Positions 1 to 64,000 of a stretch of 64,000 nucleotides of DNA are shown here, in pieces. Made by a program: the position numbers and the translations under genes. Source of the DNA: Bacteroidales bacterium (GTDB taxonomy: Bacteria > Bacteroidota > Bacteroidia > Bacteroidales > VadinHA17); NCBI GenBank assembly GCA_029974835.1, contig JARKQN010000039.1, positions 15,127-79,126 of the forward strand, written 5' to 3'. Positions within the stretch are counted from its first letter, which is position 1; every line of letters starts with the position of its first letter. The notes beneath the pieces are model-generated. The model did not search any database, was not told the origin of the DNA, and saw only the letters and a program-made list of their open reading frames with translations.

Positions 1-100
1 TCTTCAATAATTTTCCTGTCTGTTATTTCCTGCCTGGAGCGCCTCATCAGTTTACGGGATATTTGAAAGGTACATATTGCTGTATCATAAAGGCTGAAAA

Positions 101-138
101 GCAAAAAAGGCCGGCTAGGGCCTTTTTTGCTTTTTTTT
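101..138. terminator. Bidirectional intrinsic terminator between the window-edge + strand region and the - strand ferredoxin
   Basis: Perfect 12-bp stem gcaaaaaaggcc (101-112) / ggccttttttgc (119-130) with loop ggctag. It is followed by T8 on the + strand (131-138) and by TTTT on the - strand (97-100). Confidence 0.6.
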
Positions 139-155
139 GATTATTGCACTTCAAC

Positions 156-323
156 CTATGCGGGATGGATTGCCTCTACAGGGCATACGTCTGCACAGGC
201 TCCGCAGTCGGTGCAAACATCGGGGTCGATTTTATAAATATCGCCTTCCGAGATGGCCTCAACGGGGCATTCATCGATACATGTTCCGCAGGCGGTGCAA
301 TCTTCATTGATTTTGTAAGCCAT
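156..323 (-). CDS. 2x[4Fe-4S] ferredoxin, 55 aa (not in the ORF track because it is under 60 aa)
   Basis: The reverse-strand ATG at 323 translates to MAYKINEDCTACGTCIDECPVEAISEGDIYKIDPDVCTDCGACADVCPVEAIHPA, with stop TAG at 156-158. It has two canonical CxxCxxCxxxCP cluster motifs. A promoter box lies upstream and a terminator downstream. Confidence 0.85.
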   Translation of the reverse strand: MAYKINEDCTACGTCIDECPVEAISEGDIYKIDPDVCTDCGACADVCPVEAIHPA

Positions 324-358
324 GACTTTTATTAATTTAGTTCGTACTAATCAGTTCC

Positions 359-366
359 CAAAGGTA
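359..366 (-). promoter_or_regulatory. Bacteroidota -7 promoter box TAccTTTG for the ferredoxin
   Basis: The reverse complement of caaaggta is TACCTTTG, matching the TAnnTTTG consensus. It lies 36 nt upstream of the ATG at 323. Confidence 0.45.
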
Positions 367-535
367 ATTTATTCTTTTTTAATTGTGAAATGAATTTTGT
401 CATGTGTGCTGAAAATCATAAATGGCGGCCCTTTAAACTGAATTTACCTGCCCGAAGACCGTAACGGCAGAAATTTTCCGGTCAGCGGACCGGGCTGCTC
501 CGGATGGCGAAGGGCAGAAGATTTTTTCTTACAGA

Positions 536-3500
536 TCAGAAATCAAGACTGAATGAGAGGTAGAACACCATCGGCAGGATATAGCCGTTCTCGATTCCCC
601 AGGCGAAGTCGCCCCTTACAAAATAGCCGAGCAGCTGTGCCCTGAGGCCTCCTCCCACGCCTGCCACTATTGGTTGCCTGTTGGTGTCGAGGTATACCGT
701 TACGGGTCCGTTTACAATAATATCACGGTCGTAGGAGTTCTCGCCCGACCACGGTGTTTTTCCCGACCATGCCGTTCCTACATCTCCGAATCCCACAACC
801 TGAAGACTGTTCAGGAAGTTTGACCTGAGGGGGTGGCCTGCGAAGTACCTGACGAAGGGCCATCTTATTTCACTGTTGATAAGGGCAAAGCTGTTGCCGT
901 TGCGTATGTTCTGGCTGAAGCCGCGCATATTTGTGGCCAGGGCCTGGAACCCGTAGTTATGATATGGGTTGACCCCCAGCGACTGGTCGAACATAGGGAT
1001 TTTATTGAAAATGTAACCCATCCAGTTATCCACTCCGCCGAGGTAATAAATGAGTTTTGTCGGTCCGTACGAAGTGCTTGCAGCAAATCTGTTGGCCCAG
1101 ATGAGCTCGCGGTGAATCCTGAGATAGTACCTGAAATCGGCTCCCAGAACGATCATATCAGATAACTTCCTGCTGATCTCCTTGTAGTATTCTCCGAAGA
1201 TTTTAAAACGGGTGCCGCTGTAAATGTTGATATTTAACTTCCTTGTATTATCGTAGATCAGTTCGCCCTTCAGACCAACCCAATGCCTTGAAATATCCCT
1301 TGAAGAGAGGGTCTGCACGTCGGTTGACAGGAAAACATATTTGTCGAACCTGTATGAGGTTGTTCCTTTCAGGGCGAGGACCGGCGAGAATGCTTTTGTG
1401 AGAGTCAGGTAGAGATTATCGCTGTGTATCTTGAAATATGCGGTGTCATTCGACGAGTTAAAGGTCATACGGTGGTATGTGATCTGTTTGTCGAACTTTC
1501 CCTTGAGATTCTCGAGGCTCAGAAGGTATTCGTTGCTGTCGAAGTTACCAGCGAACCTGAACCCGCCGGTGAGTTTATAATCCTCGAAAAGGTCGAGAAT
1601 TCCTATGCGTGTGAAAAGGTTGGCTCCGGGATTGAAGTAAGGAGCGCCTCCGTTATACGGCTGATATGAGTTATTGAGAAAATTGAAGTCGACCTGGCCG
1701 GCAAGATAGTTATTGTAGAATGACGTCTGGTAGATTCTGATCAGGGGAAGTTTGAGTGTATCTGTCCCGAGATCGATATTCATATAATCTTTTCTCCAGA
1801 GCTGTTCGTAATAATTCTGTTTCTCTTTTTCAAAGATGTAGTGGTTTATGTCAATAGGTTCGTCTTTCGCATAATACTCATACAGAGGTTTTTTCAGCGT
1901 ATCTCTTCTTTTCCTGTCCTCGACGAGGAGCCATTGTCTGAGTTGTTCGATGCTGTCGGCCTTATGCAGAAGCCTGGTCTGTTCTTTCCTGAACCGGGTT
2001 TGCGGAAGTTCCTGCCCTTTCACCCTCAGCGCCGGTTCAATTTTACCTTTTCTGGCATAGTTACGGCCTTTGCTGTAAATTATCTCCCCGTACGAATCAG
2101 AGTTGGCCGTAACGTCGTGATAGCTGATGTTCCGGTCATAGTCGGTGACAGGAAGTGAACTTATGAAATATCTGTAATGCGTGGTTGTGTCAATATAGCT
2201 TATAGTACTGTCGAATACAGCGGTATAACGGTTTATCACTCCGTTGCCGTTTCCGAGATAAGCAATCTCCCGTTTCCCGGTGCTAACCGGCTGGTACCTG
2301 TCTGTGTATCTGCCTTCGGTGAGGCGTGTAAGAAGGTTCCCGCGGTTCCGGATGTTGTAGGTGAAGAGGTCGAAGGTGAGACCTGTTCTTTCAAACGGGT
2401 CTGCCCTGTTTGTGAGGGTATCTCCGAGCCGGTTTGATGAGAAGATTATTTCATCGGGCGACCCCTTCAGGAAGGATGGATTAATGTCGTCGGCCGCATC
2501 CATGGTTATCTGTTCATTCGTTCCTGAAGCAATCGTGTGGAGATATAAGTCGGTGAATCCCTGCCTTACGCCTGATAGTATCAGCTGTGTGCCGTCGGGG
2601 GAATATGAGAAGTCAAGCACTTTGTCGAGGTAGAGGAAGAGCCTGCTTTCGGTGGTTCTCTCCGGCACCCTGTGGAAATATATTTTAAGAAGTGACTTTT
2701 CCTCGTTGATGAATGTCAGAATGTTGCTGTTTGGATGCCATGCTATTACAGGGTAGGTATTGTCGGTCTTGTGTTCGTACCTGGGTTCTGCCCTGAAAAC
2801 AATCCTTGTTTTACCGGTTTGCCGGTTATAGACCCATATCCGTTTTCTTCCCCAGTCGTTGGTAACCCATGCAATGTTTTTCTGGTCCGGACTGATCTTT
2901 ACCTGCTGAAATATCTGTTCTTTCTTTGAGCGTCTGAGCTTATCCTCGTTAAGCGGAGGATTCCCCTTGTCGGATGAGTATTCCTCCCTGTAATACTCCT
3001 GCCACTCTTTAAGCAGGCTGCTCAGCTTCTCTCCCGTGACATAAAGAAAGCCATCATTTATATTCTTGTAAATCTTTGTGAGATAAATGATTGAAGGTAT
3101 GAGAGCATCGCCGTACCTGTTCCCCAGGAATCTCCAGAAAGATTGTCCGGCATAAATTGCGTCCTCGTACTGAAGATGGTTGATGTTTTTGTATTTGCCG
3201 CTTCTGAAGCCGTCCTTCACCCTGTTTTCGGTTTCATAATCCCATCCGAAGGCCACATAGTTAACGAGGCCTTTCAGGTACCAGTCGGGAATATTAAACG
3301 ATTGCGAACTGTTTGTCCGGTCTTTCAGATCGGCACCCGCAATCATTTCATTGATTATTACTTCGGCAACGGATGAAGCTATTTGCTTTTCATAGGCAAC
3401 CCTTGTGCCCTCATAATAGAGCAGTACCTTGTTTTTTATAATCCTGCTGTAACCGCCAAGGTTGTAATCATCTTCCGAGAAGGTAACCAGGCCTGCATTT

Positions 3501-3817
3501 GATTGTTTATATTCTGCCTGTTTGTTGTAAATAATAAAGATTAGTCTTTTATCGAGTGAATAGTCAAAAAAGTTTTCTATCTCCTCCAGTTTTTTAATCC
3601 CGTAATCGGCGGTGAATTTAGCCAGTTCGCGGCCTTCCTCCTTGAAATAGCAGTCGATGTTTTCGAAACGGTAGAACGACCAGTAATAGTCGTAATACTG
3701 TACCCTGTTCTTGCCAAACGACATCTGAAGGCCGTTGTAAAACTGACCTTTGGAAGACAGAGTAAGAATTACTGCAATAAGTGTAGCCAGCAGCCTTCTG
3801 CCAGGGGCTTTGTGCAT
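536..3817 (-). CDS. Outer-membrane protein combining a TolB/PD40-like beta-propeller region with a C-terminal Omp85 (surface antigen D15) type beta-barrel
   Basis: ORF 536..3865. I prefer the ATG at 3817 (MHKAPGRRLLATLIAVILTLSS signal peptide) over the TTG at 3865. PD40-like repeats are present (ISPDQKNIAWVTNDWG, YSPDGTQLILSG). The C-terminus has Omp85-barrel-like segments (YYLGGVDNWMGY, RGFSQNIRNGNSFALINSEIRWPF, GDVGTAWSG) and ends in ..SFSLDF. Confidence 0.6.
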   Translation of the reverse strand: MHKAPGRRLLATLIAVILTLSSKGQFYNGLQMSFGKNRVQYYDYYWSFYRFENIDCYFKEEGRELAKFTADYGIKKLEEIENFFDYSLDKRLIFIIYNKQAEYKQSNAGLVTFSEDDYNLGGYSRIIKNKVLLYYEGTRVAYEKQIASSVAEVIINEMIAGADLKDRTNSSQSFNIPDWYLKGLVNYVAFGWDYETENRVKDGFRSGKYKNINHLQYEDAIYAGQSFWRFLGNRYGDALIPSIIYLTKIYKNINDGFLYVTGEKLSSLLKEWQEYYREEYSSDKGNPPLNEDKLRRSKKEQIFQQVKISPDQKNIAWVTNDWGRKRIWVYNRQTGKTRIVFRAEPRYEHKTDNTYPVIAWHPNSNILTFINEEKSLLKIYFHRVPERTTESRLFLYLDKVLDFSYSPDGTQLILSGVRQGFTDLYLHTIASGTNEQITMDAADDINPSFLKGSPDEIIFSSNRLGDTLTNRADPFERTGLTFDLFTYNIRNRGNLLTRLTEGRYTDRYQPVSTGKREIAYLGNGNGVINRYTAVFDSTISYIDTTTHYRYFISSLPVTDYDRNISYHDVTANSDSYGEIIYSKGRNYARKGKIEPALRVKGQELPQTRFRKEQTRLLHKADSIEQLRQWLLVEDRKRRDTLKKPLYEYYAKDEPIDINHYIFEKEKQNYYEQLWRKDYMNIDLGTDTLKLPLIRIYQTSFYNNYLAGQVDFNFLNNSYQPYNGGAPYFNPGANLFTRIGILDLFEDYKLTGGFRFAGNFDSNEYLLSLENLKGKFDKQITYHRMTFNSSNDTAYFKIHSDNLYLTLTKAFSPVLALKGTTSYRFDKYVFLSTDVQTLSSRDISRHWVGLKGELIYDNTRKLNINIYSGTRFKIFGEYYKEISRKLSDMIVLGADFRYYLRIHRELIWANRFAASTSYGPTKLIYYLGGVDNWMGYIFNKIPMFDQSLGVNPYHNYGFQALATNMRGFSQNIRNGNSFALINSEIRWPFVRYFAGHPLRSNFLNSLQVVGFGDVGTAWSGKTPWSGENSYDRDIIVNGPVTVYLDTNRQPIVAGVGGGLRAQLLGYFVRGDFAWGIENGYILPMVFYLSFSLDF

Positions 3818-3876
3818 CAGATTACCTGTATGTATTTGAGTCAAATGAAGCAAATTCTGTTCCAAAACGTCAAAGG

Positions 3877-3884
3877 CAAAGCTA
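3877..3884 (-). promoter_or_regulatory. -7 box TAgcTTTG for the Omp85-like gene
   Basis: The reverse complement of caaagcta is TAGCTTTG. It is 60 nt upstream of ATG 3817 but only 12 nt from the TTG at 3865, which supports the ATG start. Confidence 0.4.
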
Positions 3885-3926
3885 ATAATTATCCTGGTTT
3901 GATTTTAATTACATTGTAAAGTTTGT

Positions 3927-3934
3927 TAACTTTG
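3927..3934 (+). promoter_or_regulatory. -7 box TAacTTTG for the DUF1573-meaB-tlpA-like gene string
   Basis: TAACTTTG matches TAnnTTTG and lies 100 nt upstream of ATG 4035. Confidence 0.35.
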
Positions 3935-4034
3935 TTCGCCGGTTAAGGCCCGGAATTTGCAGTATAATCATGCAACAAAAAAAGGGTTTCAGCAGTTATA
4001 TTGATATAATGACAAATCAAAATATAATTCAGTT

Positions 4035-5108
4035 ATGAAAAGGTCTTTGGTATTTGTTTTTTTTGTATTCCTGGGTGCGGCTCTTTTAGCCCAGCCGAAG
4101 GTGCAGGTTTCAAAATATGAGCACGATTTTGGCACCTTCAGGGAGGAAGACGGAAGGCAGTCATTTAATTTTGAGGTTACCAATACAGGAAATGCACCGC
4201 TGGTGATACAGAACATAGTTGCCTCATGCGGCTGCACAACTCCGACCTGGACAAAAACACCCATCAGTCCCAACGGCAAGGGAGTGATTACTGCCGTATA
4301 TGATCCTGCAGGAAGGCCGGGGCCTTTTAATAAGACTCTTACTGTTTACACCAATGCCAAACCTGAGACTGTTGTGCTTGTCATTAAGGGTGAGGTAAAG
4401 GAAAGGGAGAGAACCATTGAGGAGATGTATACATGGCAGGTAGGGCAGGTGAGATTTGAAAGCAACCACCTGGCTTTCACAACCATTAAGAAGACCGAGA
4501 AAAAGATTAAGGTGATGCCTGTCATCAATACTTCAAAGGAAAACGTCAAAATCGAGTTTGATCCTACACCGGCTCATATCCAGCTGAAGGCCGTTCCGGA
4601 AGTGCTCAAACCCGGGCAGAAAGGGGTTATTGAAGGAACCTACGACGCCACAAAGAACGGAAACTACGGCACCGTAACAGATATTGCAAGAGTAAAACTA
4701 AACGGAGTTCCGCAGGAAAATATGTGGCTTTATGTTTCGGCCAACCTGACGGAGGATTTTTCACACCTTACCAGGGAGGAGCTTGCCAATGCACCGGTAT
4801 TTAAAATTGCTTCGGCCACTGTCGACCTTGGTGATATGAACCCGTCGACCACAAAGGATTTTGTTTTCACATTTACCAATGCCGGCAAGAGCGACCTTAT
4901 TATCAGAAATGTAAGGTCGACCTGCGGTTGCACTGCAATAAACCAGAGTTCCAATGTGATAAAGCCCGGGGAATCTGGTTCCATAAAAGCCAGTTTCAAT
5001 TCTGGCACATACAAGGGCAGGGTCACAAAAGCCATTTATGTATATACCAACGATCCGTCAAACTCGGAGGTTGTACTTATGCTTAATGCCAACGTGAAGG
5101 CACAATAG
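4035..5108 (+). CDS. DUF1573 domain protein (two tandem DUF1573 modules), secreted
   Basis: It has a signal peptide, [20 protein letters not shown]. There are two copies of the family pattern: F.F.N.G..PL.I with [12 protein letters not shown], and [24 protein letters not shown]. Confidence 0.8.
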
Positions 5109-5116
5109 GATTTTAT

Positions 5117-6232
5117 TTGCCTTTCCGCGAACAAACAGGGCAGATGCCGGAAAAAGAAAAACCCGCAGGTTCTCTTATTGTAAGGGATGGAGTAAGCCAG
5201 CCGCCTGCTGTAAATCCAGATATAGACAAAAAGATTAAGCAGAAAAGCGGTAGAAAGCTTTGTGCGGCATCTTATCTTAAAGGTATTACACAGGGCGACA
5301 GGGCTGTCCTGGGACAGGCAATTACTCTTATCGAATCAAACAATCCTAAACACTTCGACCTCGCTCAGGATGTGGTAGAGAAATGCCTTCCGTTCGGTAA
5401 CAAATCGCTCCGGATAGGCATATCAGGCATCCCGGGTGCAGGAAAAAGCACATTCATTGAAGCGTTTGGCACTATGCTTACCGAAGCCGGACACAAGGTG
5501 GCTGTGCTGGCCATAGATCCGAGCAGCGTAACCACCGGCGGAAGCATACTTGGCGATAAGACCCGGATGGAGAGGCTGAGTACGAACCCCGGAGCCTTCA
5601 TTAGACCCTCACCTTCGGCAGGAACACTGGGAGGGGTGGCCCGTAAAACCCGTGAAACAATTATTCTTTGCGAAGCAGCCGGTTTTGATATTATCCTCGT
5701 CGAAACGGTGGGCGTAGGTCAGTCGGAGACAGCCGTCGCCACGATGGTCGATTTTTTTATTCTGCTTATGGTGGCCGGCGCAGGCGATGAGCTGCAGGGC
5801 ATCAAAAGGGGTATTATGGAAATCGCCGACCTGGTGGCAATCAACAAAGCCGACGGAGATAACAGATTAAGGGCGGAACGGACAGCTTCAGAATTCAGGA
5901 ACGCCGTTCATTTCTTCCCCGGACCCCCATCCGGCATCCCTACCCGGGTGGTTACCTGCTCCTCAAAATACGGGGATGGAATCGGTGAAATTTGGAGCTT
6001 AATCGAGGATTATGTCAGACGCACAAAAGAATCAGGTTACTTCCTTGAAAAAAGAAAGGAACAGAACGTTCAGAGGATGAATGATTTTATCGAAAACTAC
6101 CTCAGGGAGTCATTCTACAATGACAGAAGAGTGGCAGAAATTAAACCCCTGGTGGAAAAACAACTCCGTGAGGGAGAGATAACCTCTTACAAAGGAGCAT
6201 TCATACTTCTTAATAAATTTCTGGATAAATAG
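5117..6232 (+). CDS. meaB: Methylmalonyl-CoA mutase-associated G3E-family GTPase MeaB/ArgK
   Basis: Motifs seen: Walker [28 protein letters not shown], Walker [13 protein letters not shown] and NKAD. The track start is a TTG; the ATG at 5144 is an alternative. Confidence 0.85.
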
Positions 6233-6252
6233 CTGAGTTCCGGTTAAATAAT

Positions 6253-6260
6253 TATTTTTG
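6253..6260 (+). promoter_or_regulatory. -7 box TAttTTTG
   Basis: TATTTTTG lies 22 nt upstream of ATG 6282. Confidence 0.4.
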
Positions 6261-6281
6261 AACCAAAATAAAACCGTTAAA

Positions 6282-7403
6282 ATGAAAAGAATCCTATTAT
6301 TGATTACCTGTGCCGCTGTTATGGTGGCATGCCAGACCAAAAAACCTTCATATAAGGTAACCGGTATTATTTCCGGTGCAGACGATTCGGTACAGTTTGT
6401 ACTGCAAAAGAGAGTATCAGGACAGATTGTTACTCTCGATTCGGCAATGCTTCTCAAAGGTAAATTCGAGATGAAGGGCGGAGCAATTGAATTTCCCGAG
6501 ATGGTTACTCTTCTCGCCAGGGATCTCCGTAAAGGTGTCTCATTCTATCTCGAGAACGCCGAAATAACAATTTCAGGGCATATCGATTCGCTCTCCAAAG
6601 CGGTAATAACCGGATCGAAAACGCAGGACGAATACAAATCTCTCCAGGAATCGCTAGGTAAACTGAATTCGGAATATTCGGAACTCTATGCAAAATACAG
6701 GAAGGCATCTGAGGATGGCAACAAGGAAGAAGCCGCCGGCCTCGAAAAACAGATGGATGAGGTTGAGAACAGGATGACTGAAGTTCAGAAAGACTTTATA
6801 AAAAACAACCCGTCATCCTTTGTCGCGCCATCGGTTCTCCGCAGCATAAGCTACTATCTTGAGGCTGATGAGATCGAATCTTACATAAATGCAATGGACA
6901 CCACTGTGAGAAAAATACAGATGGTAAAGGACCTTGAGACGAGAGTTGAAGCCATGAAGAAGGTGGCTGTCGGACAAAAGGCTTCTGATTTTACCCTTAA
7001 CAGCCCCGACGATAAACCAATTTCCCTCTGGTCGAAAGTAGGGCAGTCGAAACTCCTTCTGGTAGATTTCTGGGCTTCGTGGTGCGGCCCCTGCAGACAG
7101 GAAAACCCGAATGTGGTTAAGGTGTGGACGGAATTTAATAAAAAGGGATTTGATGTTTTCGGCGTGTCGCTCGACAGACCGGATGCAAAGGATAAATGGG
7201 TTCAGGCCATAAAGGATGACAAACTTACCTGGACACATGTTTCCGACCTTAAGTATTGGGATTGCGAGGCAGCAAAGTTATATGCGGTTAATGCCATTCC
7301 CGCCAACTTCCTCCTCGATGAGAACGGAGTAATTATTGCCCGTAACCTAAGGGGTGATAACCTTTACAATAAGGTGAAGGAAATACTGGGCAGTACGAAA
7401 TAA
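6282..7403 (+). CDS. TlpA-family thiol:disulfide oxidoreductase lipoprotein (DUF4369-like N-domain plus thioredoxin fold)
   Basis: The ATG at 6282 gives the lipoprotein signal MKRILLLITCAAVMVAC. The track ORF starts at the TTG at 6258. The active site WASWCGPCRQE is present in the C-terminal thioredoxin-like domain. Confidence 0.8.
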   Translation: MKRILLLITCAAVMVACQTKKPSYKVTGIISGADDSVQFVLQKRVSGQIVTLDSAMLLKGKFEMKGGAIEFPEMVTLLARDLRKGVSFYLENAEITISGHIDSLSKAVITGSKTQDEYKSLQESLGKLNSEYSELYAKYRKASEDGNKEEAAGLEKQMDEVENRMTEVQKDFIKNNPSSFVAPSVLRSISYYLEADEIESYINAMDTTVRKIQMVKDLETRVEAMKKVAVGQKASDFTLNSPDDKPISLWSKVGQSKLLLVDFWASWCGPCRQENPNVVKVWTEFNKKGFDVFGVSLDRPDAKDKWVQAIKDDKLTWTHVSDLKYWDCEAAKLYAVNAIPANFLLDENGVIIARNLRGDNLYNKVKEILGSTK

Positions 7404-7417
7404 CAGCAGGTTTTATA

Positions 7418-7479
7418 AGCAGGATCTGACATTATCCCGGGTCTGAACACTCAGCCCGGGATAGTTCCTGCTTTTTTTA
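7418..7479 (+). terminator. Intrinsic terminator after the TlpA-like gene
   Basis: Nested hairpin: outer stem agcagga (7418-7424) / tcctgct (7466-7472), and inner stem tatcccggg / cccgggata. It is followed by a T-run at 7472-7478. Confidence 0.65.
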
Positions 7480-7556
7480 TTCCCTCCCATTACTCCCCCG
7501 GCACCGGTGAAAAGGAGAGTAAGTCTGAGACTTTTTTTACGGAAGTTGGAAGGATT

Positions 7557-8249
7557 TTAGCCCTGCGGGCTCTCATCTTCCTTTAATTCCTCAAGTATAA
7601 AACCTGTTCCCCTTACGGTGCGCAGGTCGATACCCTTGTCATCCGAAAGGTATTTCCTGAGCCGGCTGATGAACACATCCATGCTCCTGCCCAGAAAATA
7701 ATCATCCTCTCCCCATATCTCCGTGAGGATATCCTCACGCGTGAGGATTTTGTTTTTGTTAAGGATGAAATACCTAAGAAGCTGGGCCTCCTTAAGTGTC
7801 AGTTTCTCCTTGTTTTTGCCCGAGATAAGTTCAAGAGTGTTAAACCTTAGAACTGACTTTGAAATGTGGTATTCATCATTTACCGTCGAATAGGCTCTTT
7901 TCAGGATGTTGTTTATCCTGAGTATCAGGACTTCCGGGTCGAAGGGTTTGGTAATATAGTCATCGGCCCCGAGCCTTAGCCCCTTTACAATATCTTCCTT
8001 GAGGCTTCTTGCGGTGAGAAAAATAAACGGCATCTCGGGAACGGCCTGTTTGATTTTCCCGGCAAGGGTGAAGCCGTCCATTTCTGGCATCATTACATCG
8101 AGCACGCAAATATCGGGTCTTTCCCTGTTAAACTCTTCCCACGCCTCCTTCCCGTCGCGGGCCAGAGTTACGTCAAATCCGCTGATGGTGACATACTGGG
8201 CAAGAATATTCCCGAAATCCCTGTCATCCTCTGCTATAAGTACTCTCAT
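7557..8249 (-). CDS. OmpR-family response regulator (receiver plus winged-helix DNA-binding domain)
   Basis: Receiver motifs are MRVLIAEDD and DVMMPEMDG (phospho-acceptor Asp). KPF is present. The C-terminal trans_reg_C-like region reads LTLKEAQLLRYF...VFISRLRKYL...RTVRGTGF. Confidence 0.9.
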   Translation of the reverse strand: MRVLIAEDDRDFGNILAQYVTISGFDVTLARDGKEAWEEFNRERPDICVLDVMMPEMDGFTLAGKIKQAVPEMPFIFLTARSLKEDIVKGLRLGADDYITKPFDPEVLILRINNILKRAYSTVNDEYHISKSVLRFNTLELISGKNKEKLTLKEAQLLRYFILNKNKILTREDILTEIWGEDDYFLGRSMDVFISRLRKYLSDDKGIDLRTVRGTGFILEELKEDESPQG

Positions 8250-8264
8250 ATCTCTGTATTTTAA

Positions 8265-9650
8265 CTATTTCGGTAATGTAATGGTAAAGGTACTGCCCTC
8301 TCCGGGCTTGCTTTCAACTGTCACACTCCCTCCGTGAGCTTCGGCTATTCTCTTCACGTAATAAAGACCAAGTCCCAGGCCTTTGGTTTTATGAATGTTT
8401 CCCTGGCTCACACGGTAGAATTTGTCAAAAACGTGTTTAAGGTCCTGTTTTCCTATGCCTATTCCATTATCTGTTATAGAAATAACAATACCTTCACGGT
8501 TTTCGCGGCCTTCAACCCTGATCACCGGATCTTTGTCGGAATATTTTACCGCATTCGAAAGCAGGTTGTTGATCATTGTCGTGAAGTAAACGACATCCAG
8601 TCGTATTTTCTGACCTCTGAAGCTGTAGTCTTCCTGTATCACAACCCTGTTGTTACCCGTTCTGAAGCTGTCAACAATATCATGCATCAGCTCACCTATA
8701 TCCACCTCTTTCTTATCGAGCTGAAACTGTGTTCTTTCCCACATGCTGATTTCAAGTATCAGGTTGATAAGCTGGTTAAGATGCACGCTCTGTTTACCTA
8801 TAAGCCTGGCCGTTTCAAGAATTTTGTTTTCGTCGCTGCGGATCCTTTCAATCTCAAGAGTCTTTCCGGCAACTGTTATTGTTGAAAGAGGCGTCTTGAT
8901 CTCGTGGGTCATATTGTTGATAAAGTCGGTTTTGAGATTTGAAAGGCGCTTCTCCTCCATGAGGTTACGGAAAGTGACGATAAGGATGGTAACAACAACC
9001 AGGATGCTGAAGATGCTCATTGCGAGATAAATTGCCATATCCCTGAATACCATCTTCTGCTTTCCCGAGAAATCGATGTAGAAATCAAAGCTTATTCTGT
9101 AATAGTTGTCCTCCCTGAAGAACCTGTTAACAAGTATTTTTGATTTCGGTTTACCTTTCAGTGTGTCATTCTGCGCATTGGGAGACCTGAAAATTGCGGG
9201 GTTTGCGTATATCTCCAGTTTATTGTCGAAGTCGAGGAACTGGAGATAATTGATTTCAATATTCCTTGAAAAGTCGCCTTCGGAACCCTGTCTTTTAAAA
9301 TACCCCTTCAGATAAGGGCTCAGGTTTTCAAGCTCATTAAGAATTTTATAGGCGCCCTGCAGGGCTTCCTCCTTTAGTTTCCTTAGTTCCTCCTCGCTCT
9401 TTATCCTGCCCAGCTCGTCTGTCAGCGTCTCTTTTGCGTAATTGTTAAGAACGACAAGGGCGTTCTCAAATCCGTCGGTTCTGCTCAGCCGGTTAAGCTG
9501 GTCCATGGCCTCCTGTGAAAGGATCTTGTATTTAAGGTCAAAAAGGATATCCTTGTCGACCCAGAGGTCCTTAATGACATATACCTGCACAGCTACCAGG
9601 ATCAGTATTGCCGCAATCCCCGGGATTAGTATTGAGTTCTTTTTGCTCAT
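8265..9650 (-). CDS. Sensor histidine kinase (two TM helices, about 180-aa extracytoplasmic loop, HisKA plus HATPase_c)
   Basis: Motifs seen: H-box FINNMTHEIKTPL, N-box LLSNAVKYS, G1 DNGIGI and G2 GLGLGLYYV. It lies 15 nt upstream of the response regulator on the same strand. Confidence 0.9.
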   Translation of the reverse strand: MSKKNSILIPGIAAILILVAVQVYVIKDLWVDKDILFDLKYKILSQEAMDQLNRLSRTDGFENALVVLNNYAKETLTDELGRIKSEEELRKLKEEALQGAYKILNELENLSPYLKGYFKRQGSEGDFSRNIEINYLQFLDFDNKLEIYANPAIFRSPNAQNDTLKGKPKSKILVNRFFREDNYYRISFDFYIDFSGKQKMVFRDMAIYLAMSIFSILVVVTILIVTFRNLMEEKRLSNLKTDFINNMTHEIKTPLSTITVAGKTLEIERIRSDENKILETARLIGKQSVHLNQLINLILEISMWERTQFQLDKKEVDIGELMHDIVDSFRTGNNRVVIQEDYSFRGQKIRLDVVYFTTMINNLLSNAVKYSDKDPVIRVEGRENREGIVISITDNGIGIGKQDLKHVFDKFYRVSQGNIHKTKGLGLGLYYVKRIAEAHGGSVTVESKPGEGSTFTITLPK

Positions 9651-9800
9651 AGAGATAAATCCGGAGATAAAAATACTTAATTTTCCTTAACCTTGCATTT
9701 GTATTGCGGTATTAACCCGACATTAACTCTTGATTAACAGAAACAAGGTTAAAACGGTTTTATTTTTACATCGTAAACCAGTAATGCAAAGGAGGTAGTC

Positions 9801-10493
9801 ATGAAAGCAAGGATTTTAAATATGGTTATGATAACCGCGGGGCTGGTATTTTTCACGGCAATCCCGGTTCTGGGCCAGGAGAAAACGCAGGAGGCCAGGG
9901 AGAAGGAGCTTAAGCTTCAGCAGGCCATTGAGGAGCAGAAGAAAACCATGACAGAGCAGGCAAAGATACTGCAGGAGCAGGCCGGAGAGCTCTCGAAAAT
10001 ATATAACCAGGAGGCTGAACGTGCGGCTGGCAGCCGCGATCCCAACGATCCCTCAAGAAGGGGAAGAGGCGGTTCCGTTTATATTTCGCGCGACGGCTCC
10101 GATCCTTTCGTCGTAACTCCCGGTATGAATTTCCAGGGCTTCGGATACTGGACAGGCAGCGGCGATTCGGAAAGAACATCCCTCGACTTTTCCAAAACAG
10201 TCAAGGAATCATCCTTTTCAAGGCAGTTCTCGTTCGACGTGGATAAAACGGTTAAGAATGTTATGATGAGCATAAGCGGCGACTGCAAGACGGGAGAGAT
10301 AAGAGTGAAGATACTTATGCCGGGGGGAAAGACCTATTCTGATGTATTAATTGATGAATCCGGTAATCTTAACTGGAGGAAATCTTTTACCGTAAGCGAA
10401 AATGAGAACACCGACAAGGTGGGAGAGTGGATCTTTAAAATTGAAACATCGAAAGCGACCGGATATTTCAGGATATCGCTTCAGACTTTTTAG
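9801..10493 (+). CDS. Hypothetical secreted protein (signal peptide, Q/E-rich coiled segment, C-terminal beta-rich domain)
   Basis: 230-aa ORF with ATG start and a hydrophobic N-terminus, MVMITAGLVFFTAIPVLGQ. No recognisable catalytic motif. It is divergent from the HK/RR pair and has its own terminator. Confidence 0.5.
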   Translation: MKARILNMVMITAGLVFFTAIPVLGQEKTQEAREKELKLQQAIEEQKKTMTEQAKILQEQAGELSKIYNQEAERAAGSRDPNDPSRRGRGGSVYISRDGSDPFVVTPGMNFQGFGYWTGSGDSERTSLDFSKTVKESSFSRQFSFDVDKTVKNVMMSISGDCKTGEIRVKILMPGGKTYSDVLIDESGNLNWRKSFTVSENENTDKVGEWIFKIETSKATGYFRISLQTF

Positions 10494-10516
10494 GTTTTCA
10501 TTTCATTCGAGAAAAG

Positions 10517-10559
10517 AGGGTCACACGCGGCAGAGCGCTGCTGTGACCCTTTGGTTTTT
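10517..10559 (+). terminator. Intrinsic terminator after the 230-aa secreted protein gene
   Basis: Stem agggtcaca (10517-10525) / tgtgaccct (10542-10550) is followed by ttggttttt. Confidence 0.55.
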
Positions 10560-10571
10560 CCCGATTTCCTT

Positions 10572-12359
10572 CTACTGCGACTGTGCCGAAGCCTGACCGC
10601 CTTTCACGCTCTCGACGCGAACGGTAAATTTATCACCGCCTTTTACAATCCATTTTACTTTTACCACGTTGCCGGTGCCACCCCCCGACATTCCACCGCG
10701 TCCTCCCTGTCCGCCTCCGGATCCTCCGCTCAGGTAGCCGGGTATATTCTGAATTTCAAGTCTTGCAGGGTTCTTCTTTTGTTCGGTGTTGATATTAAGG
10801 TCCTCATTTCTTACAATCATCCCCGCAAGCACGGTGCCTGCCCCTTCGAGGGTGATATAGTCGGGAAGATCAATCCTGAACCTGAGGTTGCTGGCCGAAT
10901 GGGTAGGGATCATTCTCTTGTTTTCTATGGTGGCCGATACTTCCTTAAGCCCGTTACCTATATTTTTAACGGCTACTTTTGTCACCTCGAGTTTCGGAAG
11001 CTGATATGCGTTGTAGATACAGAAAGCTGCATTCCGGTGGGCATCTGTTTCAAGGAGAAAACCGGGATGAAGCCGTCCGTAATTTTTACTGAAACCTCCT
11101 ATTTCGACTTCCCCGTAAACAGGGTGATTTATTTTCTGCCATGGGATGAAGGCATCTTCAAAAAGTAGGAGTCTGTCGAATTCGTACTGGTCTGTATTTA
11201 ATGTGTCGTAAAACATCAGGTAGGGGGTCCACAGCTCGTTTGAATATACAAAGCATCCCATTGCGCCGTGCATCCAGTCGAGTTCGCCACCCCAGACGGT
11301 GTACATATCTTTCCAGATTGTGAGAAGTTTGTATCCCGGTATTATTTTTTCACCGGTACGTCCTATAGCTTCAATGACCGCATTGTCGGCGCTGCTGTAA
11401 GCTTCGGCGCCGCCGCCCTGGACGGATGGCCCTCTGAGTATCATTCCGCCCGAGTTATGAAACGACTGTGAGCCGGCTATATTTCTGTGTTTCGATACGA
11501 AATCCCTTACTGCCTGGTTCTCGGGGAACGTGAAGGGGTACTTGTCGGCGCCGCTCTGGATGTAATTGGGTTCCCAGTTGAAACCCCAGTCGCGGTTGCC
11601 GTCGTAGCCGCCCGGCCCATCCTCGTTTACCTGGCCGTCGCCGTCATTATCAATACCTTCCTGTCCGAGCAGTTCATATTCACCTTTCTGTCCTGGTTCC
11701 ACCCTGATCATCCTGCGCGGATCTTTCGGGTCGGCGATATAGCTGCCCTCGGGATTTTTTCTTCTCATCTGGCTTATCTCGCCGTCGCCGTTCATATCGT
11801 CGGCTCCGTCCTCATCAAATTTGCCGTCGCGGTCATTATCCCTCGGCACCAGCCCCGACCTTGGGGGAACACCCACGGATGTAAAATACTCCCTTGCGTC
11901 AGGATTGATGGTTGGTGCAATATAAAATGTCTTTTCGGCAAGCAGTTCCCTTATAAAATTATTGGTGGCATACATTTCGCAAAGGTACCATGCGGTGTAC
12001 AGGGCCATTTCTGTTCCCTGGAGCTCGATCGAGTGAATGTTTCCGTCAATCCAGAACCCGGGTTTCAGATCGGGATTGCCCGCTTTTTTATCCGATACGG
12101 TTAGCACAATGATATCCCGGCCCTGGTACGATTTGCCAATTGATTCCATGGTAACCAGGTTCGGATATGCTTTCGCCAGTCGTGAACAGAGGTCTGCAAT
12201 GCCTGCATTGGTGTAGTATTTGTTCCATGAGGCCTGGACTTTGGGATTTGGGGGAGAGCCGGCAGCCCTGAAAAACATTGCATCCTGCTGGGCCGGCGAA
12301 ATGCTGGTTGAAAATAGTATTACAGCCAGTGCTACTGAAAAGTATTTTATGATTTTCAT
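10572..12359 (-). CDS. M14-family zinc carboxypeptidase with DxDxDG calcium-binding-like inserts (predicted active)
   Basis: The ATG at 12359 gives the signal peptide MKIIKYFSVALAVILF. Zn site HxxE is in GNIHSIELQGTE. Other M14-like motifs: INPDAREY, DGNRDWGFNW, a second Zn-His context SQSFHNSGG, and a catalytic Glu context YSNELWT. Asp-rich loops are DNDRDGKFDEDGADDMNGDGE and DNDGDGQVNEDG. Confidence 0.8.
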   Translation of the reverse strand: MKIIKYFSVALAVILFSTSISPAQQDAMFFRAAGSPPNPKVQASWNKYYTNAGIADLCSRLAKAYPNLVTMESIGKSYQGRDIIVLTVSDKKAGNPDLKPGFWIDGNIHSIELQGTEMALYTAWYLCEMYATNNFIRELLAEKTFYIAPTINPDAREYFTSVGVPPRSGLVPRDNDRDGKFDEDGADDMNGDGEISQMRRKNPEGSYIADPKDPRRMIRVEPGQKGEYELLGQEGIDNDGDGQVNEDGPGGYDGNRDWGFNWEPNYIQSGADKYPFTFPENQAVRDFVSKHRNIAGSQSFHNSGGMILRGPSVQGGGAEAYSSADNAVIEAIGRTGEKIIPGYKLLTIWKDMYTVWGGELDWMHGAMGCFVYSNELWTPYLMFYDTLNTDQYEFDRLLLFEDAFIPWQKINHPVYGEVEIGGFSKNYGRLHPGFLLETDAHRNAAFCIYNAYQLPKLEVTKVAVKNIGNGLKEVSATIENKRMIPTHSASNLRFRIDLPDYITLEGAGTVLAGMIVRNEDLNINTEQKKNPARLEIQNIPGYLSGGSGGGQGGRGGMSGGGTGNVVKVKWIVKGGDKFTVRVESVKGGQASAQSQ

Positions 12360-12378
12360 CTCTGACAATTTTATTGGG

Positions 12379-14046
12379 TTACTTTAGGTCGAATGAAGTT
12401 GTAATAGTCCCTGTATTAAGTGCTCCCGCAGTAACGGTAAACCTTCCCTTTCCCGAAACCAGCCAGCTGTATTCGGCGGTGGAATTGCCTTCGAGGCGCT
12501 GTATCCTCTGCACTTTCTGCCCGCTGATGATAGTCTGCCCTTTGGCAGGTTCGGCAGAGATCCTCATAATTCTCGTAAACATGTTGTTATCGCCTGCTTC
12601 AGCACAGGTTGCGAAGATGCCGGCGTTATGCACTTTCAGTGAGATACGGAAGAGGTCGCTGCCTGCATTTTCCACACTTACATCGGTAAACTCAAGTTCC
12701 GGATGCATTCCGGCCACGGCAGTGATGAATTTGTAATTCTTTGTAATGATCTCTTCAGCCTGGTCCGACGGCGGTATTGTCAGTGCGAAAGGGGCTATGC
12801 CGCCGACCTCAACCTTCTTCCCGGGGAAGTCGGGATGTTTTATTTCAGTCCAGGGCACAAAAACTCCCGTTACCTTATTTTCATCGGCCATTCTGAGAAG
12901 GGTAGCCTCAGGGCTTTTTCCCTTGTCGGGATTGATCCACCATCCCGGTGTGGTGAAACAGTACCTCCCATAGTGATAGTATGCCCAGTCGGAGAAGCTG
13001 CCGGGGTTGTTTTTAGCCGGTGGCGTTCCCGTGAATCCTGTTATTTCGCGGTATCTGTCCGAAACTATTTTAATGACTGCTTCGTCGCTTCTCAGAACTG
13101 AAGTCAGCCTGCGGTCGCCGGTAATTCTTGCCTGCTGCTGTCCGGCCGGCTGGGAAAAGGTTCCTGCAGACGGTCTCTCTCCTCCTCTTAAGGGCGGCTG
13201 TCCCAGGTTGTCCTGTGGCCCGAAACTTATCACGGCATATATATTAAAATGGTCGAACAGAAAGTCGGCCACTGCCTTGCTCTCAGTTTCGGATACGGGA
13301 TGGAGCCCCGCTCCCTTCCCGAATTCTTCATAATTATAGGTGAAGTTCATATTGAAGTCGACACCGCCGGGGCCGTCCTCGTTAAAGAGCCCGTCCTTGT
13401 CATTATCGATTCCTTCGCTGTAGACAGTATAAAGTTTCTGCTTTATCCTGGCAAGGTCGGCCTGTGTCATAAGTCTTTTATCGTCGGTGCCTTCGGTCCA
13501 TTTTCCGGCCGGGTCTTCCACTCTTATCTGTGTTATCAGCCCGTCCCTGTTGAGGTCCTCAAAAGGATCCTCGCCTGCGGTGAAATCCCTGTCATCATCG
13601 ACATTCCGGCCGTTAAGAGTTCTTTCATATTTCATTCCTGCAAAATACTGAGCAGAGGCATCCGGATTGACATCGGGAAAGACATAAAAGGTTATTTTGC
13701 CCAGAAGATCCTTAATGCCCTCGGTTCCCGAATCCTTAAGTATGTTTTCTGCAAAGCCCAGAACGATATCCCTTGTGAATACGTAACTGCCGTCAACACC
13801 GCCTGCTACGGCTATGGCGGGTCTGCTGTCGGGATTACTGCTTCCGATGGTCAGAACCCAGACATCATTTCCTCCCTGGGTTTTTCCGATAGATTTAACG
13901 CTGCACAATGCAGGGTAGCCTGCTACAAGCTTGTTGATTCTCTGAACCATCGACTTATAGTCAACGGTTTGAGCCCCGGCCCTGGTAAAAAATGCTGCTG
14001 CTATTACCAGAAAAGCCAGTGCATAAATACCTGTTTTGCTTTTCAT
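12379..14046 (-). CDS. M14-like paralogue lacking the zinc and catalytic residues (predicted pseudo-peptidase)
   Basis: It has the same architecture and Asp-rich loops as the downstream gene (DDDRDFTAGEDPFEDLNRDG, DNDKDGLFNEDGPGG). The HxxE position reads GGVDGSYVFTRD, the second His context reads ISFGPQDN, and the Glu context reads FTTPGWW. It lies 19 nt upstream of the active paralogue. Confidence 0.7.
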   Translation of the reverse strand: MKSKTGIYALAFLVIAAAFFTRAGAQTVDYKSMVQRINKLVAGYPALCSVKSIGKTQGGNDVWVLTIGSSNPDSRPAIAVAGGVDGSYVFTRDIVLGFAENILKDSGTEGIKDLLGKITFYVFPDVNPDASAQYFAGMKYERTLNGRNVDDDRDFTAGEDPFEDLNRDGLITQIRVEDPAGKWTEGTDDKRLMTQADLARIKQKLYTVYSEGIDNDKDGLFNEDGPGGVDFNMNFTYNYEEFGKGAGLHPVSETESKAVADFLFDHFNIYAVISFGPQDNLGQPPLRGGERPSAGTFSQPAGQQQARITGDRRLTSVLRSDEAVIKIVSDRYREITGFTGTPPAKNNPGSFSDWAYYHYGRYCFTTPGWWINPDKGKSPEATLLRMADENKVTGVFVPWTEIKHPDFPGKKVEVGGIAPFALTIPPSDQAEEIITKNYKFITAVAGMHPELEFTDVSVENAGSDLFRISLKVHNAGIFATCAEAGDNNMFTRIMRISAEPAKGQTIISGQKVQRIQRLEGNSTAEYSWLVSGKGRFTVTAGALNTGTITTSFDLK

Positions 14047-14164
14047 GTTAAGATTTAGGATTAAAAAACGTTGTGAATTTAAATTATAAATGCATTCAGC
14101 CTCTTAAAAATCCGGGAAAATTACGGTTGTTTGGGTTTTTTAACAAAACAGGGGGGTGTCTTTC

Positions 14165-14244
14165 ACCGTTTTGCCTCAGCCCGTCGTGTTTTGCCTCACC
14201 CTGTCGTGTTTTGCCTCACCCCGGCGTGTTTTGCCTCACCCCCT
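14165..14244. repeat. Four tandem 20-bp direct repeats (consensus cgtgttttgcctcacccnnn)
   Basis: Units run at 14165-14184, 14185-14204, 14205-14224 and 14225-14244. The core ttgcctca recurs at 14171, 14191, 14211 and 14231. The array lies 119-198 bp upstream of the ATG (14046) of the M14-like operon. Confidence 0.9.
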
Positions 14245-14270
14245 CGGTCCCCCTCTCCAAATGGAGAGCG

Positions 14271-14345
14271 GGAGGTGTAGCCTTTAAGATGTTTTGTGTT
14301 TAGTTTATGTTTTTTATGTCTGTTGCCAAATTGTTTCAGGACAAG
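14271..14345. repeat. 75-bp direct repeat, copy 1
   Basis: Sequence ggaggtgtagcctttaagatgttttgtgtttagtttatgttttttatgtctgttgccaaattgtttcaggacaag. It is identical to copy 2 except at 2 positions. A GC hairpin ctctcc-aaat-ggagag (14253-14268) precedes it. Confidence 0.9.
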
Positions 14346-14385
14346 CGATCCCCCCATCTGGGGGGAATCAAAGGGGGGCTATTTT

Positions 14386-14460
14386 GGAGGCGTAGCCTTT
14401 AAGATGTTTTGTGTTTAGTTTATGTTTTTTATGTCTGTTGCCAAATTGTTTCAGGGCAAG
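14386..14460. repeat. 75-bp direct repeat, copy 2 (115-bp period)
   Basis: 73/75 identical to 14271-14345. The hairpin cccccc-atct-gggggg (14350-14365) precedes it. It ends 8 nt before the stop codon of the 174-aa ORF. Confidence 0.9.
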
Positions 14461-14468
14461 ACAGTGGG

Positions 14469-14993
14469 TCATCCGCGGACTATATTCGGGGGGAGGCGTT
14501 TTTTGAAATTCTTTTCCTCCGTGATGTCATAATTCCTGTCCCATCGGGGATTTTTAACAAACTCGGCAGTGCGGTTATTGAAATAGCCAAGGATATGCCG
14601 GGGCGAAATCCGGTAAATATATTCATCGTTGTCGCTGAGGTAAGGCTTTTCGGTACTCATAACCTCCTCAACGGTTATATCGAGAATATTTGAGAGCCTT
14701 GTGTACCTGTCGTATGTTTCCTTAGGGATGGCGATAATAATGGTATAGATTCCGTACTCCTTTCGCTGGAAGAGAAAGTAAGTAACCTCTATTGGTTCGT
14801 TAGGGTTTACCCTGTCGGTTGAATGGGGTAGCTGGCTCTCATAACGAAAGCCTTCCTCCATTATTTTTTCAGCAATATCATGTTCAAGCGTGTTGTGCAG
14901 GAAGAAATAGCAGTTCCCGATCCCCCTCAGGATTTCCGCAAGTATTTCTCCCTTATTTTTCATCAGGGTTGCCGGGTAATTAGTTAAAGCCAA
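14469..14993 (-). CDS. Hypothetical cytoplasmic protein, no recognisable family
   Basis: 174-aa ORF from the track with a TTG start. An internal ATG would give MKNKGEILAEIL... There is no signal peptide and no motif I can place. It appears more AT-rich than its neighbours. Confidence 0.5.
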   Translation of the reverse strand: MALTNYPATLMKNKGEILAEILRGIGNCYFFLHNTLEHDIAEKIMEEGFRYESQLPHSTDRVNPNEPIEVTYFLFQRKEYGIYTIIIAIPKETYDRYTRLSNILDITVEEVMSTEKPYLSDNDEYIYRISPRHILGYFNNRTAEFVKNPRWDRNYDITEEKNFKKRLPPNIVRG

Positions 14994-15048
14994 AATTAAT
15001 TTATATTATTTTATTTGCAATAAGCGGAGTTTTTAGGCTTCATCCTGT

Positions 15049-15056
15049 TAACTTTG
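15049..15056 (+). promoter_or_regulatory. -7 box TAacTTTG for the metal ABC transporter operon
   Basis: TAACTTTG lies 25 nt upstream of ATG 15081. Confidence 0.45.
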
Positions 15057-15080
15057 TATACTCTTTTCAAAACAGGATTC

Positions 15081-15938
15081 ATGAAGAAATTGTTCATTTT
15101 GGCTGCCGTTATTGCTGTTTTTTCGTGCAGGAGCGGCGATTCTTCCGGAAAGGAAGAAAAGATTGTTACGGTCAGCATTTCTCCCTTTGCCTTTTTTGTT
15201 GAAAAGATTGCAGGTGACGATTTCAGGGTAAACGTCATGGTACCTGCCGGAAGTGATCCGCATCTCTATGAACCCACACCTTCAAAAGTATCGGACCTGA
15301 GAAATTCTGTTGCCTATATAAGCAACGGCTTACTCGATTTTGAGATTGCATGGATGGACAGGTTTCTTTCAGTAAACAGGAATCTGAAACTGTTGAGGCT
15401 GGCCGATTCGGTGAACCTTATCAGGGATGAAGGACACGGGCACGGCATAGAGGCGGATCCACATTTCTGGATAGCGCCTTCAGAAGCCCTTACCATAGCA
15501 TCATCGGTCAAAAACCTCCTCTGCTCCCTTAATCCCGGCATGAGGGATAAATATGAAAGGAACTACAGTCAGATGGCGGATTCAATATCATCCATACACC
15601 GGAAGGCTGCCGCAATGCTGGAACCCTACAGGGGTAGCAGGATTTTTGTTTTCCATCCAACCCTTGGGTATATAGCCCGCGATTACGGACTTGAACAGGT
15701 TGCGATCGAAAAGGAAGGGAAGGAGCCTTCTCCTGCAATGATGAAGGAGGTCATTGATAATATTAAGGCGTCGGGTGCACGCTATATCTTTGTACAGAAA
15801 GAGTTCGACAGAAGGCATGCAGCGGAGGTTGCGGCCGAAACAGGGGCTGAACTCGCAGTAATTGGTACACTCTCGGCCGACTGGTTCGGAGATGTAAACG
15901 GAATTATTGAACAGATTTACAAAAGCCTTGTTAAATAA
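15081..15938 (+). CDS. Metal (Zn/Mn) ABC transporter substrate-binding lipoprotein, ZnuA/TroA-like
   Basis: The ATG at 15081 gives MKKLFILAAVIAVFSC. The track ORF starts at the TTG at 15054. Cluster-9 SBP pattern motifs: DPHLYEPTP, a His-rich loop DEGHGHGIEADPHFW, and FVFHPTLGY. Confidence 0.8.
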   Translation: MKKLFILAAVIAVFSCRSGDSSGKEEKIVTVSISPFAFFVEKIAGDDFRVNVMVPAGSDPHLYEPTPSKVSDLRNSVAYISNGLLDFEIAWMDRFLSVNRNLKLLRLADSVNLIRDEGHGHGIEADPHFWIAPSEALTIASSVKNLLCSLNPGMRDKYERNYSQMADSISSIHRKAAAMLEPYRGSRIFVFHPTLGYIARDYGLEQVAIEKEGKEPSPAMMKEVIDNIKASGARYIFVQKEFDRRHAAEVAAETGAELAVIGTLSADWFGDVNGIIEQIYKSLVK

Positions 15939-15950
15939 GGGTACAATATC

Positions 15951-16697
15951 ATGAGTGTGCTTCTGGAAATAAAAAACGTATATGCCGGTTACGGGGAGAG
16001 AACTGTCCTTGAAGATATAAGCCTGACCATTTCGGAGGGTGACTTTATGGGAGTAATCGGCCCTAACGGCGGAGGAAAGACCACGCTTCTGAAACTCATT
16101 CTCGGCATAGTAAGACCAACCAGCGGTACTGTCAGGTATAACGAATCACTTATCGACCGCAGGAATATCGGTTACCTGCCACAGGTTTCACACGTGGACA
16201 GTGCCTTCCCGCTTGTTGTTAAGGATATTGTACTTTCGGGGCTGATGATGCACAAAAAACTCTACGGGAGAATGGATCGTGCCGACAAGGAGAGGGCACA
16301 AAATATTATACGTGAACTCGGGCTGCAGGGTTACGAAAAGGCGACACTTTCGGAGCTATCGGGCGGACAGGTTCAGAGAGTCTTTCTGGGAAGAGCACTG
16401 GCCGGCAATCCGCGGCTCCTTCTTCTTGATGAACCCGATAATTTCGTGGATACATCGTTTGAGAATGAATTTTACCTCAGGTTAAGGGAACTCAATAAGA
16501 AGATGGCAATACTGATGGCTTCCCACGACGTGGGTACGGTATCGTCGTATGTAAAGTCTTTTGCCTGCGTAAACAGGAAGCTTCATTATCACCCTTCGCC
16601 CGAAATAACCAACGAACAATTGTCGGCCTACGACTGCCCCATCCAGCTTGTGACTCACGGCAGAGTGCCGCATACCGTTCTGGAGAAGCACGAATGA
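15951..16697 (+). CDS. Metal ABC transporter ATP-binding protein (ZnuC-like)
   Basis: Motifs seen: Walker A GPNGGGKTT, signature LSGGQVQRVFL and Walker B LLLLDEP. Confidence 0.85.
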   Translation: MSVLLEIKNVYAGYGERTVLEDISLTISEGDFMGVIGPNGGGKTTLLKLILGIVRPTSGTVRYNESLIDRRNIGYLPQVSHVDSAFPLVVKDIVLSGLMMHKKLYGRMDRADKERAQNIIRELGLQGYEKATLSELSGGQVQRVFLGRALAGNPRLLLLDEPDNFVDTSFENEFYLRLRELNKKMAILMASHDVGTVSSYVKSFACVNRKLHYHPSPEITNEQLSAYDCPIQLVTHGRVPHTVLEKHE

Positions 16698-17530
16698 TTA
16701 TGGAAAGTATTCTTCAATATGACTTTGTAATAAAAGGGCTGCTGGGCTGTCTTTTCGCAAGTATTACAGCAGGAATTGCGGGTACCTATATCGTTTCGAG
16801 AAGGCTCGTTTTTCTCAGCGGCGGCATCACACATGCTTCCTTCGGCGGTATCGGGATAGGGTACTATGCAGGTTTCAGCCCCGTGGCAGGGGCCGCAGTG
16901 TTCGGAATACTCTCCGCCCTCGGAATCGAATATCTTTCCATAAAACAGAAACTGAGAGAAGACTCTGCCATTGGCATTCTGTGGGCGCTGGGTATGGCTA
17001 CCGGGATCATTTTTATATTTCTCACCCCGGGCTACACCCCTAACCTTATGAGCTTTCTTTTCGGCAGCATACTTACAGTCACAACAGCCGACCTTATCTC
17101 GCTGGGACTCCTGTCGGTGGTGCTCATAATCTATTTTTCGGTATTCTACAGGACAATCCTCTATATCTCGTTTGATGAAAACTATGCACGTACATACACT
17201 TCGTACGTGAATGTTTTTAAATACATTACGACAGCCCTCCTGGCACTGACCATCGTACTGAACATCAGGATGGCAGGCGTGGTTCTGGTACTTTCATTGC
17301 TTACCATCCCGCCTAATATTGCAATGCTTTTCACGAGGAACTACGCTTCGGTAATGAGATGGTCGGTGTTATTTGGCTTTATCGGTGCCGTTACAGGGTA
17401 TGGCATGGCATGGTTTGCCGGGATACCTGCAGGGGCTGCAATAATTTTTTCAATGGTGGTTATATGGATAATATCCAGGATTTTTACATCTGTAATCAAA
17501 AAAATTAATAAAAAATACTCCGAATCATGA
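16694..17530 (+). CDS. Metal ABC transporter permease (ZnuB-like, ABC-3 family)
   Basis: Polytopic hydrophobic 278-aa protein. It overlaps the ATPase gene by 4 nt (ATGA). Confidence 0.85.
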   Translation: MIMESILQYDFVIKGLLGCLFASITAGIAGTYIVSRRLVFLSGGITHASFGGIGIGYYAGFSPVAGAAVFGILSALGIEYLSIKQKLREDSAIGILWALGMATGIIFIFLTPGYTPNLMSFLFGSILTVTTADLISLGLLSVVLIIYFSVFYRTILYISFDENYARTYTSYVNVFKYITTALLALTIVLNIRMAGVVLVLSLLTIPPNIAMLFTRNYASVMRWSVLFGFIGAVTGYGMAWFAGIPAGAAIIFSMVVIWIISRIFTSVIKKINKKYSES

Positions 17531-18918
17531 ATTACGATCTTATTGTGATAGGCAGCGGCCCCGGCGGCTATGTGGCGGCAATAAGGGCTGCACAGCTTAA
17601 AATGAAAGTTGCCGTAGTAGAAAAGGCTGAACTGGGCGGTATATGCCTGAACTGGGGATGCATTCCAACAAAATCGCTTCTGAAGAGCGCTCAGGTATTT
17701 GAGTATATAAATCACGCCGCCGACTACGGGATAAAAATAAATGGAGAAGCCACCGCCGATTTCGGCTCCGTTATTCAAAGAAGCAGAAACGTGGCGGAGG
17801 GAATGAGCAAGGGAATCAGCTTTCTCTTCAGGAAAAACAATATAGAACATATCAAAGGGTTCGGCCGGCTCGCCGGGAAAGGCCGGGTGGAGGTTACAGA
17901 CGCCGTAGGGGAGAAAAAAACCTACAGCGCAAAACATATAATTGTTGCAACGGGCGCAAGGTCGAAGGAGCTGCCCGGACTGAAGCAGGACGGGAAAAAG
18001 ATTATCGGTTACCGCGAAGCAATGTCGCTGCCCGTGCAACCCCGATCAATGGTTATTGTCGGATCGGGTGCAATAGGGAGTGAATTTGCATATTTCTACC
18101 AGACCATGGGAACTCAGGTAACTCTTGTGGAGATGTTCCCGAATATAATACCCCTTGAAGATGAAGAAGTTTCAAAACAGCTCGAAAAGAACTTCAAAAA
18201 GATGAAGATGAAAATCCTCACTGGGTCCACAGTTGAATCGGCCGATATCACAGGCGAAATGGTAAGGGTTAATATCAAAACACCCAAGGGGACCGAGACC
18301 GTGGAAGCCGATATTGTTTTTTCGGCTGCAGGCGTAACAACGAATATTGAAGGTATCGGGCTCGAGGAAGCCGGTGTTAAGACTGAAAAGGGGAAAGTGG
18401 TGGTGGATGATTATTACCGCACAACGGCTGAGGGTGTTTATGCCATCGGTGATATAGTAAAAGGTCCCGCTCTGGCCCATGTTGCATCGGCTGAGGGGAT
18501 ATTATGCGTGGAGAAGATCGCCGGACTAAATCCCGAACCACTTGACTATAACAATATACCTTCCTGTATTTATACGTCGCCCGAGGTGGCATCGTGCGGA
18601 ATGACCGAAAAACAGGCCGCGGAAGGCGGTTACGAAATAAAGGTCGGCAAATTCCCGTACACAGCCTCAGGTAAGGCAAGCGCCGCCGGTGCGCGCGACG
18701 GATTTGTCAAAATTATTTTCGATGCAAAATACGGAGAGATACTCGGCGCACACATGATAGGCGCCAACGTGACCGAAATGATTGCAGAGATTGTTGTGGC
18801 CCGCAAGCTTGAAACCACAGCACATGAGATAATCAAATCAGTGCATCCCCACCCGACAATGTCGGAGGCAATTATGGAAGCTGCAGCGGCGGCATTCGGA
18901 GAAGTTATTCATCTCTGA
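17527..18918 (+). CDS. lpdA: Dihydrolipoyl dehydrogenase (E3 flavoprotein disulfide reductase)
   Basis: FAD site GSGPGGYVAAIRAAQ, redox disulfide GGICLNWGCIPTK, NAD site VGSGAIGSEFA, and C-terminal His-Glu dyad HPHPTMSE. It overlaps the permease gene by 4 nt (ATGA). Confidence 0.9.
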   Translation: MNYDLIVIGSGPGGYVAAIRAAQLKMKVAVVEKAELGGICLNWGCIPTKSLLKSAQVFEYINHAADYGIKINGEATADFGSVIQRSRNVAEGMSKGISFLFRKNNIEHIKGFGRLAGKGRVEVTDAVGEKKTYSAKHIIVATGARSKELPGLKQDGKKIIGYREAMSLPVQPRSMVIVGSGAIGSEFAYFYQTMGTQVTLVEMFPNIIPLEDEEVSKQLEKNFKKMKMKILTGSTVESADITGEMVRVNIKTPKGTETVEADIVFSAAGVTTNIEGIGLEEAGVKTEKGKVVVDDYYRTTAEGVYAIGDIVKGPALAHVASAEGILCVEKIAGLNPEPLDYNNIPSCIYTSPEVASCGMTEKQAAEGGYEIKVGKFPYTASGKASAAGARDGFVKIIFDAKYGEILGAHMIGANVTEMIAEIVVARKLETTAHEIIKSVHPHPTMSEAIMEAAAAAFGEVIHL

Positions 18919-19054
18919 AACAGCCGTATACAGGCTTCTTCAGGCATCCTGAATGCCTCAACGCAACCACACAGGGAATAATTTCATCATTTAACTGAGG
19001 AGCGATTGCTGTTTCAGACATTTTATTTAATTTTATATCGTTATCCTATCCCTC

Positions 19055-19615
19055 TTGAACGATATAAAAGAGATAATAAAGGGTTGTCTCGAAGGCAGCA
19101 GGCGCGATCAGGAACTCCTGTACCGCAGGCATGCCCCTAAACTTTACGGAGTCTGCCTGCAGTATTCCGACAGCGACGAGGAGGCAAGAGATATTCTGCA
19201 GGAGGGATTTATTAAAATATTCCAGAACCTGCAGAACTATAAACATGAAGGTTCTTTTGAAGGATGGATGCGCAGGATTGTGGTAAACACCGCTCTCGAA
19301 AAATACAGGGCGCGGCACAATCTCTACAGGGTTGACGATATCGAAACTATCAACGAACCGGAGGCTGAACCCGGCAATGATGATTATGCGGGCGTCCAGG
19401 CTGACGACCTGCTGTACCTCATCAGAAACCTGCCTCCCAAATACAGGATGGTCTTCAACCTTTACGCCATCGAGGGATACTCGCATAAGGAGATAAGCGA
19501 GATGTTAAGCATTTCGGAAGGAACGTCAAAATCTAATCTTTCGAGGGCGCGGGTCATCCTGCAGAAGAAGGTGAGCTTATATACCGGATTAAGACGCAGT
19601 GTGATAAATGGCTGA
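19055..19615 (+). CDS. ECF-type RNA polymerase sigma-70 factor
   Basis: Region 2 reads EEARDILQEGFIKIFQNL. Region 4 HTH reads YAIEGYSHKEISEMLSISEGTSKSNLSRAR. The start is a TTG. Confidence 0.9.
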   Translation: MNDIKEIIKGCLEGSRRDQELLYRRHAPKLYGVCLQYSDSDEEARDILQEGFIKIFQNLQNYKHEGSFEGWMRRIVVNTALEKYRARHNLYRVDDIETINEPEAEPGNDDYAGVQADDLLYLIRNLPPKYRMVFNLYAIEGYSHKEISEMLSISEGTSKSNLSRARVILQKKVSLYTGLRRSVING

Positions 19616-20939
19616 TGATTTTCTGAATATTGACCTTGTTTTCAGGAACGGACTTAAGGATTTTGAGGCTCTTCCCCCTGATTCAGTCTGGGATTCCGTT
19701 CAGACTTCACTGCCTGGAAAGAAGGAGAGAAACATCAGACTCATGTTCGCAAGGGCGGCCTCTGTTGCAATACTGACGGCTTCGGCAGGAACCCTCCTCT
19801 GGTATGCCGGTTCTGAGCTTTCGGACGGGATAAACAGGCAGCAGGCCGTGACCCTTAACCAGGAACAGATGCCCGGGGGCAGTTATGTTACTCCCAAGGC
19901 TGTTGCCACACCAGTCATCAATACTCCTGTTCCTTCAAACGTGGCCACTCCACAGTCCGCTCCGGGGGAGCCGGCACGGAACGGGTTGAGCCAGTCACCC
20001 GAACAACTGAGAACCGCAGATCTGTCAGCAGATTTTAAAAAGGAAAACAGATTCCTGCCTCTGGCACTGATACAATATAAGGCTGTCGAAGAAACAGGGT
20101 TCGGCGGAAAAGAAAAGAGGGAAAAGGAGTTTCTCCTGAGCGATATAGAGTTGACAGACCAGCAACAGGGAGGGGAAAAATGGAAGCTCGGCGCCGCATT
20201 CCTGCCCGCTTATTATTCAAAGTTCAGCTTTGGAAACGACGACGCGGCAAAAGATTACATAAAGGAAGAAGACCTTGCATTCTCATACTCGGGAGGTCTT
20301 TCCGTGGCATTCAATGTCTCACGCAGGTTGTCTGTTCAGGCAGGAATGGTGCTGAATACCATGGGGCAGAAAATTGAAGGACTAACCTCATATTCAGGGT
20401 TCATAAAATACACGGAGGCAAAAAGCGGGAGCGACTTCGCAATAAGAACAGCTTCGGGTACCATAAACTCCGTAAATAAGGATATCTACTTCACCGACAG
20501 CAGAAACATATCGAGAGTACTGACCATGTACACAGCCGACATTTTTGATCCCGTAAAGGCGAATCTGCAATATGTCGGCAGTTCGGTCATTCAGAATCTT
20601 AAATACCTGGAGCTGCCGGTATCACTGCACTACAAACTGATTGACCGCACGGTTGATATCAGCATGTCGGGAGGCATATCCTATAACATACTTGTCGGCA
20701 ATAATTCTTATGTGCAGTCCGAAGGCGTAAAATACATGATTGGCAAAACAACAGGATTAAGTCCTGTAACTTTCAGTTCATCGCTTGGCCTGGGAATGGA
20801 GTATAAGCTCTCGCCATCCATGACACTCAGCGTGGAACCCGTGTTCAGGTATTACATAACCCCTCTCGGCGGAATAACAGGCTCTTCAATACATCCTTAT
20901 TCGTTCGGGGTGATGTCGGGCTTCTTCTATAATTTCTGA
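19608..20939 (+). CDS. Sigma-associated membrane protein: short cytoplasmic N-terminus, one TM helix, Pro-rich linker, C-terminal OM beta-barrel-like domain (putative anti-sigma partner)
   Basis: It overlaps the ECF sigma gene by 8 nt. The TM segment is AASVAILTASAGTLLWYAG. The linker is Pro/Ala/Thr-rich. The C-terminal 250 aa have alternating beta-strand patterns and end in ...GVMSGFFYNF (aromatic terminal residue). Confidence 0.45.
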   Translation: MADDFLNIDLVFRNGLKDFEALPPDSVWDSVQTSLPGKKERNIRLMFARAASVAILTASAGTLLWYAGSELSDGINRQQAVTLNQEQMPGGSYVTPKAVATPVINTPVPSNVATPQSAPGEPARNGLSQSPEQLRTADLSADFKKENRFLPLALIQYKAVEETGFGGKEKREKEFLLSDIELTDQQQGGEKWKLGAAFLPAYYSKFSFGNDDAAKDYIKEEDLAFSYSGGLSVAFNVSRRLSVQAGMVLNTMGQKIEGLTSYSGFIKYTEAKSGSDFAIRTASGTINSVNKDIYFTDSRNISRVLTMYTADIFDPVKANLQYVGSSVIQNLKYLELPVSLHYKLIDRTVDISMSGGISYNILVGNNSYVQSEGVKYMIGKTTGLSPVTFSSSLGLGMEYKLSPSMTLSVEPVFRYYITPLGGITGSSIHPYSFGVMSGFFYNF

Positions 20940-21126
20940 TCCGTTTACCGGTTTTATTATTCACCGCCATAAAGGCCGGTAGTGTCACCCTTTGGTAACA
21001 ACCTGACCGGAACGGCTGCCGTTTGTTGTAAATCTTTCCCCCGGCACTGCGGGTTGGCTATATAAAGACCTCACCCGGAGATTCTTCTTTGAGATTCGGT
21101 TATTATTCTGTCTGCTGTAAAATAAG

Positions 21127-21134
21127 TACCTTTG
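21127..21134 (+). promoter_or_regulatory. -7 box TAccTTTG
   Basis: TACCTTTG lies 27 nt upstream of ATG 21161. Confidence 0.45.
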
Positions 21135-21160
21135 CATTTTATTTTAAAATCGTGTTTCTG

Positions 21161-22111
21161 ATGAAAAACAATTTCAGGAAATGGTATCTGCTGTTTTCGT
21201 TGATTGCCGTCTCAGCCGTCATACTTTTATCATTTACGGGTTTCCCCGGAGAGAAGCAGCCGGGAGGGTCATCTTTTATGTCTGATGTGCCTGTCTCAGG
21301 GGCATTCCGTCTGCCCGACTCCGTCAGCTTTGCCGGCGAAATGATGCCTCTCGGGAATTTTGATACCCGCGAAAGCCTCGACAGGGAGATTATTATGACT
21401 GCCTACCGTCACGGATCAACCATCCTGATAATCAAGAGAGCAGCCAGGTATTTTCCCGTAATTGAAAAGATACTGGAGGAAGAGGGCATCCCTGACGATT
21501 TCAAATACGTTGCACTGGCCGAGAGTGAACTGATGAACCAGGTATCGCCTGCAGGAGCTGTCGGATTCTGGCAGATAATGTCTGCCACAGCTAAAGAGCA
21601 CGGGATGGAAATAAACAACGAGGTTGATGAACGTTACCATTTTGAGAAATCGACACGGGTAGCCTGCGATTATTTCAGAAAATCATATCAGAAATACGGA
21701 AGCTGGACCCTTGCGGCTGCTTCATATAACGGCGGGAGAAATGCCATCGACGAACAGATTGCAATCCAGAAAAAGAATAACTATTACGATCTGCTTTTGT
21801 CGGATGAAACCGCGAGATATATCTTCAGAATTGCAGCCTATAAGCTTATTATCGAAAATCCTTCATATTACGGCTTCAGTATCAGACCGGAAGAGATGTA
21901 CCAGCCGCTCCGTTACACCGAAGTGAAGGTCGACACTGCAGTTACCGATTTTGCAAGGTTTGCCGCAGGTTTCGGAACCAACTACAAGCTCCTGAAATTT
22001 TTCAATCCGTGGCTTCGCAAACCATTTCTTACGCGGAGAACAAACAAGACATATTTGATCAAAATACCCGAGCCTGGCTCAAGAACAGAATTTGAAGCTG
22101 ATAATCTGTAG
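21161..22111 (+). CDS. Lytic transglycosylase (SLT domain) protein, membrane-anchored
   Basis: The ATG at 21161 gives MKNNFRKWYLLFSLIAVSAVILL. The SLT catalytic region reads ALAESELMNQVSPAGAVGFWQIM, followed by AAASYNGG. Confidence 0.75.
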   Translation: MKNNFRKWYLLFSLIAVSAVILLSFTGFPGEKQPGGSSFMSDVPVSGAFRLPDSVSFAGEMMPLGNFDTRESLDREIIMTAYRHGSTILIIKRAARYFPVIEKILEEEGIPDDFKYVALAESELMNQVSPAGAVGFWQIMSATAKEHGMEINNEVDERYHFEKSTRVACDYFRKSYQKYGSWTLAAASYNGGRNAIDEQIAIQKKNNYYDLLLSDETARYIFRIAAYKLIIENPSYYGFSIRPEEMYQPLRYTEVKVDTAVTDFARFAAGFGTNYKLLKFFNPWLRKPFLTRRTNKTYLIKIPEPGSRTEFEADNL

Positions 22112-22132
22112 AATTGTGACCAATTGAGTTCA

Positions 22133-24967
22133 ATGATGAACGACAATCTGACAGTACTGGGCGCGAGGGTTCATAACCTTAAAAACATTGACGTTACCAT
22201 TCCAAGAAACAGCCTTGTGGTGATAACGGGCCTGAGCGGTAGCGGAAAATCATCTCTTGCCTTTGACACTATCTATGCCGAAGGCCAGAGGAGGTATATG
22301 GAGACTCTTTCAGCCTATGCACGCCAGTTCCTCGGAGGGATGGAACGACCCGACGTTGACCGTGTCACAGGCCTCAGCCCGGTGATTTCCATTGAGCAGA
22401 AAACGGTCAACAGAAACCCGCGCTCAACCGTCGGGACGATTACCGAAATATACGACTTCCTCAGGCTTCTTTATGCCAGGGCATCCGATGCTTATTCGTA
22501 TGCGTCGGGAGAGAAAATGGTAAGATACACTGACGACCAGATTATCAGCCTCGTAAAGGAGAATTTTGCGGGTAAGAAAATAAATATTCTGGCACCTGTT
22601 GTAAGGGGGCGTAAAGGTCATTACCGGGAACTATTTGAACGCCTCCGCCTTAAGGGTTATCTTCACGTAAGGGTTAACGGTGAAATCAGGGACATAACCC
22701 ACGGGATGAAACTCGACCGCTACAAAACCCATTTCATTGAGATTGTGATTGACAAATTCAGGGCCGGAGAAACAGACGATAAACGTCTCAGGGATTCGGT
22801 TTTACTTGCACTTGCCCAGGGCGACGGTGTGATGATGGTGCTCGAAACCGAAACCGGACAGGTTCGTTATTTCTCACGCCACCTGATGTGCCCCGTAACG
22901 GGAATCTCTTATGACGAACCGGCACCTCACTCTTTTTCATTTAACTCGCCTCAGGGTGCCTGTCCCGTCTGCAACGGGCTCGGAGAAATTTCGGATATTG
23001 ACATTAACAAACTTATTCCCGACCCTTCACTGAGCATACGCAAAGGAGGTATCGAACCGCTGGGAAAATACCGCAATACCTGGATATTCTGGCAGATAGA
23101 GGCAGTGGCCGAGAAAAACGGTTTTACCATCGACACCCCCATAAATGAAATACCCGAGGAAGCGCTTCACAAGGTCCTCTACGGTTCCGATGAAGTGCTG
23201 AAGCTTTCAAACACTCCTCTGGGTCTGACCTCAAACTACTTCCTGACCTTCGAGGGAGTGGTCAGCTTCCTTGGCAACATTGAAGCTGCGAATGGCCAGA
23301 AAAACGGGCAGAAAAACGGCGCCAGGTCGAAAGAACAGTATATCGAATACAAAGTATGCCCGGAATGCAACGGTACAAGACTTAAAAAGGAGGCCCTCTG
23401 GTTCAGGATTGCAGAAAAAAACATCGGCGAGCTGTCGGCTATGGATGTCAGGGAACTGAACGGATTTCTCGCCGGCATTGAAGAGCGGATTACGGAACGG
23501 CAGAGAAAAATAGCAGCTGAGATACTTAAAGAGATTAGAGCCAGGCTTGGATTTCTTATTGATGTAGGTCTCGATTACCTCTCACTGAACCGCGGGGCAA
23601 GAACACTGTCGGGCGGCGAAAGCCAGAGAATAAGGCTCGCCACCCAGATAGGATCAAAACTGGTAAACGTGCTTTATATACTCGATGAACCAAGCATCGG
23701 CCTTCACCAGAGAGATAACAGGCGCCTTATAAATTCCCTTAAGCAGCTAAGGGATGCAGGCAACTCGGTAATAGTTGTGGAACACGACCGGGAGATGATT
23801 CTCTCAGCCGATCATATTGTGGATGTCGGACCCGGAGCAGGTGTGCACGGCGGGAAAATAGTGGCGCAGGGGCACCCCTCGGAATTCAGGGAGTGCAACA
23901 CTCTTACATCAGCCTATATCAACAATTGCCGCCGTATAGAGGTGCCCGAAAAAAGACGCCCCGGAAATGGAAAACTTATCACAATAAAAGGAGCTTCGGG
24001 GCACAACCTGAAGGAAATAGATGTCGCTTTCCCGCTCGGAACATTTATTTGCGTAACAGGTGTTTCCGGAAGCGGAAAATCATCCCTTATAAATCAGACC
24101 CTTCATCCCGCACTGGCCCGTAAATATCACAAATCGGGCAAAACGCCGCTCCCTTACCGGGAGATAACAGGCCTCGAAAATGCCGACAAGGTTATTGAGG
24201 TGAGCCAGGCCCCGATAGGAAAGACGCCCCGGTCAAATCCCGCAACCTATACAGGCCTCTTTACCGACATACGCACACTTTTTGCACAGACAGCCGAAGC
24301 CAGAATAAGGGGATTCGGCCCGGGCAGATTTTCCTTTAATGTGAAGGGAGGCCGTTGCGAGGGATGCGAGGGTGCAGGCGTGAAAACAATTGAAATGAAT
24401 TTTCTGCCGGATGTTTATGTTCATTGCACCGACTGTAACGGGAAAAGATATAACCGCGAAACGCTGGAAGTTAAATATAAGGGCAGAAATATAAGCGATG
24501 TCCTCGAAATGACGGTTGATGAGGCGGTGGATTTTTTTGTCAACGTGCCCTCTATCTATCATAAGGTCAAAACCTTACAGGATGTCGGACTTGGCTATAT
24601 CAAGATAGGCCAGCAATCGACCACACTTTCGGGAGGCGAATCGCAGAGGGTGAAGCTCGCAACGGAACTCTCGAGACGCGATACGGGAAAAACAATATAT
24701 ATACTCGATGAACCGACCACCGGACTGCATTTTGAAGATGTCAGGATACTTCTCGGAGTACTGAACAGGCTGGTCGACAGGGGCAATACCGTGATAGTGA
24801 TTGAGCATAATATGGATGTGATAAAGATGGCGGATCACATTATCGACCTTGGTCCGGAGGGCGGAAAGGAGGGAGGGTATGTTGTTTTCGCAGGCACTCC
24901 GGAGGAGCTGATTAGGCAAAGCGGCAACTACACAGGTGAGTTTCTGAGACAGGAAATGGGCTATTAA
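22133..24967 (+). CDS. uvrA: Excinuclease ABC subunit A
   Basis: Motifs seen: [34 protein letters not shown], zinc modules [18 protein letters not shown] and [16 protein letters not shown], and two ABC signatures [12 protein letters not shown] and [12 protein letters not shown]. The track ORF starts at the TTG at 22124; the first ATG is at 22133. Confidence 0.97.
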
Positions 24968-25072
24968 AACGAAAGCAAATCCGCGGAAATCCGCGCTGAA
25001 ATCTGCGGCAATCCGCGTTCCATCGGTTTTCAGTTTATACAGAACGAAGATAGCACGCTGATAAACGCGGAT
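24968..25072. repeat. 105-bp dispersed direct repeat, copy 1 (contains an AATCCGCG array)
   Basis: It starts at the nucleotide after the uvrA stop codon. It has 5 mismatches over 105 bp relative to 25180-25284. Internal imperfect repeats of about 11 bp: aaatccgcgg aaatccgcgct gaaatctgcggc aatccgcg. Confidence 0.9.
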
Positions 25073-25179
25073 CCCGCCTGTGTCGGGAACGCTGATGAAC
25101 GCTGATTTAATCCGTTATAAGCCATTTAATATCGTTCCCTGTCCGGAGAAATATAAATATGAAGACTGATACAAAGATG

Positions 25180-25284
25180 AACGAAAGCAAATCCGCGGTA
25201 ATCCGCGCTGAAATCCGCGGCAATCCGCGTTCCATTGTTTTTCAGTTTATACAGAACGAAGATGGCACGCTGATAAACGCGGAT
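25180..25284. repeat. 105-bp dispersed direct repeat, copy 2
   Basis: It is in the same orientation as copy 1, 212 bp downstream, with the same AATCCGCG array and the same 3-prime half ttcagtttatacagaacgaagat.gcacgctgataaacgcggat. Confidence 0.9.
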
Positions 25285-25356
25285 GCTCCGTTTTACGGTG
25301 CTCAACAAGACAGTTTAACCTCATGACCTATGTGCCGAGGGATCCCAATAAATTAT

Positions 25357-25364
25357 TATATTTG
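25357..25364 (+). promoter_or_regulatory. -7 box TAtaTTTG
   Basis: TATATTTG lies 23 nt upstream of ATG 25387. Confidence 0.45.
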
Positions 25365-25386
25365 GTGACTTTTTTAAGGAACAATT

Positions 25387-26097
25387 ATGGAAAAACCCGC
25401 TGATCTCATTAAAGACGCTTTCGAACAGAAAACATGGCAGGAGATTCATATAACCGATTCGTGGAGAGTATTTAAGATTCTGTCAGAACTTGTTGAAGGA
25501 TTCGAGAAACTTGCAAGAATAGGACCCTGCGTTTCCATATTCGGATCGGCTCGTACCAAACCCGACAACAAATACTACCAGATTGCGGAAGACATAGCTT
25601 TCAAGCTCACCCAAAAGGGATACGGTGTGATTACGGGAGGAGGGCCGGGGATTATGGAGGCTGCGAACAAAGGAGCCTCTCGCGGTAAAGGCAAATCGGT
25701 GGGCATAAACATCGATCTCCCTTTTGAACAGAGACCCAACCCCTACATCGACAGCGACAAACTCATCACATTCGACCATTTCTTCGTGAGAAAGGTGATG
25801 TTCATGAAATATGCCCAGGGCTTCATCGTGCTGCCCGGAGGCTTCGGCACTTTTGACGAACTGTTCGAAGCCATAACACTTATTCAGACAAGAAAGATCG
25901 GGAAATTCCCTATTATTCTCGTCGGGAAAAGCTACTGGAACGGGCTTATCGACTGGGTAAAAGAGGTGATGCTGAACGAGGAAAAGAATATCTCTCCGGA
26001 TGACCTTAACCTGTTCACTCTTGTCGACACATCTGATGAGGCTGTGGACCTGATCGACAAGTTCTACTCAAGGTATCTCCTCAGTCCCAACTTCTGA
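25387..26097 (+). CDS. LOG-family (TIGR00730) Rossmann-fold nucleotide phosphoribohydrolase
   Basis: Motifs seen: GYGVITGGGPGIMEAANKGA and the family signature PGGFGTFDELFE. Confidence 0.85.
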   Translation: MEKPADLIKDAFEQKTWQEIHITDSWRVFKILSELVEGFEKLARIGPCVSIFGSARTKPDNKYYQIAEDIAFKLTQKGYGVITGGGPGIMEAANKGASRGKGKSVGINIDLPFEQRPNPYIDSDKLITFDHFFVRKVMFMKYAQGFIVLPGGFGTFDELFEAITLIQTRKIGKFPIILVGKSYWNGLIDWVKEVMLNEEKNISPDDLNLFTLVDTSDEAVDLIDKFYSRYLLSPNF

Positions 26098-26099
26098 TA

Positions 26100-26909
26100 A
26101 TGAACCGGAACCCATTAATCGCATTCTGCTGCTGCTTCTTACCATTGACATGTATTTTTCCCCAGAAGCCGGTGGTTTGCGAAACATCACCTCAATGGGA
26201 GGCCGGTAAATACAACAGGGTAAACATAACGGTCAAATTCCCCTCTTCATCGGGCTTCGCAAGGTTCACCCAGGAGATGCCGGAGGGTATTGATATTGTA
26301 CCTGAGGCAGTTTCACAGGGGGATTTTTCATACAATGGCCGGCAGCTGAACGTCGTCTGGCTTTCAGTACCTGCGGAAGGTGTTGCTTCTTTCTCTTACC
26401 TGGCAAGCCCCGACAGAACAATGAACGGAACGTTCTCCCTCGGAGGAAAGCTGATACAGATTACAGGCGGAAAATACAGGCATGATTATTACATGGACAG
26501 CCTCGCCGTTAAAGTAACCGGAACAGCCGGAAATGCTGCCGTGGAAAAACCGCTGAAACCTACGGGTGAGATTTCTGCACAGGAACAGTCAGATGCTTCC
26601 CGGGCCGGATCCGTCACGCAGGGCGGAGAGCAGCAGGTTGAATTCAGGATTCAGATTGCGGTTTCATCGAAGCCTTTAACACCTGCACAGGTTTCGGAAA
26701 AGCTTGGTTTAAAAGCGGATGAGCCTGTGAAAACGGTCAGGAGCGGCAATATTTATAAATATCAGGCCGGCTCCTTTACAAGTTATTCCGATGCTTTGGC
26801 AGCCCTGAAAAAATATAACGCTTCGGGTTTTAAAGATGCTTTTATCGTGGCATGGAAAGGGGATAAGCAGGTTCCTGTGGATGATAACCTTAAGAAGCGT
26901 CAGCCCTGA
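26100..26909 (+). CDS. Secreted SPOR-domain protein
   Basis: It has a signal peptide. The C-terminal SPOR-like module is EFRIQIAVSSKPL...YKYQAGSFTSYSDALAALKKYNASGFKDAFIVAW. A 2-nt gap separates it from the LOG gene. Confidence 0.65.
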   Translation: MNRNPLIAFCCCFLPLTCIFPQKPVVCETSPQWEAGKYNRVNITVKFPSSSGFARFTQEMPEGIDIVPEAVSQGDFSYNGRQLNVVWLSVPAEGVASFSYLASPDRTMNGTFSLGGKLIQITGGKYRHDYYMDSLAVKVTGTAGNAAVEKPLKPTGEISAQEQSDASRAGSVTQGGEQQVEFRIQIAVSSKPLTPAQVSEKLGLKADEPVKTVRSGNIYKYQAGSFTSYSDALAALKKYNASGFKDAFIVAWKGDKQVPVDDNLKKRQP

Positions 26910-27371
26910 TCATTTTATTTTCCGCATGCGGTCCATCTCCCGCGCCGCATCCTTCTTCCTGAGAGTCTCACGCTTGTCGTATTCCTTCTTTCCCTTCGAT
27001 AGTGCAATTTCAGCCTTGGCAAGCCCTCGCTCGTTGATGAAGACTTTCATGACAATAATCGTAAGTCCCGATTCCTTCACTTTCTTTTCAAGCTTCCGCA
27101 GTTCGCGCGATTTAAGCAATAACTTTCTTTCCTGTACCGGGTTGTGATTCAGTAGGTTGCCGAATGCATACTCGCTTATATGCATCCCTTTTACATAAAG
27201 TTCACCGTTGTGAAAGTGACACCACGAATCGGCCAGGTTTGCTTTTCCTTCACGCAGCGATTTGATTTCTGTCCCGGTGAGCACAATGCCGGCAATAAAC
27301 TTCTCAATGAATTCAAAATCGTGAGAAGCTTTTTTGTTTTTAATCAGAATATTTCCTGCACGGCCTTTCAT
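26910..27371 (-). CDS. smpB: SsrA-binding protein
   Basis: Motifs seen: NKKASHDFEFIEKFIAGIVLTGTEIKSLREGKANL and a basic C-terminal tail. The size (153 aa) is typical. Confidence 0.95.
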   Translation of the reverse strand: MKGRAGNILIKNKKASHDFEFIEKFIAGIVLTGTEIKSLREGKANLADSWCHFHNGELYVKGMHISEYAFGNLLNHNPVQERKLLLKSRELRKLEKKVKESGLTIIVMKVFINERGLAKAEIALSKGKKEYDKRETLRKKDAAREMDRMRKIK

Positions 27372-27646
27372 CGGGTTTATTGCTTTTACCGGGCAAAATT
27401 AGTCAAAATAAGTATGAAACATGACAGCGTTACAAAACCCGGCTTTATATTTGACAAGGCAGTTTTTAATGGCACGCTTATTACACTGATGCCGCTGGTA
27501 TTCAGGGATTAGGTTCCCCAAAACGGAAAAGTTTTTTATAAGGCAGGCAATATTTATTTATTACCGGAAAGTGCAGCAGACCCGGAAAATGATGGATTTT
27601 TTCCTGCATTATTCATAAATTTCCGGAAAATAAAACCGGAGAAAGA

Positions 27647-28570
27647 TTGATTAACGGTAATTATAACCTGCTTGTTATTACAGGGCCGACAGCCATGGGA
27701 AAAACAAGGGTTGCTGCCCTGACCGCCTCGCGGATCAACGGGGAGGTAATAAGCGCCGACTCGCGGCAGGTATATCGCCGCATGAATCTTGGAACCGGTA
27801 AAGATTACGATGATTATCTGGTAAACGGCGTAAGTGTCCCGTATCATCTTGTCGACATTGCCGAACCAGGGTCAAAGTATAACCTGTTTGAATTTCAGCG
27901 GGATTTTATCAGAGTTTACAACGAAATCGTCTCCGGATCCTCTTTCCCTGTTGTCTGCGGAGGTTCAGGCATGTATATCGACAGCATCGTCTCGGGTTAC
28001 AGGCTGGCGGAGGTGCCTCCCGATATTAATCTGAGGAGGGAACTTGAAAAGAAATCACTTGAGGAACTGACTGAGATCCTGAAGAGCTATAAAAAACTTC
28101 ACAACAAGACGGATATAGACACTGTAAAACGCGCAGTGAGGGCAATTGAGATTGAAAAGTATTACCAGGAGAACAGAGAGATGATCCGTGATTTTCCTGC
28201 GCTGAAGTGCCTTGTGGTCGGAATTAATGCCGGGAGGGAGGTAAGGCGGAGCAGGATATCGCAGAGGCTCAGGCAGAGAATTGAAAACGGACTGATAGAT
28301 GAAGTAAGAAGCCTTCTTGATGAAGGCATTGACAGTGAAACTCTTGTCTATTACGGGCTTGAGTATAAATATGTTACATTATACCTGACGGGAAGGCTTG
28401 AATATGAGGAGATGTACAGGAAGCTTGAGACTGAGATTCACCGTTTTGCCAAACGCCAGATGACATGGTTCAGGGGCATGGAACGCAGAGGCATTAAGAT
28501 CCACTGGCTCGATGTAAACGATCCCGACGATACAAAAGTCGATTATATCCTCAACCTTCTCCTTAAATAA
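27647..28570 (+). CDS. miaA: tRNA dimethylallyltransferase
   Basis: P-loop ITGPTAMGKT, then ISADSRQVYRRMNLGTGK, and the C-terminal RFAKRQMTWFR. The start is a TTG with no nearby ATG. Confidence 0.9.
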   Translation: MINGNYNLLVITGPTAMGKTRVAALTASRINGEVISADSRQVYRRMNLGTGKDYDDYLVNGVSVPYHLVDIAEPGSKYNLFEFQRDFIRVYNEIVSGSSFPVVCGGSGMYIDSIVSGYRLAEVPPDINLRRELEKKSLEELTEILKSYKKLHNKTDIDTVKRAVRAIEIEKYYQENREMIRDFPALKCLVVGINAGREVRRSRISQRLRQRIENGLIDEVRSLLDEGIDSETLVYYGLEYKYVTLYLTGRLEYEEMYRKLETEIHRFAKRQMTWFRGMERRGIKIHWLDVNDPDDTKVDYILNLLLK

Positions 28571-28594
28571 TCTCCATCCTCACCCTTACATTCT

Positions 28595-28624
28595 CACACT
28601 CACACTCACACTCACTCTCACTTC
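28595..28624. repeat. G-free hexamer microsatellite (CACWCT)x5
   Basis: Units are cacact cacact cacact cactct cacttc. It fills the 47-bp gap between the convergent miaA and S9 peptidase genes and runs into the peptidase stop codon (28618-28620). The same motif occurs at 44925-44996. Confidence 0.85.
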
Positions 28625-30678
28625 AGCCACTTATCGAGCCATTCAAAATACTCTCTCTGCCAGATGACTGCATTCTGAGGCCTTGTGACAAAGTGCGTTT
28701 CATCCTCAAAAAAGAGCAGTTTGCTGGGCACGCCCCTGAGCTGTGCGGCCGTGAAAGCCTCCATGCTCTGGGTATAGGGTATTCTGAAGTCATTTTGTCC
28801 GGTAATTATTAAAATTGGAGTATCCCAGTTTTTAACCAGAAGGTGGGGTGAGAATTTATAGCTCGGGAGGTTTTCCCAGTATGGTCCTCCGAAGTCTTTG
28901 TTAGGAAACCATAGTTCTTCGGTGGAGCCGTACCAGCTTTCGAAGTTGAACATACCGCAGTGTGATACGAAGGCTTTGAATCGTTTCTGGTGAACGCCGG
29001 CCAGATAGAAGACCGAGTAACCTCCGTAGCTGGCCCCCACGGCACCCATCCTGTCGGCGTCAACATACGGCTGTTTTGCCATAAAGTCGGTGGCATCGAG
29101 ATAATCCTGTATGTTTTTCCCTCCGTAATCGCCTGAGATCTGTTCTTTCCATGCCTGTCCGAAACCGGAATTGCCTCTGCGGTTTGGAGCCACGACAATA
29201 TATCCTTTTGCAGCCATCATCTGGTAGTTCCACCGGTACGACCAGCTCTGTCCGAGAGGGCCCTGAGGTCCGCCCTTGCAGAAAAGAAGGAGCGGGTATT
29301 TCTGTGAGGGATCAAAACCGGGGGGATAAATCACCCACATCTGCAGATCCTTGTTGTCTTTGGTACGTGTGTACTTTTCCTCGACCTTTCCCATGCGGAT
29401 ATGGTCGTAGATATAATCGTTAATGCCTGTAACCTTCTTTACGGATCCGTCGGTCAGATCAATAACCGCGATTTCGGGAGCCATCGACATTGACATGATT
29501 GTGGCTGCCATTTTGCCGGAGTTTATCTGAAGCCCTCCGAGGTCGTGCACTCCTTCTGTGACTTTAGTCACACCCCTGTTCTGAAGGTCTGTTTTAAAGA
29601 CCTGGGCTGTTCCGAGGTAAGAACAGGTAAAATAGATGGTGTTATTGTCGGCCCATGCGATATTCTCGACATCGAAATCCCATCCCTGCGTAACCCATGA
29701 TTTTGTTTTTCCGGGGATGTCATAAACGAAAAGTCTTTCGAGGTCCGATTCATAGCCGTCGCGTTCCATGCTTTGCCAGGCAATCTTTGAACCGTCGGGC
29801 GAGAAGACCGGGTATCTGTCATACCCCTTAATGCCTTCACTGATGTTTATTTCCGTACCTGCAGCAAGGTCGTAGAGGTAAATGTCGGTATTTGTGCTTA
29901 CGGCATCTTCCCTGCCGCGCAGGCGTTTGGTGGTGTAGGCGATGTACTTCCCGTCGGGGCTCCACGATATTTCGGCGCCGTCGAAGTAGGGAGCAACCGG
30001 TGATTCAAATCTCTGGCCTTCCATCAGGTCTTTCTCTTCCGAAACTTTCCTGCCGTCGAAGGAGGCAACAAACAGATGGCTGTAAGAGTAATCGGACCAG
30101 TAATTCCAGTGTCTGTACATAAGGTCGTCAATGATTCTCACCTTAGCCTTCGGAAGGTTGTGCTTTTCGTTGGCTGTGGTATCAAGTTTGACCCTTCTCG
30201 TAAACCATATTTTATCGCCCGCGGGTGATATGCTCCACGACTCAAAATCTTCCAGACCTTCAACCTTAACCGGTTCGGAACCGTTGTCATTCATGACATA
30301 CAGTGAGCCTCCTCTTGTGAATGCGATCTTTTTGCCGTTGTTTATCCACTGCGGAGAGGATCCGCCTTCGGGTGCAAGGTTGACGGGTTCTCCGCCGGTG
30401 ACGGCAATTTTATACAACCCCGTTTTTCTGGCTTCGGTTGCCAGGTCGGTTTTTGTAACCGAATAAACTATTGATTCACCGTCGGGCGAGAGTGCAAAGG
30501 AGCCCAGGCGGGAGAATTTCCACATAATTTCAGGGGTCATCAGGCCGTCAGCCTTCTCTTTTTCGGTGAGGTCCACGCTGAAATCGGACTGTGCAGGGGG
30601 TACATTCTTATTGCCGCTTTTGCATCCTGCCGCCAGCAGGATGAGTAAAAGCGGTAGGGAAATAAAACATCTTTTCAT
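28618..30678 (-). CDS. S9-family serine peptidase lipoprotein (prolyl oligopeptidase / acylaminoacyl peptidase type, TolB-like propeller N-domain)
   Basis: Lipoprotein signal LLILLAAGC. PD40-like repeats are LSPDGESIVY and WSPDGKYIAY. Nucleophile motif GASYGGY, Asp context TGQNDFRIP, and His context EDETHFV. Confidence 0.85.
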   Translation of the reverse strand: MKRCFISLPLLLILLAAGCKSGNKNVPPAQSDFSVDLTEKEKADGLMTPEIMWKFSRLGSFALSPDGESIVYSVTKTDLATEARKTGLYKIAVTGGEPVNLAPEGGSSPQWINNGKKIAFTRGGSLYVMNDNGSEPVKVEGLEDFESWSISPAGDKIWFTRRVKLDTTANEKHNLPKAKVRIIDDLMYRHWNYWSDYSYSHLFVASFDGRKVSEEKDLMEGQRFESPVAPYFDGAEISWSPDGKYIAYTTKRLRGREDAVSTNTDIYLYDLAAGTEINISEGIKGYDRYPVFSPDGSKIAWQSMERDGYESDLERLFVYDIPGKTKSWVTQGWDFDVENIAWADNNTIYFTCSYLGTAQVFKTDLQNRGVTKVTEGVHDLGGLQINSGKMAATIMSMSMAPEIAVIDLTDGSVKKVTGINDYIYDHIRMGKVEEKYTRTKDNKDLQMWVIYPPGFDPSQKYPLLLFCKGGPQGPLGQSWSYRWNYQMMAAKGYIVVAPNRRGNSGFGQAWKEQISGDYGGKNIQDYLDATDFMAKQPYVDADRMGAVGASYGGYSVFYLAGVHQKRFKAFVSHCGMFNFESWYGSTEELWFPNKDFGGPYWENLPSYKFSPHLLVKNWDTPILIITGQNDFRIPYTQSMEAFTAAQLRGVPSKLLFFEDETHFVTRPQNAVIWQREYFEWLDKWLK

Positions 30679-30701
30679 GACTGGTCTGGTTAAAGACGGG
30701 T

Positions 30702-31733
30702 TTACTGTTTTTTCAGCGCTTCTGTGATTTTGGTTTTAAGCTCTTCATAAAGCTCGGGGTTGTCTTTTATTATCTGCTTGACAGCATCGCGGCCCTGTCC
30801 GAGTTTGGTGTCTCCGTAACTGAACCATGATCCGCTCTTTTTGATGATGTCGAAATCGACGCCGAGATCGACTATCTCTCCAAGCTGGGAAATTCCTTCA
30901 CCGTAAAGGATGTCGAAGTCAGCCTTTTTAAAGGGCGGAGCCAGTTTGTTTTTGACAACTTTCACTCTTGTCCGGTTCCCTATTATTTCCTCGCCTTCCT
31001 TAATCTGGTTGGTTTTCCTGATGTCGAGTCTAACGGAGGCATAGAATTTCAGAGCGTTTCCGCCGGTTGTTGTTTCAGGATTCCCGAACATGACCCCGAT
31101 TTTCTCCCTCAGCTGGTTTATAAAAATGCAGGAGGTGTTAGTTTTGTTGATGTTTGCGGTGAGTTTTCTCAGGGCCTGCGACATCAAACGTGCCTGCAGT
31201 CCCATTTTCGAGTCGCCCATTTCGCCTTCAATCTCCGCTTTTGGGGTAAGGGCGGCAACGGAGTCGATAACAATAATGTCGAGAGCTCCTGACCTTATGA
31301 GATGATCGGCGATTTCGAGAGCCTGTTCGCCGTTGTCGGGCTGGGAGATAAGAAGGTTTTCCACATCGACACCCAGTTTCTCGGCGTAATTCCGGTCGAA
31401 GGCGTGTTCGGCGTCAATAATTGCTGCGATGCCTCCGTTCTTCTGGGCTTCGGCGATGGCATGAATTGCCAGTGTCGTTTTTCCGGATGCTTCGGGACCA
31501 TATATTTCAATCACCCTGCCTCGCGGAAGGCCTCCGATACCAAGGGCTGCGTCGAGACCAATGGAGCCTGTCGAGATGACCTGAACATTGTCGACGGCAT
31601 GATCGCCCAGTTTCATTATTGTTCCTTTGCCAAAGTCCTTTTCAATCTTTCCGAGTGTAACCTCAAGGGCTTTGAGCTTTTCCTTGTTCATTTCTTTCTT
31701 TTCGGTACTCATATCTGTTTTTTTATTTTTCAT
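30702..31733 (-). CDS. recA: Recombinase RecA
   Basis: Motifs seen: [44 protein letters not shown] and [37 protein letters not shown] trimmed the start to the ATG at 31733 (31712 is also possible) because the track start at 31808 would overlap bcp. Confidence 0.97.
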
Positions 31734-31737
31734 AATA

Positions 31738-32187
31738 TTACAATATCTGTTCAGTGTGGTTGGCGGTATCAACCTTGCGTATAATCTTTTCAATAATTCC
31801 TTTTTCATCGATAAGAAAAGTTGTTCTCAGCACTCCGGTGACCGTTTTTCCGTACATTTTTTTCTCACCCCATGCGCCGTACATCTGCATTATCTTCTTA
31901 TCCTGATCAGCCAGCAGAGGGAAGGGGAGAGAGAATTTTTCCGAGAATCCCCTGTGCGATTTTTCGGAGTCGGGACTGACTCCTATTACAACAAACCCCT
32001 TTTTCAGGAGTACGGAGTGATTATCGCGCAGGTTGCAGGCCTCAGCCGTACACCCGGGCGTATTGTCCTTTGGATAGAAGTAAAGAACAACCTTCTTTCC
32101 TTTGAAACCTGATAGTTTCACGGTGTTCCCGTACTGATCCTTACCTTCAAAGTCCGGGGCTGCCTGTCCTTCAGAAAGATCTGCCAT
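31738..32187 (-). CDS. bcp: Thioredoxin-dependent thiol peroxidase (Bcp-type peroxiredoxin)
   Basis: The peroxidatic Cys motif is [16 protein letters not shown]. It is 149 aa and ends 4 nt before the recA start. Confidence 0.9.
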
Positions 32188-32195
32188 ATTTTTAC

Positions 32196-32203
32196 TATTT
32201 TTG
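32196..32203 (+). promoter_or_regulatory. -7 box TAttTTTG
   Basis: TATTTTTG lies 44 nt upstream of the TTG at 32247 and 107 nt upstream of the ATG at 32310. Confidence 0.35.
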
Positions 32204-32246
32204 CATTTACTGTAAAATTAAGAAGTTTGGCCAGTATAATAAAATA

Positions 32247-33899
32247 TTGGCTGCAATTGTTATCAACAATAAATTACAAAATGCAGGTAAAGCAGTGAGG
32301 AGTGAAACGATGTCACAGAAAAACTTAACTAAAAGTAATCCGTCAGGCCGGGGGGTGACAGTTTCAATACTGCTTTATTTGTCACTTCTGATCCTCCCGG
32401 TAACGGGCATGTCGCAGGTTCAGGATTTCAGGCCTTCCCGCCAGGCTGCTTCAGAAGCTTTCTCAGGGAACGATTTCGAGGAAGCTTACAGGCACTATTC
32501 TGCGCTTCTGACTCTTTATCCGAAAGATCCTCTCTACAGGTACCTTGCAGGCATCTGCCTCGTAAGGCTTCAGAGAGATCCTATGCTTGCCGTGAGGCAT
32601 CTTAAGGAAGCGGCAGAAAATACAGGCGCCATTAAACCTGTGCCCTCCGATGTCTGGTTCTGGCTTGGCCGGGCTCAGCATCTCGCAGGTATGTATGATG
32701 AGGCTGTTGCCTCCTATAATAAGTACACCGACCTTGCAGGAAAGAAGAGTGCAAGGGAACTGAAGGTGCCCGATTACTTAAAGGAAGCTTCGGAAGGAAA
32801 AGGCAGACTTGTCCTTCCCGAAACCGTGACTGAAGTCAGTAAACCTTCAGGCGCACCGGTTCAATTAAAGGCGGGCAGACCCTCCGAACCGGAAGTCAGA
32901 GAACAGGTGGAATTAAAGGCTGAGCCGGAACCTGCCCCTCCGGAGGTTGACGAAATGCTCGGTAAGTTGCTTGCCGATACATCGCGGAAGGCCGATGCCG
33001 CCCTAAAAACAAGTGAAGTTGCAGCCGTCAGGAACAGCAGTGAGAGCGGAGGGAAACCGGCAGTTAATCCTCCTGCCCTAAGACCTGATACAACGAAAGT
33101 GACACGTGAAGTCACTGCCCCGCGGGAAGGACAAACAGTGCCGGCAGCTGATGCAAAAGCCGGTGCAGCTGCTTTAAAGATGTCAGATTCCGTTTACAAA
33201 CCGGTCACACGAAAGAAGCCCGTATATTCCCTGTTTGAGATTACGGATAAACCCCGGACGGAAAAAATTCCGGTTAATCCGTCTGTTCCTCCGGGACTGA
33301 TCTACCGCATTCAGGTGGCCATTTTCAAGAACCCGGTGGCTGCATCATATTTCAAGGGGCTGACACCTGTTGAAGGATTTAAAAACCCGGGATCGGAGCT
33401 TACTGTATATTATGCAGGTCTTTTCAGAAAGGCATCTGACGCCTCGCAGGCACTTCCAAAAGTGAGGTCGCACGGTTTTAAGGATGCATTTGTTGTGGCG
33501 TTGATGGACGGCAGGCAGGTATCGGCCGACAGGGCGGCGGTACTTGAGAAAGAGTGGGGCTCAAAGCCATTGTTTGAAGAGGAGGTGCAGGCTGCTCCTG
33601 CCGACACTGTTCCACCAACCCTTGTTTTCAGAGTGGAGCTGATGCGGTCGCAGAAACCGGTTCCCCGGGAAAAACTGGAAGAGATAAAAAGTCTGGCAGG
33701 AGACAGAGGACTCGATATTTTAACTGATGAAAAGAAACAGAGTATTTATCTCATTGGTGTTTTTCTTTCATTTAAAAGTGCAACAGAGTACTCCGACCTG
33801 CTTATCAGAAACGGGTATAAGGATGCCAGAGTAGTTGCCTATCTCGGGCAGAAGGAAATACCGGTAGAAATTGCCAGGAAGCTTTTTGAGGAGTTCTGA
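32247..33899 (+). CDS. TPR-like plus double SPOR-domain envelope protein
   Basis: TM/signal segment VTVSILLYLSLLILPV. TPR-like helices are EEAYRHYSALLTLYPKDP and GMYDEAVASYNKY. A Pro/Ala/Glu-rich linker follows. The two SPOR-like modules are YRIQVAIFKNP...GFKDAFVVAL and FRVELMRSQKP...GYKDARVVAY. The start is uncertain (TTG 32247 or ATG 32310). Confidence 0.55.
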   Translation: MAAIVINNKLQNAGKAVRSETMSQKNLTKSNPSGRGVTVSILLYLSLLILPVTGMSQVQDFRPSRQAASEAFSGNDFEEAYRHYSALLTLYPKDPLYRYLAGICLVRLQRDPMLAVRHLKEAAENTGAIKPVPSDVWFWLGRAQHLAGMYDEAVASYNKYTDLAGKKSARELKVPDYLKEASEGKGRLVLPETVTEVSKPSGAPVQLKAGRPSEPEVREQVELKAEPEPAPPEVDEMLGKLLADTSRKADAALKTSEVAAVRNSSESGGKPAVNPPALRPDTTKVTREVTAPREGQTVPAADAKAGAAALKMSDSVYKPVTRKKPVYSLFEITDKPRTEKIPVNPSVPPGLIYRIQVAIFKNPVAASYFKGLTPVEGFKNPGSELTVYYAGLFRKASDASQALPKVRSHGFKDAFVVALMDGRQVSADRAAVLEKEWGSKPLFEEEVQAAPADTVPPTLVFRVELMRSQKPVPREKLEEIKSLAGDRGLDILTDEKKQSIYLIGVFLSFKSATEYSDLLIRNGYKDARVVAYLGQKEIPVEIARKLFEEF

Positions 33900-33914
33900 C
33901 CGGGCGGTGAATAT

Positions 33915-34661
33915 TTACCGGTGCACTGACCGCTGCCTCATTATTTCATATAGCATGATACCGGCGGCCACTGAAACATTAAGGGAACCAATCTGTCCGG
34001 TAACCGGTATTTTAACAACGAGATCAGAGATTTTAAGGAGTTCCCCGCTTATGCCTCTGTCCTCAGAACCCATAATCAGCACTACAGGGCCGGAGAGATC
34101 GGCGTCAAACACCGAAAGGCTGCTCTTTTCATCGGCACAGATAACCTTCAGTCCTGATTCTTTCAGGAACTCAATTCCCCCTGTAATGCTCTTTACCCTG
34201 CAAACCGGGAAGTGGTTAAGGGCTCCGGCGGATGTTTTGACGGCATCGGCTGTGATTCGTGCCGATCCCCTGGCAGGAATAACTATTGCATGGGCACCCA
34301 TGCATGAAGCCGATCTTACGACAGCGCCGAAGTTTCTTACATCTGATACGCCGTCGAGGCAGATAAACAGGGGATCCTCTCCCTGCTCAAACACTGCCGG
34401 GAGTATGTTTTCAATTTTCTGGTACTCCACCGGAGAGATAAAAGCAAGAACACCCTGGTGGTTTTTTCTTGTGTGAAGGTTTATTCTTTCGACCGGAACA
34501 ATCTGAAAAGGGATGTTGTTTGCCGAAGCCTCTTTCATCAACTCATGGTAAAGCTGTCCCTGCAGATTCTGTTTTATCAGAAGCCTCTCCACCTGCCTGC
34601 CCTCCCTTATTGCCTCAATAACAGGTCTTAATCCGAAAATAAAGTCGGTTGCTTTTCCCAT
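33915..34661 (-). CDS. rlmB: TrmH/SpoU-family 23S rRNA (Gm2251) 2-prime-O-methyltransferase
   Basis: The N-terminal substrate-binding motif is IFGLRPVIEAIREG. SpoU motifs seen: DGVSDVRNFGAVVRSA, LIMGSEDRGIS and IPVTGQIGSLNVSVAAGIMLYE. Confidence 0.85.
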   Translation of the reverse strand: MGKATDFIFGLRPVIEAIREGRQVERLLIKQNLQGQLYHELMKEASANNIPFQIVPVERINLHTRKNHQGVLAFISPVEYQKIENILPAVFEQGEDPLFICLDGVSDVRNFGAVVRSASCMGAHAIVIPARGSARITADAVKTSAGALNHFPVCRVKSITGGIEFLKESGLKVICADEKSSLSVFDADLSGPVVLIMGSEDRGISGELLKISDLVVKIPVTGQIGSLNVSVAAGIMLYEIMRQRSVHR

Positions 34662-34665
34662 CTTG

Positions 34666-36003
34666 TTATATACCTTCAGGATTATCGAGCCTGAAAACGA
34701 TGCCTTTCCGCCACGACTGAACGGCCTTGTCCCAGTAGGTAACGGTTGTTTCGCTGCGGCTCAGGTAGTAATCGTTATCTGTAAATATATTTTCGCGTTT
34801 TTTGAATGTAAAGAACAGGTAGTCTTCTTTTACGGAATACCTCGGGCCCCATTTCGACTGAACGGATGGTTTGCGGTATCCCCATGTTTCAGCCTCGTTC
34901 GATTTGTAAAGCTTGTCGGGGGGGCCGTAAATTATGTAGATCATGCCGCGGTCGGTACGCCATCCTTCCTTCCATGATGTAAAGTAATAGTTTGCAAAAA
35001 GGGTTCTTGTGTAGTAAATCCTGATAAGTTCGCGTGCCTTTTCAACATTCCCTCCTCCGCAGTTGAGCCAGAATTCGTCGAGAGCCATCTTCGGTTTACG
35101 GACCGCAGACATGCTGTCGACCCTTGAGGCTGGAATTATGTAAGCCAGCGGCTTAAGCATCTCTTCCGGGGTGGTCATTGAAGGGAAGTCATCGCCGAAA
35201 TTAAAAAGCGTAAACCCTTCATTCACTTCGCGTGAAACCCTGAAAAGGAAAATCCCTTTCCGGGGAAACATCACGGGCAGCGTGTCGGAATAAGGCAGGG
35301 CCACAACAGTGTCCGGCTTTGTTACGATACTTCTTTCAGGCAGTACCATTGAAGGCGGGTAAGGTATCTCTTCCGAAGGAGGATAGACCGAAATGAAAAT
35401 TGAATCGGGCCTTCTTTTCCCGTAAACCACGTTGAAGAATTCATCCTTACGCACAACAGGTTTAAGAAGAGAGTTCTTCGCGACATGACCCCGTACAAAA
35501 AAGTTATAACGGTTAAAATCGGAGAGGGTGTTAAAAGGCACGAAGGCCTGAATGACAACCTGCCTTATCTTGTCGCCTGTTTTAACTTCTGCCATGTATT
35601 CATTTCCTTTCCGAACATTAAGAGGTATCTGGTAAACATATTCCTCTTTATTCGGTTCCTTCACTATGTCAAGATCGTAAAAGGCTGTATCGGCAATGGT
35701 TCTGCCCAGGGAAAGATTGTAGAGCTTTACGGCGATAAACATCTGGGCCATCGGCACGCCGGCTGGATTCGCCTCTGTGAAAAAGAGTTCATTGGTGAAA
35801 AGCTTAACCGAAAGGACCGACCTCGATTCCGATTCATTAAATATGCCGTATCGCGGATTGATATTGTTTTTCAGTGGATTATACAGGTATGAAAGATCCT
35901 TGGAATCAAATACCGTCCTTGTGGTTGAACAGGAATCAGCTAAAACTATGATGCCTGCAATCAGAACAGCGTATAAGAAGGATTTTTCAAGGTGAATTTT
36001 CAT
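34666..36003 (-). CDS. GWxTD-domain protein, secreted
   Basis: It has a signal peptide. The C-terminal signature is EGWRTDRGMIYIIYGPPD. Confidence 0.75.
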   Translation of the reverse strand: MKIHLEKSFLYAVLIAGIIVLADSCSTTRTVFDSKDLSYLYNPLKNNINPRYGIFNESESRSVLSVKLFTNELFFTEANPAGVPMAQMFIAVKLYNLSLGRTIADTAFYDLDIVKEPNKEEYVYQIPLNVRKGNEYMAEVKTGDKIRQVVIQAFVPFNTLSDFNRYNFFVRGHVAKNSLLKPVVRKDEFFNVVYGKRRPDSIFISVYPPSEEIPYPPSMVLPERSIVTKPDTVVALPYSDTLPVMFPRKGIFLFRVSREVNEGFTLFNFGDDFPSMTTPEEMLKPLAYIIPASRVDSMSAVRKPKMALDEFWLNCGGGNVEKARELIRIYYTRTLFANYYFTSWKEGWRTDRGMIYIIYGPPDKLYKSNEAETWGYRKPSVQSKWGPRYSVKEDYLFFTFKKRENIFTDNDYYLSRSETTVTYWDKAVQSWRKGIVFRLDNPEGI

Positions 36004-36024
36004 GATCTAAAAATAATAAACTTT

Positions 36025-36780
36025 TCAATGGTTTCTGTTTTCCCATTTTATCCTTAACCTGCAAAACTCTTTATTGCCTGTTTCATCTTTAACAGTGTGG
36101 TAATGAATATTGTTTTCCCCGGCACCTGAACTGATCACGAAATTGTCTCCGTATCTTGATTCGGACAGGAAATTTGCCTCAATTCCTGCCGGGACCATAG
36201 CGGCAAGGAAATCAGGGCTATAGGTGTTAAAGATCCATCGGATATAGGAGGTGTTGTTGGTATGCATGTTCATATCAATATCTCCGGTTTTAACGGTACT
36301 CACCGTCGAAACAGTCTGTTCCACGGATGGTATCTCAATTTTCCCGGCATATTTCCCTATAGCGGCCGGTACATCAGGTGCGTTGTTAAAATGTGTCAGA
36401 TCTTCGTGCGGTCTTTTGATTTTTTTTGCAGAGGAATCTATGATCAGCCATGATGAGGAGGCTGCAGCAATTTCGCTGCCATCCGGATAATTAACCCTGA
36501 AATCGCGCACAGCGAAAAGCTTATCTGTACCCCGCGGCCATGTACTTACTGTTATCAGGTCTTCCCATGATGGCCATTTAACGATTCTGACCTCCATTCT
36601 TGAAAGCACCCAGAACCTGTTCATCTTCATAAGGTCTGATCGGCCGAAGCCTAACCTTTCTGCATGGATTGCTGCAATATCCTGAAGGTAGTTGAACAGT
36701 GCAAAAGGCTGGAGCAGCCCGTCAAAACCGGTTTCGTAAACGTGCACCTTATAATCCATGCTTAACAAATGGCTGCTCAT
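36025..36780 (-). CDS. Acyl-ACP thioesterase (double hotdog fold)
   Basis: The size and N-terminal pattern are typical of the FatA/B-like bacterial family: YETGFDGLLQPFALFNYLQDIAAIHAERLGFG...NRFWVLSRMEV. This call was made by eye. Confidence 0.65.
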   Translation of the reverse strand: MSSHLLSMDYKVHVYETGFDGLLQPFALFNYLQDIAAIHAERLGFGRSDLMKMNRFWVLSRMEVRIVKWPSWEDLITVSTWPRGTDKLFAVRDFRVNYPDGSEIAAASSSWLIIDSSAKKIKRPHEDLTHFNNAPDVPAAIGKYAGKIEIPSVEQTVSTVSTVKTGDIDMNMHTNNTSYIRWIFNTYSPDFLAAMVPAGIEANFLSESRYGDNFVISSGAGENNIHYHTVKDETGNKEFCRLRIKWENRNH

Positions 36781-38732
36781 TCTTCTGAATTGTTTAAAAA
36801 GTCATCAAGCTCCCTGTGATATTGTTCCCACAGCCTCATTTTTGTCTCCAGAATTTCCCTGAGCTTTAAATAACGCCTGAAGAAGTCGTCTGTTTTTTCG
36901 TAATTACTTCCGCTTTCGGCCAGTTTTGCGTCCATTTCCGACAATTCCCTTTCGGCATCATCAATTTCTTTTTCGATACTTTCCACCTGTCGTTTAAGCC
37001 TCCTCAGGGTGCGTTCAAAGTCTTTTTTCTCCCTGTATTTCAATTTGTTCCCGGAGCCTTCCTCCATTTCAGGCAAGTTGCCACGGTCGGGGTTATTGTC
37101 TTTTCTCTCCAGTTCCTTAAGGCTCTCAATCTTCTTTTTTCTTATAAAATCGCCTATTCCTCCTATATGTTCTTTTATTTTTTTGTTTCTGAATTCATAC
37201 ACTTTTTCAACCAGTCCGTCGAGAAAATCCCTGTCGTGCGAAACAACAATTAATGTGCCATCGTATTTTATAAGAGCCTGTTTCAGTATTTCCCGGGCTT
37301 TCATGTCGAGATGGTTTGTCGGTTCGTCAAGAACCAGAAGGTTATAGGGTTCAAGCAGAAGTCGAACCAGGGCGAGACGTGAGCGTTCTCCCCCCGAGAG
37401 CACCTTCAGCTTTTTGTCAACATCCCCGCCCCTGAAAAGAAATGCGCCGAGGATATCCCTTATCCGGGTTCTTATATCGCCTGTAGCGGCATCGTCAATT
37501 GCCTGAAACACGGTTTTATCGTCATTCAGGGCGCGGTCGTGGTTCTGGGCATAATAACCCGTTTTTACATTATGTCCGATTTTAAAGAAGCCGGTATAAT
37601 CGAGTTCCCCGGCAATAATTCTCGAAAGAGTGGTTTTACCTTCCCCGTTGCGGCCGACAAAGGCAACTTTCTCTCCCCTGGTGACCGTAAGCGAAATATT
37701 CTCAAGAACTGTTTTTTCTCCGTACGATTTCGAAAGGTTTTCAGCTTTCAGAACAACATCTCCCGAGCGTGGAGCGGGCGCAAACTTTATATTAATTGCT
37801 GAATTGTCTTCCTCCTCAATCTCAATCCTTTCAAGCTTGTTGAGCTGCTTAATCCTGGCCTGTACCTGTACAGCTTTGGTTGCCTTGTACCTGAATCTTT
37901 CAATGAATTTTTCGGTATCGGCGATAAGTTTCTGCTGGTTGCGGTAAGCGGCAAGCTGTGACTCGCGTCTTTCCTGCCGCATTATGACGTAACCTGACCA
38001 TGAATCATTATAATCGTAAATTTTTCCGAGTGAGATTTCGATAGTTCTCCGGGTTACATTGTTCAGGAATGCTTTGTCGTGCGATACGACAATCACTGCA
38101 CCGGGAAAAGACTCCAGGAAAGATTCGAGCCACTGTATTGACTCAATGTCGAGGTGGTTGGTTGGTTCATCGAGGAGCATGAGATCGGGCCGGGTAAGAA
38201 TAATTTTTGCAAGTTCAATTCTCATTCTCCAGCCTTCACTCAGTTCGGATGTTGGCCTTTCGAATTCATCCCTTTCAAACCCCAGTCCTGTCAGGGTCCT
38301 CTCGGTATCGGCCAGGTAATTGGTTCCCCCCATGATACGGAATTGTTCCTCGGCGGCGGCAAGTTTTTCGCAAAGTTTCAGGTATTCCGCCGAGTGATGA
38401 TCGTCCCTCTCGGCCACCTGCCTTGTGTACTCATCAATCAGAGCCGACAACCTGAAAATCTCGGAAAAGGCTTTCAAAGTCTCGTCAAGAACCGTAGTTG
38501 TATCCGATGTTTTCATCTGCTGGGGAAGGTAACCGATACGGAAATCGTTGGGTGTGCTTACCCTTCCCGATGTCGGATTCTGTAATCCGGCAATGATCCT
38601 GAGGAGAGTGGTTTTGCCCGATCCGTTCCTCCCGGTAAGTCCTATCCTGTCGGTTTTATTGACAAGAAAGGAAATATCATCAAGCAGGTCAAATCCTCCG
38701 AATGAAACTGTTATATTCTGAACAGAAACCAT
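36777..38732 (-). CDS. ABC-F family ATPase (two ABC cassettes, no TM domain, coiled C-terminal extension)
   Basis: Walker A GRNGSGKTT and GRNGEGKTT. Signatures LSEGWRMRIELA and LSGGERSRLAL. Walker B LMLLDEPTNHLD and LLVLDEPTNHLD. Confidence 0.9.
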   Translation of the reverse strand: MVSVQNITVSFGGFDLLDDISFLVNKTDRIGLTGRNGSGKTTLLRIIAGLQNPTSGRVSTPNDFRIGYLPQQMKTSDTTTVLDETLKAFSEIFRLSALIDEYTRQVAERDDHHSAEYLKLCEKLAAAEEQFRIMGGTNYLADTERTLTGLGFERDEFERPTSELSEGWRMRIELAKIILTRPDLMLLDEPTNHLDIESIQWLESFLESFPGAVIVVSHDKAFLNNVTRRTIEISLGKIYDYNDSWSGYVIMRQERRESQLAAYRNQQKLIADTEKFIERFRYKATKAVQVQARIKQLNKLERIEIEEEDNSAINIKFAPAPRSGDVVLKAENLSKSYGEKTVLENISLTVTRGEKVAFVGRNGEGKTTLSRIIAGELDYTGFFKIGHNVKTGYYAQNHDRALNDDKTVFQAIDDAATGDIRTRIRDILGAFLFRGGDVDKKLKVLSGGERSRLALVRLLLEPYNLLVLDEPTNHLDMKAREILKQALIKYDGTLIVVSHDRDFLDGLVEKVYEFRNKKIKEHIGGIGDFIRKKKIESLKELERKDNNPDRGNLPEMEEGSGNKLKYREKKDFERTLRRLKRQVESIEKEIDDAERELSEMDAKLAESGSNYEKTDDFFRRYLKLREILETKMRLWEQYHRELDDFLNNSEE

Positions 38733-38773
38733 AGATGCATAAAACAGGAGGCAAAGATATGAAATGGTTTATG

Positions 38774-38781
38774 TAACTTTG
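38774..38781 (+). promoter_or_regulatory. -7 box TAacTTTG
   Basis: TAACTTTG lies 54 nt upstream of the TTG start at 38835. Confidence 0.4.
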
Positions 38782-38834
38782 TTTACGGAATGTTTTTACA
38801 GAGACATATTGTAATATAATTAAAAATCAGGGCA

Positions 38835-40085
38835 TTGGCTAACAGGAAATTTTTACCGGCACGAAGGCAGATAACCGGTCTGATGCTTTTGGTTTCCGTA
38901 ATTCTGCTTCATTCCTGCGGCAGGGAAGAGGAGAAGGGCTATGAGTATCTGATTTCGGCTGAAAAGGCGTTAAGTTATTCGCCCGTTTACATAGGTAATC
39001 TTGTTAACGCCGCTGCGGCCTATTACCCGGAGATTGACCAGATAAAGCCTCTCATTTCGGACGGTGTGGATGTTTATACTGTCATCTACAAAACAATGCT
39101 TGACGGAAAAGCCATCGAGGCTTCAGGGTTGATGTGTGTTCCCCAGGCGGCGGGAAAGTTCCCCGTGATATGTTTTCAGAACGGCACAAACACTGTGGAT
39201 GCTTATGCTCCGTCGAATTTTCCCCTGAACACACAATACCAGATGATCGAAATAATTGCCTCGATGGGCTATGTGGTTCTGATTCCTGATTACCCCGGTT
39301 TCGGGGCATCGGCCGGAAAGCCTCATCCTTACCTGATCAGGGAGCCGACCGTAAGGGCAGTGACTGATATGATCAGGGCGGCGAAAGAAGCCGGCGGCAA
39401 TCTGATAAAGGATATTGAGGCAGATAACCTTCTGGCATTTATTGGTTATTCACAGGGAGGATGGGCAACGATGGCTCTTCATAAGGCATTTGAAACTGAA
39501 TACGGCAATGAATTTGAACTGGCGGGAAGCGTATGCGGTGCAGGTCCTTACGATATCACTTACCTTTTCAGTTCGATGATAAACACTGATGTATATCCAA
39601 TGCCGGTTTACATTGGCTATATTGTCAACGCCTATTCATATTACAAACAGTTTACCAATCCTGTCACTGACATACTGAATGAGCCTTACGCCACCAGTCT
39701 TGCAGGCCTGTATAACGGTAAGCTTGATTTCAGCCAGATCAATGCACAGCTTACAACTTCGGTTCAGGCCCTTGTAAATTCATCCTTTCTGGCAGGTTTC
39801 AGCACAGATGCGCATTACGAGAGTGTTAGAAATGCAATGGTTTTAAACAGCATTGCCCCCTGGCACACCACCAAACCATTGTACCTGATTCATGGCGGAA
39901 ACGATACCCAGGTGAACCCGCAGGTTACGGAATATTTTTACAACCGTCTCATTGAGGCAGGCAGTTCACCTTCCACAGTGAAGAAGGAGATACTTCCCGG
40001 ACTTGATCATGGTGATGCCGCAGTACCGGCCATCGTTAAGGGTTTGGTTTTCATAAACGATCTGATGAAGGGTGCAGGGAAGTAA
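38835..40085 (+). CDS. Alpha/beta-hydrolase lipoprotein (lipase/esterase-like)
   Basis: Lipoprotein signal LLVSVILLHSC. Nucleophile elbow GYSQGGW, acid context HGGNDTQV, and His context LDHGD. Confidence 0.6.
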   Translation: MANRKFLPARRQITGLMLLVSVILLHSCGREEEKGYEYLISAEKALSYSPVYIGNLVNAAAAYYPEIDQIKPLISDGVDVYTVIYKTMLDGKAIEASGLMCVPQAAGKFPVICFQNGTNTVDAYAPSNFPLNTQYQMIEIIASMGYVVLIPDYPGFGASAGKPHPYLIREPTVRAVTDMIRAAKEAGGNLIKDIEADNLLAFIGYSQGGWATMALHKAFETEYGNEFELAGSVCGAGPYDITYLFSSMINTDVYPMPVYIGYIVNAYSYYKQFTNPVTDILNEPYATSLAGLYNGKLDFSQINAQLTTSVQALVNSSFLAGFSTDAHYESVRNAMVLNSIAPWHTTKPLYLIHGGNDTQVNPQVTEYFYNRLIEAGSSPSTVKKEILPGLDHGDAAVPAIVKGLVFINDLMKGAGK

Positions 40086-40101
40086 ATGTAAGAATCAGGG
40101 G

Positions 40102-41508
40102 ATGAGTGAAATATCCAGATACCAGTTATTGGAGAAGATTGTGGTGGAAAGCATGAGCTCTGACGGCAGGGCCGTGGCACGATACGGCGACATGGTGATA
40201 TTCATTCCTTTTGCGGCACCCGGAGACATAATTGATCTTAAAGTAACATCAAGGCGGAAAAACTACCTGGAGGGCGTTATTGCCGGGTTTCATCATTATT
40301 CCGAAGACCGGACTGAACCGGTATGCCCTCATTTCGGAACCTGCGGAGGCTGCACGTGGCAGTATATGAAATATGAGAGGCAGCTCGCTTGCAAGCAGGA
40401 GATCATTGGAGATGTAATAAAAAGGATTGGAAAAATTGACGATGTACCTGTTTCCCCGATTCTTGAGTCGCCCGAACCGTATTATTACCGCAATAAGCTT
40501 GAATACACCTTTTCTTCAAACCGTTGGCTTTCTGAAGATGAGATAAACAGCGGATTGCCGGTGGATCGCACTCATGCCCTTGGCTTTCATAAACCGGGTT
40601 TCTTCGACCGTGTCATTGACATAAAGGAGTGTCACCTCCAGCCTGAGCCTACAAATGCCATCAGGAATGCTGTAAGAGATTACGCACTGAAAAAAAATCT
40701 TTCATTCTACAATATTAAAAACCATACCGGCTACCTGAGGAACCTTATTGTCAGGAACACAACCGACGGCCAGGCAATGGTTATTGTGGTATTCAGTTCT
40801 GATGAAAGGAAACAGGCTGCCGGCTTACTCGATTTTATAAAGAGCGGATTTCCGGCCGTAACATCCCTTTATTACGTGATAAACGGTAAGAAAAATGATT
40901 CAATTTCCGATCTTGCCCCGGTGCTCTGGTACGGGAATGAACACCTTGTCTCGGAAATAGACGGTTTCAGGTTCAGAGTAGGTCCAAATTCATTCTACCA
41001 GACCAACTCACGACAGGCGGCAAGACTTTATGAAACGATCAGGACACTTGCTTCTCTTTCCGGAAATGAGGTCGTTTATGACCTTTACACGGGCACAGGC
41101 ACCATAGCATGTTTTATCGCGGCAAAGGCAAAGAGAGTTATCGGGCTGGAATATGTTGGTGCAGCGGTTGAGGATGCAACTGCCAATGCAAAATCGAACG
41201 GGATTGAGAATGTAAGTTTCCATACCGGCGACATAAAACAACTCCTTGGAGAGGGCATGTTCAGGAAGGAAGGCAGCCCGGATGTGATCATTACCGATCC
41301 TCCCCGTTCGGGAATGCATGCGGATGTGACCGGCGAAATACTCGCTGCAGGACCTTCAAGGATTGTTTATGTCAGTTGTAACGCCTCAACCCAGGCCAGG
41401 GATATCAATATCCTTCATGAAAAGTATGAGGTGAAACATATCCGGCCTGTCGACATGTTTCCCCAGACCCCCCATATTGAAAATATAGTTCTTCTCACCC
41501 GCAGGTGA
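40102..41508 (+). CDS. rlmD: 23S rRNA (uracil-C5)-methyltransferase, RlmD/RumA type
   Basis: A TRAM-like N-terminus is present. Fe-S Cys cluster CPHFGTCGGCTWQ, SAM motif DLYTGTGT, and catalytic VSCN. I prefer the ATG at 40102; the track start at 40072 is a GTG overlapping the upstream gene. Confidence 0.85.
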   Translation: MSEISRYQLLEKIVVESMSSDGRAVARYGDMVIFIPFAAPGDIIDLKVTSRRKNYLEGVIAGFHHYSEDRTEPVCPHFGTCGGCTWQYMKYERQLACKQEIIGDVIKRIGKIDDVPVSPILESPEPYYYRNKLEYTFSSNRWLSEDEINSGLPVDRTHALGFHKPGFFDRVIDIKECHLQPEPTNAIRNAVRDYALKKNLSFYNIKNHTGYLRNLIVRNTTDGQAMVIVVFSSDERKQAAGLLDFIKSGFPAVTSLYYVINGKKNDSISDLAPVLWYGNEHLVSEIDGFRFRVGPNSFYQTNSRQAARLYETIRTLASLSGNEVVYDLYTGTGTIACFIAAKAKRVIGLEYVGAAVEDATANAKSNGIENVSFHTGDIKQLLGEGMFRKEGSPDVIITDPPRSGMHADVTGEILAAGPSRIVYVSCNASTQARDINILHEKYEVKHIRPVDMFPQTPHIENIVLLTRR

Positions 41509-41589
41509 AAGTAACCTGTTCTGATTCTGTAAAAATTACGGAATTACAGTTTTTTAAATTAATTTTATTTCTTTGTTTGCGGGAAGGAA

Positions 41590-42408
41590 ATGCACGGGGA
41601 AAGTACATACCAGTCGGAGATGCTTGCAAAGGCGGGCCTGCAGGCTTTTGACGAACACCTGTCGAGCCTCCGCTATGCAGGAATGATTCAGCATGCCCTC
41701 ATGCCTGATGAGGAAACACTTTCAGGCATCCTTAAAGATTATTTTATTCTTTTCCTTCCGCGGGATATCGTCAGCGGAGATTTTTATTATGCATTTTCCA
41801 ACCGCGAGTACCTTTGCGTGGCGGCAGGCGACTGCACGGGTCACGGCGTACCTGGAGCACTTCTCAGTATTCTTGGCATCAGTTTCCTTAACGAAATAAT
41901 GCAATCGGAGAAATGCATGAAAGCCAACCGGGTGCTGAACATGATGAGAGAAAGGGTAATGAAGGCGCTCCATCAGACCGGAGAGAAATCGGGCACAAAA
42001 GACAGCATTGACATAGCCCTTTGCATCGTAAGCCTCAAAACAGGTGAGATGCAGTATGCCGGAGCAAACAGACCGCTTGTAATGATAAGAAATGGTGAAC
42101 TGACAGAATATAAGCCCGACCTGATGACAATAGGGCTTGCCCCGGTAGAAGAACGTGCCTTTAAAAATAATTATATCGGTACCAGACCCGGAGATATGTT
42201 CTATCTTTTCTCCGACGGATTCCCCGACCAGTTCGGGGAGGAATCAAACAAAAAACTGAAAAACAAAAATTTCAGAAAAATTCTCGAAACCGCATCCTCT
42301 TTAACCATGATGAAGGACCAGAAGGCATTTCTTGAAAACAGTTTCTTTGAATGGCGGGGCAAAATGCCACAGGTGGATGATGTCCTTATTTTTGGATTTA
42401 AACTTTGA
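41590..42408 (+). CDS. Stand-alone PPM/PP2C-type (SpoIIE/RsbU-like) protein phosphatase catalytic domain
   Basis: Metal-binding motifs seen: IVSGDFYY, AAGDCTGHGVPGALL, LFSDGFPDQFG and a terminal QVDDVLIFGF. It is 272 aa with no TM or recognisable sensor domain. Confidence 0.85.
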   Translation: MHGESTYQSEMLAKAGLQAFDEHLSSLRYAGMIQHALMPDEETLSGILKDYFILFLPRDIVSGDFYYAFSNREYLCVAAGDCTGHGVPGALLSILGISFLNEIMQSEKCMKANRVLNMMRERVMKALHQTGEKSGTKDSIDIALCIVSLKTGEMQYAGANRPLVMIRNGELTEYKPDLMTIGLAPVEERAFKNNYIGTRPGDMFYLFSDGFPDQFGEESNKKLKNKNFRKILETASSLTMMKDQKAFLENSFFEWRGKMPQVDDVLIFGFKL

Positions 42409-42411
42409 GTT

Positions 42412-44694
42412 ATGTACATGAAACTTTGCGCCTTCAGGATCAGAAATTTCAGATCGATAACCGATACCGGCTGGCAGAATCTGTCGCCCGACAATATCAC
42501 CTGCCTGATAGGACAGAATGAGTCAGGCAAAACATCCATCCTTGAAGGGCTAAGATCATTCTATACCGGCTCAATTTCAGAAGATGTTCTGAGAAGCGAC
42601 CTCACCCTGCCGGAAATTTCCTGCCGTTTTAATGTGAACAACGGATGGCTCTCGGATGTGACGGAAAACCCCGGCTCGGAACTGAAAGAACTTCTGTCGG
42701 AACTCACCACCGTGGAACTGACCAGAAACTGGCTGCCCGATTTCTCCTCAACAATAAAAGTCAGCGGAAGGATAAGTGAATACCTCGATTCCCTCGAAAA
42801 TGCCTGGGGACTCTATCTTAATGAGGTGAAAGCCAAACTGGAAAAGGAGATTGAGGAAATTAACCGGCTCAAATCAAGACTTGACGAAATAATGTCCCTG
42901 AAGGCTGATATTATAATGAGGGCAAATCCCGCTGCAGGCAAAGGAATGGTGGGGCGCCTGTTCAGGAAGTCGGAGGGAGGTCTGGTTGAAAGATTGCCGG
43001 CCGATCAGAAGCATAAATTCAACGACCTGGTTAAGGAAGAGGAGTCAGTCAGAAAAACCCTGGCCGGAAAAAAGGAGATTGCCGATGCAGGGTTAAAGTA
43101 TGGTGCCCTGCTCGCCGGTCTTGAGGAGACAGACAGAAAGCTGGATGACCTTGAATCGAAGCTTGAAGAGTATCACCAGAAAATGACCCTTCTGCTGATG
43201 CCGATGGATAAGACTGAAGATCCGGAATGGACCAAAGTGCTGGAAGATTTCCGGAATAACAGGATGGCAAAGGAGAAGCTTAAATCAGACATGGAAGCAC
43301 ACATTGCCTTCAGCGGCTATCTGATGGAAGGGAGAAGCCCCGAAGAATCGCAGATGCTTACCCTTGAGGCGATGCGCAGGTACAAGTCGCAGTACACAAG
43401 CGAAATGCTCGGCAGGAAGTACTTTGAGTATTGTCCTGATATTGAAATGTTTGAAGATTTCGGAAGCCTGCTGCCCAACAGGATTGACCTTGAAGATATT
43501 ATTACAGGGAACGAAAACGTTGAAGGATACAAGGCAGCAAGAAATTTTCTTACACTGGCAAAACTTGATTATTCATTCTTTCAGCAGCCGTCGAGCAGAA
43601 TACTGAAACAAAAGATTGAAAACCTGAACAATACACTTACCGTTAATTTCCAGGATTTCTGGCAGCAGTCGATCGGCCGCAACAACAAGATAAAGATTCA
43701 GTTTGAGCTTGACCACTACAGCCTTAATTACAGTGACAAGGCCGGCAAGCCTTACCTTGAATTCTGGGTGAAAGACTCGGGGGAGAGACTGTATCCCAAA
43801 CAGAGAAGCAGGGGAGTGAGATGGTTCCTTTCATTTTACATGGAGCTGAAGGCATCGGCAATGCGGAGTACAAAGCCAATGGTACTTCTTGTTGATGAGC
43901 CGGGAATTAGTCTGCATGCAAGAGCGCAGGAAGATGTGCTGAAAGTTTTTGAAGACATTAAGGACAGGATACAGATTATTTATACAACTCATTCGCCGCA
44001 TCTCGTTGATGTTAACAAGATGCACCGTATTCTCGCAGTGCAGCGAGACGATCTGGACAACCTGAAGAGTACAACAAGGGTTCTTGATCCCCTGAAACTT
44101 GCATCGGCTTCGCCTGACACTCTTACGCCACTGCAGAATATAATGGGCAATCCGCTCCCCTCTGAAGGCTTTTCGGCAAACCGTCTTAACCTGATTGTAA
44201 ACGACACCGGTACATTTTATCTGATTTCCTGTATTATCCAGGTTACAGGCTTTAAAGGGAAAATAAGTATTATACCCTCCACCGACGTTTCTTCAATACC
44301 GCTCATGTGCAATATTATGATGGGCTGGGGTTTAAAATTTGCCGTTCTCCTGTTCGGCAATGAAAGGGAAAGAAAGCTGGAGGAGTATCTTAAGGAGAAT
44401 ATGTTCAGGCCCGGGGATAAGGAGGGTGATTATCTGATTGTTACCGATCCAAGGTTCCTCAATGCGGAGGATTTGTTGTCGACGCTCGATTTCAAGAATC
44501 ATGTGCTTAAAACAAGGGAAGGAATTACAGTGCCCAATTCTGTCTATATGGAAGAGAAGGAACTGCCGAGAAGTTTTCTCCTAAGCAGGCTGCTGGGCGA
44601 TGTAAGGCAGGGACGGATAGAGCCTGGCGATTTTGACGAGGAGACGCACGAGAATTTCCGGTACCTGGTTGAGCTGCTTAAGGGTTTTAAATGA
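42412..44694 (+). CDS. OLD/SMC-like ABC-type ATPase with long coiled-coil insert and degenerate Toprim-like C-terminal domain
   Basis: Walker A is GQNESGKTS (aa 34-42). A charged heptad-rich region spans aa 125-330. A signature-like QRSRGVRWFLSF (aa 464-475), Walker B VLLVDEPG (491-498) and H-loop TTHSPH follow. A C-terminal domain of about 170 aa contains LNLIVNDTG and FAVLLFGNE. The ATG is 3 nt after the phosphatase stop. Confidence 0.7.
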   Translation: MYMKLCAFRIRNFRSITDTGWQNLSPDNITCLIGQNESGKTSILEGLRSFYTGSISEDVLRSDLTLPEISCRFNVNNGWLSDVTENPGSELKELLSELTTVELTRNWLPDFSSTIKVSGRISEYLDSLENAWGLYLNEVKAKLEKEIEEINRLKSRLDEIMSLKADIIMRANPAAGKGMVGRLFRKSEGGLVERLPADQKHKFNDLVKEEESVRKTLAGKKEIADAGLKYGALLAGLEETDRKLDDLESKLEEYHQKMTLLLMPMDKTEDPEWTKVLEDFRNNRMAKEKLKSDMEAHIAFSGYLMEGRSPEESQMLTLEAMRRYKSQYTSEMLGRKYFEYCPDIEMFEDFGSLLPNRIDLEDIITGNENVEGYKAARNFLTLAKLDYSFFQQPSSRILKQKIENLNNTLTVNFQDFWQQSIGRNNKIKIQFELDHYSLNYSDKAGKPYLEFWVKDSGERLYPKQRSRGVRWFLSFYMELKASAMRSTKPMVLLVDEPGISLHARAQEDVLKVFEDIKDRIQIIYTTHSPHLVDVNKMHRILAVQRDDLDNLKSTTRVLDPLKLASASPDTLTPLQNIMGNPLPSEGFSANRLNLIVNDTGTFYLISCIIQVTGFKGKISIIPSTDVSSIPLMCNIMMGWGLKFAVLLFGNERERKLEEYLKENMFRPGDKEGDYLIVTDPRFLNAEDLLSTLDFKNHVLKTREGITVPNSVYMEEKELPRSFLLSRLLGDVRQGRIEPGDFDEETHENFRYLVELLKGFK

Positions 44695-44757
44695 AAATTT
44701 ATTTTGCTCTTACAGCAGGTTTTTTTACTTTTGTGACGCAAATTTGTTTTGAATTGA

Positions 44758-44845
<88 letters not shown>

Positions 44846-44859
44846 ACCCGGAAATTACC

Positions 44860-44893
44860 CCCGCAACTGTTAAGCTGCGGGATTTTTATTTTT
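44860..44893 (+). terminator. Intrinsic terminator after tRNA-Ser
   Basis: Stem cccgcaact / agctgcggg has one mismatch and loop gtta. It is followed by tttttattttt. Confidence 0.6.
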
Positions 44894-44924
44894 CTGCCCT
44901 GCCGGACCCCTTTTCACCTCAACC

Positions 44925-44996
44925 CACTCTCACTCTCACTCTCACACTCACTCTCACACTCACACTCACACTCACTCTCACACTCACTCTCACACC
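44925..44996. repeat. G-free hexamer microsatellite (CACWCT)x12
   Basis: Twelve consecutive units (cactct x3, cacact, cactct, cacact x3, cactct, cacact, cactct, cacacc). There is no G on the + strand for more than 70 nt. The same motif occurs at 28595-28624. Confidence 0.9.
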
Positions 44997-45045
44997 CTCC
45001 TCTCCATGGGTGCTTATACGGAGCATTTTATTTCCATTTACCTTA

Positions 45046-45080
45046 AAGAAAAAAGCCGGTCCTGATGAAGGAACCGGCTT
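45046..45080 (-). terminator. Intrinsic terminator of the FadL-like gene
   Basis: 11-bp stem aagccggtcc / ggaaccggctt with loop tgatgaa. On the - strand it is followed by a T-run (the + strand A-run at 45049-45054). Confidence 0.65.
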
Positions 45081-45104
45081 ATTCTGTCATAGGTTAGTAT
45101 AGTT

Positions 45105-46742
45105 TCAGAAGCTGTAATCCACTCCTATGCCGAAAAGGACAGTATTCTTCAGATAAGTCTCTTTTGCTTTGTACAAAACACCTGTAGCCGAGAATACATG
45201 GTCAATTTCCTTTTCATCCTTATTGTACTGGGTATAGCTTGCACCTGCATTGATTGTGAGATTGTCCATAATCCTGTAAGCACCGCCGGCTCCGAATGTA
45301 TGTGAAGCCAGGCCGAATGTAAGGTCGCTCTGGTACTTGCTGTTTACACCCTTGTTAGAAAGCATATAGCCTCCGCTGACAAGCAGTTTCTCGGAGAGGT
45401 TTAACTCCAGTCCGCAGTTTGCAGACCATCCGTTAAAATCGATGATATCCTTGTTTTTTACGAATGTTGATGGCGTGGCTGAACTGTTATCGAGGTCAAG
45501 TTTGCGGCCGTAGTCGGCAGCCTTGTCGAAGAAATAATTTCCGCCGACAGACACCTTAAAGGCATCGGAAAGCCTGTAATCGACTCCAACGCTCAGCATG
45601 GCAGGCATATCGGCAGGAGTTTCTTCACCATCAGGGAACATTGTAATCGGTGTGGCGGTGGCTGTGTAACCTACGAGAAAGTCTTTCGTTGTCTTGTTTG
45701 TAAGCTGCATGGATGTCTTCATCTCGTACTTAACGGCAATGTTGAGATTCTCAGACGGCGATATATTCACGCTGAAGAAAGGAGATATTCCAGATCCTGT
45801 CTGTTCCACGTCAGCTTCCTGGTCGCCAAGAAGTGTTGCGGTAAGGTTGTATTTGGCCTGTGCACCGTAATATGCGGTCTGGCACTGCGAAATTGTCAGA
45901 GAAGAAGCATTTGAAACACCGAGTGAAACCAGTCCGTTAACAATAGCATCACGCTGTGCAGTAGTAATTATTCCGGCTGTTGCAGCCGCGGCCGGAGTAA
46001 GATTACCGGCACCTCCGGAGATAAGAGGAGCCAGTCCGTCGCCACCCGCTTTGGCGGCGTTGGCAATACCGGTCATTATTGCATCGGCACGCACCCAGTT
46101 GGTTCCCTGAAGGAGTTCAATGTCCTGAAGGTGACCGTTGTAGGTATTTTTTGCCATTACATAACGGAGTCCGGCAGCAACCGACAACCATTCATTAACC
46201 TTGAATGAAACACCGCCCTGCAGTCCGAAATAGACAGAACTTCCTTTCAGGTACGCGTCAAGCCTGTAGTCGGAAACACCCTGTGAAGCGGCAAGGGCAG
46301 GTACAAGGTCGGCTGGTCCCATTTCAAATGAAGGAAGCCCCTTTGTATATTCAGCTCCTCCACCTCCGCCGATGGGATTAAAACCGATCGAAAATGCAAG
46401 CCTTTCGGTTTTATATGCTGCATAGATTGCCGGGAACAACGGAGCTTTAACTTTTCCGGTGAACAGAGGATCATTTAAGCCGAAAGCGCCCCCGGGGCCT
46501 TTGTAGAAGTTTTCCACCTCCCTTGTCTGGAAAATTGTCTGGTTTGAGAGGGAGATATGAAAACCGTTCTGCAGCTTCATAAGACCTGCAGGGTTATAAT
46601 ACACCGCATCAATATCGGTTGATGCATTACGTGCAGGTAACCTCACCCATGCAGCGCTGTGATTGGTGTTGGTCACCAGTCCACCGGCCATAAGAACGCC
46701 TGGTACGATTATTCCTGCAATAAACGTCAGAACTTTTTTCAT
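45105..46742 (-). CDS. Outer-membrane transport protein, OmpP1/FadL/TodX-like
   Basis: It has a signal peptide. The N-terminal hatch-like motif is NHSAAWVRLPARNASTDIDAVYYNPAGL. The body is Gly/aromatic-rich and beta-stranded, with C-terminal ...GIGVDYSF. Confidence 0.6.
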   Translation of the reverse strand: MKKVLTFIAGIIVPGVLMAGGLVTNTNHSAAWVRLPARNASTDIDAVYYNPAGLMKLQNGFHISLSNQTIFQTREVENFYKGPGGAFGLNDPLFTGKVKAPLFPAIYAAYKTERLAFSIGFNPIGGGGGAEYTKGLPSFEMGPADLVPALAASQGVSDYRLDAYLKGSSVYFGLQGGVSFKVNEWLSVAAGLRYVMAKNTYNGHLQDIELLQGTNWVRADAIMTGIANAAKAGGDGLAPLISGGAGNLTPAAAATAGIITTAQRDAIVNGLVSLGVSNASSLTISQCQTAYYGAQAKYNLTATLLGDQEADVEQTGSGISPFFSVNISPSENLNIAVKYEMKTSMQLTNKTTKDFLVGYTATATPITMFPDGEETPADMPAMLSVGVDYRLSDAFKVSVGGNYFFDKAADYGRKLDLDNSSATPSTFVKNKDIIDFNGWSANCGLELNLSEKLLVSGGYMLSNKGVNSKYQSDLTFGLASHTFGAGGAYRIMDNLTINAGASYTQYNKDEKEIDHVFSATGVLYKAKETYLKNTVLFGIGVDYSF

Positions 46743-46911
46743 AGATTAAATTTTTTGGTTAATAGTCAAATTTTCAATGTTTCAGGATGTCATATTTTGT
46801 TTTACCTTCCGTAAAGGTGCTGTAAATGTAGAAAAACATTTTATTTCTGCAACAGTCGAACCTTAAAATATTACTCAGCAAATAATTATGGTTATAATTA
46901 AAATTTTGATT

Positions 46912-49900
46912 CTAAAACGTGTTCGTCAGAACAAAATCTTTCATTAATCCGTAATCGTAAAACTTATAATCTTTTCCCGAAGGATATTCCTTTACATTTC
47001 TCCAGCTCCATGGAGAGGAAATACCCTCAGGGGGGGTGTTATGATGCGGACCGAGCAGATTTCTCAGGCTCCCTGTTACTTTCAGTTCCACGGTGTTTTT
47101 CCCCGGGGAGACAAACCGGGTTATATTTAACCGGTACGGAGGGAAAGCAGTTACTCCTGCCTTTTTGCTGTTTACAAACACTTCCGCCAGGGTCCCGCTC
47201 CATCCGGGAGCCTGAATGAAGTATTCTCCTGAAGGGGTATCAATATCGTACTCTTTTGAGTATGTTACGCTCCACGAATAAAAAGGCATGCCCTGATCTT
47301 TCCACGATCCGGTTGTGATTTCTTTTTCGGGTGGGGTCAGAAGCCATCCTTTTTCGTGCGGTTCAAGGGAAAAATCACCCCTGATGTACACCGGTTCAAT
47401 TTCGGCATGCACACTCATCGGCGAAGCGGTAATTGTTATCTCATTTAAGCCCTCCCTTACCATGCCGCTTATGTCAAACACACCGAATGACCTGTCGAGC
47501 CACCACATGCCAGGAACAGGAGCGATTTCCTTGCCGTTCATCCTGACTTTCCATAACCCCGGCCTTTCTGTAACGGCTGTAAAATCTGAAATCCTGCCCG
47601 GGTTCCTGCAATAGAATTTATAAGTCGCACTGAAACCGGTTTTAATGCCAAAAGTATCTTTCTCAACTGTTTTTCTCCTGTACTGTACAGAATGGTTCCA
47701 GGGGTTTCCCGTTTTGAAGCCATAGTGTTTGAAAACCTTATCTGCCGCATCGTAAACGTGCAGGTTGTCATATTTAATGCCCTCAATCTCAAGGTCGCAG
47801 AAGTCGATCATCAGCGCATTCGGCTCGTCTCTTTTAACCGATACTTCCCCTGTCGGCTGCACCAGGGAAGCCGGCGCTGATTTATCGGAATCATAAGTGT
47901 AATTCAGCGTTTCCTTTTCCGGAAAGAAGAGAAGAAGGCTTTCAGCGGGATAAAGGATAAAACCTGCTTTAATTTCTTCGCCGTTCCTCTCATGGGGAAA
48001 TCCTTTGATCTCTCCGTCAAAACTATTCAGAGTTACGACTGCCCTGCCCGGTACGGTCAGCTCTCCCTTACAGGTGTCGGTCAGGCTGGCATTTGTCAGA
48101 AAAACCAGGATGCCGTCCTTCAGAACCCTGGTATGATGAAAAAGCCCGCCTCCCACGGTTATATTGAATTTTACATCCCTGTTGGAAAGCCATTTGCCTG
48201 TGATTTCATCGGAAAGAGTATCGGCTGAAATGTTGTTGCCGGAATTGCTGCTGAGGAACTCATTCAGTTCGGGGCTTTCGGAACCGTTAATAAACACGGG
48301 TTTGGAAAACATTATAATCTTTCCTCCCCGGACGGCGAATTTTCTGAGAAGTTTAAAGGTTGTTTCATTAAGGTTTTCAGTGCATGGAGGTATTACAACG
48401 GTTTTATATGAGCATTTTCCCACCACAAATCTCCCATCTTTAACGGAACCCATATCGCTTATTATTTTTTCTGAACCGAGATCATATTCCACCTGCTGTT
48501 TTTCAAGGTTGGTAATAAAAGTCTGGAAACTTTGCCCGACCTTGTTAAGGTATGGGTTTGCCCTGTTGTATGAATCGTACATCCATGCTGTTGTGGTTGG
48601 CTCGATTACCAGTATCTCATTTTTCTGGTTGCCTGCTGACAGAGCCAGGGACAGGCGGGAATAGTGATCTGCAAGGAGCTTATAATTGTTCCACCATGGC
48701 TGGTGATAGTCGAAAGTTGGCGGATAATCATATTTCCTGGCGCCGGCCATTGTGTAGAAGGTAAGGTGCTGGTTCATAAGGTTCACGCCAAGCGCATATT
48801 CCCAGTCGCCGTTACGTTTCATTTCAGTGAATGTGAGATCCCATCCCGAGCCGCCGTATGTTTCACTAAGTTTTCTGTTGCGGCCTGCCTGGTTGGCGGC
48901 GCTTGACAGTTCTTTCACAGAACGGATATTCCCGAACTGGGCGCCCGGAGATGATTCGTTCCACTGGTTGAAGAGCATGTCTATGCCGGGCACGTGAAAA
49001 TGGACATACATAGCCATATTGTCCCCGCCGTTTCTCATGCCGGGCCACTCGTGTTCCCAATAGTGCCCGGTGAATTTCAACCCTTTATTTTCGCAGTACC
49101 TGCTGTAAGGTTTTGCCCACCGTTCATTAAACAATTCCAGCAGGGTGTATGCATAGTTATGCCTCACTTTCTTCCAGTCACCCGTTTCTTCAAACAGTGA
49201 AGGGAGGTTTTTTTTCAGATCATAGTTCCACATCTTTTGAAAGACATCGAACAGATCGGGTGTGTACCTGATGCCCCCGGGTGTATTAATGTGAGGCTCA
49301 TCGGTAAATATACCCGAAACTGTTTTGCCGAATTCTTCCCCGGCAGATTCTTCATAGCCCTTCATTGTCACTTCAAGGAATTTCCCTGTTACACCCGGGT
49401 AAAGGAGGTCGACATAGGAAAAACCACCGTACCATTCAGATTTTCCATAACAGGTTTTGCTGAAGAGACAATAATTGCCTGACTTACCGGCCTCAGCTTT
49501 CAGATTGCCCGTAATGTCGGCGAAGCTCCCGTTTTCTTCTTTTAATACCAGGAAAAATTTATCGGCAGTGTCGGGCAGTGATTTGGTCCGCATCATCTTC
49601 AGACCCTGGCCCTGGTTAAACGATTCAGGCATCACGGAAGGAACATGGCCTCCTGCAAAACCGCTGGGGTATGAGTTTTCATCATATATCCAGACCTTCA
49701 TCCCCATATCCCTGCAGCGTTCAACGGTGTATCTGAATTGTTCAAACCATTCTTCGGAAAGGTATTCGGTAATAAGGCCGGGCCGCGGGTGGATGATGAC
49801 CTGCCTGATACCCTGGTTGTGAAATTCTTCCAGGAATTTATCTGTCTCGCTGCGTGTAATTTCACCGTTCCACACGAAGAATGGGGCAGTGGAGTATCCG

Positions 49901-50064
49901 GCAGGCGGATTGCTGAACATTGAGGACAATGTGCCGAAATCTGAGACTGAAATTTCATCCCCATGGTTGCCGGAACATGAGTAATTGGCGGCAAGCACGG
50001 TTATTAAAAACAGGTTCGGGAAAGCATGAAGTATATTTTTCATCTGGCAATTATTTTTTTTCAA
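46912..50064 (-). CDS. Large glycoside-hydrolase-like lipoprotein (TIM-barrel plus jelly-roll; possibly GH106-type alpha-L-rhamnosidase)
   Basis: 1050 aa with lipoprotein signal [11 protein letters not shown]. The N-terminal pattern is PFFVWNG...HPRPGL...[20 protein letters not shown]. The family assignment comes from memory of similar Bacteroidota proteins only. An alternative ATG at 50043 removes the 14-nt overlap with the sulfatase gene. Confidence 0.45.
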
Positions 50065-51637
50065 AGTCTGTTGAATCGACCCATCCGGCCGACCTGTTGT
50101 TAAGTTCGCCTTTCATGAAACGGTTGTAAAAGTCGCGATGGTTTCCGTTTGCATAGGGGTATTTATCAAAAATATCCCCGTTGCCTCCGGCACGCGGATC
50201 GCCCTGTTCAAGGAGGAGTTTGAAAAGCCTCTGTCTCAGATCCTGCCATACCGATGCATAACCGGGGTTATTGACAAGGTTAACGAGACATTCAGGGTCA
50301 TTTCCGATATCATATAATTCCTCATTACCTCTCATGCCGAAGGAGAGGTTCCAGAATTTTGAGGTTGTGCCCGATCTTCTGAGAGACAGGATCAGTGATT
50401 TGACCGGACTTCCGTCGCAATCGAGATAACCTGTTTCGGGGTTGCCCGACGGCCACCTCCCCGGTTTGTAGTTCCTCAGGTACAGGAAACTGTTGCTGAT
50501 TATTCCCCTTACCGGGTATCCCTCGTCATCAGGTCTTCCCACATCATTTCTTTCCCTTCCGAGGAGAACATAATTGCGGGTTTTGTCAACAATTTTGTTT
50601 TTCGATGACCTGAAGATATCGGCAAAGCTTCTTCCTTCCATCTTCTGCATGCCGCTTTCAGCCTGGCTTATGCCGGCAGTTTCAAGAAGTGTCGGGGCGA
50701 AATCGATAAAGCTGATAAAGTCGTAAATACGCCGGCCTGGTTTTCTGATGCCATTTCTCCACATAACAGCCAGGGGCATATGATTTGAATATTCATAAAC
50801 CTGGCCCTTGGCACGGGGGAACGGCATTCCGTTGTCGGCCGTAACAATTATTATCGTATTGTCAAGCTCCCCTTTCTGTCGCAGAAGATCAATCATTTTC
50901 ACCAGGTGGTTGTCGAAATGTTCAATTTCGTAAGCGTAATCGAGCATGTCGTTTCTTGAAAGGTTGTTATCGGGCCAGAAGCCGGGCACATGATTTATGT
51001 CGGACAGGCTTTTGCCTCCTTTGTTTACACCTGAACCATATTCGTAATCCCTGTGAGGTTCGTTCGAGCCGTACCAGAAGCAGAAAGGAGACCCTTCAGG
51101 TTTTTTACTTAGGAAATCTTCAAAATTTGCGGCATAGTCAATATCTGAAATGCCGCCTGCAGGCGGATTGAGTCTTTTTGAATTGAATGCTTTACCTGTC
51201 AGATACCGCGGTTTTCCGGTGCTGTCGACAGCTGTTCCCGGCGCCCATCCTTTGGCAGTATAACCTGTGAAATAGCCATTCTCCCCAAGGGTCTCAATAA
51301 AAGATTTGAATTTCTGAGGGAAGTAGGGAACATGGTTTGCGGCCTCCTCAAGCTGCCACGAATTTCTTCCCGTCAGGAAACATGCCCTTGAAGGCGAAGA
51401 TTTGGCGTTTGGGGTGTAGGCATTGTAAAAGAGGATGCCGTTCCGGGCCACCATGTCGAAACCCGGGGTTTTCACCCAGCCCGTTCCATAGGCGCTCATG
51501 TGAGGGAATGAAATGTCGTCGCCCATGGCAATAAGGATATTCGGCCTTTTGCCCGCCCCGTTTCCGTTGTCGCTTTTGCATGCAGGGATCATACATGGTA
51601 CGGCAATCAGCAGCAGTCCTTTATATACTGTTTTCAT
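50051..51637 (-). CDS. S1-family sulfatase lipoprotein, Ser-type (SxPxR) active site
   Basis: Lipoprotein signal [13 protein letters not shown]. Metal site [11 protein letters not shown], sulfatase signature [12 protein letters not shown], and later TADNGMP. Confidence 0.9.
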
Positions 51638-51646
51638 GAAGTAATT

Positions 51647-53875
51647 TTAAAATTTGCCTGAAAGACGTAAGCTGATATTCCTCGGGGGCTGTATATCGGC
51701 CGGTCGTCCCATATACTCTGTGTTTGTGGCGTTTTTCATCGCTAAAGAAAGCTTCAGATGAGGGTTTAAATTGTAACCCAAACTGAGGTCGGCCGAAACA
51801 TAACCCTTGTTGTGAGAGAGCCAGTAATCATAAAAGCCCGGTAAAAGCTGTTCACGGGTCAGCGGATTTACAAAAACATCGTCGATATTAAGGATTTTTG
51901 ATCTTGCGAAAAAGGTGAATTCACCATCAAACTTTTTCCACGTAGCGCTGAGATTAAGCCTGAAGGAGTGCTTACGCCTGTATTTCAGATATGACTTTTC
52001 TCCGCCTGACATTGAGGGCTCAACCGGGTAAATGAAAGTATAACCGCCTGTCAGCGATGCGTAGAGGTTGCCGGTCTGACGGTTAAGGTTTATTTCCAGC
52101 TCTGTTCCTGAAATTGATGATTTTTCAAGGTTATCGGCCATGAATCCGAGACCTCCGGGATAGAGGCCGAAGAGGTACTCAATAAAATTGCTGTTTTTTG
52201 ACACGAAAACAGAGAAGTCGGCCTGGCCGGTGATTTTTCCAAGCCTGATGCCCTGCTTTATTCCGGCTTCCGAGCTCCATCCGGCTTCAGACTCCAGTGT
52301 GGGATTAGGGAAAATGGTTACCGAACCAAGTGTTGTGGATGCATATTTTTCGGCTATTGACGGGAAGCGGTAGCCCTGCCCGAACGATGCCCTGAGGAAT
52401 GTGAATTCAGCCGCCTGCCAGTTCACCCCTGTTCTGAAAACAGGAACCGGTTTGTCCGGGTCCGAATCAAGTACATTCTGCTCCAGTCTCACCCCGCCTG
52501 CCAGCTTCAGCCTTTCGGCAGGTCTTATTTCAACCTGCGCAAAGGCGCCTGCATTTATGCCGTTATGATCGCCGTAAAAGTTTGAAGTTATCCTGTTCCA
52601 GAGGAAAGATGCACCGGCCGTCACAGAAAATACATCGGAAAACTTTCTCCAGTACTGGTATTCTGAGTATAATGAGAATGACTCGGCATTGTTCTTTGTT
52701 TTCACCGGGAACCTGTTTTCGGACGACTGCACCCTCATCCTCAGATCGTGGCGGAATAAGCCTGTTTTTGAATAGGAAACGAACGGGTCGGCAGCCAGGA
52801 ACCTGCCATGGAGGAAAGAAACACTCGAGGTATCCTGTATCAGGGCTGAATCGCGGGCATTGCCCCACAACAGGAAATCTGTTTTATCGGTGAGCCCTGC
52901 CGTGAGATTTATGCCATAATTCAGTCCCTGAACTTTCGGACTGTTCCTTTTAAGCCTGAGGCTAACCTTTCCGAGTTTCTCATCGTTGAATTTCCTGTAG
53001 CTGTTATCTGTGAAAAGATTAACAATAAATCCTATGTCGGTGTTTCCCTCCCTCCGCAGATGTGACAGCGAGACTGTTGAGAACACTCTTGGTGTTGTCC
53101 ACCACTTCCAGTTGCGGTTTGCCGGGGCACAGTAAACGCCTGTTTCGGCAAAGAATTTAGTTACAGGGATATTTCCCGCTTCGGCGGTTCTGAAGTTAAT
53201 TATTCCGTTAAGGGCCGAAGACCCGTACATCACCGAAGAAGCCCCCTTAATTATTTCAACCTGAGAAAGGTTCTCAATGGGAAGCCATTGCCATCTTATG
53301 GAACCGGCATCGGGGGAGAGCATGGGGAGGCCGTCCACCAGTGCCAGAACCCTGCTGCCTACACCGTAGCTGAAGCCGCTGCCGCCTCTTATTGAGGCCT
53401 GACCGTCGAGGACTTCAATACCGGCTGTTTTTGTTATGAGCTCAGCTGCATCGGTAATATGACTTCTTGACAGGAAGTCGGATTTGATCACCGAAACAGA
53501 TACCGTCAGCTCAGATACTTTATGCTCCGTTCTGTCGGCGCTTACCACAACCTGGTTAATTGAATGAAGCTCGGTTTCAAGAAGGATGTCGGGGAGGGTA
53601 TTTTCTCCGGGAGCCAGAGTAAATTCCCTGACAATGGTTTTGAAACCGATGAACTGGAAGGAAACGGTAACCCTGGAATTGCCTGAGCGGAAAGCGTAAA
53701 CCCCCTGTGCGTCTGTAGAGGTTCCCGCATCCTTCCCGAAAATCACGTAAACACCGGCAATCGGTTCGCCTGTTTCCCCGTCGAGTACCCTTCCTTTTGC
53801 ATTATACTGGCCGGATAATTCAGGAGAAAGAAGGTGCAGGCAGACTGAGATAAAAAGCGCGACGCCGCTTCTCAT
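51647..53875 (-). CDS. TonB-dependent receptor with N-terminal CarboxypepD_reg-like domain
   Basis: N-terminal motif GRVLDGETGEPIAGVYV. Plug motifs are IEVLDGQASIRGGSG and LVDGLPM. It is a 22-strand-size barrel ending in ...ISLRLSGKF. At 742 aa it is not SusC-sized, and no SusD follows. Confidence 0.85.
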   Translation of the reverse strand: MRSGVALFISVCLHLLSPELSGQYNAKGRVLDGETGEPIAGVYVIFGKDAGTSTDAQGVYAFRSGNSRVTVSFQFIGFKTIVREFTLAPGENTLPDILLETELHSINQVVVSADRTEHKVSELTVSVSVIKSDFLSRSHITDAAELITKTAGIEVLDGQASIRGGSGFSYGVGSRVLALVDGLPMLSPDAGSIRWQWLPIENLSQVEIIKGASSVMYGSSALNGIINFRTAEAGNIPVTKFFAETGVYCAPANRNWKWWTTPRVFSTVSLSHLRREGNTDIGFIVNLFTDNSYRKFNDEKLGKVSLRLKRNSPKVQGLNYGINLTAGLTDKTDFLLWGNARDSALIQDTSSVSFLHGRFLAADPFVSYSKTGLFRHDLRMRVQSSENRFPVKTKNNAESFSLYSEYQYWRKFSDVFSVTAGASFLWNRITSNFYGDHNGINAGAFAQVEIRPAERLKLAGGVRLEQNVLDSDPDKPVPVFRTGVNWQAAEFTFLRASFGQGYRFPSIAEKYASTTLGSVTIFPNPTLESEAGWSSEAGIKQGIRLGKITGQADFSVFVSKNSNFIEYLFGLYPGGLGFMADNLEKSSISGTELEINLNRQTGNLYASLTGGYTFIYPVEPSMSGGEKSYLKYRRKHSFRLNLSATWKKFDGEFTFFARSKILNIDDVFVNPLTREQLLPGFYDYWLSHNKGYVSADLSLGYNLNPHLKLSLAMKNATNTEYMGRPADIQPPRNISLRLSGKF

Positions 53876-54288
53876 TGTTTTGGTTTGAAAGTCATCCTGA
53901 TGTTATACGGACTGGAAGGATTCAGAAGGTTAGGGTAAATGGTAGTAATCTTAAAATCGGATTCCGTCAGAAGTACGATCGTAGCCGTAAGAGGCAACTG
54001 GAGGGAGTCGGATTCAATTACAATGTTTGCTTCGCCGTACGAGAACCTCCATGTGCCTGTGTAAACGCCGAAGTAGCCTGAACCATCCTTCGCGAACTTC
54101 GCATCACCTTTGAATTTCTCGAGCATGCCCCCGGTTCCTCCGGCATCCTGGCCATTGACAAGCAGGCTGTCGCTTCTCCAGAGGTGCGCCGTAAGCAGCC
54201 TGAAGCGCTCTGATTCTTCGTCCTTGCTGCAGGAGAATAATATAACTGCAGCCAGTACAGTCAGTACCGAAATCAATGTATTTTTCAT
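53872..54288 (-). CDS. Small lipocalin-like lipoprotein, translationally coupled to the TonB-dependent receptor
   Basis: Lipoprotein signal LAAVILFSC. It is a 138-aa beta-rich protein. Its stop overlaps the receptor start (ATGA, 53872-53875). Confidence 0.45.
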   Translation of the reverse strand: MKNTLISVLTVLAAVILFSCSKDEESERFRLLTAHLWRSDSLLVNGQDAGGTGGMLEKFKGDAKFAKDGSGYFGVYTGTWRFSYGEANIVIESDSLQLPLTATIVLLTESDFKITTIYPNLLNPSSPYNIRMTFKPKQ

Positions 54289-54369
54289 ATCACCAGGTTT
54301 TTAAATTATCCTTTCCCCCGGAGGTGATTTTCCGGTAAATCCAAATATAAAAAATTTCCTTTTATAAAG

Positions 54370-56667
54370 CTATTTAAGTGTTTCGCGGAAAAGTTTATAG
54401 ATTCTTTTATACTCGTCTGTCCAGCTTGATGCCTCCCTGAAGCCATGACTTTCGAGGGGGTATACTGCCAGTTCCCAGTTCTCTTTACCCAGTTCGATAA
54501 GGCGCTGCGCCAGTCTTACAACATCCTGAAAATGAACATTGTCATCAATCATGCCATGGCAGATAAGCAGTTTCCCCTGAAAGCCTTCAGCAAAATAAAT
54601 CGGGGAGCTTCTGACGTAGGCAATGCTGTCCTGAACAGGTATATTGAGGATATTTGCCGTATATCCATGGTTATAATGGGCCCAGTCGGTCACGGGGCGT
54701 AGAGCGGCCCCTGCGGCGAAGACTCCCGGTTTGGTGAACATTGCCATCAGGGTTATAAATCCTCCGTATGAGCCTCCGTAGATTCCTATTCTGCCGGGAT
54801 CAATGCCATATTTTTCTGTCAGCAGCCGGGCTCCGTCAATATGGTCGTCAAGGTCTCTTCCACCCATGTGCCTGTAAATGGCAGTCCGCCAGTCGCGTCC
54901 GTAACCGGCGCTGCCCCTGTAGTCAATATCAAGTACAGTATAGCCATTGTCGGCAAGGAAGTTGTGGAACATATACTCGCGTGAATAGCTGCTCCACCAC
55001 CTGTGGGCATTCTGGAGGTAACCGGCTCCGTGAACAAAGATTACCGCAGCCCCGTTCTTTTTACCATCCGCCGGTTTATAAAGCCGGGCCGGAACCAATA
55101 CACCATCGGAAGCCCTGATCCGGATGTAATCAGGAATTCTCCAGTCATAAGCCCTGAATTCGGAAGTTGTTGATTCAGTTATTTTTACAGGAACGGCTTT
55201 CTCCTTATTCTCAAGCAGATAAAGTTCCCATGGCTTGTTTGCAAAAGAGACTCTCAGGGCGAAATATTTCTCATCGGGAGATAGGGAATATTCCACGCCT
55301 CCGCCGAAGCTGGTAATCCTTGTTCTCTTTCCGCCGTTGACGGGCATTTTGTACAGTTCTCTGATACCCGCGTCGGGTTCATTCGAGATAAAATACCATG
55401 TTTTTTTGTCGTTCGAAAGCTGGGCATCGTATATTTCGAAACTTCCCGAGGTTATTTGTTTCTTCACTCCGGTTGTCACGTCGAGCAGATAGAGGTGAGC
55501 AAACCCTGTTTCTTCCGACTGGAAATAAATAGTTTTGTTATCAGGCAGCCATCCGAGTAAGCCTCTCCCGGCAGCCGGGCCCCCGATCCATGCAGAATCG
55601 TGCTGAGCATCAAGCAGTTTTAGTGAACCTGTTTTAATGTCGAGCAGGGTTATCCAGCGGTCCTTATTGTCTGAGGCATTTATTTCAACAACAGCCGCTG
55701 ATCCGTCATCCGACCATACCGGGTTACGGAAAGAAACGGCCCGTTTTTCAGTAATTCCCGGAATTTCCCTGGCTTTTGCCTCATATATGGAACCAAGGTC
55801 TTTATTGCAGATATACAATGAAGAACTCTGCGATGTTCCAACTTTTGGCCTGGCCGGTATATCCTCAGTATATCCGGTTTCGGTGACGTAATTCGGAACG
55901 ATTGTTCTCTTGCCATCGGCAGCCTTATAAGAGATCCAGGTTATATATTTTTCATCGGGACTGAGGCTCAACGAGCCAAAAGATGGCTGCCCGGTATACA
56001 CTGTCTTTGGCCTGACCGGTGCGGTTGCCCGGGCTTCATCACGGGCAGCAGTCTGAAGTCTTTTTCTTTCGGCAAGTGTCTGGAACAAAGCCAGCTGACT
56101 GTTATAAAGCCATTTATCGTTATCATTTTTATAAGGGGGTTCTTCCGGAGTCTCTTTTCCTGCCCGGAGGTCGGTAAGCTGCATAAACACTCCGGTTGTC
56201 ATATCCCAGGAAAAGATATTATTATTGGAGATAAAGAGAATCCTGTCTTCCTTTTGGCTGAACCATGGTCCGCTTTCCGGAGTCGATGTGGATGTAATCT
56301 GTTTGGTAACACCCTTTTTTATGTCAAGAAGATAAATATCGCCATTCGCTGAATATACATATAACGACCTGTTCAGGTTATATCTGCCCCCTGATGGAAG
56401 GGATCTCATCTCATCAATGGCAACCTTCACGGGCTTCCTGCTTCCTTCCCTGAGAACATAGAGGACGGTGGAGGAATCCGGGTTTTCAGTCCATCTGAAG
56501 TACAGGTTGTTGCCATAAGGAGACCACCGCGGTGATTCGGGTGAAACACCAGTGAATTTATCTCCCTGCATGATTTTTTCTATGGTAAGAGAGGATTGGG
56601 ACAGAAGGCATACCGGAAAAGAGGACAAAACCAGAATCAGAACGCAGTTGAACAGTGTCTTTTTCAT
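54370..56667 (-). CDS. S9-family serine peptidase (DPP-IV/prolyl oligopeptidase-like, beta-propeller N-domain)
   Basis: It has a signal peptide. Propeller repeats are SLSPDEKYITW and SLSPDEKYFAL. Nucleophile GGSYGGF, Asp context HGMIDDNV, and His context LESHGF. Confidence 0.85.
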   Translation of the reverse strand: MKKTLFNCVLILVLSSFPVCLLSQSSLTIEKIMQGDKFTGVSPESPRWSPYGNNLYFRWTENPDSSTVLYVLREGSRKPVKVAIDEMRSLPSGGRYNLNRSLYVYSANGDIYLLDIKKGVTKQITSTSTPESGPWFSQKEDRILFISNNNIFSWDMTTGVFMQLTDLRAGKETPEEPPYKNDNDKWLYNSQLALFQTLAERKRLQTAARDEARATAPVRPKTVYTGQPSFGSLSLSPDEKYITWISYKAADGKRTIVPNYVTETGYTEDIPARPKVGTSQSSSLYICNKDLGSIYEAKAREIPGITEKRAVSFRNPVWSDDGSAAVVEINASDNKDRWITLLDIKTGSLKLLDAQHDSAWIGGPAAGRGLLGWLPDNKTIYFQSEETGFAHLYLLDVTTGVKKQITSGSFEIYDAQLSNDKKTWYFISNEPDAGIRELYKMPVNGGKRTRITSFGGGVEYSLSPDEKYFALRVSFANKPWELYLLENKEKAVPVKITESTTSEFRAYDWRIPDYIRIRASDGVLVPARLYKPADGKKNGAAVIFVHGAGYLQNAHRWWSSYSREYMFHNFLADNGYTVLDIDYRGSAGYGRDWRTAIYRHMGGRDLDDHIDGARLLTEKYGIDPGRIGIYGGSYGGFITLMAMFTKPGVFAAGAALRPVTDWAHYNHGYTANILNIPVQDSIAYVRSSPIYFAEGFQGKLLICHGMIDDNVHFQDVVRLAQRLIELGKENWELAVYPLESHGFREASSWTDEYKRIYKLFRETLK

Positions 56668-56690
56668 GATGAGGAAACGATTTAGGGTTA

Positions 56691-56891
56691 TTATACTTTT
56701 TTCAGCACCTTGTGAAGTTCCTGGATTTCGTTTGCCAGGTTGTTAAGAATGCGGTTATTATGGTCCGCAAAGCGTGCTGTTACATAGAGCGCATAGAGTT
56801 CCATGTTATCTTCAACATTTTTTGCACCCGTGTCTTTCAGGAAATCATTCCTGAATTCGTTAAACCTGTTTGATAATCCGAAAATAGCCAT
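56691..56891 (-). CDS. Small hypothetical helical protein (66 aa)
   Basis: It has an ATG start and lies 23 nt upstream of, and co-oriented with, the S9 peptidase. No homology was recognised. Coding status is uncertain. Confidence 0.35.
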   Translation of the reverse strand: MAIFGLSNRFNEFRNDFLKDTGAKNVEDNMELYALYVTARFADHNNRILNNLANEIQELHKVLKKV

Positions 56892-57018
56892 AGCAGAAAG
56901 TATTTAGTTTATAAATTTTCCGTCTGTGAAAATAATAAAAACGTGCTTATCGGATTGGGTTTTGCATTGTACGGCATAAAAATTAATCCCTGAAAAATGA
57001 TTATGTTGACAGGATGTA

Positions 57019-57026
57019 TATTTTTG
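57019..57026 (+). promoter_or_regulatory. -7 box TAttTTTG
   Basis: TATTTTTG lies 82 nt upstream of ATG 57108. Confidence 0.35.
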
Positions 57027-57107
57027 TGATTGGTTATCTGTATTCATTGCCCTGTAAAGGATGAAAATACGAAACCATTATAATTAAACCTTAAAACCAA
57101 TAAAACC

Positions 57108-58412
57108 ATGAATGAAAAGAAAGTTTTAACCAGAAGGGATTTTGTTCAGAAATCCGCACTGGGAGCAGCTGCGCTAACGGTTCCGACCGTTATTCCCTCA
57201 CGTGCATTTGGTGCAGCCGACCGGGTGACTGTTGCCGTTCTCGGGGTCAACGGCCGGGGGACAAATCATATAGAAGGGTATGGAAAGCTCGAAGGGGTGG
57301 AGGTTGTTGCTCTCTGCGATCCCGACCTTGTAGTTCTTGGAAACAGGGCCGGTGAGTTTGAAAAGAAATACGGGAGAAAGGTTAAGCAGTACCAGGATTT
57401 AAGAAAGCTTTACCTCGACAAGTCAATAGATGCGGTAAGCATTGCGACACCCAATCACTGGCATTCACTTGCTGCAATCTGGGCCATGCAGGCCGGCAAG
57501 GATGTGTATGTTGAAAAACCGGGTTCCCACAACATTTTTGAAGGACGTAAAATGGTTGAGGCTGCAGCGAAATATGACAGGATTGTGCAGCACGGAATAC
57601 AGCTCCGCAGCTCAGCCGCAGTGCAGGAGGCGATTAAACACCTGCGCGACGGACTCATTGGAAGGGTTTATATGGCCCGTGGTCTTGTGTTCAGATGGAG
57701 GGATGATGTCGGAAGGAAAGGGCCATCTCCTGTACCCGAAGGCCTTGATTATGACCTCTGGACGGGACCCGCAGAGATGCTGCCTTTCTCGAGAGATTAT
57801 GTGCATTATAACTGGCACTGGCACTGGAACTACGGTAATGGCGACATAGGAAACCAGGGTACGCATGAAACGGATCTCTGCATGTGGGGACTCGATGTCG
57901 GACTTCCCGAAGTAATTTCAGCGGGAGGTGGTAAGTTTGTCCATGATGACGCAAAAGTAACCCCCGACGTTCTCTCATGCCAGTTCATGTATCCGAAGGA
58001 AAGGAAAATGATCGAATTTGAAGTCAGACCGTGGATAACCAATGAGGAAAACGGAGTCTCCGTCGGCAATATCTTTTACGGAACAGAAGGTTATCTGGTG
58101 GTTTACAACTACGACAGGTATGAATCCTTCCTGGGACGGGACAAGAAACCGGGGCCGTCGCGCAAGGCAGGCGGCGATCATTATGCCAACTTCATTGAGG
58201 CGGTCAGGAAGCATGATAAATCTGTCCTTAATGCCCCGGTCGAGACAGCCCATCTTTCCTCAGCATTATCACATCTGGGAAACATCGCCTACCGTACCGG
58301 CAGAACCCTGAAATTCGATCCTGTAAAAGAAAAGTTTATCGGTGATGACGAAGCTGACAGGATGCTGACCAGAAATTACCGCAATCCATATATAGTACCT
58401 GAAAAAGTATAA
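57108..58412 (+). CDS. TAT-exported Gfo/Idh/MocA-family NAD(P)-dependent oxidoreductase
   Basis: The twin-arginine signal is TRRDFVQKSALGAAALTVPT. The Rossmann motif is VAVLGVNGRGTNH. Later motifs are NHWHSLAAIWAMQAGKDVYVEKP. Confidence 0.85.
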   Translation: MNEKKVLTRRDFVQKSALGAAALTVPTVIPSRAFGAADRVTVAVLGVNGRGTNHIEGYGKLEGVEVVALCDPDLVVLGNRAGEFEKKYGRKVKQYQDLRKLYLDKSIDAVSIATPNHWHSLAAIWAMQAGKDVYVEKPGSHNIFEGRKMVEAAAKYDRIVQHGIQLRSSAAVQEAIKHLRDGLIGRVYMARGLVFRWRDDVGRKGPSPVPEGLDYDLWTGPAEMLPFSRDYVHYNWHWHWNYGNGDIGNQGTHETDLCMWGLDVGLPEVISAGGGKFVHDDAKVTPDVLSCQFMYPKERKMIEFEVRPWITNEENGVSVGNIFYGTEGYLVVYNYDRYESFLGRDKKPGPSRKAGGDHYANFIEAVRKHDKSVLNAPVETAHLSSALSHLGNIAYRTGRTLKFDPVKEKFIGDDEADRMLTRNYRNPYIVPEKV

Positions 58413-58423
58413 ATTAAAATAAA

Positions 58424-58443
58424 CCCGGCATTTTTATGCCGGG
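58424..58443 (-). terminator. Intrinsic terminator (hairpin cccggcat-tttt-atgccggg) read on the - strand
   Basis: On the - strand the hairpin is followed by tttatttt. It would terminate the DUF1080 gene transcript. Confidence 0.45.
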
Positions 58444-58462
58444 ATGATATTTCAGGACTGAG

Positions 58463-58490
58463 TCCCCGGTAATATCCCGGGGATTTTTTT
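58463..58490 (+). terminator. Intrinsic terminator (hairpin tccccgg-taatatc-ccgggga plus T7) read on the + strand
   Basis: It would terminate the oxidoreductase transcript. Its T-run overlaps the stop codon of the convergent DUF1080 gene. Confidence 0.5.
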
Positions 58491-59841
58491 ATTTAATTTC
58501 CTTTATTTTAATATTCCTGAAAGAGACCAGGTTGCCGTGGTCCTGCAGGAGGATTCTTCCTTCCCTTACAAGGCCGAAGTTTTCCATTCCTTTGAATTTG
58601 CTTTTCTCAACGAGGGCTTTCCATTCGGGTGTGCCTCTTTCATATTCAACGGTAAGGTTATCGTTAAGCCAGTGCTGCACCTTGTTGCCGTTAACAACTA
58701 TCATTGCCCTGTTCCACTGGTCAATGCCGTTATCGCGTTTGTTTTTCGGCGGGATAAGGTCGTAAAGTCCTGCCAGTGTGCGGTTTCCGTCAATACCTGC
58801 CTTTGCGTCCGGATGGTTCCTGTCGTCAAGAACCTGGTACTCGCACCCTATCGACGCATTTTTCCCTCCGTCCGATTCGGTATCGATAAAATATTTGATA
58901 CCGCTGTTTGCCCCTTTGGAATATTTAAAATCCGCGACCAGTATGAAATTGGTGAATTTGTCGACAGTCACTATGTCGCCTCCGCCGCCCGGTTTTTTTG
59001 TCCCGGGGTTGACGATAAGTTCATCGTTCTTTATTTCCCAACCGTTCTCCGGGAATTTTCCGGTACGGGCATTCATCCAGCCCCCGGAGGTTACGCCGTC
59101 GAAAAGCAGCCTCCACCCCTCGGCTTTTTCACGGTCGGTAAGTTTATTGGTAAGAAAGCTTACCTGCGGAATCACCGGCGAATAGGGAGTTTTATATTTT
59201 TCAGGGTTTTTGGTGATTATTTTCATGTTTTTCCATTTCACCTGAAGGCCTGCACTGGAATTGTCATTTCCAATACTGTGCACCTGGATTGCAATGAAAC
59301 CTGAAGGTGTCATATCGTCAACGAGGTCGGCACAGGGTATGCCGTTAACCCATGTTCTGATGGAATTACCAATGGCTTCAATGCGGTAGTGATTCCATTC
59401 ACCCACTTTAAGTGCTTTTCTTCCTTCCGGGTTTCGTTCGAGCGAATAGAGCCAGCCCCTGCGCGCTTCATCATATATGCCGCCCGACCAGGCACGGTCC
59501 GACGGGTCCATCTCCACCTGGTAACCGTGCACCCTGCCGTTCTGATAATCGGGCCGGCTTTCGCTGCGGATTTGCACCCCCGAATTCATTTTAGGATCGA
59601 ACCATGTATCGAATTCAAGAATAAAATCCCCGTATTTTTCCTTTGTACAAAGGAAAGAATTGGGCGACCCGACCACCGTGGTACCGGTAATTACCCCTTT
59701 CTCAAGTTTGAAGGGAGCTGTACCGTTAAGCTGTTCCCAGTTTGAAAGATCTTTGCCGATGAGGTTTTTCCACTGCCCGTAAGCCGACGTAGCTGACAGC
59801 AGTATAATGCCTGCAATAAGAATTGGTTTGAAAGATTTCAT
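58489..59841 (-). CDS. Secreted protein with two DUF1080 (3-keto-disaccharide-hydrolase-like, concanavalin-type) domains
   Basis: It has a signal peptide. Two copies of the family pattern are present: W....G...F.. with G.I.G plus NS.L.T...Y.DF.L..D......NSG. Module ends are VNGIPCADL...FIAIQVH and VQHWLNDNLTVEY...GRILLQDHGNLVSFRNIKIKE. Confidence 0.75.
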   Translation of the reverse strand: MKSFKPILIAGIILLSATSAYGQWKNLIGKDLSNWEQLNGTAPFKLEKGVITGTTVVGSPNSFLCTKEKYGDFILEFDTWFDPKMNSGVQIRSESRPDYQNGRVHGYQVEMDPSDRAWSGGIYDEARRGWLYSLERNPEGRKALKVGEWNHYRIEAIGNSIRTWVNGIPCADLVDDMTPSGFIAIQVHSIGNDNSSAGLQVKWKNMKIITKNPEKYKTPYSPVIPQVSFLTNKLTDREKAEGWRLLFDGVTSGGWMNARTGKFPENGWEIKNDELIVNPGTKKPGGGGDIVTVDKFTNFILVADFKYSKGANSGIKYFIDTESDGGKNASIGCEYQVLDDRNHPDAKAGIDGNRTLAGLYDLIPPKNKRDNGIDQWNRAMIVVNGNKVQHWLNDNLTVEYERGTPEWKALVEKSKFKGMENFGLVREGRILLQDHGNLVSFRNIKIKEIK

Positions 59842-59928
59842 GATTTATAGGTTTGATAACAAAAATCGGGCAATAAAGATAGAAAATCCCGGTGGAAAAT
59901 AAGATTCCCTGATTTCCTGCATTATTTA

Positions 59929-59936
59929 TATTTTTG
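59929..59936 (+). promoter_or_regulatory. -7 box TAttTTTG
   Basis: TATTTTTG lies 17 nt upstream of ATG 59953. Confidence 0.4.
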
Positions 59937-59952
59937 AGAAAATAACCAAACC

Positions 59953-61815
59953 ATGAAGACCAAACCGTATCTAACAATCATTCTGATCCTGCTTACGCAC
60001 ATCCTGACCCTTGAGGGTCAACCCGTCGCAGGACTTGATAACTGGTTCAACCGTGAAACCAATGCCAAAACGGGTCAGCCTTACCATTACCTCTGGTCCG
60101 ACACCGCATGGAGCGGATATTCACGCTGGGGGGAAATATTTAAAGGATTGGGAGCCGAAATTACAACTCTCGGTAAACCGACTCCGGAATCGCTTAATAA
60201 GATACAGGTTTACATTATTGTCGACCCCGATACAACCACGGAAAGCAAAACGCCGAATTATATTTCACCCGGCGACGTGAAGGCAATTTCAGCCTGGGTC
60301 AGGAAAGGGGGCGTTCTGGCTGTGCTGGCCAACGATGCACCTAACTGCGAATTCACAAACCTCAACAGGCTGATGTCAGTGTTTGGCATGACCTTCAATC
60401 ATGTCACACTTCACCCGGTTACGGGGACAAAGTGGGACATGGGAGCCTGTACTGATCTTCCCGGGCATCCCCTTTTCAGGGACGTGAAAAAGATATACAT
60501 CAAGGAGGTGGCATCATTAAATGTTACGGGGAAGGCAAAACCCGTACTTGTTGAGAACGGAAATGTTCTCATGGCCGAGTGCAGTTATGGCAAAGGTTAT
60601 GTTTTTGCCATTGGCGACCCGTGGATATACAACGAATATATCGACCATGACCGGTTAACACCCGATTTCGAAAACCGTAAAGCCGCAGAAAACCTTGCAG
60701 CCCTGCTTCTCACCAGAGCGGGAAAATATCCGGGAGCAGCCGGAACAATAAAACCTCTTTCAAAAGAGAGCACGTTACAGGCTATGATGCTGGCCAATAA
60801 ATACTTCATGGATAAATGGCCCGATGTGGGAAAAACCATCGTTACCGACCGCGAAAGGCCGAGTAATATCTGGACCCGCGGTACTTATTATGAAGGACTT
60901 ATGGCATTATATAAACTTAAACCTGACCCCGCATATCTGGAATACATGACCAGGTGGGGTGAGTTTCATAAATGGGGCCTCCGTAACGGGATTAAAACAA
61001 GAAACGGAGATGATCAGTGCTGCGGCCAGACATATATTGATCTTTACCTGATGGATACAACCAGAAAGGAAAGAATTGCTGATATCAAAGCCTGCATCGA
61101 TAACATGCTTGCCACCGATAAAACCGACGACTGGAGCTGGATCGACCTCCTGCATATGGCTATGCCTGTATTCGCCCGGCTCGGCTTTGTAACCGGAGAT
61201 AACAGGTACTTCGACCGGCTTTTTGAGATGTACAATTACACAAAAACCAGACATGGTGACAATGGTCTCTACAGTGAGAAAGATAAACTGTGGTGGCGCG
61301 ACAGGGATTTCGATCCTCCCTACGTTGAGCCAAACGGCCGTAACTGCTACTGGTCGAGAGGAAACGGATGGGTGCTGGCAGGCATAGTGAGAACCCTCGA
61401 ATGGCTGCCGGTGAACAGCCCTTACAGGAGTGAATTCGTTAAAACGTTCAGGGAAATGGCTGAGGCTCTGGCTGCCTGCCGGCGCTACGACGGCTTCTGG
61501 AACGTTAGCCTGCACGACCCTGCTCACTTCGGAGGTAAGGAGCTCACCGGCACAGCCCTCTTTACCTACGGCCTGGCATGGGGTATCAACAACGGTATCC
61601 TTGATCCCAAAAAATATAAACCTCTTGTACAGCAATCCTGGAAGGCTCTGGTCGAAGATTGCCTGCACCCAAACGGTTTTCTGGGGTATGTGCAGGGAAC
61701 AGGTAAGGAACCCAAAGACAGCCAGCCGGTAGGTTATGATAAAGTTCCCAATTTCGAGGATTTCGGACTGGGGTGCTTCCTCCTGGCCGGCTCGGAAGTT
61801 TACAGAATGAAATAG
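59953..61815 (+). CDS. GH105/GH88-type unsaturated (rhamno)galacturonyl/glucuronyl hydrolase with an extra N-terminal domain of about 250 aa
   Basis: The C-terminal (alpha/alpha)6 domain motifs are WTRGTYYEGL, DDQCCGQTY, WIDLLHMAMP, YWSRGNGWVLAG and LHPNGFLGYVQG. The N-terminal domain resembles DUF4350/ThuA-like folds (GGVLAVLAND...YGKGYVFAIGDPW). Confidence 0.75.
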   Translation: MKTKPYLTIILILLTHILTLEGQPVAGLDNWFNRETNAKTGQPYHYLWSDTAWSGYSRWGEIFKGLGAEITTLGKPTPESLNKIQVYIIVDPDTTTESKTPNYISPGDVKAISAWVRKGGVLAVLANDAPNCEFTNLNRLMSVFGMTFNHVTLHPVTGTKWDMGACTDLPGHPLFRDVKKIYIKEVASLNVTGKAKPVLVENGNVLMAECSYGKGYVFAIGDPWIYNEYIDHDRLTPDFENRKAAENLAALLLTRAGKYPGAAGTIKPLSKESTLQAMMLANKYFMDKWPDVGKTIVTDRERPSNIWTRGTYYEGLMALYKLKPDPAYLEYMTRWGEFHKWGLRNGIKTRNGDDQCCGQTYIDLYLMDTTRKERIADIKACIDNMLATDKTDDWSWIDLLHMAMPVFARLGFVTGDNRYFDRLFEMYNYTKTRHGDNGLYSEKDKLWWRDRDFDPPYVEPNGRNCYWSRGNGWVLAGIVRTLEWLPVNSPYRSEFVKTFREMAEALAACRRYDGFWNVSLHDPAHFGGKELTGTALFTYGLAWGINNGILDPKKYKPLVQQSWKALVEDCLHPNGFLGYVQGTGKEPKDSQPVGYDKVPNFEDFGLGCFLLAGSEVYRMK

Positions 61816-61886
61816 CGCTTCCGGGCTTCTTAGTAACGGGCCGGGTGAGAAATGACCAAACCTGAGAAACCATTATTGATTCAATC

Positions 61887-63791
61887 ATGAGAAATTTTAA
61901 AATACTTTCTGTCCTGCTATATGTTGCCGGAGCTATTAATCTAAACGCACAGAAACCGATAAGCAGGCAACCGGAATCACTCGACCGCGGAATAGTGGCC
62001 GTGAGAACAGATCCTAACTCCGTTTTTATAAGCTGGCGGCTTCTTGCAACAGATCCGGAGGGTATTGGTTTTAACCTCTATCGCGGAGAAAGAAAGCTCA
62101 ATAAAAAACCACTCACTGAAACAACCTGCTACACTGATTCCGTAACAAGTGATGAAATTTATAAGGTAAAGTCAGTCATAAAAGGCAGAGAGCAGGGAGA
62201 ATCATCTTCATGCATGGTTTGGAAGGATGGCTTTCTGAGAATACCTCTCAACAGGCCGCCGGGCGGAGAGATGGAAAGGGAATATATACCGCCTGACCGC
62301 CGTCAGGGACAGACCCAACCGCGGGCGAATGCCAATAATAGTACTCTCCCAGTCCGGATGTCTCAGACACAGAACAGACGGCAATATTCATATTCACCGG
62401 GTGACGCAGGTGCCGGCGACCTCGACGGCGACGGACAATATGAAATTGTTCTTAAATGGGATCCTTCAAATGCCAGGGATAACGCCCAGGATGGGTTCAC
62501 AGGAAATGTGATCCTTGATGCCTATGAGGTTGATGGCAGACAGCTATGGAGAATAAATCTTGGTACGAATATCAGGGCCGGCGCCCACTACACCCAGTTC
62601 CTCGTTTTTGATTTCGACGGCGACGGAAAGGCTGAGGTGGTTTGCAAAACTGCCGACGGAACCGTCGACGGGAAAGGTAAGATAATAGGAAACCGTGATG
62701 CAGATAATGTGAATGAGAGAGGAAGGATTCTGACCGGTCCCGAATACTTAACCGTCTTTAACGGCCTTACGGGAGAGGCAATGCAGACGGTTGATTATGT
62801 GCCGGGTAGAGGAAATGTATGCGGCTGGGGCGCCAACGAATGCAATGGCAACAGGGTCGACCGTTTTCTCGCCTGCGTGGCTTATCTCGACGGAAAACAA
62901 CCATCTTTAGTAATGTGCAGAGGGTATTACGGACGCACTACACTTGCGGCATGGGACTGGAGAAACGGAAAACTGACAATGCGCTGGCTCTTCGACTCCG
63001 ACAAGGGTTTTCCTGAATTTATGGGACAGGGAAATCATAACCTCAGCGTGGCCGACGTAGACGACGACGGCAGGGATGAGATAATATACGGCTCCTGCGC
63101 ATTTGACGATGACGGGACACCAATCTATACCACCCGAATGGGCCATGGTGACGCCATGCACCTTTCCGACCTTGACCCCGATATTCCCGGACTGGAAGTA
63201 TGGGCGGTTAAGGAGACCGGCGGATGGGGCTCGGTAATGCACAGCGCAGCTGACGGAAAAATACTGCTCAGAATTCCCGACTCAACCGATGTCGGAAGAG
63301 GGCTTGCCGCTGACATATATCCAAATCACAGGGGTTATGAATTATGGTCCTCACGCACCGGAGGCATTTATAATGTTAAAGGTGAAAAAATAACATCTTC
63401 ATTGCCCCCGGTTAATTTCCGCATCTACTGGGACGGAGACCTTCAGGACGAACTGCTTGACCGCTCTTATATCGACGACTGGGATTATATTAATCACAAA
63501 CCGGTACGGCTGCTCGATGCATCAAAATATGGAGGAGTCTCAATTAACGGAACAAAGGCAACTCCCGTTCTTAGCGCCGACCTACTCGGCGACTGGCGCG
63601 AAGAGGTTATCTTCAGAAGTACAGACAATAATTCGCTGCTTCTTTTTACAACCGGCATACCGACACAATACCGCATGCCGACACTTATGCACGACCCCGT
63701 TTACCGCCTGGGCGTGGCCTGGCAGAATGTCGTATACAACCAGCCCCCGCACACCGGATTCTTTATGGGTGACGTAATTAAAAAAAAGTGA
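61887..63791 (+). CDS. PL11-family rhamnogalacturonan lyase (YesW-like eight-bladed propeller with FG-GAP/Ca sites)
   Basis: It has a signal peptide. The N-terminal motif is VFISWRLLATDPEGIGFNLYR. Repeated Ca-binding loops are GDLDGDGQYEIV, FDFDGDGKAEVV and ADVDDDGRDEIIYG. The C-terminal motif is LMHDPVYRLGVAWQNVVYNQP. Confidence 0.75.
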   Translation: MRNFKILSVLLYVAGAINLNAQKPISRQPESLDRGIVAVRTDPNSVFISWRLLATDPEGIGFNLYRGERKLNKKPLTETTCYTDSVTSDEIYKVKSVIKGREQGESSSCMVWKDGFLRIPLNRPPGGEMEREYIPPDRRQGQTQPRANANNSTLPVRMSQTQNRRQYSYSPGDAGAGDLDGDGQYEIVLKWDPSNARDNAQDGFTGNVILDAYEVDGRQLWRINLGTNIRAGAHYTQFLVFDFDGDGKAEVVCKTADGTVDGKGKIIGNRDADNVNERGRILTGPEYLTVFNGLTGEAMQTVDYVPGRGNVCGWGANECNGNRVDRFLACVAYLDGKQPSLVMCRGYYGRTTLAAWDWRNGKLTMRWLFDSDKGFPEFMGQGNHNLSVADVDDDGRDEIIYGSCAFDDDGTPIYTTRMGHGDAMHLSDLDPDIPGLEVWAVKETGGWGSVMHSAADGKILLRIPDSTDVGRGLAADIYPNHRGYELWSSRTGGIYNVKGEKITSSLPPVNFRIYWDGDLQDELLDRSYIDDWDYINHKPVRLLDASKYGGVSINGTKATPVLSADLLGDWREEVIFRSTDNNSLLLFTTGIPTQYRMPTLMHDPVYRLGVAWQNVVYNQPPHTGFFMGDVIKKK

Positions 63792-63910
63792 CACTCCCTC
63801 CGGGATCAGCCCTGTGACACACCGGATCATCAAAGTGCCTCAGGTTTGTATTGACGGGAATATGTGTAAATTTGTCTGAATAAGCAGAATATTAATTAAC
63901 CTGTAATCCA

Positions 63911-64000
63911 ATGAAAAAAACCTTTATTCTTTCGCTTACGGCAGTTCTTCTGCTGACACTGTTTTCATGCAGTAGCAAAGAAACAAGTAAAAAGGAAAGT
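63911..64000 (+). CDS. 5-prime end of a lipoprotein gene (partial, runs off the window)
   Basis: The ATG at 63911 gives MKKTFILSLTAVLLLTLFSCSSKETSKKES, a classic lipobox LFSC. Confidence 0.45.
   Translation, partial: MKKTFILSLTAVLLLTLFSCSSKETSKKES

Follow-up and report, generated by a model that had tools for sequence, protein, structure and literature searches.

The 64-kb stretch of Bacteroidales DNA analysed here (the window) carries a gene for a PP2C phosphatase followed almost without a gap by a gene for an ABC ATPase of the OLD family. Comparative evidence indicates that the two genes form an operon that is chromosomal and passed on vertically among environmental Bacteroidales. The reading we favour, and to which we give about even chances, is that a vertically inherited, OLD-derived ATPase senses for, or gates, a bare phosphatase of the SiaA/RsbU type. 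The pair looks like an immune-type ATPase re-used for phosphatase control rather than a mobile defence system.

Organization of the locus

Gene 1 (41590..42408, + strand) encodes a PP2C/SpoIIE phosphatase of 272 amino acids, and gene 2 (42412..44694, + strand) an OLD-family ABC ATPase of 760 amino acids that has a coiled coil inserted into it and whose Toprim domain is degenerate. The two open reading frames share the same reading frame, and the TGA stop codon of gene 1 (42406-42408) is separated from the ATG of gene 2 at 42412 by a 3-nt spacer, GTT (42409..42411, + strand). An A+T-rich intergenic gap of 81 bp (41509..41589, + strand) lies between gene 1 and an upstream open reading frame that ends at 41508 and whose TRAM and U5-methyltransferase domains identify it as RlmD-like. 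This gap is presumably the promoter region of the pair. A promoter and terminator scan returned sites no commoner than in shuffled sequence; its consensus is that of sigma-70, and Bacteroidetes-type promoters lie outside its reach. On the downstream side, ARAGORN places a tRNA-Ser(GCT) gene (anticodon GCU as RNA) at 44758-44845, 63 bp past the ATPase stop codon; beyond it a FadL-like gene runs in the opposite direction. An earlier reading of the locus, made from the sequence only, had given the same gene sizes and spacings, and the open reading frames and ARAGORN agree with it.

That reading had also reported no regulatory partner nearby. Ten neighbouring genes were scanned (30.7-51.6 kb of the window) and none contains a kinase, STAS, receiver or sensor domain, nor was a GGDEF domain found among them. 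The pair has a G+C content of 0.456-0.475, and its flanks one of 0.43-0.48. Together with conserved synteny, this bears out the earlier view of native composition: the locus is native and is not a recent insertion. The conserved tRNA-Ser was considered as a part of the system and rejected, as it is retained only inside the synteny block of the window. A RecA gene at 30.7 kb is likewise restricted to the window's own synteny.

The phosphatase gene

The product of gene 1 matches Pfam SpoIIE (PF07228) across residues 73-268 (E 2.6e-16; score 60.6 bits, threshold 25), and no further domain was detected in it. The motifs SGD64, D81-CTG-H85-G, SD209-G and D263-D264 are all present, in keeping with the bare PPM/SpoIIE domain with intact metal motifs that had been described before. 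The catalytic residues are encoded on the + strand at nt 41779 (D64), 41830-41847 (D81..H85-G86), 42214-42219 (D209-G210) and 42376-42381 (D263-D264). Among 133 orthologues, conservation of D64, D81, G84-H85-G86, D209-G210 and D263-D264 is 97% or higher. The best NCBIfam match is to the phosphatase domain of SiaA (E 1.6e-44; 152 bits, where 700 is required of the full-length protein), and the PP2C of the related locus L095 matches the same domain with an E-value of 7.5e-55. Gene 1 therefore reads as a SiaA/RsbU-type PP2C with no domain besides the catalytic one and with a predicted intact active site.

The ATPase gene

The Pfam families matched by gene 2 are AAA_15 (E 7e-27), AAA_21, AAA_23 and SMC_N. 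Its Walker A motif or P-loop, G34-QNESGK40TS-42 (42511..42537, + strand), is invariant within the family, as are Walker B (LLVD495E496PG) and the H-loop (TH527SP). Motif alignment places the signature-like KQRS466RG468VRW, Walker B, the D-loop H502 and the H-loop within 43798..43998 (+ strand). In an alignment to Thermus scotoductus OLD (Ts OLD, 6p74), H502 pairs with H283 and H527 with H310, and the roles of these Ts OLD residues, among others, are documented (PMC7049728). Gene 2 is predicted to retain the complete apparatus for ATP binding and hydrolysis.

The protein was modelled with AF2 from a diverse alignment of 55 sequences (pLDDT 90.9, pTM 0.80). A model built from 30 close orthologues was discarded, with a pLDDT of 68 in the ATPase core and weak Foldseek matches. 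In the retained model, the ABC head is split by a coiled-coil insert, residues 120-338 (42769..43425, + strand), made up of helices 120-171, 197-261, 271-305 and 310-338. The pLDDT is about 90-97 over most of the insert, with less confident loops at residues 171-190 (59-66) and 261-270 (73). These helices match the heptad-rich stretch previously noted at nt 42784-43401. The insert is the least conserved part of the protein (mean column identity 0.60), and relatives of roughly 590 amino acids are without it.

The model and alignments together define a Toprim-fold domain at residues 591-680 (44182..44451, + strand). It has a beta-alpha-beta-alpha-beta-alpha topology, with strands at 592-596 (beta1), 618-622 (beta2), 643-647 (beta3) and 675-677 (beta4), and its block-mean pLDDT is 86-96 for residues 591-660 and 74-78 for residues 661-680, which include beta4. 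The remaining residues, 681-760 (44452..44691, + strand), form a C-terminal helical region with conserved E686-D687, D693 and R702-x-G704, the last of which is clade-specific. A profile of the family matches Ts OLD from Walker B through the Toprim motifs (E 6.3e-20), the distant family member P0264 passes Pfam OLD-like_TOPRIM, and relatives within the same alignment bear canonical Toprim motifs. The longest Foldseek alignments, about 820-850 columns at E about 3-5e-10, are to GajA (8u7i) and Ts OLD (6p74); their TM-scores are low (0.27-0.38) because the domain arrangement differs. The ATPase is a member of the OLD family with an ABC head, a coiled-coil insert of ~220 amino acids and a C-terminal Toprim fold, and the profile and structural matches point to descent from Class-1-like OLD nucleases. 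The split head, coiled coil and Toprim-type tail proposed by the sequence-only reading all stand as folds; that reading omitted the loss of the catalytic metal-A ligands.

This loss was read from the columns of 115 family representatives and from the alignment to 6p74. N597 (nt 44200), F648 (nt 44353) and N650 (nt 44359) occupy the columns of Ts OLD E377, D431 and D433, respectively, and mutation of E377/D431/D433 in Ts OLD reduces cleavage 12-15 fold (PMC7049728). With the metal-A site lost, the ATPase very probably no longer cuts DNA efficiently; residual nicking via the metal-B site (E686/D687, D598) may persist. Mean column identity of the Toprim domain among orthologues is still 0.71. The DxD motif is gone in all aligned loci of the window's clade and in representatives P0091, P0121-P0132 and P0136 (P0134 and P0137 end before or within the Toprim domain, so that the motif is unreadable there). 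Its substitutes vary by subclade (FGN, GGN, GNH, MDN, LGE and others), and outgroups retain E...DDD. One PP2C-linked subclade has the full Toprim site, E plus DDD (loci L082-84, 86, 88, 135 and 159), and nuclease loss is therefore no condition of the pairing. An OLD ATPase may have been domesticated order-wide as the ATP-driven sensor of a phospho-switch, its nuclease decaying repeatedly until the phosphatase was the sole catalytic output. Acquisition of the PP2C would then have come first, making the nuclease dispensable and open to repeated decay. We put this history forward tentatively, as a possibility we would sooner doubt than assume; the family tree is a crude neighbour-joining tree without support values.

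Class 1 OLDs (Ts OLD, phage P2 Old and Vibrio cholerae OLD) have the D-loop and H-loop histidines in common with the window ATPase. The window ATPase differs from them at the metal-A positions given above, in the coiled-coil nature of its insert, and in a signature-like QRSRG that is invariant in its family, Class 1 OLDs having been reported to be without an ABC signature (PMC7049728). It differs further in its obligatory upstream PP2C and in an inheritance that is core-like rather than phage-borne or patchy.

Linkage and inheritance of the pair

Within the window's clade, the whole block abcF / hydrolase / rlmD / PP2C / ATPase / tRNA-Ser is syntenic, so adjacency there alone proves nothing, and the two genes could be neighbours by inherited synteny with independent functions. 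More distant loci make this very improbable. A PP2C gene lies directly upstream of the ATPase gene in 145 of 147 assessable related loci (77/77 genome loci having upstream DNA and 68/70 assessable metagenome loci of the same clade) and is absent in only two. The earlier proposal of a two-gene system is upheld to the extent that the pair is real and conserved. These loci represent at least six unrelated contexts: RlmD/tRNA-Ser, OmpA with a 656-aa protein, PurB, DnaQ-GIY-YIG, thioredoxin/SSB, and Ank/sensor-PP2C/GATase. In at least five contexts beyond that of the window the pair is kept at an ATPase identity of 35-42%, and outgroup ATPases are without PP2C. The junction is tight in most loci, and in the window's clade the two genes usually lie 2 to 15 nt apart, with three apparent overlaps that hinge on automatic start-codon choice. 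Because the PP2C stays upstream across so many unrelated contexts, genome comparison indicates that the two genes are functionally linked. Their identities to the window also co-vary (r = 0.74, against 0.30-0.62 with neighbour genes).

The pair is single and syntenic. Both proteins average 63-64% identity to their counterparts in the window, against 64% for ABC-F and 54% for RlmD. Every context examined is housekeeping, and no defence genes were found near the pair in any of them. The PP2C-linked class is common, its distinct protein clusters in environmental Bacteroidales numbering well over a thousand; the cluster-member records listed include MAGs and no cultured organisms. The sequence-only reading had named, as grounds against its own proposal, a conserved non-defence context around a housekeeping SMC/RecF/RecN-type ATPase. 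The context is indeed conserved and non-defence; the family is OLD and not SMC/RecF/RecN.

Comparison with defence systems

OLD-family ATPases fall into four classes sorted by partner, all in phage defence, and one recently recognized archaeal housekeeping class. The sequence-only reading preferred a defence-type module. In one form of this idea, the pair is an anti-phage or anti-plasmid system that became fixed in the core genome: the OLD-type ATPase would sense an invader, and the PP2C would be the effector or a switch that might, for instance, abort infection by removing phosphate from proteins of the host or the phage. The roots of the protein family are in defence. Its short members with an intact Toprim domain lack PP2C. 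Some are sited in restriction-modification/Abi islands, flanked by DNA methylases, an endonuclease resembling BsaWI and an AIPR protein, and others on plasmids of Bacillus, Streptomyces and Lactococcus or on six viral contigs. The window ATPase matches the PADLOC models of AriA, Old, PtuA and GajA, all generic ABC-ATPase models, and some PP2C-linked members have an intact Toprim site. Against this, the PP2C matched no PADLOC family at E <= 0.1 and the pair gave no system-level match. The long, PP2C-linked form was not found in 2.9 million viral contigs or in phage records, where tblastn gave one partial match (23% coverage), and plasmid records yielded distant short OLD relatives only. The pair was never seen in a defence island, its nuclease site is decaying, and its vertical, single-copy, ABC-F-like conservation contrasts with the patchiness that defence genes typically show. 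We consider a defence role unlikely, and the ATPase-gated phospho-signalling module that had been offered as the alternative is the better fit to the evidence.

Gabija, PARIS and Septu/retron PtuAB resemble the window pair in combining an ABC ATPase of the same superfamily with a tightly linked partner gene. The partner is a PP2C in the window, whereas it is a UvrD-like helicase in Gabija, a Toprim/DUF4435 nuclease in PARIS and an HNH nuclease in Septu, and the window context, unlike theirs, is no defence island. The UvrD-like helicase GajB of Gabija is absent after the window ATPase, its place being taken by the tRNA-Ser and then the FadL-like gene. No AriB-like neighbour was found as in PARIS; the Toprim domain is fused within the window ATPase, and the best AriA match covers the generic AAA_15-type head. 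There is no adjacent HNH or reverse-transcriptase gene as in Septu or retron Ec78 PtuAB, and the PtuA matches cover ATPase motifs only. The claim that no named system has this pairing also holds for the full-text papers searched, in which no description of a PP2C paired with an OLD, ABC-ATPase, Toprim or anti-phage protein was found. One preprint names a PP2C in an unrelated candidate system.

Comparison with DNA-maintenance factors

Cran1 (Sulfolobales clade U11) is a vertically inherited archaeal OLD-family class with an apparent non-defence role (PMC12796447) and, as such, a precedent for the favoured reading too. By description it is like the window ATPase in family, in vertical inheritance within one order and in its apparent non-defence role, but it is archaeal, retains nickase activity and is not partnered by a phosphatase. 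In Mre11-Rad50 as in sbcD-sbcC, a metallo-phosphoesterase gene precedes a coiled-coil ABC ATPase gene, and the sbcD-sbcC junction is tight. By analogy with these systems, the pair might be a chromosome- or DNA-maintenance factor in which the ABC ATPase acts on DNA with a metallo-phosphoesterase, the PP2C processing a nucleic-acid or protein-DNA substrate or regulating the ATPase by dephosphorylation. The shared gene order and tight junction, the SMC/Rad50-like head with coiled coil, the core-like inheritance and the Cran1 precedent would all suit such a role, as would the stimulation of the Ts OLD ATPase by DNA (PMC7049728). However, PP2C and the calcineurin-like Mre11 have unrelated folds, and the coiled coil of the window ATPase is far shorter. 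Nothing points to nuclease activity, and the ATPase has lost its DNA-cutting site. DNA-repair genes are not consistently linked to the pair, RecA being specific to the window's synteny. To our knowledge, PP2C/SpoIIE enzymes act solely as protein Ser/Thr phosphatases, and the window PP2C is closest to the SiaA type. We think it improbable that the pair serves DNA maintenance.

A possible route of phosphatase control

The SiaABCD and RsbU/RsbT systems share with the window a PP2C domain of the SpoIIE/RsbU/SiaA type. The window PP2C differs from SiaA and RsbU in having no HAMP, membrane or N-terminal regulatory domain, and no SiaB/RsbW-type kinase, SiaC/STAS substrate or SiaD was found in the window. 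Like RsbU, it would by our reasoning need a separate activator protein. We know of no ABC ATPase described as a regulator of SiaA/RsbU-type phosphatases.

In the favoured reading of an ATPase that gates the phosphatase, the ATPase would be the regulatory or sensing partner that the bare phosphatase lacks. We infer a physical PP2C-ATPase complex, together with its direction of control, ligand and substrate. The phosphatase would be turned on or off by ATP-dependent engagement of the heads, for which a nucleic acid or a protein may be the triggering ligand. Its target would be a switch protein phosphorylated on Ser/Thr, of the SiaC or STAS type, whose gene lies at another place in the genome and which it would dephosphorylate. 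Weighing against this reading, the window and most loci lack a kinase, SiaC or STAS gene, and the pathway is therefore incomplete as seen.

If the domestication history set out above is true, PP2C modules gated by an ABC ATPase would have their first example in this locus, and archaeal Cran1 a bacterial counterpart. The locus defines a further partner-defined class of OLD proteins, the PP2C-linked class, which traces a clear path from a restriction-modification-island nuclease through a chromosomal coiled-coil form to a phosphatase-linked and then nuclease-dead protein. It also points to a possible control route for RsbU/SiaA-type phosphatases without a built-in sensor domain, and offers a tractable case of immune-sensor re-use in cell regulation, with both genes small enough for direct testing. 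Should the pair still defend, OLD systems would gain their first example in which the effector is a phosphatase and not a nuclease.

SiaC homologues were sought in the window and in loci L001-L162. They were found in a single subclade of 8 loci, where a gene for a SiaC-family phosphoprotein lies within about 1 kb of the pair, and in none of the window-clade loci. In Pseudomonas, SiaA dephosphorylates SiaC (PMC7647112). The 146-aa upstream gene of the SiaC-bearing subclade has no SiaB kinase match in NCBIfam. This subclade also has a separate sensor-PP2C, which may be the true partner of SiaC.

Organization of the gene pair

The pair consists of a 272-aa phosphatase ORF (gene 1, positions 41590-42408) and a 760-aa ATPase ORF (gene 2, 42412-44694), both on the plus strand and in one reading frame. 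The junction reads TGA GTT ATG, giving a spacer of 3 nt. The gene 5' of the pair ends at 41508 and is RlmD-like, since it carries TRAM and U5-methyltransferase domains; an A+T-rich gap of 81 bp separates it from the pair. A tRNA-Ser(GCT), the sole tRNA found in the window by ARAGORN, is located at 44758-44845, 63 bp past the ATPase stop. The G+C content of the pair is native. The ORF list, the junction, ARAGORN and Pfam agree on every point with the coordinates and features put forward in a sequence-only reading. Neighboring genes on one side encode RecA, a TPR protein, a SpoU methylase, a GWxTD protein, an acyl-ACP thioesterase, an ABC-F protein, an alpha/beta hydrolase and RlmD, and on the other side a FadL-like protein, GH106 and a sulfatase.

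Several smaller features of the locus were also observed. With its first GTG taken as the start, the RlmD-like ORF shares 14 nt (40072-40085) with the end of the alpha/beta-hydrolase ORF, but it may in reality begin further downstream. Past tRNA-Ser(GCT) and ahead of the FadL-like gene's terminator, positions 44914-44995 carry an imperfect (TCACTC/TCACAC)n microsatellite with about seven copies of a 12-mer. Among homologous loci L001-L080, many MAG contigs stop 50-700 bp past the ATPase, at or just beyond tRNA-Ser(GCT). Synteny with the window breaks off 3' of this tRNA, and downstream genes are shared only in L001, L002 and L160; these observations point to a variable region or an assembly break point there. 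A tRNA-Ser also occurs near the ATPase 3' end in other clades of the pair (L092:7555, L094:5818, L097:4460 and L130:8616), but its anticodon differs (TGA or GGA) and in some cases it is on the opposite strand; the proximity may be chance.

Gene 1 resembles the catalytic domain of SiaA

Pfam finds a SpoIIE/PP2C domain alone in gene 1 (residues 73-268, E = 2.6e-16). The top NCBIfam match is the SiaA phosphatase domain (E = 1.6e-44, profile positions 413-657 of 658), and because the score lies far under the SiaA full-length cut-off, the likeness of gene 1 to SiaA is confined to the catalytic domain. The motifs SGD64, D81-CTG-H85-G, SD209-G and D263-D264 are all present, with conservation of at least 97% across 133 orthologues, and the N-terminal ~25 residues vary. 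Gene 1 thus encodes a bare catalytic domain.

Gene 2 is an OLD-family ATPase with a degenerate Toprim site

Gene 2 is matched in Pfam by AAA_15, AAA_21, AAA_23 and SMC_N, and no Toprim (the C-terminal nuclease fold) is detected by Pfam; one distant family member passes the OLD-like_TOPRIM model. Matches in PADLOC and NCBIfam cover only the generic ABC-ATPase portions of AriA, Old, PtuA, GajA and retron effectors. Among 1.84 billion cluster representatives, 4700 relatives were found at E <= 0.001, of which 392 reached E <= 1e-30, and the C-terminal domain is common to all full-length relatives. A 55-sequence family profile matches Thermus scotoductus OLD (Ts OLD, structure 6p74) at E = 6.3e-20, in an alignment that begins at Walker B and takes in both Toprim motifs. 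An alignment of 115 representatives shows the canonical Toprim motifs (L/V)E(E/G)xS and DDD/DxD..G in the family at large, and the same columns of the window protein read IVN597D and LLF648-G-N650. In the 6p74 alignment, N597, F648 and N650 fall on Ts OLD E377, D431 and D433, which are metal-A ligands; the triple mutant reduces cleavage 12-15 fold (PMC7049728). The D-loop histidine (H502, equivalent to H283) and the H-loop histidine (H527, equivalent to H310) are common to both proteins.

A confident AF2 model built from a diverse alignment (pLDDT 90.9, pTM 0.80) has an ABC head interrupted by a helical coiled-coil insert (residues 120-338), and a helical tail. Residues 591-680 adopt a beta-alpha-beta-alpha-beta-alpha Toprim fold, in which beta1 and beta3 end at the substituted residues. 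In Foldseek, the alignments to GajA and Ts OLD (~820-850 columns) are among the longest listed; SMC heads align over shorter spans (~570-635 columns), with PtuA in between (~600-730). Profile, motif and model evidence identify the gene 2 product as an OLD-family ATPase whose Toprim domain retains the fold and is catalytically degenerate; it belongs to the family by homology, yet not by its catalytic residues. The profile match, the model and Foldseek bear out the OLD-like architecture claimed earlier. The Toprim-type tail in that claim stands as a fold, but loss of the metal-A ligands had been overlooked. Mean column identity is 0.71 in the Toprim-like domain, 0.60 in the coiled coil and 0.85-0.90 in the ATPase lobes, and the Toprim-like domain has probably been retained for structure or binding.

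The two genes remain paired across rearranged contexts

The first sample comprised 80 loci from GTDB species genomes, all from Bacteroidales or Rikenellaceae-labelled MAGs, with ATPase identities of 53-75%. A PP2C homologue lies directly 5' of the ATPase in all 77 loci with upstream DNA. Spacers are mostly 2-15 nt, and three seeming overlaps hinge on automatic start-codon choice. Synteny in these loci extends over the block abcF / hydrolase / rlmD / PP2C / ATPase / tRNA-Ser and, because the whole block is conserved, functional linkage is unprovable from the window's clade alone. A metagenome scan with a diverse alignment added 80 loci. PP2C is directly upstream in 68 of the 70 assessable metagenome loci of the clade, where ATPase identity to the window is 35-42% and none of the window's neighbor genes is found. 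The pair lies there beside OmpA and a 656-aa protein, adenylosuccinate lyase, a DnaQ-GIY-YIG exonuclease, thioredoxin and SSB, isopropylmalate dehydrogenase, or an ankyrin protein with a sensor-PP2C and a glutamine amidotransferase. The pair therefore survives repeated rearrangement, which is strong evidence for functional coupling. Identity to the window also co-varies between PP2C and ATPase (r = 0.74), more closely than either does with a neighbor. Synteny alone would fit the intact block of the window's clade, but given the rearranged loci we consider it a very improbable explanation of the pairing.

Within the PP2C-linked clade, PP2C is missing from the position directly 5' of the ATPase only in L089 and L124. 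A GlpD-like FAD oxidoreductase is encoded there in L124, whose Toprim is fully degenerate; L089 retains the DDD motif.

Inheritance and relation to known systems

The pair behaves much like core genes. Mean identities to the window over the same loci are 63.0% for the ATPase, 63.5% for PP2C, 64.4% for ABC-F and 54.3% for RlmD. Four long contigs, including the 2.9-Mb chromosome-scale CP070687.1 and a 6.2-Mb metagenomic contig, have only housekeeping neighbors within 10 kb. Such neighbors give no support to the defence interpretation offered earlier, and we regard as unlikely a defence system that became fixed in the core genome and uses the phosphatase as its effector. No cultured organism occurs among the named matches.

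Reviews class OLD proteins by the partner gene, which is absent in Class 1 and is GajB in Class 2; Class 3 is linked to retrons, and AriA and AriB make up the split pair of Class 4 (PMC10568477). A study from 2025 extended the family by 11 uncharacterised clades and by the vertically inherited archaeal class Cran1, which has a cell-cycle role (PMC12796447). A DNA- or chromosome-maintenance factor like Cran1 or SbcCD is a second reading of our pair to which we assign a low probability. Membership of the pair in Gabija, PARIS, Septu and SiaABCD was rejected. The literature searched contains no mention of a PP2C partner for OLD proteins. One preprint lists PP2C in a different candidate system, and the PADLOC models derived from that work do not match gene 1; PADLOC as a whole gives gene 1 no match at E <= 0.1. 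The proposed novelty of the pair is upheld on these grounds. It is a new, partner-defined and apparently domesticated variant of the OLD family, and is widespread in uncultured Bacteroidales.

Evolution of the pair and decay of the Toprim site

Short outgroup relatives (~590 aa) have an intact Toprim and are without PP2C. In L096 (161-6457) and L102 (742-4451) such a relative is flanked by N6/N4 DNA methylases, a BsaWI-like restriction endonuclease and an AIPR abortive-infection protein, a typical defence island. Other short relatives come from Bacillus, Streptomyces, Lactococcus plasmids and six viral contigs. An intermediate form (L081 and P0133) is long, with coiled coil and intact Toprim, and is also without PP2C; L081 lies among M16 peptidases and NADH dehydrogenase. 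In a crude neighbor-joining tree, built without support values, the PP2C-linked proteins all fall into a single clade whose sister is the intermediate form. One PP2C-linked subclade, to which L083 belongs, retains E plus DDD, and in others DxD is replaced by FGN, GGN, EGD, NDT, GNS, GNH, LGE, MGI, MDN, FDN, FDT or TDN. Relaxed constraint on the nuclease site after acquisition of PP2C would produce such a varied pattern.

A candidate regulatory role for the ATPase

The data show the anatomy of the two proteins, their ancestry, their linkage and the pattern of inheritance. For the mechanism, the best supported reading, which we hold at roughly even odds, is that the OLD-derived ATPase would be an ATP-driven sensing or regulatory subunit for the bare RsbU/SiaA-type phosphatase. 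The output would be protein dephosphorylation, not DNA cleavage. We infer complex formation between the two proteins, the direction of control, a ligand and a substrate as parts of this scheme.

One subclade of eight loci (L095, L099, L105, L109, L114 and L116-L118) bears on the substrate. A 1115-aa sensor phosphatase with Reg_prop, Y_Y_Y and SpoIIE domains (L095:846-4193) lies 5' of the bare PP2C and overlaps its start. A SiaC-family phosphoprotein gene (PF09345, E = 6e-31; L095:7829-8203) lies downstream on the opposite strand, within about 1 kb and beside tsaD. In Pseudomonas, the SiaA phosphatase acts on SiaC (PMC7647112), and the proximity of a SiaC-family gene here points to SiaC- or STAS-type switch proteins as substrates of these phosphatases. 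This proximity represents a single evolutionary event, and the partner of the SiaC gene may be the sensor phosphatase rather than the bare PP2C. No SiaC homologue was found in the window or in loci L001-L162 outside this subclade. In the PurB-context subclade, a second phosphatase of ~790 aa, with TPR repeats and a SpoIIE domain, lies convergently just 3' of the ATPase (L092:7702-10074 and L097:4810-7158, both on the minus strand).
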